Source: an uncultured archaeon
GTDB lineage: Archaea; Asgardarchaeota; Thorarchaeia; Thorarchaeales; Thorarchaeaceae
Length of the DNA: 11,149 bases
Assembly: GCA_964473825.1 (NCBI GenBank)
Contig: CAYYQL010000057.1
Location: 1-11,149, forward strand
Direction: 5' to 3'
Part shown: piece after piece, positions 1-11,149 of the stretch
How positions within the stretch are numbered: the first letter of the stretch is position 1
Layout: each line of letters opens with the position of its first letter
The notes under the pieces: model-generated
What the model saw: the letters and a program-made list of their open reading frames with translations, nothing else
What the model was told of the DNA's origin: nothing
Databases searched by the model: none
Translations under genes and position numbers: made by a program

Positions 1-350
1 ATCTCAGGCTCTTCAACTCCGTACAGCTTGGCGAAATACTGGAGATTCTCCTGTGCCGACATTGTAAGGTAGAGAGTATGATTTCCCTCTTCGGGTAGTA
101 CGCCTATGCTCTGTCGAACGGCAACAGGTTCTCTCAATATGTCATGCCCAGCGACTTGAGCTGTTCCTGATGTTGGTCTCAGTAGTGTGCAGAGCATCCG
201 AATTGTTGTCGTCTTTCCTGCGCCATTTGGACCGAGGAGACCGAAAATAGTTCCCTTTGGGACTTCGAGGCTGAGATTGTCCACTGCAATCAGGTCGCCA
301 AACCGCTTGGTGAGTTCAGATATCACAACATCGCTCACAAGAATCACCAT
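1..350 (-). CDS. ABC transporter ATP-binding protein (multidrug/ABC-2, DrrA/CcmA-like), 3' part truncated by the window edge
   Basis: Not in the ORF track. Manual reverse-strand translation gives MVILVSDVVISELTKRFGDLIAVDNLSLEVPKGTIFGLLGPNGAGKTTTIRMLCTLLRPTSGTAQVAGHDI...TMSAQENLQYFAKLYGVEEPE, with Walker A GPNGAGKT. Start is ATG at 350 or GTG at 338 (preceded by SD-like GGTGAT). Confidence 0.95.
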   Translation of the reverse strand, partial: MVILVSDVVISELTKRFGDLIAVDNLSLEVPKGTIFGLLGPNGAGKTTTIRMLCTLLRPTSGTAQVAGHDILREPVAVRQSIGVLPEEGNHTLYLTMSAQENLQYFAKLYGVEEPE

Positions 351-460
351 CAGTGTTGCCCAAAGAGTGACGAGCCAGGGCTACATCGTCCTGCAGGGCA
401 TTTCCAGATTAAAGTGTAGCGCATAATCTCGTCTTCTCGATGAGTGTCAGCTCCGATTCA

Positions 461-727
461 TCAAGTAGACAGCATCTTCTCAACGACAGCCGTGGTTGTG
501 TCCTTGATGCCTGGTATGGAGTGTATCCTGTGAACTGTAATATCATACAGGTCCTCAAGGCTCGCAACCTCAAGCCGTATGATTATATCGTAGACTCCTG
601 TTGTCACTGCGATCTTCGTCGCCTCATCTATCAAACGTAGCTGCTGTAGTACTTCGTCGGTCTTCCCGAGCTCAATTTCCATCAGGAGGTACGCCAATAC
701 AGTTTCAGTCATCTCTCTCTTCTCCAT
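461..727 (-). CDS. Stand-alone Lrp/AsnC ligand-binding (RAM) domain protein, no HTH
   Basis: Pattern AYLLMEIELGKTDEVLQQL...AVTTGVYDIIIRLEVASLEDLYDITVHRIHSIPGIKDTTTAVV matches the AsnC C-terminal beta-alpha-beta-beta-alpha-beta domain (TGxYD and PG[IV]xxTxT motifs). Alternative start is ATG at 712 (83 aa). Confidence 0.9.
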   Translation of the reverse strand: MEKREMTETVLAYLLMEIELGKTDEVLQQLRLIDEATKIAVTTGVYDIIIRLEVASLEDLYDITVHRIHSIPGIKDTTTAVVEKMLST

Positions 728-741
728 GTTTGTATCTCAAT

Positions 742-2001
742 CTATCTGTAATCCTTTAGAACAACCAGAGTCTGTACGGTCTTGACTCCTGTGATATCTT
801 GAATCTTTCTCAGAATTATCTTTCTTGTCTTCGGCAGACTTCTGCTCCTAACGCTCAGCAGATAGTCGTGTTTTCCTGCTAGAGCAGAGGCGGTTTCAAC
901 ACCGCGAATCGCATAGAGGTCAGACAACAGGTCAGGAGTCCTAGGTTGGACTTTCACAAGAATGATAGACCTGACATCAGATGCCTCGAGGGCAATCACC
1001 CCAATCATTACCAATGTGATACCGGACACTCTCAACGTCCACAGAAAGGCATCAGAAGATATGAACCCAAACGCTCCGGGCAACAGAAGATTTCCAACTA
1101 GGGTCATTGGTATGCCGAGCACTACCGATATTGCGGACAAAGAGTTGACTACGGCCATTGAGCCCCGACCCAACGCCCGAACATACAGGACAACAGACAG
1201 GAACGTCGTAACGGAAGAACCAACCATGAAACCTAGAAGAGGAATGAACTTTGCTGTTATCGTATCCCAGTTCGACTCGTTCATGCTCGGTAAGGAGAGT
1301 AATGTGAAGACCAAGTCAAGAACGAGCAGGGACCAAACACGCATGTTCAACGAGTCAACTCGGAGTCCAGGACGCACTTCATATCGTTTTGCACGACGCT
1401 GGTAGTATGTAGTCAATGCAGATGAGATATTCATTGGAATGAGAACAATCACGAGTGTGGCCAAGTCGAAGCCGCCAGGTGATGCACCAATGAGTAGAAC
1501 GCCGAGTAATATCGATAGTATACAGTGAACTTCAACGATGGTTGGAGTATCCTTCTCAGCAAACAGATCTCCCACTAAGAGATAGATTATGACTAGCTGT
1601 CCGTATGGCAGGACTGAAGAGGTATCAGACCTTCCAACCAGAACATAATAGGAATACGTGGAGATCCCAGCAAATATGCCGGCAAACACGACGTACATCA
1701 ATGGCTTCTTAGGAAGAATGGAGAGACGTCCGAAGTCAGGATCGAGGTCATAGCCCAGAGGTCGCCGTTTACCATCACGTTGACGGTTCAGACTCAAAAA
1801 CGCCACGAGAGATACGGTCACAAGGAACGATACCCATTGAGACATGAAACCGAAGACCAGCGGGTCGTCTATTGCTGTGTTAACAGCAACAATATCAAAA
1901 CCCACAGAAATAGTGCGCATTACTCCCGAACCTAATGCCAGAAGATAGAGAGTCTGGATACTCGAGAATCTTCCCACTGGCCTCTGACTACGGCTACTCA
2001 A
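742..2001 (-). CDS. DMT/EamA-like multi-pass membrane protein with a C-terminal Lrp/AsnC (RAM) domain
   Basis: About 10 hydrophobic segments in two halves with DMT-like signatures (YYVLVGRSDTSSVLPYGQLVIIYLLVGDLFAEK...ILLGVLLI; YVRALGRGSMAVVNSLSAISVVLGIP...GITLVMIGVIAL). The last 78 aa (745-978) match RAM: SIILVKV...IRGVETASALAGKHDYLLSV...IQDITGVKTVQTLVV. TTG start preceded by GGGGTGGAG. Confidence 0.8.
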   Translation of the reverse strand: MSSRSQRPVGRFSSIQTLYLLALGSGVMRTISVGFDIVAVNTAIDDPLVFGFMSQWVSFLVTVSLVAFLSLNRQRDGKRRPLGYDLDPDFGRLSILPKKPLMYVVFAGIFAGISTYSYYVLVGRSDTSSVLPYGQLVIIYLLVGDLFAEKDTPTIVEVHCILSILLGVLLIGASPGGFDLATLVIVLIPMNISSALTTYYQRRAKRYEVRPGLRVDSLNMRVWSLLVLDLVFTLLSLPSMNESNWDTITAKFIPLLGFMVGSSVTTFLSVVLYVRALGRGSMAVVNSLSAISVVLGIPMTLVGNLLLPGAFGFISSDAFLWTLRVSGITLVMIGVIALEASDVRSIILVKVQPRTPDLLSDLYAIRGVETASALAGKHDYLLSVRSRSLPKTRKIILRKIQDITGVKTVQTLVVLKDYR

Positions 2002-2070
2002 CTACTCCACCCCAAGATGACTCTGTTGGGAGATGCATTCAACCTCTCCCAACCTGACGCACCACAAACA

Positions 2071-2991
2071 CTAGTCGGAGTCTTGGTCGTCTTGATGCTT
2101 CTGAGCAAGAATGAACTCGTCGAATGTCATTCTCTTTCCGGCCTGGAGCTTCTCGACGGCTTCCTCCACGCGTTCCTTCTGTTGAGCCTTCTGTCTCGCT
2201 TTTCGTTCAGTTCGAGTGGCATCGTGCTTGTCAGTCACTTGTTTCCGAATCTTGCCGTTAATCTTGTCAATCTCGGAACGAATCTCCTTCAGACGCTCTT
2301 CGCCAGCCTTTACCTTCTTCAGCCATTCAACGAATTTGTGATGAGCGGTATCAGCAGCTTTCTTCTCTTGCTCTAACTGCGGGCGAATCCGAACAACTTC
2401 TTGATGGTGAACTTGGGACTTCTCTGACAGATCTAAAACTGCTTGATGGGCATCTGAAGCCTCTTCTTTCAGCCTTCGGGCCAAGCGCCGCAGTTCATTG
2501 ATACGATCTTGCTTCTCTTTCTCTTGGCCGATGCGAATCAGCTGCTTCTCTATTTCAGTAATCTCTTCAACAATAGAACGTTCCTCATCGATTGTGAGCT
2601 GTTCAGTCTGCTGTTTCCATTCGAGTTCTTCAACCCTGCGCATCATCTTTCGTTGATCCGTAGACGGACTCCCAACAAGGTTGCTTCTTAGCTCTCGAAT
2701 TTCGTCGTAGATACCCTTCAACTGCTGGTGGATTGCTGTCCGTCTAGACTTAGCATCCTGGATCTTCTCGTTTATCAGATCGCGCTCTTCACGTTCAGCC
2801 TTCACCGATTCAATCAGAGCACGGACTTCTTTATTGTGCTCGTCACGAATGGCTTTGTACTCCCGCATCTTATCGCGATCTCTGCGGAGCTCCTCAAGCT
2901 CATCTCTCGCCTTTGACTTGAGTTCCCGCATGTTTGCCCTTAGACCCTCAACATCTTCCACTGAGTCAGTTTTATCAGCTGCTTCTGTCAA
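2071..2991 (-). CDS. Archaeal coiled-coil protein (COG1340-like)
   Basis: E/K/R-rich heptad sequence with family-like motifs ELEWKQQTEQLTIDEERSIVEEI, SQVHHQEV, ADTAHHKFVE and C-terminal EKLQAGKRMTFDEF. TTG start with SD-like GAGGT about 10 nt upstream. Confidence 0.8.
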   Translation of the reverse strand: MTEAADKTDSVEDVEGLRANMRELKSKARDELEELRRDRDKMREYKAIRDEHNKEVRALIESVKAEREERDLINEKIQDAKSRRTAIHQQLKGIYDEIRELRSNLVGSPSTDQRKMMRRVEELEWKQQTEQLTIDEERSIVEEITEIEKQLIRIGQEKEKQDRINELRRLARRLKEEASDAHQAVLDLSEKSQVHHQEVVRIRPQLEQEKKAADTAHHKFVEWLKKVKAGEERLKEIRSEIDKINGKIRKQVTDKHDATRTERKARQKAQQKERVEEAVEKLQAGKRMTFDEFILAQKHQDDQDSD

Positions 2992-3016
2992 GACTACTAT
3001 ACCTCAGAACTTCATT

Positions 3017-3082
3017 TTACAGGCCTTGCTTTCGCAAGACGGATTCCTCTTCCCCTCGTTAAGAAGGGTCGTTCTGTAATCC
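3017..3082 (-). promoter_or_regulatory. Putative structured 5' leader RNA (three-way junction with GAAA tetraloop)
   Basis: Minus strand: UUACAG/CUGUAA encloses CCCUUC-UUAAC-GAGGGG and GUCUUGC-GAAA-GCAAGGC. It lies between a TATA-like TTTTAAG (3106-3100) and the SD of the coiled-coil gene. Confidence 0.45.
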
Positions 3083-3099
3083 ATCGCCCGAATTCTCGT

Positions 3100-3106
3100 C
3101 TTAAAA
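3100..3106 (-). promoter_or_regulatory. TATA-like box for the coiled-coil gene or operon
   Basis: TTTTAAG on the minus strand in intergenic DNA, about 110 nt upstream of the TTG at 2991. Confidence 0.45.
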
Positions 3107-3180
3107 GTGTATCCATGAGAACACATCAGAAGGGGCAGCTGAGGCCCTAAGGAGCCAGATTAAAGCCTGATCGGTTTCGA

Positions 3181-3198
3181 GTTTTCTAGTAAGAAAAC
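3181..3198. repeat. Perfect 7-bp inverted repeat (terminator or operator candidate)
   Basis: GTTTTCT-agta-AGAAAAC, about 20 nt downstream of the ATP-grasp gene stop. Confidence 0.45.
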
Positions 3199-3218
3199 GA
3201 GAATTATTGGATCATAGC

Positions 3219-4118
3219 TCAACAAAGAGCGAATGTCTGAGCTATTCGTGCGGATATGTCAAAATCAGTAACACTCTGGATACCACTCCAACCAGGAGTT
3301 GCATTGACTTCAAGGACGTAGAGATTCCCATCACAGCTAGGAATGATGTCCACCCCAACAAAACGCCCTTTCACACAACTAGCAGCTTGTAGAGCTAAGT
3401 CTTCGACATCAATGTCATTTGGTCTTGCCACTCCGCCCGCGTGAATGTTAGTGACTATCCCGTCTTGAGTATGTCTCTGCATGGTTGTTATCACTTCGCC
3501 TTCAAGAACCAATGCTCTGATATCAAAGCCGGGACTGGAAACCAGTTCCTGCAACAGAAAGGCACCCCGTCCGAAGAGCTGACTATGAAACTTCAAGTAA
3601 TCGTAGATGTTCTCAAGATCAAAGGGATCGCTTATCAATTGAACACCGACTCCACCAAACCCGACCAGAGGTTTCAATACACAGGGATTCCTCTCAAGCA
3701 CGAATCTGGCCGCCTCCTCAATGGACTCTGTAATCAGAGTATCAGGAACGGGAAGTCCTGCGGACACCAAACGTCTCATGCACTCAGCTTTGTTTCGCAT
3801 CTGCAGTATCGACCAGACAGAATTGATGATTTCAATGCCCAGATCCTGCATTGCTGATAGGATTCCAACACGATGAAAGAATGTTCCAATGTCCATACCG
3901 CCAAGGTCTAAGACAAGTACTCGTCTGAGACTACTCAGGTCTTCTCCTTCACATGTAAGTCTATGAGAGTCAGAAGACATCTGTCGCATGACTTTCCAAG
4001 GAAGGACTCTCCTGGTCTGTATTCTGAGGGCGGCAAAGGATGCCTCAAGTGAGGCGGCCCTTCGGGAGGTGTGGTCTGATGAGAATAGGCCAATCTTCGA
4101 GCTTGATTCTGAAAGCAT
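3219..4118 (-). CDS. RimK-family ATP-grasp alpha-L-glutamate ligase (possibly MptN-like, tetrahydromethanopterin:glutamate ligase)
   Basis: Motifs RNKA, GLPVPDT, VLKPLVGFGGVGV, LLQE, DIRALV, TNIHAGG, FVGVDII, VLEVNATPGW. The FHRVGILSAMQDLGIEIINS segment resembles the MptN/Orf5 subgroup, but the substrate cannot be determined by eye. Confidence 0.9.
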   Translation of the reverse strand: MLSESSSKIGLFSSDHTSRRAASLEASFAALRIQTRRVLPWKVMRQMSSDSHRLTCEGEDLSSLRRVLVLDLGGMDIGTFFHRVGILSAMQDLGIEIINSVWSILQMRNKAECMRRLVSAGLPVPDTLITESIEEAARFVLERNPCVLKPLVGFGGVGVQLISDPFDLENIYDYLKFHSQLFGRGAFLLQELVSSPGFDIRALVLEGEVITTMQRHTQDGIVTNIHAGGVARPNDIDVEDLALQAASCVKGRFVGVDIIPSCDGNLYVLEVNATPGWSGIQSVTDFDISARIAQTFALC

Positions 4119-4176
4119 CTGACGCTCACTGTCTGGTTTTCATGAGTGTATGTGTGCTAAAGCCATAGCGTGTCGC

Positions 4177-4198
4177 TTTTAACAGGTTGGGTCAACCT
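4177..4198 (+). promoter_or_regulatory. TATA-like box followed by a palindromic operator candidate
   Basis: TTTTAA (4177-4182) immediately followed by AGGTTG-ggt-CAACCT (4184-4198) in the divergent intergenic gap. Confidence 0.4.
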
Positions 4199-4200
4199 CT

Positions 4201-4599
4201 ATGTGGTTTATGATGAAGCTCTTCTCAAGCTCGGAAACTCAGAGAATATCACACTCGATTAACACGAAGCCAGGAAGCTATGTAATCAGCTTTCGGAATA
4301 AGCACGGCCCCACACGGTTGAAAGAACTGTGGCTCGACTTTCTCGGGGATCTTGGACTTCAGACTGATTGTGTGAGTTGGTGGTCCAGCTCAGGGACCGT
4401 CGGATTGCTTGAGTGTGAACCGAGGAAGGGCGTGATTCTCTACGGTCAATGGGTTCTGGCTGATGATAATGAACTCATAGCGGTGCTTGAGGTGGATGAA
4501 GAAGATCTCGGCAACATCAGAGAAGGCTTCGACGCCGGGAATGTCACGTCGTACGCCATGCGCGCGATACGGATCGGAGAAACCGGCGACAAAGACTAA
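4201..4599 (+). CDS. Hypothetical protein (about 130 aa)
   Basis: ORF fills the gap between the ATP-grasp gene and glmS, has an upstream TATA-like box, and its stop overlaps the glmS stop (4596-4599). Real start may be ATG 4210 or 4213. No family recognised. Confidence 0.65.
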   Translation: MWFMMKLFSSSETQRISHSINTKPGSYVISFRNKHGPTRLKELWLDFLGDLGLQTDCVSWWSSSGTVGLLECEPRKGVILYGQWVLADDNELIAVLEVDEEDLGNIREGFDAGNVTSYAMRAIRIGETGDKD

Positions 4600-6428
4600 T
4601 CCACAGTCAGGGTCTTTGACAGATTTCTTGGCAAGTCAGGATTGATGCCCAAGTCAACGGAAAGATAGTAGCTTAGCATCTGAAGCGGAATCACATCAAG
4701 CAAGGGATTCAACAGGCCATCCGACTTAGGAACAACAAGGTAGTCAGTGATGTCATCGACGTAATGATTCAGAGAATCCTCGAACTCGCCCACAACAATC
4801 GTCCGACCGTGCCTTGCTTTGACTTCGTTGATATGATTGATGACCATCCAACTGTCCTCGGGTGTGGTGACAAATATGACCGGATATCCCTCTGTGACTA
4901 TGCTAAGAGGGCCATGTTTGAACTCTGATGAGTACATGCCTTCACAGTGATTGTAACAGATCTCCTTGATCTTCAAAGCTCCTTCACGAGCAACACCGTC
5001 CGTGAAACCGTAGCCTAGGCAATACAAATCCTTTACATCAAGCAGGGTGCGAGCAAGATTCTTTGTGAGTATTCCGGTCTTGTCGATGGTCTTCTGAGTC
5101 AATGCGGGAAGTTCGTTCTCAAGAAGAGTAATGAATCTCCTGGACTCCGAACGATCAAGGAATCCGTTCCTCTCCCCCAGTTTCGCAGCGAGGTAAGCAA
5201 AGATGACCGTCTGCGAGAAGTATGTCTTTGTGGCCGGAACTGACACCTCGTATCCGCATGCCATTGGAACATAGTCATCAGCCTGAAACATTAGCGTGCT
5301 CCCGATTACATTCACAACTCCCAGTGTCTTGCCCTTCTTGCTATCTTTCACAAGATTCAATATGTTCATGATATCTTTGGTTTCTCCACTCTGAGATACG
5401 AGCATGCAGAGTGTGTCCTCATCGAGGGTTTTACCGTACATTGGCTCAAACTGGCCGCCAATAACGGGAGTCACAGAAACGCCCGCGAGGCGGTTGAAGT
5501 AGTAGGTACCAACAATGCCCGCGTTATAGGAAGAACCACAGGCAATAAGGTATTTCTTCGAGGAATCCTCTATCATCTTAAGCCAGTTATCGCACTCTTT
5601 GCCACCCAGTACCCCTACGACATCCTGAGCTACTGTAGGCTGCTCATTAATCTCCTTGAGCATGAAATGAGGATATCCGCCTTTCTCAGCTGCGTGAGCA
5701 TCAACATTGCTGATTTCAGGTTGACGATCCAGATGCTTCCCGTCTTCAACTCGGTAGACCTTTACATCGTCAGGGGTCAAGACAACCATTTCGCCATCTT
5801 GAAGGTAGACCACGCGGTTCGTCAGAGGAAGTATTGAGGGTAGGTCACTGGAAACTATCGTGTCACTCCCAGCAACTCCGGCAACGAGAGAAGACCCCAT
5901 CTTGACCGCATAGATTTCGGGTTCATCAGCCCTACCTACGGCGTAAGCGAAGGCGCCCTTCAAATCACGGGTTGAGAGCCTCACGGCTTCGAACATATCG
6001 CCTTTTTGTTCATAGTACTTATCGACAGCATGCACACAGAGCTCACCATCATTCTCCGATCTTACGATGTGTCCTGCTTCAACGAGCTGAGCCCTGTATT
6101 CTGCGTAGTTGTGAAGATTGCCGTTATGGGCCCCATAGAAGACCTCTGTGCAACCATAATGCGGTTGAGCATTTACCTTGGTGGGAGCACCATAGGTAGC
6201 CCATCTTAGTTGAGCAATCCCTCTGTCGCCCTTCATCGCTGACAGGTTCAGCTGTCGGTCCACAATATCAATCGTTCCAACATCCTTCCGGAGATCGACT
6301 TTTCCATCCTTGACCGCTGCAACACCAACCGAGTCATAACCGCGGTAAGTAAGCTTTCGACTACACTTCACAAGTATTTCGCCAATATTCTCTCGATTCT
6401 TGCTAACGATGCCGGTAATCCCGCACAA
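4596..6428 (-). CDS. glmS: Glutamine--fructose-6-phosphate transaminase (isomerizing)
   Basis: N-terminal MCGI (catalytic Cys1), YRGYDSVG, RWAT, HNG, KGGYPHFMLKEINEQP, ACGSSY, SQSGET, PATKT, EGALKIKE, EFKHGP, and C-terminal PRNLSKTLTVD. 610 aa, TTG start with GAGGGAG upstream. Confidence 0.97.
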   Translation of the reverse strand: MCGITGIVSKNRENIGEILVKCSRKLTYRGYDSVGVAAVKDGKVDLRKDVGTIDIVDRQLNLSAMKGDRGIAQLRWATYGAPTKVNAQPHYGCTEVFYGAHNGNLHNYAEYRAQLVEAGHIVRSENDGELCVHAVDKYYEQKGDMFEAVRLSTRDLKGAFAYAVGRADEPEIYAVKMGSSLVAGVAGSDTIVSSDLPSILPLTNRVVYLQDGEMVVLTPDDVKVYRVEDGKHLDRQPEISNVDAHAAEKGGYPHFMLKEINEQPTVAQDVVGVLGGKECDNWLKMIEDSSKKYLIACGSSYNAGIVGTYYFNRLAGVSVTPVIGGQFEPMYGKTLDEDTLCMLVSQSGETKDIMNILNLVKDSKKGKTLGVVNVIGSTLMFQADDYVPMACGYEVSVPATKTYFSQTVIFAYLAAKLGERNGFLDRSESRRFITLLENELPALTQKTIDKTGILTKNLARTLLDVKDLYCLGYGFTDGVAREGALKIKEICYNHCEGMYSSEFKHGPLSIVTEGYPVIFVTTPEDSWMVINHINEVKARHGRTIVVGEFEDSLNHYVDDITDYLVVPKSDGLLNPLLDVIPLQMLSYYLSVDLGINPDLPRNLSKTLTVD

Positions 6429-6583
6429 ATTGCTCCCTCTGGTATGTGTTCGATGAGCAGATGAACCCGTGAACTTCTGATAATAAAGTGTTCTATGTAC
6501 AGAGTATTGTTTCCGTTGCCTGGCGAAGCCCTTTTATCGCTCTTTCGAGACATCACAGTAGGAGCCTGCGAGAGGAGCAAGCG

Positions 6584-7288
6584 ATGGGAAGAGGAAAGAG
6601 ATTATCATTGCTTCTGCATCCGTTCAGGAAGGACCTATATCAGGTGCTTTGTGAAAACCCTGGCACTTATCTTCTTGAACTCGTTAACCTCCTTGAGTCG
6701 CCTTTGGGTACGTTGACGTGGCACTTGAGGATGCTGCAAAGAGAAGGGCTCATCAAATCCACTAAATTCGCCGGAAAGCGTCTATACTATCCGAAGATGC
6801 TTCGTTCACAAGAGGCCGAGATGGCATATCTTACAATGCGTAGTGAAACAGCGCAGCAGATATTCACCCACATTGTTAACAATCCAGGCTGTTATCAGGA
6901 GCAACTGGCAGAAGAGCGTGGCGTACACCACGACACAATCAGATGGCATGTTGACAAAATGATAGAGGCGGGACTCGTAAGAGTCGAGCGAGAGGGAAGA
7001 AAAAAGAAACACTACCTAGCCAGGCTTGGAGAGGCGCTACTTGCCGGGAGTCTCAACACAATAACAGAGGCATTCGTCATTTTTCTCATGGATAAACTTG
7101 AGGAGGGATGTCTAAATCCTGAAATCAAGGAGAAGACATCGGAACGTGTCACCATCCGTATCGATTGCCCTGAGAGGGGAAATGATTGTTTTATCACAAT
7201 CAATCTGACAGAATGGCAATTTGAGTTCCTAGACGAAGAAACAATTGCTAGCAGACCGACCGAGGAAATCAGGGCAGAAGGCGCCTAG
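6584..7288 (+). CDS. Double winged helix-turn-helix transcriptional regulator (COG3398-like) with an extra C-terminal domain
   Basis: Two internal repeats: LYQVLCENPGTYLLEL...LTWHLRMLQREGLIK...GKRLYY and IFTHIVNNPGCYQEQL...IRWHVDKMIEAGLVRVEREGRKKKHY. Start moved from 6488 to ATG 6584 (SD GAGGAG; TTTTAT at 6532). Confidence 0.88.
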   Translation: MGRGKRLSLLLHPFRKDLYQVLCENPGTYLLELVNLLESPLGTLTWHLRMLQREGLIKSTKFAGKRLYYPKMLRSQEAEMAYLTMRSETAQQIFTHIVNNPGCYQEQLAEERGVHHDTIRWHVDKMIEAGLVRVEREGRKKKHYLARLGEALLAGSLNTITEAFVIFLMDKLEEGCLNPEIKEKTSERVTIRIDCPERGNDCFITINLTEWQFEFLDEETIASRPTEEIRAEGA

Positions 7289-8007
7289 ACAATCTGTTCG
7301 ACCAAGTCAAGGACTTTCCGTGCCAGATCATCCGGATGGGGCCCATGGCAGACCACAGCCAGCAGTCGCTTCTCATCAACCTGATAGACAAGGAAGTCAG
7401 TCTTCTCGGAGTTCACAAAGATGTATTCAGTGCTGTCCGAAAAGGTCAGACCGTTGGCGAAGATTGAGCCAATCAACCCGGCAATCTCTACTTCATCATC
7501 AAAGCCCACCGAACCGAGAGGTAGTCCGTCGAGTGTGAGCAGCATAACCTGAGTGATTTCGGGGATGGCCTCAACAATATTTCCGAGAAGCGTTTCTTTG
7601 CTGAACTCGCTGTGTGAACTCATCAGCAGCTCTATCCGAGTGGCAAGCGACTGAAGCTCTGGAAGGTGCTTGCTCACATCAAAACTGAGGTCGTTACCTC
7701 TCGTCACAACGACAACCAATTGATAGTGTGGTTGAAGAATGGTCAGTATATTCTCAATTCTTGTCGAGTGAATAAGATGACTTGGGGTTGACTGGTCGAT
7801 GTGTCCAAGAGCACTGTTACCAGCCCAGGCCAGAGCTGCCGATACCGTTGCGAGGAGACGTGGGTCTATGTCTTCATGTTTCGAGACCGCAGCAACAACA
7901 ACCCCTTCGCGGGTGCACAACACAGCATTCTTCACTGCCTTGTGTACTTGCAGAGTTTCCTCCAACAAATCCGCAACCTGGGCAAGCATGTCTCCCGCCA
8001 TACTCAA
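7285..8007 (-). CDS. Tandem (two-domain) Roadblock/LC7 protein
   Basis: Domain 1: VKNAVLCTREGVVVAA...DPRLLATVSAALAWAG. Domain 2: IPEITQVMLLTLDGLPLGS...EIAGLIGSIF...IFVNSEKTDFLVYQVDEKRLLAVV. Start is TTG 8007 or ATG 8001. Confidence 0.82.
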   Translation of the reverse strand: MSMAGDMLAQVADLLEETLQVHKAVKNAVLCTREGVVVAAVSKHEDIDPRLLATVSAALAWAGNSALGHIDQSTPSHLIHSTRIENILTILQPHYQLVVVVTRGNDLSFDVSKHLPELQSLATRIELLMSSHSEFSKETLLGNIVEAIPEITQVMLLTLDGLPLGSVGFDDEVEIAGLIGSIFANGLTFSDSTEYIFVNSEKTDFLVYQVDEKRLLAVVCHGPHPDDLARKVLDLVEQIV

Positions 8008-8046
8008 ACACTTCTCTTTCTTATGTCCATCAAGAACTCATTCACA

Positions 8047-8055
8047 TATTTATAA
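8047..8055 (-). promoter_or_regulatory. TATA box for the tandem Roadblock gene
   Basis: TTATAAATA on the minus strand, about 40 nt upstream of the start. Confidence 0.55.
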
Positions 8056-8137
8056 CTCTGGTTAGGAGCCCGAAGTCGTCAGAAAGCTTCGACGGCTGGG
8101 AGCTCCTGCAGAGATGTTCTACAGTCAAGCTGAGAAC
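8056..8137 (+). repeat. Long imperfect inverted repeat plus a small second hairpin in the divergent intergenic region
   Basis: CTCTG/CAGAG, AGGAGC/GCTCCT, CC/GG, AGTCGTC/GACGGCT and GAA/TTC nested over 8056-8113; GTTCT-a-CAG-tcaag-CTG-AGAAC at 8116-8137. Confidence 0.6.
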
Positions 8138-8140
8138 GAC

Positions 8141-8150
8141 ATATTTAAAT
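8141..8150 (+). promoter_or_regulatory. TATA box for the BMP gene
   Basis: ATATTTAAAT about 45 nt upstream of ATG 8192, which has the SD GGAGG. Confidence 0.55.
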
Positions 8151-8191
8151 CAGCCACCGAGCGAAATCCCAATACTGACTCTGGAGGAATC

Positions 8192-9277
8192 ATGGTGAGC
8201 TCTAGATCGAGCATAATCACGTCATTGATAATAACAATAATCATCTTTGGCTCAGTTGGTGTTGTTCTCTACGGAACCAACCAGTATGAACCATCACGAG
8301 TGGCGGTGGTAGTCCTTGAGCCCGGATTTGGTGACAGGAGCTATGCGGACCAGCTTCAAAGAGGTTTGGAACTTCTCGCAGGTGACATCAATGTGGCGTA
8401 CGATGAAACTGTCACAACAGAAACCGAAGCCGAACTGACGCTGAAGAGTCTGGCTGCAACTGGAATCTATGAACTGATAGTCGGCCTTGGAGAACGAATA
8501 GAGGGCCCACTTGCCGCTGCGGCACAGCAGTACACCGGACAGCAATTTGCTATAATAGGTGGCCAGGTGGACCTCGACAATGTTGCATCTGCTACGTTCG
8601 CCGTAGAAGAGGGCGCATACCTCGCAGGCATCTTTGCCGCTCTGCAAGTGTCCGAGCCCCTGTATAATGGTAGAATCGGCATCTTGGCGTCGCTGGAAAC
8701 AGATAACACAGTACAGGCCATCATCAATGGGTTCATAATGGGCGTCCAAGAAGCGAATGAAACCTTTGATCTAGAGGTCACCATAAGAGACCCGGTCTTC
8801 CTTGGAGGATACAACAGAACTGAACTTGCAAAGCAGTATACTGAAACACTGTTCCTTGGCACAGAGGGGGTGTCACTGATTTTTGCACCGGTCAGGGCAG
8901 CCATCGTGGGAGTGAGACAAGGCTTACTGACTGCAAATGCTACATTCACAGGAGAACGCAGACCGATGGTCATCGCAGCTGAAGGAAACCAGGATTACTA
9001 TGGCAACCCTGATCCTGATGTTCTCTCGGCTGGAGATTGGGGAAGCATGATTCCAACAAGCGTAGTTCCGCGTACTGATCTCGCAATCTATCAGATTCTG
9101 AACGCAACACTCTGGAACGATTTCCCGGCTGGAGAAGTACTGGAATACAACGTGGCTAATGGTGGAGTAAACCTCACGAATTTCGTGTATGCAACCTATG
9201 TCCCAAGCAGTATAATTCAGGTTGTCAAGGAGTACAGAATTGATATAGCTACAGGCGAAATAACCGTCGAAGTATAG
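8192..9277 (+). CDS. BMP/PnrA-family solute-binding protein with an N-terminal membrane anchor
   Basis: N-terminal TM helix (IITSLIITIIIFGSVGVVLYG), then VAVVVLEPGFGDRSYAD, YELIVGLG, QQFAIIG, NVASATFAVEEGAYLAGIFAA, GFIMGV, GVSLIF. Start moved from 8114 to ATG 8192. Confidence 0.88.
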   Translation: MVSSRSSIITSLIITIIIFGSVGVVLYGTNQYEPSRVAVVVLEPGFGDRSYADQLQRGLELLAGDINVAYDETVTTETEAELTLKSLAATGIYELIVGLGERIEGPLAAAAQQYTGQQFAIIGGQVDLDNVASATFAVEEGAYLAGIFAALQVSEPLYNGRIGILASLETDNTVQAIINGFIMGVQEANETFDLEVTIRDPVFLGGYNRTELAKQYTETLFLGTEGVSLIFAPVRAAIVGVRQGLLTANATFTGERRPMVIAAEGNQDYYGNPDPDVLSAGDWGSMIPTSVVPRTDLAIYQILNATLWNDFPAGEVLEYNVANGGVNLTNFVYATYVPSSIIQVVKEYRIDIATGEITVEV

Positions 9278-9289
9278 AACTCCTGAGTC

Positions 9290-9326
9290 AAGAGGGGCCC
9301 AAAAGGGCCCATTCTTCCTATTTTTC
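9290..9326 (+). terminator. Hairpin followed by a pyrimidine/T tract after the BMP gene
   Basis: GGGCCC-aaaa-GGGCCC (9295-9310), extendable by AAGA/TCTT, followed by cctatttttc. Confidence 0.5.
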
Positions 9327-9341
9327 TGAGTGGTGTTCTCG

Positions 9342-9932
9342 ATGAACGGCAAGGACGACATGATGTTTCCGACTTATATTGAAAGACTCAAGCAGCTGAG
9401 TAGAACAGGTTGGCAACTCTCGGGGATACCTAAGAGCCTCGGAGAGTCGATTGCAGAGCATTCTTGGGGGACGAGTGTCTTTGCCCTCTTACTCTCGCTT
9501 GAGTTGAGAGAGAATGGCAAAGACGTCAATATTGAGAAGACTCTTGCAATGGCGATAATCCATGACTTGGCTGAGAGTCTAACATCAGATATTCCTCGAA
9601 GTGCATTACAGGAGTCCAAGACCCTTACCGATGATATCAAGAGAGAAGCCGAGCGCGAGGCAATGAAGCGCATCTCAGCTCACTTAGAGCACTCGCGAGA
9701 TGACCTGCTCGATTTACATCTTGAGATGCAGCAGATAGAAACTCTTGAGGCAAAGATTGTTCATGCTGCGGATCTCCTCGACATGATGAATCATGCACGT
9801 TGGCTGAATAGCATCGGGATTGAACTTAAAATCGTCGAGCCCTTCATATCTTCGGCTCTCGCAAGGATTAAAGAAATCAACATCCCTAGCGCCACTCGTC
9901 TGGCGCAAAGAATCGCAAGGAATCCGGACTGA
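9342..9932 (+). CDS. HD-domain phosphohydrolase, YfbR/HDDC2-like 5'-deoxynucleotidase
   Basis: LKQLSRTGW, ESIAEHSW, AIIHDLAESLTSDIP, TLEAKIVHAADLLDM. Start is ATG 9342 (GTGGTG upstream), GTG 9330, or ATG 9360. Confidence 0.88.
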   Translation: MNGKDDMMFPTYIERLKQLSRTGWQLSGIPKSLGESIAEHSWGTSVFALLLSLELRENGKDVNIEKTLAMAIIHDLAESLTSDIPRSALQESKTLTDDIKREAEREAMKRISAHLEHSRDDLLDLHLEMQQIETLEAKIVHAADLLDMMNHARWLNSIGIELKIVEPFISSALARIKEINIPSATRLAQRIARNPD

Positions 9933-9948
9933 ATTAGTCCAGTTTTCT

Positions 9949-10566
9949 CTATTCTCTTGAAGAATCACGTCGCAATGAGGCGGCAACCACTCCAGCAACA
10001 CGAACAGGCTCGGACGTCTTTCCTTGATGACTGAAGATGTTCAAGAGGGCTTTCGCGTCTTGAATGCTGATTCCACTTGTGTTGACAAACACCCGAAAAC
10101 CGTTGTCTAACACGATTTCAGAGCGCTCTCCATTTCGTACCAGTATTTCGTACCTTCTCTCCCAGTCAGAAGGGAAATACTCCTCAAGATATTGCTTGAT
10201 CCCTTGAGACTCCTCATAGGATACACTCACCACTGGCACGCCTGTTTCATCGTGAAGCTGCTGCAGGTCCACGATATTGAACCACGAGATCACTGTTCCA
10301 CCAATAATCATAGCCCTGATGTCACCTCTCGACAGACGAGAGTACATAGAGAGAATTTCGGCAGTTGCATCCGTCCCACCAACCCGAGGCCAGCAGAAAC
10401 CAGCGCCGTCAATCTTCAAATCCCCTCTCATCACAACGCCAGCCACTACACTCCTTTCGTCACTCTTGTGAAAGCTCTCTGCTATCCCTAAAGCTCTGGC
10501 ACCAGATTTCCATTCAATAGCTTTTCGATCGGAGGATTCGAAGGTGAGATCAACCTGCCTATTCAT
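9949..10566 (-). CDS. DUF99/UPF0215 (COG1628) endonuclease V homolog
   Basis: ALGIAESF, VVAGVVMRGDLKIDG, VGGTDAT, GGTVISWFNIVDL, GVPVVSVSYEESQG, EPVRVA. Confidence 0.88.
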   Translation of the reverse strand: MNRQVDLTFESSDRKAIEWKSGARALGIAESFHKSDERSVVAGVVMRGDLKIDGAGFCWPRVGGTDATAEILSMYSRLSRGDIRAMIIGGTVISWFNIVDLQQLHDETGVPVVSVSYEESQGIKQYLEEYFPSDWERRYEILVRNGERSEIVLDNGFRVFVNTSGISIQDAKALLNIFSHQGKTSEPVRVAGVVAASLRRDSSRE

Positions 10567-10607
10567 GGTCTTACCCCAATCTAATCAAAGTCAGTAACAC
10601 ATTAGTC

Positions 10608-10654
10608 TTGTTTGAAACAACACGTGTCAATCATGACCAGTATAACTTTATTAA
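10608..10654 (+). promoter_or_regulatory. Palindromic operator candidate and TATA box of the Roadblock gene
   Basis: TTGTTT-g-AAACAA (10608-10620) and TTTATTAA (10647-10654). Confidence 0.45.
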
Positions 10655-10709
10655 TGCGCATCTTCCAAACAAGAAACACAACCTAAAAACACCAAAGGGA
10701 GTGGTCGCT

Positions 10710-11093
10710 GTGTTCGACGCCAGTTTTGAACAGCTTCAAGTGAATCTCAGGGAGATTATGGAAGAAGCGACAGCATTGGCTACAGGCGTCCGAGCATGGA
10801 TGCTCCTCTCCAAGGAGGGACTTCCTATTGCATCAGCTGTTCCTCAAGGGCTGGAAGAGGCAGAGATAGCGGCCATGGCAGCATCAATACTTGGAGTGGC
10901 AGACCTCGCCGCCGAGAGAATGGATCAAGGCATGCTCGAAGAGATCCTTATGACCAACGAGCATGGTCTGATGATACTAAAGAGTGCAGGGGAAAAGGCG
11001 ATCCTAGTTCTCGCTGCTCGCAAGGACATGAAGACAGGACTCCTTGTGTATGCTGCGAAGACAGCATGCGAGAAGATTGGACCGATGCTCTAG
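10710..11093 (+). CDS. Roadblock/LC7 (MglB/LAMTOR2-like) domain protein
   Basis: GVRAWMLLSKEGLPIASAVPQGLEEAEIAAMAASILGVADLAAERMDQGMLEEILMTNEHGLMILKSAGEKAILVLAARKDMKTGLL is a canonical Roadblock. Start moved to GTG 10710 (GGGAGTGG upstream); GTG 10701 is an alternative. Confidence 0.93.
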   Translation: MFDASFEQLQVNLREIMEEATALATGVRAWMLLSKEGLPIASAVPQGLEEAEIAAMAASILGVADLAAERMDQGMLEEILMTNEHGLMILKSAGEKAILVLAARKDMKTGLLVYAAKTACEKIGPML

Positions 11094-11149
11094 TTCTAGA
11101 TAAACTGTTTCTGACAGATTGAGTGACCTCATCCGTCTGAGACTTCTGT

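What the first reader, a model, noticed from the sequence alone, without database searches (positions are those of the whole stretch)
461..978. Adjacent free RAM domain is charge-complementary to the membrane-fused RAM domain: putative heteromeric two-part module
Seen: the stand-alone RAM gene starts 14-29 nt after the fusion's stop on the same strand. By manual count the fused RAM has 15 K/R versus 7 D/E, and the free RAM (from Met at 712) has 14 D/E versus 7 K/R. The equivalent helix reads SLPKTRKIILRKIQ versus SLEDLYDITVHRIH. Known: RAM domains form dimers and octamers, and archaeal stand-alone (demi-FFRP) domains can hetero-assemble with other Lrp-family proteins. Inference: the soluble subunit docks on the transporter to complete a ligand-binding ring, analogous to soluble RCK subunits or GlnK-AmtB, or it is sequestered at the membrane and released to modulate Lrp regulators.
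Basis: partly seen in the sequence, partly recalled or inferred. Interest (0 to 1): 0.75.

Follow-up and report, generated by a model that had tools for sequence, protein, structure and literature searches.

The report
Transporter-tethered sensor domain with soluble partner

Summary
On the minus strand, a 419-aa DMT-fold transporter ends in a RAM domain (net charge +8). It is followed 14/29 nt later by an 83-88-aa stand-alone RAM gene (net -7).

Evidence that the two genes form one module:
- The free RAM lies next to the fusion, on the same strand, in every locus with enough flanking DNA (71 of 73). It is downstream in the window's family and upstream in all other families.
- Across 201 Asgard genomes, partner-class RAMs occur only in genomes that have the fusion.
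- RAM-less homologues of the membrane domain have no RAM neighbour (3 of 3).
- Fused and free RAMs form two separate old clans.
- A heterodimer model scored ipSAE 0.75 (best control 0.01), but it shows the textbook RAM dimer and may be recalled from solved structures.

The charge asymmetry is conserved: the fused domain is positive in 70 of 70 Asgard loci. Only the fused half is unusual, because acidic RAM domains are normal in this genome. The basic residues cluster at the membrane-tethered pole, lie mostly outside the modelled interface, and do not co-vary with the partner's charge.

New here: the fused domain always lacks the first Thr of the ligand TxT motif, while the free one keeps it.

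This scan had already noted the module in about 20 other genomes.

The parts
742..2001 (-). Gene for the 419-aa DMT-fold transporter with a C-terminal RAM domain (TTG start at 2001, stop at 744-742)
   Evidence: ORF. Full-length orthologues of about 419 aa are found across Asgard genomes. AlphaFold2 model has mean pLDDT 83.
982..2001 (-). Membrane domain, residues 1-340: ten TM helices, N- and C-termini cytoplasmic, basic TM2-3 and TM6-7 loops carrying short beta strands
   Evidence: Secondary structure of the model. Foldseek matches DMT transporters 5y78, 5oge, 7paf, 5i20 and 9i20 at probability 1.0, with TM-score by target 0.58-0.79. Pfam EamA scores only 18.4 bits against a cut-off of 28.2. 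Atlas look-alikes are EamA/DMT clusters.
745..975 (-). Fused RAM domain, residues 343-419, net charge +8/+9. It starts 2 residues after TM10. It keeps G-x-[YH]-D but has [IV]-x-T in place of T-x-T
728..741 (-). 14-nt spacer between the fusion's stop and the first ATG of the free RAM ORF (29 nt to the likelier ATG at 712). GGAG at 725-722 looks like a Shine-Dalgarno site
   Evidence: Sequence. In other genomes the spacing ranges from a 17-nt overlap to 55 nt.
461..727 (-). Stand-alone RAM gene (88-aa ORF; probably 83 aa from the ATG at 712), net charge -7, with the canonical G-x-Y-D and T-x-T ligand motifs
   Evidence: Pfam E 3.4e-13. PDB profile hits to FL11, STS042 and DM1 at E about 1e-14. 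Motif counts.

Best explanation
The two genes encode one cytoplasmic sensing unit attached to a transporter.

The membrane protein is a 10-TM carrier of the drug/metabolite-transporter (DMT/EamA) fold. Its last helix runs almost directly (2 residues) into a RAM domain, so that domain sits on the inner face of the membrane. The neighbouring 83-aa gene supplies a second, soluble RAM domain. That domain pairs with the tethered one through the canonical RAM beta-sheet dimer interface.

In known RAM assemblies the ligand pocket forms between dimers. It needs the G-x-x-D loop of one subunit and the T-x-T strand of another. Here the soluble subunit keeps both half-sites, while the tethered one keeps only the G-x-x-D half. 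The assembly is therefore inherently asymmetric, and the tethered domain alone is predicted to be unable to form complete sites.

Binding of a cytoplasmic amino acid or similar metabolite to this unit is inferred to switch the transporter allosterically, most plausibly as an overflow exporter. This is the same logic as an Lrp-regulated EamA exporter gene, but applied at the protein level.

The positive charge of the tethered domain is best read as a membrane- or transporter-facing pole. The soluble partner has ordinary RAM acidity, which may help it dock against the basic cytoplasmic face.

Shown: domain identities, fold, conservation of the pair, co-occurrence, motif asymmetry and charge pattern.
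Inferred: physical heteromer, ligand class, gating and direction of transport.
For: Domains and fold:
- Domain assignments.
- Ten TM helices followed by a RAM domain, with TM10 ending at residue 340 and beta-1 starting at 343.
- DMT fold by Foldseek.

Conservation of the pair:
- A free RAM lies adjacent on the same strand in all 68 Asgard loci with enough flank, out of 70 sampled. The other two are cut by contig ends.
- The same holds for 3 of 3 very distant fusions, including one from a MAG labelled Nanohaloarchaea, with 4-17-nt overlaps.
- Gene order is reversed between the window's family (free RAM downstream) and all 12 other families (upstream). The downstream copies nest inside the single partner clan (support 0.91 and 0.875), and fused RAMs form their own clan (72 of 73, support 0.975).
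- No third gene is conserved beyond the window's family.

Co-occurrence:
- 93 of 201 genomes have the fusion. 90 of these have a partner-class RAM (90 bits or more) next to it, and the other 3 are explained by contig ends or partial matches.
- None of the 108 fusion-less genomes has a RAM above 75.4 bits.
- Three RAM-less homologues of the membrane domain have no RAM neighbour.

Interaction and ligand site:
- Heterodimer model: ipSAE 0.75 against a best control of 0.01. That mark was reached by 58 of 80 solved complexes and 2 of 110 mismatched pairs. The runs agree in at least 98% of contacts, and the partner's pLDDT is at least 88.
- Ligand-site residues follow the Grp structure (PMC2504300). 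The free RAM has G 73/73, D 73/73, first T 64/73 and second T 71/73. The fused RAM has G 71/73, D 70/73, first T 0/73 (I, V, M, F or L instead) and second T 56/73.
- The free RAM is the slowest-evolving part (mean p-distance 0.49 against 0.58), and the partial mirror-tree r is 0.33.
- Stand-alone RAM DM1 forms a hetero-octamer with FL11 in vitro (review PMC2995911).
Against: - There is no experimental evidence of binding, ligand or transport.
- The modelled heterodimer is the textbook RAM dimer, so the high score may reflect likeness to solved Lrp-family dimers. No comparison of homo- with hetero-dimers could be run.
- Known RAM ligand pockets need two dimers. A 1:1 heterodimer on a monomeric carrier would not form one, so the stoichiometry is open.
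- No DMT-RAM-RAM fusion was found among the 150 best family representatives.
- The partner profile was built from genes next to fusions. The 64-75-bit RAMs in fusion-less families could therefore be diverged orthologues.
- The mirror-tree statistic does not remove shared phylogeny.
- The substrate is unknown. Pfam EamA is below threshold, and RAM-less relatives are unannotated.
Confidence: 0.55

Rival explanations
1. One reading: opposite net charges on the two RAM domains are the specificity determinant. Electrostatics would favour the heterodimer and disfavour both homodimers.
For: - The sign asymmetry is conserved: the fused domain is positive in 70 of 70 Asgard loci, and 63 of 68 pairs are (+,-).
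- In an acidic halophile proteome the fused domain is still 10 units more positive than its partner (-5 against -15).
- Twelve profile columns are consistently basic in the fused domain and acidic or neutral in the free one.
Against: - The free domain's charge matches generic RAM domains of the same genome.
- Net charges of partners do not co-vary (r = 0.04).
- The modelled interface is mainly hydrophobic beta-strand contacts, with few of the differential columns in it.
- About 8 of the 12 differential columns map, by fold topology, to the pole joined to TM10.
Confidence: 0.2
2. The soluble RAM does not form the canonical dimer with the tethered RAM. Instead it acts as its own homo-oligomer, which docks reversibly on the basic cytoplasmic face of the transporter as a plug or regulator, in the manner of GlnK on AmtB.
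For: - The free RAM keeps both ligand half-sites, so it could form complete homo-oligomeric sites like DM1 or STS042.
- The transporter's cytoplasmic loops and RAM pole are strongly basic, and the free RAM is acidic.
Against: - The free RAM tracks the fused RAM, not the membrane domain: RAM-less homologues lack it.
- The heterodimer model is confident.
- The fused domain's degenerate T-x-T motif suggests that it depends on a partner.
Confidence: 0.15
3. The soluble RAM works elsewhere, for example by modulating full-length Lrp regulators as DM1 does with FL11. It would be linked to the transporter gene only through shared ancestry or co-regulation, or by being held at the membrane and released.
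For: - DM1-FL11 hetero-octamers are known in vitro.
- This genome encodes about four full-length Lrp-type ORFs and at least five other stand-alone RAM ORFs.
Against: - Partner-class RAMs were never found without the fusion in 108 fusion-less genomes.
- Adjacency survived a gene-order swap and often involves overlapping stop and start codons.
- The partner forms a dedicated clan separate from the other stand-alone RAMs.
Confidence: 0.08

Closest known systems
Stand-alone RAM ('demi-FFRP') proteins DM1 (PDB 2e1a/2cvi) and STS042 (2zbc), and the DM1-FL11 hetero-octamer
   Same: The free protein is a RAM-only polypeptide of about 80 aa. It has the same G-x-Y-D and T-x-T ligand motifs and matches these chains at a profile E of about 1e-14. 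Hetero-assembly of a stand-alone RAM with another RAM protein has been shown in vitro.
   Different: The partner here is a membrane transporter, not a DNA-binding regulator. The pairing is fixed in the genome and old. The review states that the physiological role of stand-alone RAM proteins is unclear.
MthK-type RCK gating ring (tethered plus soluble regulatory domains); from my own knowledge
   Same: A ligand-binding domain tethered to the C-terminus of a membrane transport protein is completed by soluble copies of the same domain.
   Different: The fold differs (RCK Rossmann-like against ferredoxin-like RAM). MthK is a channel, not a carrier. Its soluble copy comes from an internal start in the same gene, whereas here a separate, diverged gene supplies it. 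No ring has been shown here.
Lrp/AsnC regulator plus EamA-transporter gene pairs, e.g. PA2577-PA2576 of Pseudomonas aeruginosa (PMC8707732)
   Same: A RAM-domain sensor is coupled to an EamA/DMT-type transporter (title and abstract).
   Different: In that pair the RAM domain controls transcription through an HTH. Here neither protein has an HTH, and the RAM domain is part of the transporter.
GlnK-AmtB (soluble sensor docking on a transporter); from my own knowledge
   Same: A small soluble metabolite sensor is encoded next to a transporter gene and acts on it directly.
   Different: PII is a different fold, and AmtB carries no tethered copy of the sensor domain.

Membership tests
Pfam PF01037 Lrp/AsnC ligand-binding (RAM) domain | Profile match above the gathering score (25 bits) | tested here: met
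   The free protein scores 49.7 bits and the fused domain 42.8 bits.
Pfam PF01037 Lrp/AsnC ligand-binding (RAM) domain | Beta-alpha-beta-beta-alpha-beta fold | tested here: met
   The AF2 model has strand 343-351, a short helix 359-363, strands 368-373 and 380-386, helix 389-402 and strand 406-413. Foldseek matches DM1 and TTHA0845 with TM-score by target 0.82-0.84.
Pfam PF01037 Lrp/AsnC ligand-binding (RAM) domain | Amino-acid backbone contacts: G-x-x-D loop plus T-x-T strand, as in Grp D102, T132 and T134 | tested here: inconclusive
   The free RAM has both motifs (D 73/73, T 64/73 and 71/73). The fused RAM has D 70/73 but the first Thr in 0/73. Residue mapping follows PMC2504300. No binding assay was done.
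Lrp/AsnC (feast/famine) transcription regulators | N-terminal helix-turn-helix DNA-binding domain | tested here: not met
   Neither protein has an HTH match. NCBIfam AsnC and LysM models match the RAM part only and score far below their cut-offs.
Drug/metabolite transporter (DMT) superfamily | Ten TM helices with the DMT fold | tested here: met
   Ten helices in the model. The top 36 Foldseek hits are all DMT transporters (TPT, Vrg4, SLC35B1, LicB, YddG, CST, PfCRT) at probability 1.0.
Pfam PF00892 EamA | Profile match above the gathering score (28.2 bits) | tested here: not met
   18.4 bits, E 0.0028, one repeat only. RAM-less relatives have no Pfam hit. The protein belongs to the fold but lies outside the curated family.
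Tethered-plus-soluble regulatory assembly (RCK-ring-like) | Physical hetero-oligomer of the tethered and free domains | tested here: inconclusive
   The model supports binding: ipSAE 0.75 against a best control of 0.01. That mark was reached by 58 of 80 solved complexes and 2 of 110 mismatched pairs. Runs agree in at least 98% of contacts, and the partner's pLDDT is at least 88. The model resembles solved RAM dimers, and there is no experiment.
Tethered-plus-soluble regulatory assembly (RCK-ring-like) | Ligand-dependent gating of transport | not testable with these tools
   Needs transport assays.

The most novel reading that the evidence does not exclude
Asgard archaea, and some other archaea, gate a DMT carrier directly with an obligate, asymmetric hetero-oligomer of one tethered and one soluble RAM domain. 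The soluble subunit supplies the T-x-T half of the amino-acid pocket that the tethered domain has lost. This would be the first physiological role assigned to a stand-alone RAM protein, and the first RAM-regulated transporter.
Probability: 0.45. Interest if true: 0.75.

Novelty: new variant of a known kind. Interest (0 to 1): 0.6.

Why it matters
RAM domains are known as the effector modules of Lrp/AsnC transcription factors. The role of the many HTH-less stand-alone RAM proteins in archaea has stayed unclear (PMC2995911).

A phylum-wide, strictly co-inherited pairing of a free RAM with a RAM-tailed transporter gives such a protein a concrete, testable job. It points to post-translational, metabolite-gated control of a DMT carrier. 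This would be a regulatory architecture otherwise known from RCK or CBS domains.

It also offers a natural case of a homodimeric domain that has evolved into an asymmetric heteromer with divided ligand-site residues.

I found no description of this module in the searchable literature. Databases label the fusion only as 'Lrp/AsnC ligand binding domain-containing protein' or, wrongly, as a transcriptional regulator.

Tried and rejected
- BLASTP of the free RAM against the fused RAM gave no alignment. The two are related only at profile level.
- The 'longer' homologue search (735-2095 aa) found nothing. It would not have seen fusions of about 500 aa. The exhaustive profile search showed no DMT-RAM-RAM protein among its best 150.
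The taxonomic range outside Asgard therefore rests on a few named cluster members.
- Net-charge covariation between partners was absent (r = 0.04).
- Mirror-tree partial correlation was r = 0.33 with permutation p = 0.001. I treat it as weak, because permutation does not remove shared phylogeny.
- A search for a conserved third gene found only family-level synteny: DUF7121 upstream and an ABC ATPase downstream.
- Atlas and Pfam searches for a substrate hint returned only generic EamA/DMT labels.
- A homo- versus hetero-dimer comparison could not be run, because only one complex job is allowed.

Full report
**Anatomy**

The finding spans two adjacent minus-strand genes.

The first gene, 742..2001, encodes a 419-aa protein.
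- Residues 1-340 form ten transmembrane helices, and residues 343-419 form a RAM domain. Pfam PF01037 matches at E 4.9e-11.
- The AlphaFold2 model has mean pLDDT 83, with TM10 ending at residue 340 and the first RAM strand starting at 343.
- Foldseek places the membrane part in the drug/metabolite-transporter fold. It matches the triose-phosphate translocator, Vrg4, SLC35B1, LicB and YddG, all at probability 1.0.
- Pfam EamA is below its cut-off. Language-model look-alikes are generic EamA/DMT clusters.
- With ten helices and an arginine-rich N-terminus, both termini should be cytoplasmic. The RAM domain therefore sits directly under the membrane.

The second gene, 461..727, encodes a RAM-only protein (PF01037 at E 3.4e-13).
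- Its likely start is the ATG at 712. GGAG lies 9 nt upstream of it, and orthologues are 82-84 aa.

**Check of the observation**

**Is the pair conserved?**

Hits named Thor-, Loki- and Hodarchaeota place the window in Asgard archaea.
- A six-frame search of 201 genomes of the phylum found the full-length fusion in 93 of them, spread over many families.
- I fetched 70 loci. All 68 with enough flank have a RAM-only ORF directly adjacent on the same strand, and the other two are cut by contig ends.
- In the window's family the free RAM is downstream. In all 12 other families it is upstream. Two genomes have one on each side.
- Three very distant fusions of 378-396 aa, one from a MAG labelled Nanohaloarchaea, also have an upstream RAM gene that overlaps the fusion's start by 4-17 nt.
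- Three RAM-less homologues of the membrane domain have no RAM neighbour.
- No third gene is conserved outside the window's own family.

**Dedicated partner**

- In a tree of 155 RAM domains, the fused domains form one clan (72 of 73, support 0.975).
- The adjacent free RAMs form another clan (68 of 73, support 0.875). It excludes the other RAM domains of this genome.
- The downstream copies of the window's family nest inside the partner clan. The difference in gene order is therefore a rearrangement of one old pair.
- A profile of the partner scored 90-126 bits in 90 genomes, all of which have the fusion, and always at the adjacent position. The best score in any of the 108 fusion-less genomes was 75 bits (compared).
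- Three fusion genomes lack a full partner hit. All three are explained by contig ends or a partial match.
- Caveat: the profile was built from fusion neighbours, and related genomes are not independent observations.

**Charge**

- The fused RAM is net positive in 70 of 70 Asgard loci (mean +6). The free RAM averages -3 to -5.
- 63 of 68 pairs are (+,-), and in 68 of 68 the fused domain is the more positive.
- Other RAM domains of this genome range from -1 to -10, apart from one at +4. The free subunit is therefore ordinary, and the fused one is the derived state.
- The columns that are basic in the fused domain and acidic in the free one are 2, 8 and 10 (beta-1), 25, 36, 44 and 46 (end of beta-3) and 49-57 (start of alpha-2).
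- By the topology of the fold, columns 2, 25, 44, 46 and 49-53 lie at the pole where beta-1 leaves TM10. This is the membrane-facing pole, but the placement is an inference because no coordinates were available.
- Partner net charges do not co-vary (r = 0.04).
- I therefore read the basic charge mainly as a membrane- or transporter-facing surface. The acidic pole of the partner may sit against the basic cytoplasmic loops.

**Heteromer**

The complex model supports binding of the fused tail and the free RAM.
- ipSAE was 0.75 against a best control of 0.01. That mark was reached by 58 of 80 solved complexes and 2 of 110 mismatched pairs.
- The runs agree in at least 98% of contacts, and the partner's pLDDT is at least 88.
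- The interface is the canonical RAM dimer: beta-2 against the partner's C-terminal strand, and beta-1 against beta-3. The score may therefore come from memory of solved Lrp-family dimers.
- A homodimer comparison could not be run.

**Ligand site**

In the Grp structure, glutamine is held by D102 in the G-x-x-D loop and by T132 and T134 of a subunit in the neighbouring dimer (PMC2504300).
- The free RAM keeps all of these residues.
- The fused RAM keeps G and D, but the first Thr is hydrophobic in 73 of 73 sequences, and its L3 loop is one residue shorter in 49 of 73.
- The two halves are thus systematically non-equivalent. This fits an obligate asymmetric assembly in which the soluble subunit supplies the intact T-x-T half-site.

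**Mechanism**

I propose a tethered-plus-soluble RAM sensor that binds a cytoplasmic amino acid or related metabolite and switches the carrier allosterically.
- An analogy is the tethered and soluble RCK domains of MthK (from my own knowledge).
- It would be the protein-level counterpart of Lrp-controlled EamA transporter genes (PMC8707732).
- Stoichiometry, ligand and direction of transport are unknown.

**Novelty**

Literature searches found no description of a RAM-fused transporter. The scan's own notes record the same module in about 20 other genomes, with one earlier follow-up reaching the same reading.

Noticed in passing
window 2071-2991 (-) and 3-350 (-): A DUF7121 coiled-coil gene lies upstream and an ABC-transporter ATPase gene downstream, both on the same strand as the pair. 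They are syntenic in about 33 of 35 loci of the window's family and in almost none outside it. The 69-nt gap before the fusion is GC-rich with no obvious TATA box, so the fusion may be co-transcribed with the DUF7121 gene.
   Followed up: partly
L045:3775-4023 and L046:1935-2186 (oriented coordinates): Two genomes from other families carry a third RAM-only gene downstream of the fusion, in addition to the upstream partner. These extra copies group together and fall outside the main partner clan.
   Followed up: partly
P0199/P0272 cluster; L076-L078: RAM-less homologues of the membrane domain (about 320-470 aa, no Pfam hit) occur in cyanobacteria such as Planktothrix and Phormidium, and on contigs that look bacterial. 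The carrier family is wider than the fusion and is uncharacterised.
   Followed up: partly
L071 (MAG labelled Nanohaloarchaea): In this halophile-type locus both RAM domains are acidic (fused -5, free -15), yet the difference of about 10 units persists. Its neighbours include an M20 peptidase, two acetyltransferases and an MR/MLE-family enzyme.
   Followed up: no
L072/L073: In one distant lineage the pair is flanked by two class-Ib tRNA-synthetase genes (Tyr/Trp family), one of them directly upstream on the same strand. This may hint at an aromatic amino acid as substrate.
   Followed up: no
G000 contigs C7:2138-2407, C16:25077-25310, C6:97927-98175, C19:10925-11173, C4:109432-109734: The window's genome encodes at least five further stand-alone RAM ORFs and about four full-length Lrp-type ORFs. 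None of them belongs to the partner clan.
   Followed up: partly
G100 contigs C266 and C138: One genome has two copies of the fusion, each with its own adjacent partner RAM. This is either a duplication or a mixed bin (contamination 5%).
   Followed up: no
window 3219-4118 (-): A RimK-like ATP-grasp gene (PF08443, E 3e-27) lies two genes upstream of the fusion. I did not check whether it is linked to the pair.
   Followed up: no

Follow-up and report, generated by a model that had tools for sequence, protein, structure and literature searches.

A DMT-fold membrane protein fused to an Lrp/AsnC ligand-binding domain, and the free RAM gene beside it: a candidate ligand-gated transporter module of Asgard archaea

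The locus described here raises the question of what a membrane protein of the DMT type might do with a soluble RAM (Lrp/AsnC ligand-binding) domain at its C-terminus. To our knowledge, RAM domains are known almost solely as the effector domains of Lrp/AsnC transcription factors. The window, a stretch of 11,149 nucleotides, belongs to an uncultured archaeon (Thorarchaeaceae, Asgardarchaeota; GCA_964473825.1, contig CAYYQL010000057.1, positions 1 to 11,149). The answer that we favour, and on balance believe to be probable, is that the fusion gene and its neighbour specify a DMT transporter gated by a metabolite via an assembly of tethered and free RAM domains. The features on which the argument draws are as follows.

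742..2001, minus strand: DMT-RAM fusion gene, a single uninterrupted ORF of 419 aa, with a TTG start at 2001 and a TAG stop at 742-744
982..1962, minus strand: membrane domain (aa 14-340), 10 TM helices, DMT fold, predicted N-in/C-in
745..978, minus strand: tethered RAM (Lrp/AsnC ligand-binding) domain (aa 342-419), identified by PF01037 and by fold, predicted cytoplasmic
865..876, minus strand: GxxD loop of the tethered RAM, G376-K-H-D379, equivalent to G99..D102 of Grp (PMC2504300)
769..777, minus strand: degenerate TxT motif of the tethered RAM, V409-Q-T411, with the first Thr replaced
713..741, minus strand: spacer of 29 nt between the fusion stop and the free RAM start
461..712, minus strand: free (HTH-less) RAM gene, 83 aa, PF01037 at 49.7 bits against a cut-off of 25
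587..598, minus strand: GxxD loop of the free RAM, G39-V-Y-D42, intact
491..499, minus strand: TxT motif of the free RAM, T72-T-T74, intact, equivalent to T132/T134 of Grp (PMC2504300)

A first-pass annotation, made from the sequence alone, had proposed that one ORF at 742-2001 encodes the fusion and that it ends in a complete 78-aa RAM domain, and both proposals hold, with the gene on the minus strand. The long form beginning at TTG is supported because residues 1-27 (MSSxSQRPVG...) are conserved in homologs with an ATG start, and because TM1 begins at residue 14 in the AlphaFold2 model; for the latter reason the 392-aa versions found in databases, which start at Met28, would truncate this helix. 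Public records call the protein either "Lrp/AsnC ligand binding domain-containing protein" or "Lrp/AsnC family transcriptional regulator". The second of these is a misnomer, since the N-terminus is a 10-TM domain of the transporter type and an HTH is absent, and both the wrong names and the miscalled starts (392 rather than 419 aa) are mended by the present analysis. A sigma-70 promoter and terminator scan of the window gave chance-level matches only, sigma-70 models not being meaningful for an archaeon.

The tethered RAM is matched by PF01037 over aa 347-416 (E=4.9e-11; 42.8 bits, cut-off 25), as are 30 of the 32 fused family representatives, and the profile of the fused family matches DM1 at 5e-13. 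In the model it adopts a beta-alpha-beta-beta-alpha-beta arrangement (strands 343-351, 368-373, 380-386 and 406-413; helices 359-364 and 389-402). Its closest structural relative is TTHA0845 (Z=13.8, rmsd 1.7 A over 77 aa), with FL11, STS042 and DM1 at Z=12-12.6; altogether more than 25 RAM structures are matched at Z=11-13.8 and rmsd 1.4-1.9 A. About two residues separate the modelled end of TM10 (residue 340) from the first RAM strand (residue 343).

The gene adjoining the fusion, which had no place in the first-pass annotation, is the most informative feature of the locus. Its start is assigned to the ATG at 712 since the Thorarchaeota orthologs are 83 aa long; initiation at another ATG, at 727, would lengthen the product to 88 aa. 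The closest solved relatives of this free RAM protein are STS042 (2zbc, 6.8e-11), then FL11 and DM1, and neither it nor the fusion matched any HTH family in Pfam or NCBIfam. In all 26 loci compared (the window, five distant lineages and a further 20 Asgard loci, which represent at least 10 families) a free RAM gene directly adjoins the fusion gene on the same strand. It lies downstream in the window's Thorarchaeota family and upstream elsewhere. The pairing has outlived a change of gene order, and the two genes constitute a two-protein module. No other conserved neighbor of this module was found at the five distant-lineage loci or the 20 Asgard loci. An ABC ATPase gene (3..350), downstream in the window and present also at loci L001 and L002, was excluded from the module because none occurs within 900 nt at 20 other Asgard loci; a RimK-type ATP-grasp gene, present only in the window and L001, was likewise rejected. 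Among 85 representative matches there was no DMT-RAM-RAM tandem fusion, the longest protein (469 aa) carrying a loop insertion.

Whether the two RAM copies meet was addressed by complex prediction. The tethered RAM (aa 340-419) and the free RAM scored 0.77, the best of three controls reaching 0.01, and the predicted interface is the canonical RAM dimer formed by strand 2 and strand 4. The runs agreed in at least 96% of contacts, with a partner pLDDT of at least 89. Of 80 solved complexes 58 scored as high, as did two of 110 mismatched pairs; this calibration is rough, own alignments having been used. RAM-RAM dimers have already been solved, so that the score may reflect memory of the family and is no proof of specificity. 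The prediction lends in silico support to a possible physical pairing of tethered and free RAM. The two copies also differ in charge, the core net charge being +4.7 in tethered RAMs and -4.8 in free ones, and the paired difference (tethered minus free) is positive in 20 of 20 new pairs and in five of five earlier ones. The positive charge of the tethered copy may merely reflect its proximity to the membrane. Charge complementarity had at one stage been taken as a peculiarity of the Thorarchaeota, an idea dropped once 20 further pairs revealed a family-wide trend. Pairwise distances among free RAMs follow those among the membrane domains (r=0.83, reached in none of 2000 permutations), a correlation that is expected of any two vertically inherited genes.

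Such pairing, with its in silico support, would also suit a transceptor in which the transporter captures or releases the free RAM through its tethered RAM, the free protein then joining Lrp/AsnC regulators and altering transcription. Subunit exchange would find candidates in the window's genome, where 13 RAM matches include ORFs of HTH length as well as stand-alone ones, several of each. Sequestration of this type has parallels in the capture of GlnK by AmtB and of Mlc by PtsG. Ligands shift the oligomeric state of RAM proteins, and the stand-alone RAM DM1 and the full-length regulator FL11 assemble into hetero-octamers (PMC2995911). We nonetheless consider the transceptor improbable: the one-to-one adjacency in 26 of 26 loci, the opposite charges and the co-divergence suggest a partner dedicated to the transporter, not a subunit drawn from a pool, and at the five distant-lineage loci no conserved Lrp-type HTH gene lies beside the module.

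The residues that would hold a ligand were then compared between the two copies. In Grp, the GxxD loop (G99..D102) contacts the alpha-amino and carboxylate groups of the ligand, and T132/T134 from the neighboring dimer contact its carboxylate (PMC2504300). The free RAMs possess the G and the D in 35 of 35 cases, the first Thr in 30 of 35 and a T or S at the second position in 35 of 35. Tethered RAMs keep the G (50/52), the D (48/52) and, less often, a T or S at the second position (38/52), but all save two of the 52 have V, I, M, L, Y or F in place of the first Thr. The ligand motif is thus conserved yet asymmetric, which argues for probable ligand binding at composite sites contributed by tethered and free copies.

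The loss of that Thr from 50 of the tethered domains could instead be read as a sign that the RAM pair is a structural scaffold only, serving oligomerization or stability with no ligand-dependent regulation, and some proteins of the Lrp family are indeed reported to be unresponsive to amino acids (PMC2995911). However, across lineages with identities as low as 25%, GxxD persists in 48-50 of 52 tethered RAMs and, together with TxT, in 30-35 of 35 free ones; such retention is hard to account for without ligand binding. A separately encoded second subunit would, moreover, be needless in a scaffold, and we hold this reading to be as improbable as the transceptor.

Gating by a metabolite further requires that the N-terminal part be a transporter, and that the RAM domain lie in the cytoplasm. 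The AlphaFold2 model of the fusion (pLDDT 87.9, pTM 0.85) contains ten helices, at residues 14-42, 47-69, 98-124, 127-149, 155-171, 180-205, 217-239, 242-279, 282-306 and 318-340. A beta-hairpin is modelled in the loop between TM2 and TM3. Structure comparison of the modelled membrane domain returned the choline transporter LicB (7paf_A; Z=28.3, rmsd 3.1 A, 276 of 278 aa), followed by TPT (Z=24.0), PfCRT (23.9), Vrg4 (22.6) and YddG (22.0), and every top Foldseek match was a DMT protein. The suggestion of the first-pass annotation that the first 340 or so residues are DMT-like is therefore borne out at the level of the DMT fold, which comprises ten TM helices in two halves of five. The EamA family (PF00892), which it had named as a check for this domain, gave a divided answer: the fusion itself scores below threshold (18.4 bits against a Pfam cut-off of 28.2, over one half-domain at aa 92-171), but 17 of 32 family representatives match at E<0.01, the best at 2.5e-9. 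Identity to solved DMT transporters is about 10-17%. The family profile, searched against PDB sequences, found RAM proteins only and no DMT match, so that the DMT assignment consists of fold and weak Pfam matches. NCBIfam has no model for the family, its sub-threshold matches (LysM, AsnC and LrpA) all falling in the RAM part. Because the EamA score lies below the Pfam gathering threshold, the membrane domain is treated as a family of its own with the DMT fold rather than as a curated EamA member. Five residues (D36, E157, G167, D216 and R221) are invariant across the 32 fused representatives.

With regard to topology, the fusion has 18 Lys and Arg residues in loops predicted to be inside and one in those predicted to be outside, and the 32 family members average 15.3 and 1.5, respectively. 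By the positive-inside rule, the 18-to-1 distribution predicts that both termini, and with them the C-terminal RAM domain, lie in the cytoplasm; an outward-facing C-terminus, which would have spoken against the original proposal, was not what the count indicated.

The marginal EamA score, the lack of an NCBIfam family and of a sequence-level match to any solved DMT protein might suggest that the domain does not carry solutes at all and is, for example, an ArnE/F-type flippase for lipid-linked sugars or else a receptor in the membrane, the RAM assembly regulating that activity. Flippase-like members do exist in the DMT superfamily (one Atlas cluster is labelled "putative ArnE protein"). Against this stand the complete 10-TM architecture, whose best whole-length matches are solute transporters (LicB, TPT and YddG), the invariant intramembrane carboxylates D36 and E157, which suit ion or substrate coupling, and the absence of conserved genes for glycan or lipid biosynthesis near the module at the five distant-lineage loci. 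A membrane domain that does not carry solutes is rated as quite unlikely.

The distribution of the family was derived from cluster names and genome sampling. More than 240 close homologs are fused, nearly all of them 419 aa long, and about 25 distant representative clusters, with identities as low as 25%, are fused over their full length. Of 201 Asgard genomes sampled, about 90 had a full-length copy; within the family to which the window belongs the figure was 37 of 43. In the ESM Atlas, fused clusters of the same shape occur in Thermoplasmatota and Promethearchaeota. In the phylum around a Woesearchaeota carrier, only one of 151 sampled genomes, namely the carrier itself, was positive, and occurrence outside the Asgard archaea is therefore sporadic in the genomes searched. 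Unfused relatives of about 340 aa were considered as split forms and rejected, one of them (P0169) being preceded by a gene for a zinc-ribbon-like protein of 98 aa with no RAM. The concern that homologs might always be split thus proved unfounded. The further concern, that the architecture might be both widespread and characterized already, was half right: it is widespread in Asgard archaea, but no characterization was found, a literature search on the DMT-RAM fusion having returned nothing relevant, with coverage that is incomplete and hence no proof of absence. The more than 240 homologs of equal length, the 25 or so distant clusters and the roughly 90 genomes indicate that the fusion is under selection. 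The homologs come from independent assemblies, the frame is uninterrupted in the window, and an assembly or annotation artefact in which two genes are read as one is effectively refuted, even though the gene is in two pieces in one sampled genome (G114).

The two-gene module may accordingly be pictured in the way we prefer, as a gated transporter. The fusion would belong to the secondary transporters of the DMT superfamily, its tenth and last TM helix continuing into the cytoplasmic RAM domain, and the separately encoded 83-aa free RAM would dock on the tethered one. Together the two copies would form a hetero-oligomeric small-molecule sensor at the inner face of the transporter, the likeliest ligand being an amino acid or some metabolite related to one. 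Since canonical RAM proteins bind their ligands between dimers, at least four RAM domains would have to assemble. Re-packing of these domains upon ligand binding would be transmitted to the transport domain, given a linker of only some two residues after TM10, and would open or block transport. As to direction, the most likely role would be that of a homeostatic valve, either an exporter switched on by its accumulating cytoplasmic substrate or an importer under trans-inhibition. It weighs against this picture that four domains would have to come together around one tethered to the membrane, that the tethered copy is devoid of one ligand-contact Thr and that the neighbors beyond the free RAM gene vary. 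A stronger version of the model, in which gating is by an obligate asymmetric assembly, with composite sites made of the tethered GxxD loop and the free TxT strand, and operates as a post-translational valve across the Asgard archaea, is possible but rather doubtful.

Should this stronger version be true, the assembly would be the first RAM-gated secondary transporter and would provide the first defined cellular role for stand-alone RAM proteins, a role that has been called unclear (PMC2995911). The module is present in close to half of the Asgard genomes sampled, and would in that case serve Asgard archaea at large as a valve that acts post-translationally in the homeostasis of amino acids or metabolites. 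Asgard archaea are the nearest archaeal relatives of eukaryotes.

Among known systems, the 10-TM transporters of the DMT superfamily (the EamA/YddG amino-acid exporter, the choline transporter LicB, TPT and the SLC35 nucleotide-sugar transporters) share their fold with the whole of the membrane domain. The fusion differs from them in its own invariant residues (D36, E157, D216 and R221), in the TM2-TM3 beta-hairpin and in its soluble ligand-binding domain, which is absent from the solved matches LicB, TPT, PfCRT, Vrg4 and YddG. With the Lrp/AsnC regulators (Grp/ST1022, FL11, and Lrp/AsnC of E. coli) it has in common the PF01037 RAM domain and GxxD, and the dimer interface predicted for it would be the canonical one; unlike them it has no HTH, ten TM helices standing at the N-terminus instead, and its tethered copy is without the first Thr of TxT. 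Genes for EamA-type transporters are under transcriptional control by Lrp/AsnC regulators (PMC8707732). With the same sensor wired directly to the transporter, the logic by which Lrp controls an exporter would act at the level of protein rather than of transcription.

The free 83-aa partner resembles the stand-alone RAM proteins DM1 of Pyrococcus horikoshii and STS042 of Sulfolobus tokodaii in consisting of a RAM domain alone with full GxxD and TxT motifs, but its proposed partner is a membrane transporter and not a DNA-binding regulator, and its gene adjoins that of the transporter in every locus compared. That RAM can act allosterically outside DNA-binding proteins is shown by the HMGL-like 2-isopropylmalate/homocitrate synthases with a C-terminal PF01037 domain, although these are soluble enzymes and the fusion is a putative membrane transporter. 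The corresponding architecture (HMGL-like, HCS_D2 and PF01037) exists among the Atlas clusters. A search of the literature on RAM-bearing homocitrate synthase, of incomplete coverage, returned nothing. Lysine feedback on these enzymes may act through the RAM domain.

The closest parallels in mechanism are systems in which transport is gated by cytoplasmic ligand-binding domains, such as the RCK rings of MthK and Ktr/Trk, AmtB-GlnK and the ACT-like C2 domain of MetNI. In these the sensor domains occur as tethered and soluble copies together or as a soluble partner of the transporter. Their logic is akin to that proposed here: a small alpha/beta sensor, encoded within the transporter gene or next to it, sits at the cytoplasmic face and links transport to metabolite level. 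Both the fold of the sensor (RAM) and the class of the transporter (DMT) are different, however, and the likeness is one of mechanism and not of descent.

The first-pass annotation had read an open reading frame at 742–2001 as an EamA/DMT-type membrane protein joined to a RAM domain of the Lrp/AsnC kind, and this frame is present on the minus strand of the window, which is an entire contig of 11,149 bp from a Thorarchaeota-type Asgard genome (3.27 Mb, completeness 95.7%). Residues 1–27 of the product (MSSxSQRPVG...) are conserved among homologues with an ATG start, and TM1 begins at residue 14 of the AlphaFold2 model; the long 419-amino-acid form is therefore correct, and database calls of 392 residues starting at Met28 would cut TM1. 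Many public calls in the family are of this shorter type, beginning at the internal Met28 and losing half of TM1. The genes discussed here are:

3..350, minus strand, ABC-transporter ATPase, truncated at the end of the contig (PF00005, E 3.8e-17)
461..712, minus strand, free RAM gene, 83 aa, RAM only, 29 nt downstream of the fusion gene on the same strand
742..2001, minus strand, DMT-RAM fusion gene, 419 aa, TTG start
2071..2991, minus strand, DUF7121 coiled-coil protein, the next gene upstream of the fusion, 69 nt away
3219..4118, minus strand, RimK-family ATP-grasp protein of the alpha-L-glutamate ligase type (best NCBIfam match MptN-like, 183 bits, under the cut-off)
4596..6428, minus strand, GlmS-type amidotransferase with SIS domains, housekeeping
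7285..8007, minus strand, Roadblock/LC7 protein
8114..9277, plus strand, PnrA/Bmp-type substrate-binding protein, housekeeping
9330..9932, plus strand, HD-domain hydrolase, housekeeping
9949..10566, minus strand, endonuclease dU (PF01949), housekeeping
10608..11093, plus strand, Roadblock/LC7 protein

An alignment of 61 sequences gave a confident AlphaFold2 model of the fusion (mean pLDDT 87.9, pTM 0.85), with 10 TM helices at aa 14–340. The Pfam EamA match is sub-threshold (aa 92–171, 18.4 bits vs a cut-off of 28.2); among 32 diverse fused relatives 17 match EamA, the best at 2.5e-9. All of the strong Foldseek matches to the membrane part are DMT transporters, and VIA-align places LicB closest (Z 28.3, rmsd 3.1 Å, 276/278 residues), with TPT (Z 24.0), PfCRT (23.9), Vrg4 (22.6) and YddG (22.0) as other matches of DMT fold. 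The DMT character proposed for the N-terminal part thus holds at the level of fold; as it has this fold but falls short of the Pfam EamA threshold, the fusion is treated as a separate family, in which D36, E157, G167, D216 and R221 are invariant. Lysyl- and arginyl-residues in the loops number 18 predicted inside vs 1 outside (family means 15.3 vs 1.5), from which a predicted N-in/C-in topology with a cytoplasmic RAM domain follows, the latter as the earlier reading had supposed.

At the C-terminus lies a genuine PF01037 domain (aa 347–416, E 4.9e-11, 42.8 bits, cut-off 25), also matched in 30 of the 32 diverse relatives. In the model it forms a strand-helix-strand-strand-helix-strand domain at aa 343–413, set off from TM10 by a linker some two residues long, and the C-terminal 78 residues superimpose on Lrp/AsnC RAM domains and on the stand-alone proteins TTHA0845, STS042 and DM1 with Z 11–13.8 and rmsd 1.4–1.9 Å, bearing out the original assignment. 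The HTH belonging to Lrp/AsnC regulators is absent, so the database name "transcriptional regulator" is wrong for the fusion; "Lrp/AsnC family transcriptional regulator" is a frequent public name in this family of HTH-less proteins.

The DMT-RAM fusion is genuine and conserved as a family. Homologues of 60–99% identity number more than 240, nearly all exactly 419 aa long, and stem from independently assembled Thorarchaeota genomes as well as from other Asgard lineages. When representatives clustered at 50% identity were searched exhaustively, there were 85 hits, about 25 of them full-length fused proteins (378–469 aa, identity down to 25%) with source names including Baldr-, Odin-, Heimdall-, Hod- and Hermodarchaeota and Asgardarchaeum; the Thermoprotei and Woesearchaeota labels are single clusters each, and among 151 genomes from the phylum to which the Woesearchaeota carrier belongs, the carrier itself is the only one with the fusion. 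A full-length copy in one uninterrupted frame (E below 1e-119) occurs in about 90 of 201 evenly sampled Asgard genomes, including 37 of 43 from the same family as this contig, and was not found in the sampled genomes of several large Asgard families. Clusters of the same shape were recovered from the ESM Atlas in Thermoplasmatota (TM 0.85 over 403 residues) and Promethearchaeota. The membrane-domain signature also occurs in more distant, unnamed, unfused proteins about 340 aa long, which have neither a Pfam match nor a RAM neighbour. One sampled Asgard genome carries the fusion in two adjacent pieces (G114:C21:10724-11999, minus strand; profile positions 1–303 and 306–409), probably through a frameshift or assembly error.

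The free RAM protein, which belongs with stand-alone RAM proteins such as DM1 and STS042, is encoded as an obligate partner of the fusion. In five distant lineages a RAM gene of 71–82 aa lies directly upstream of the fusion (spacing −4 to +25 nt), and a free RAM frame holds this position, on the same strand, in all 20 further Asgard loci fetched from at least 10 families. By genome survey the downstream position is limited to this contig's family, and even a sister family within the same taxonomic order has the upstream arrangement; the pairing has therefore survived rearrangement. In 2 of the 20 loci, from two Asgard families, an additional free RAM of greater divergence follows the fusion (L028:2115-2399 and L031:1857-2183, both plus strand), and its TxT motif has Met for the first Thr; such RAM/DMT-RAM/RAM loci may show how the Thorarchaeota downstream position arose. 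Pairwise free-RAM and membrane-domain distances correlate (r = 0.83), consistent with co-inheritance, although such a correlation would be expected of any two genes passed on vertically. Across this contig's genome there are 13 PF01037 matches, among them G000:C3:31286-31495 (plus strand), several in RAM-only frames of 78–101 aa and one in a 332-aa frame that the family profile does not recognise as a DMT fusion.

No other conserved neighbour emerged when this contig was compared with the distant-lineage and Asgard loci. The partial ABC ATPase gene follows the free RAM gene after 110 nt, likewise on the minus strand, and ABC_tran and ABC2_membrane genes directly follow the two-gene module in loci L001 (a 40%-identical lineage) and L002; no ABC ATPase occurs within 900 nt in any of the 20 other Asgard loci. 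The RimK-family gene, two genes upstream, recurs in this arrangement in L001 and is possibly linked to the module's substrate. The DUF7121 protein has only weak further matches, to SMC/Rad50-like coiled-coils, and L001 has an unannotated 399-aa gene at its position. Of the two Roadblock/LC7 proteins, one carries a pair of Robl repeats within its 240-aa chain; both represent typical Asgard small-GTPase-regulator content.

Judged by sequence, the tethered RAM is no equivalent of the free one. The ligand of the glutamine receptor Grp is held at its amino group by D102, part of the G99..D102 loop, and at its carboxylate by T132 and T134 from the neighbouring dimer (PMC2504300). Free copies retain G and D in 35/35, the first Thr in 30/35 and T/S at the second position in 35/35; the tethered figures are 50/52, 48/52, 2/52 and 38/52, respectively, with V409 replacing the first Thr in the present protein. 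Mean core net charge is +4.7 for tethered vs −4.8 for free domains, the difference being positive in 20/20 new and 5/5 earlier pairs. Complex prediction for the tethered domain (aa 340–419) with the free RAM scored 0.77 vs 0.01 for the best of three controls, with at least 96% contact agreement between runs and partner pLDDT of at least 89, and gave the canonical RAM dimer as interface. This mark was reached by 58/80 solved complexes and 2/110 mismatched pairs, counts that are rough as our own alignments were used; as RAM dimers are solved structures, the score shows likeness and compatibility, not specificity or binding.

We lean, at somewhat better than even chances, towards a DMT transporter gated by a cytoplasmic assembly of tethered and free RAM subunits. 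RAM oligomers respond to ligands by changed packing (PMC2995911); here a ligand, most likely an amino acid or related metabolite, would re-pack the assembly, and the change would be passed to TM10 through the two-residue linker. As the ligand sites of canonical RAM assemblies are located between dimers, four or more RAM domains are expected, for example two tethered and two free, and the motif asymmetry suggests ligand sites composed of both kinds. Because EamA-type transporter genes are commonly under Lrp/AsnC regulators (PMC8707732), a homeostatic exporter or trans-inhibited importer is tentatively favoured. That the pair acts instead as a sequestration or transceptor device releasing free RAM to Lrp-type regulators seems unlikely; equally so is a purely structural scaffold. 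A non-transport role for the DMT-fold domain, whose strong structural matches are all transporters, is quite improbable. The assembly artefact against which the first-pass annotation had cautioned can be dismissed given the uniform homologue length, the distant fused clusters and the single-frame genomic copies.

Wide as its Asgard distribution is, no description of the fusion was found in the literature searched, in keeping with the initial impression that it was uncharacterised. A regulatory domain on a transporter is already known; the unusual part is the sensor fold, RAM, together with an obligate free paralogue. In function the fusion and its free RAM would resemble transporters and channels whose gating depends on a ligand-binding domain, tethered or supplied by a partner, such as those with RCK rings, AmtB-GlnK and the C2 domain of MetNI.
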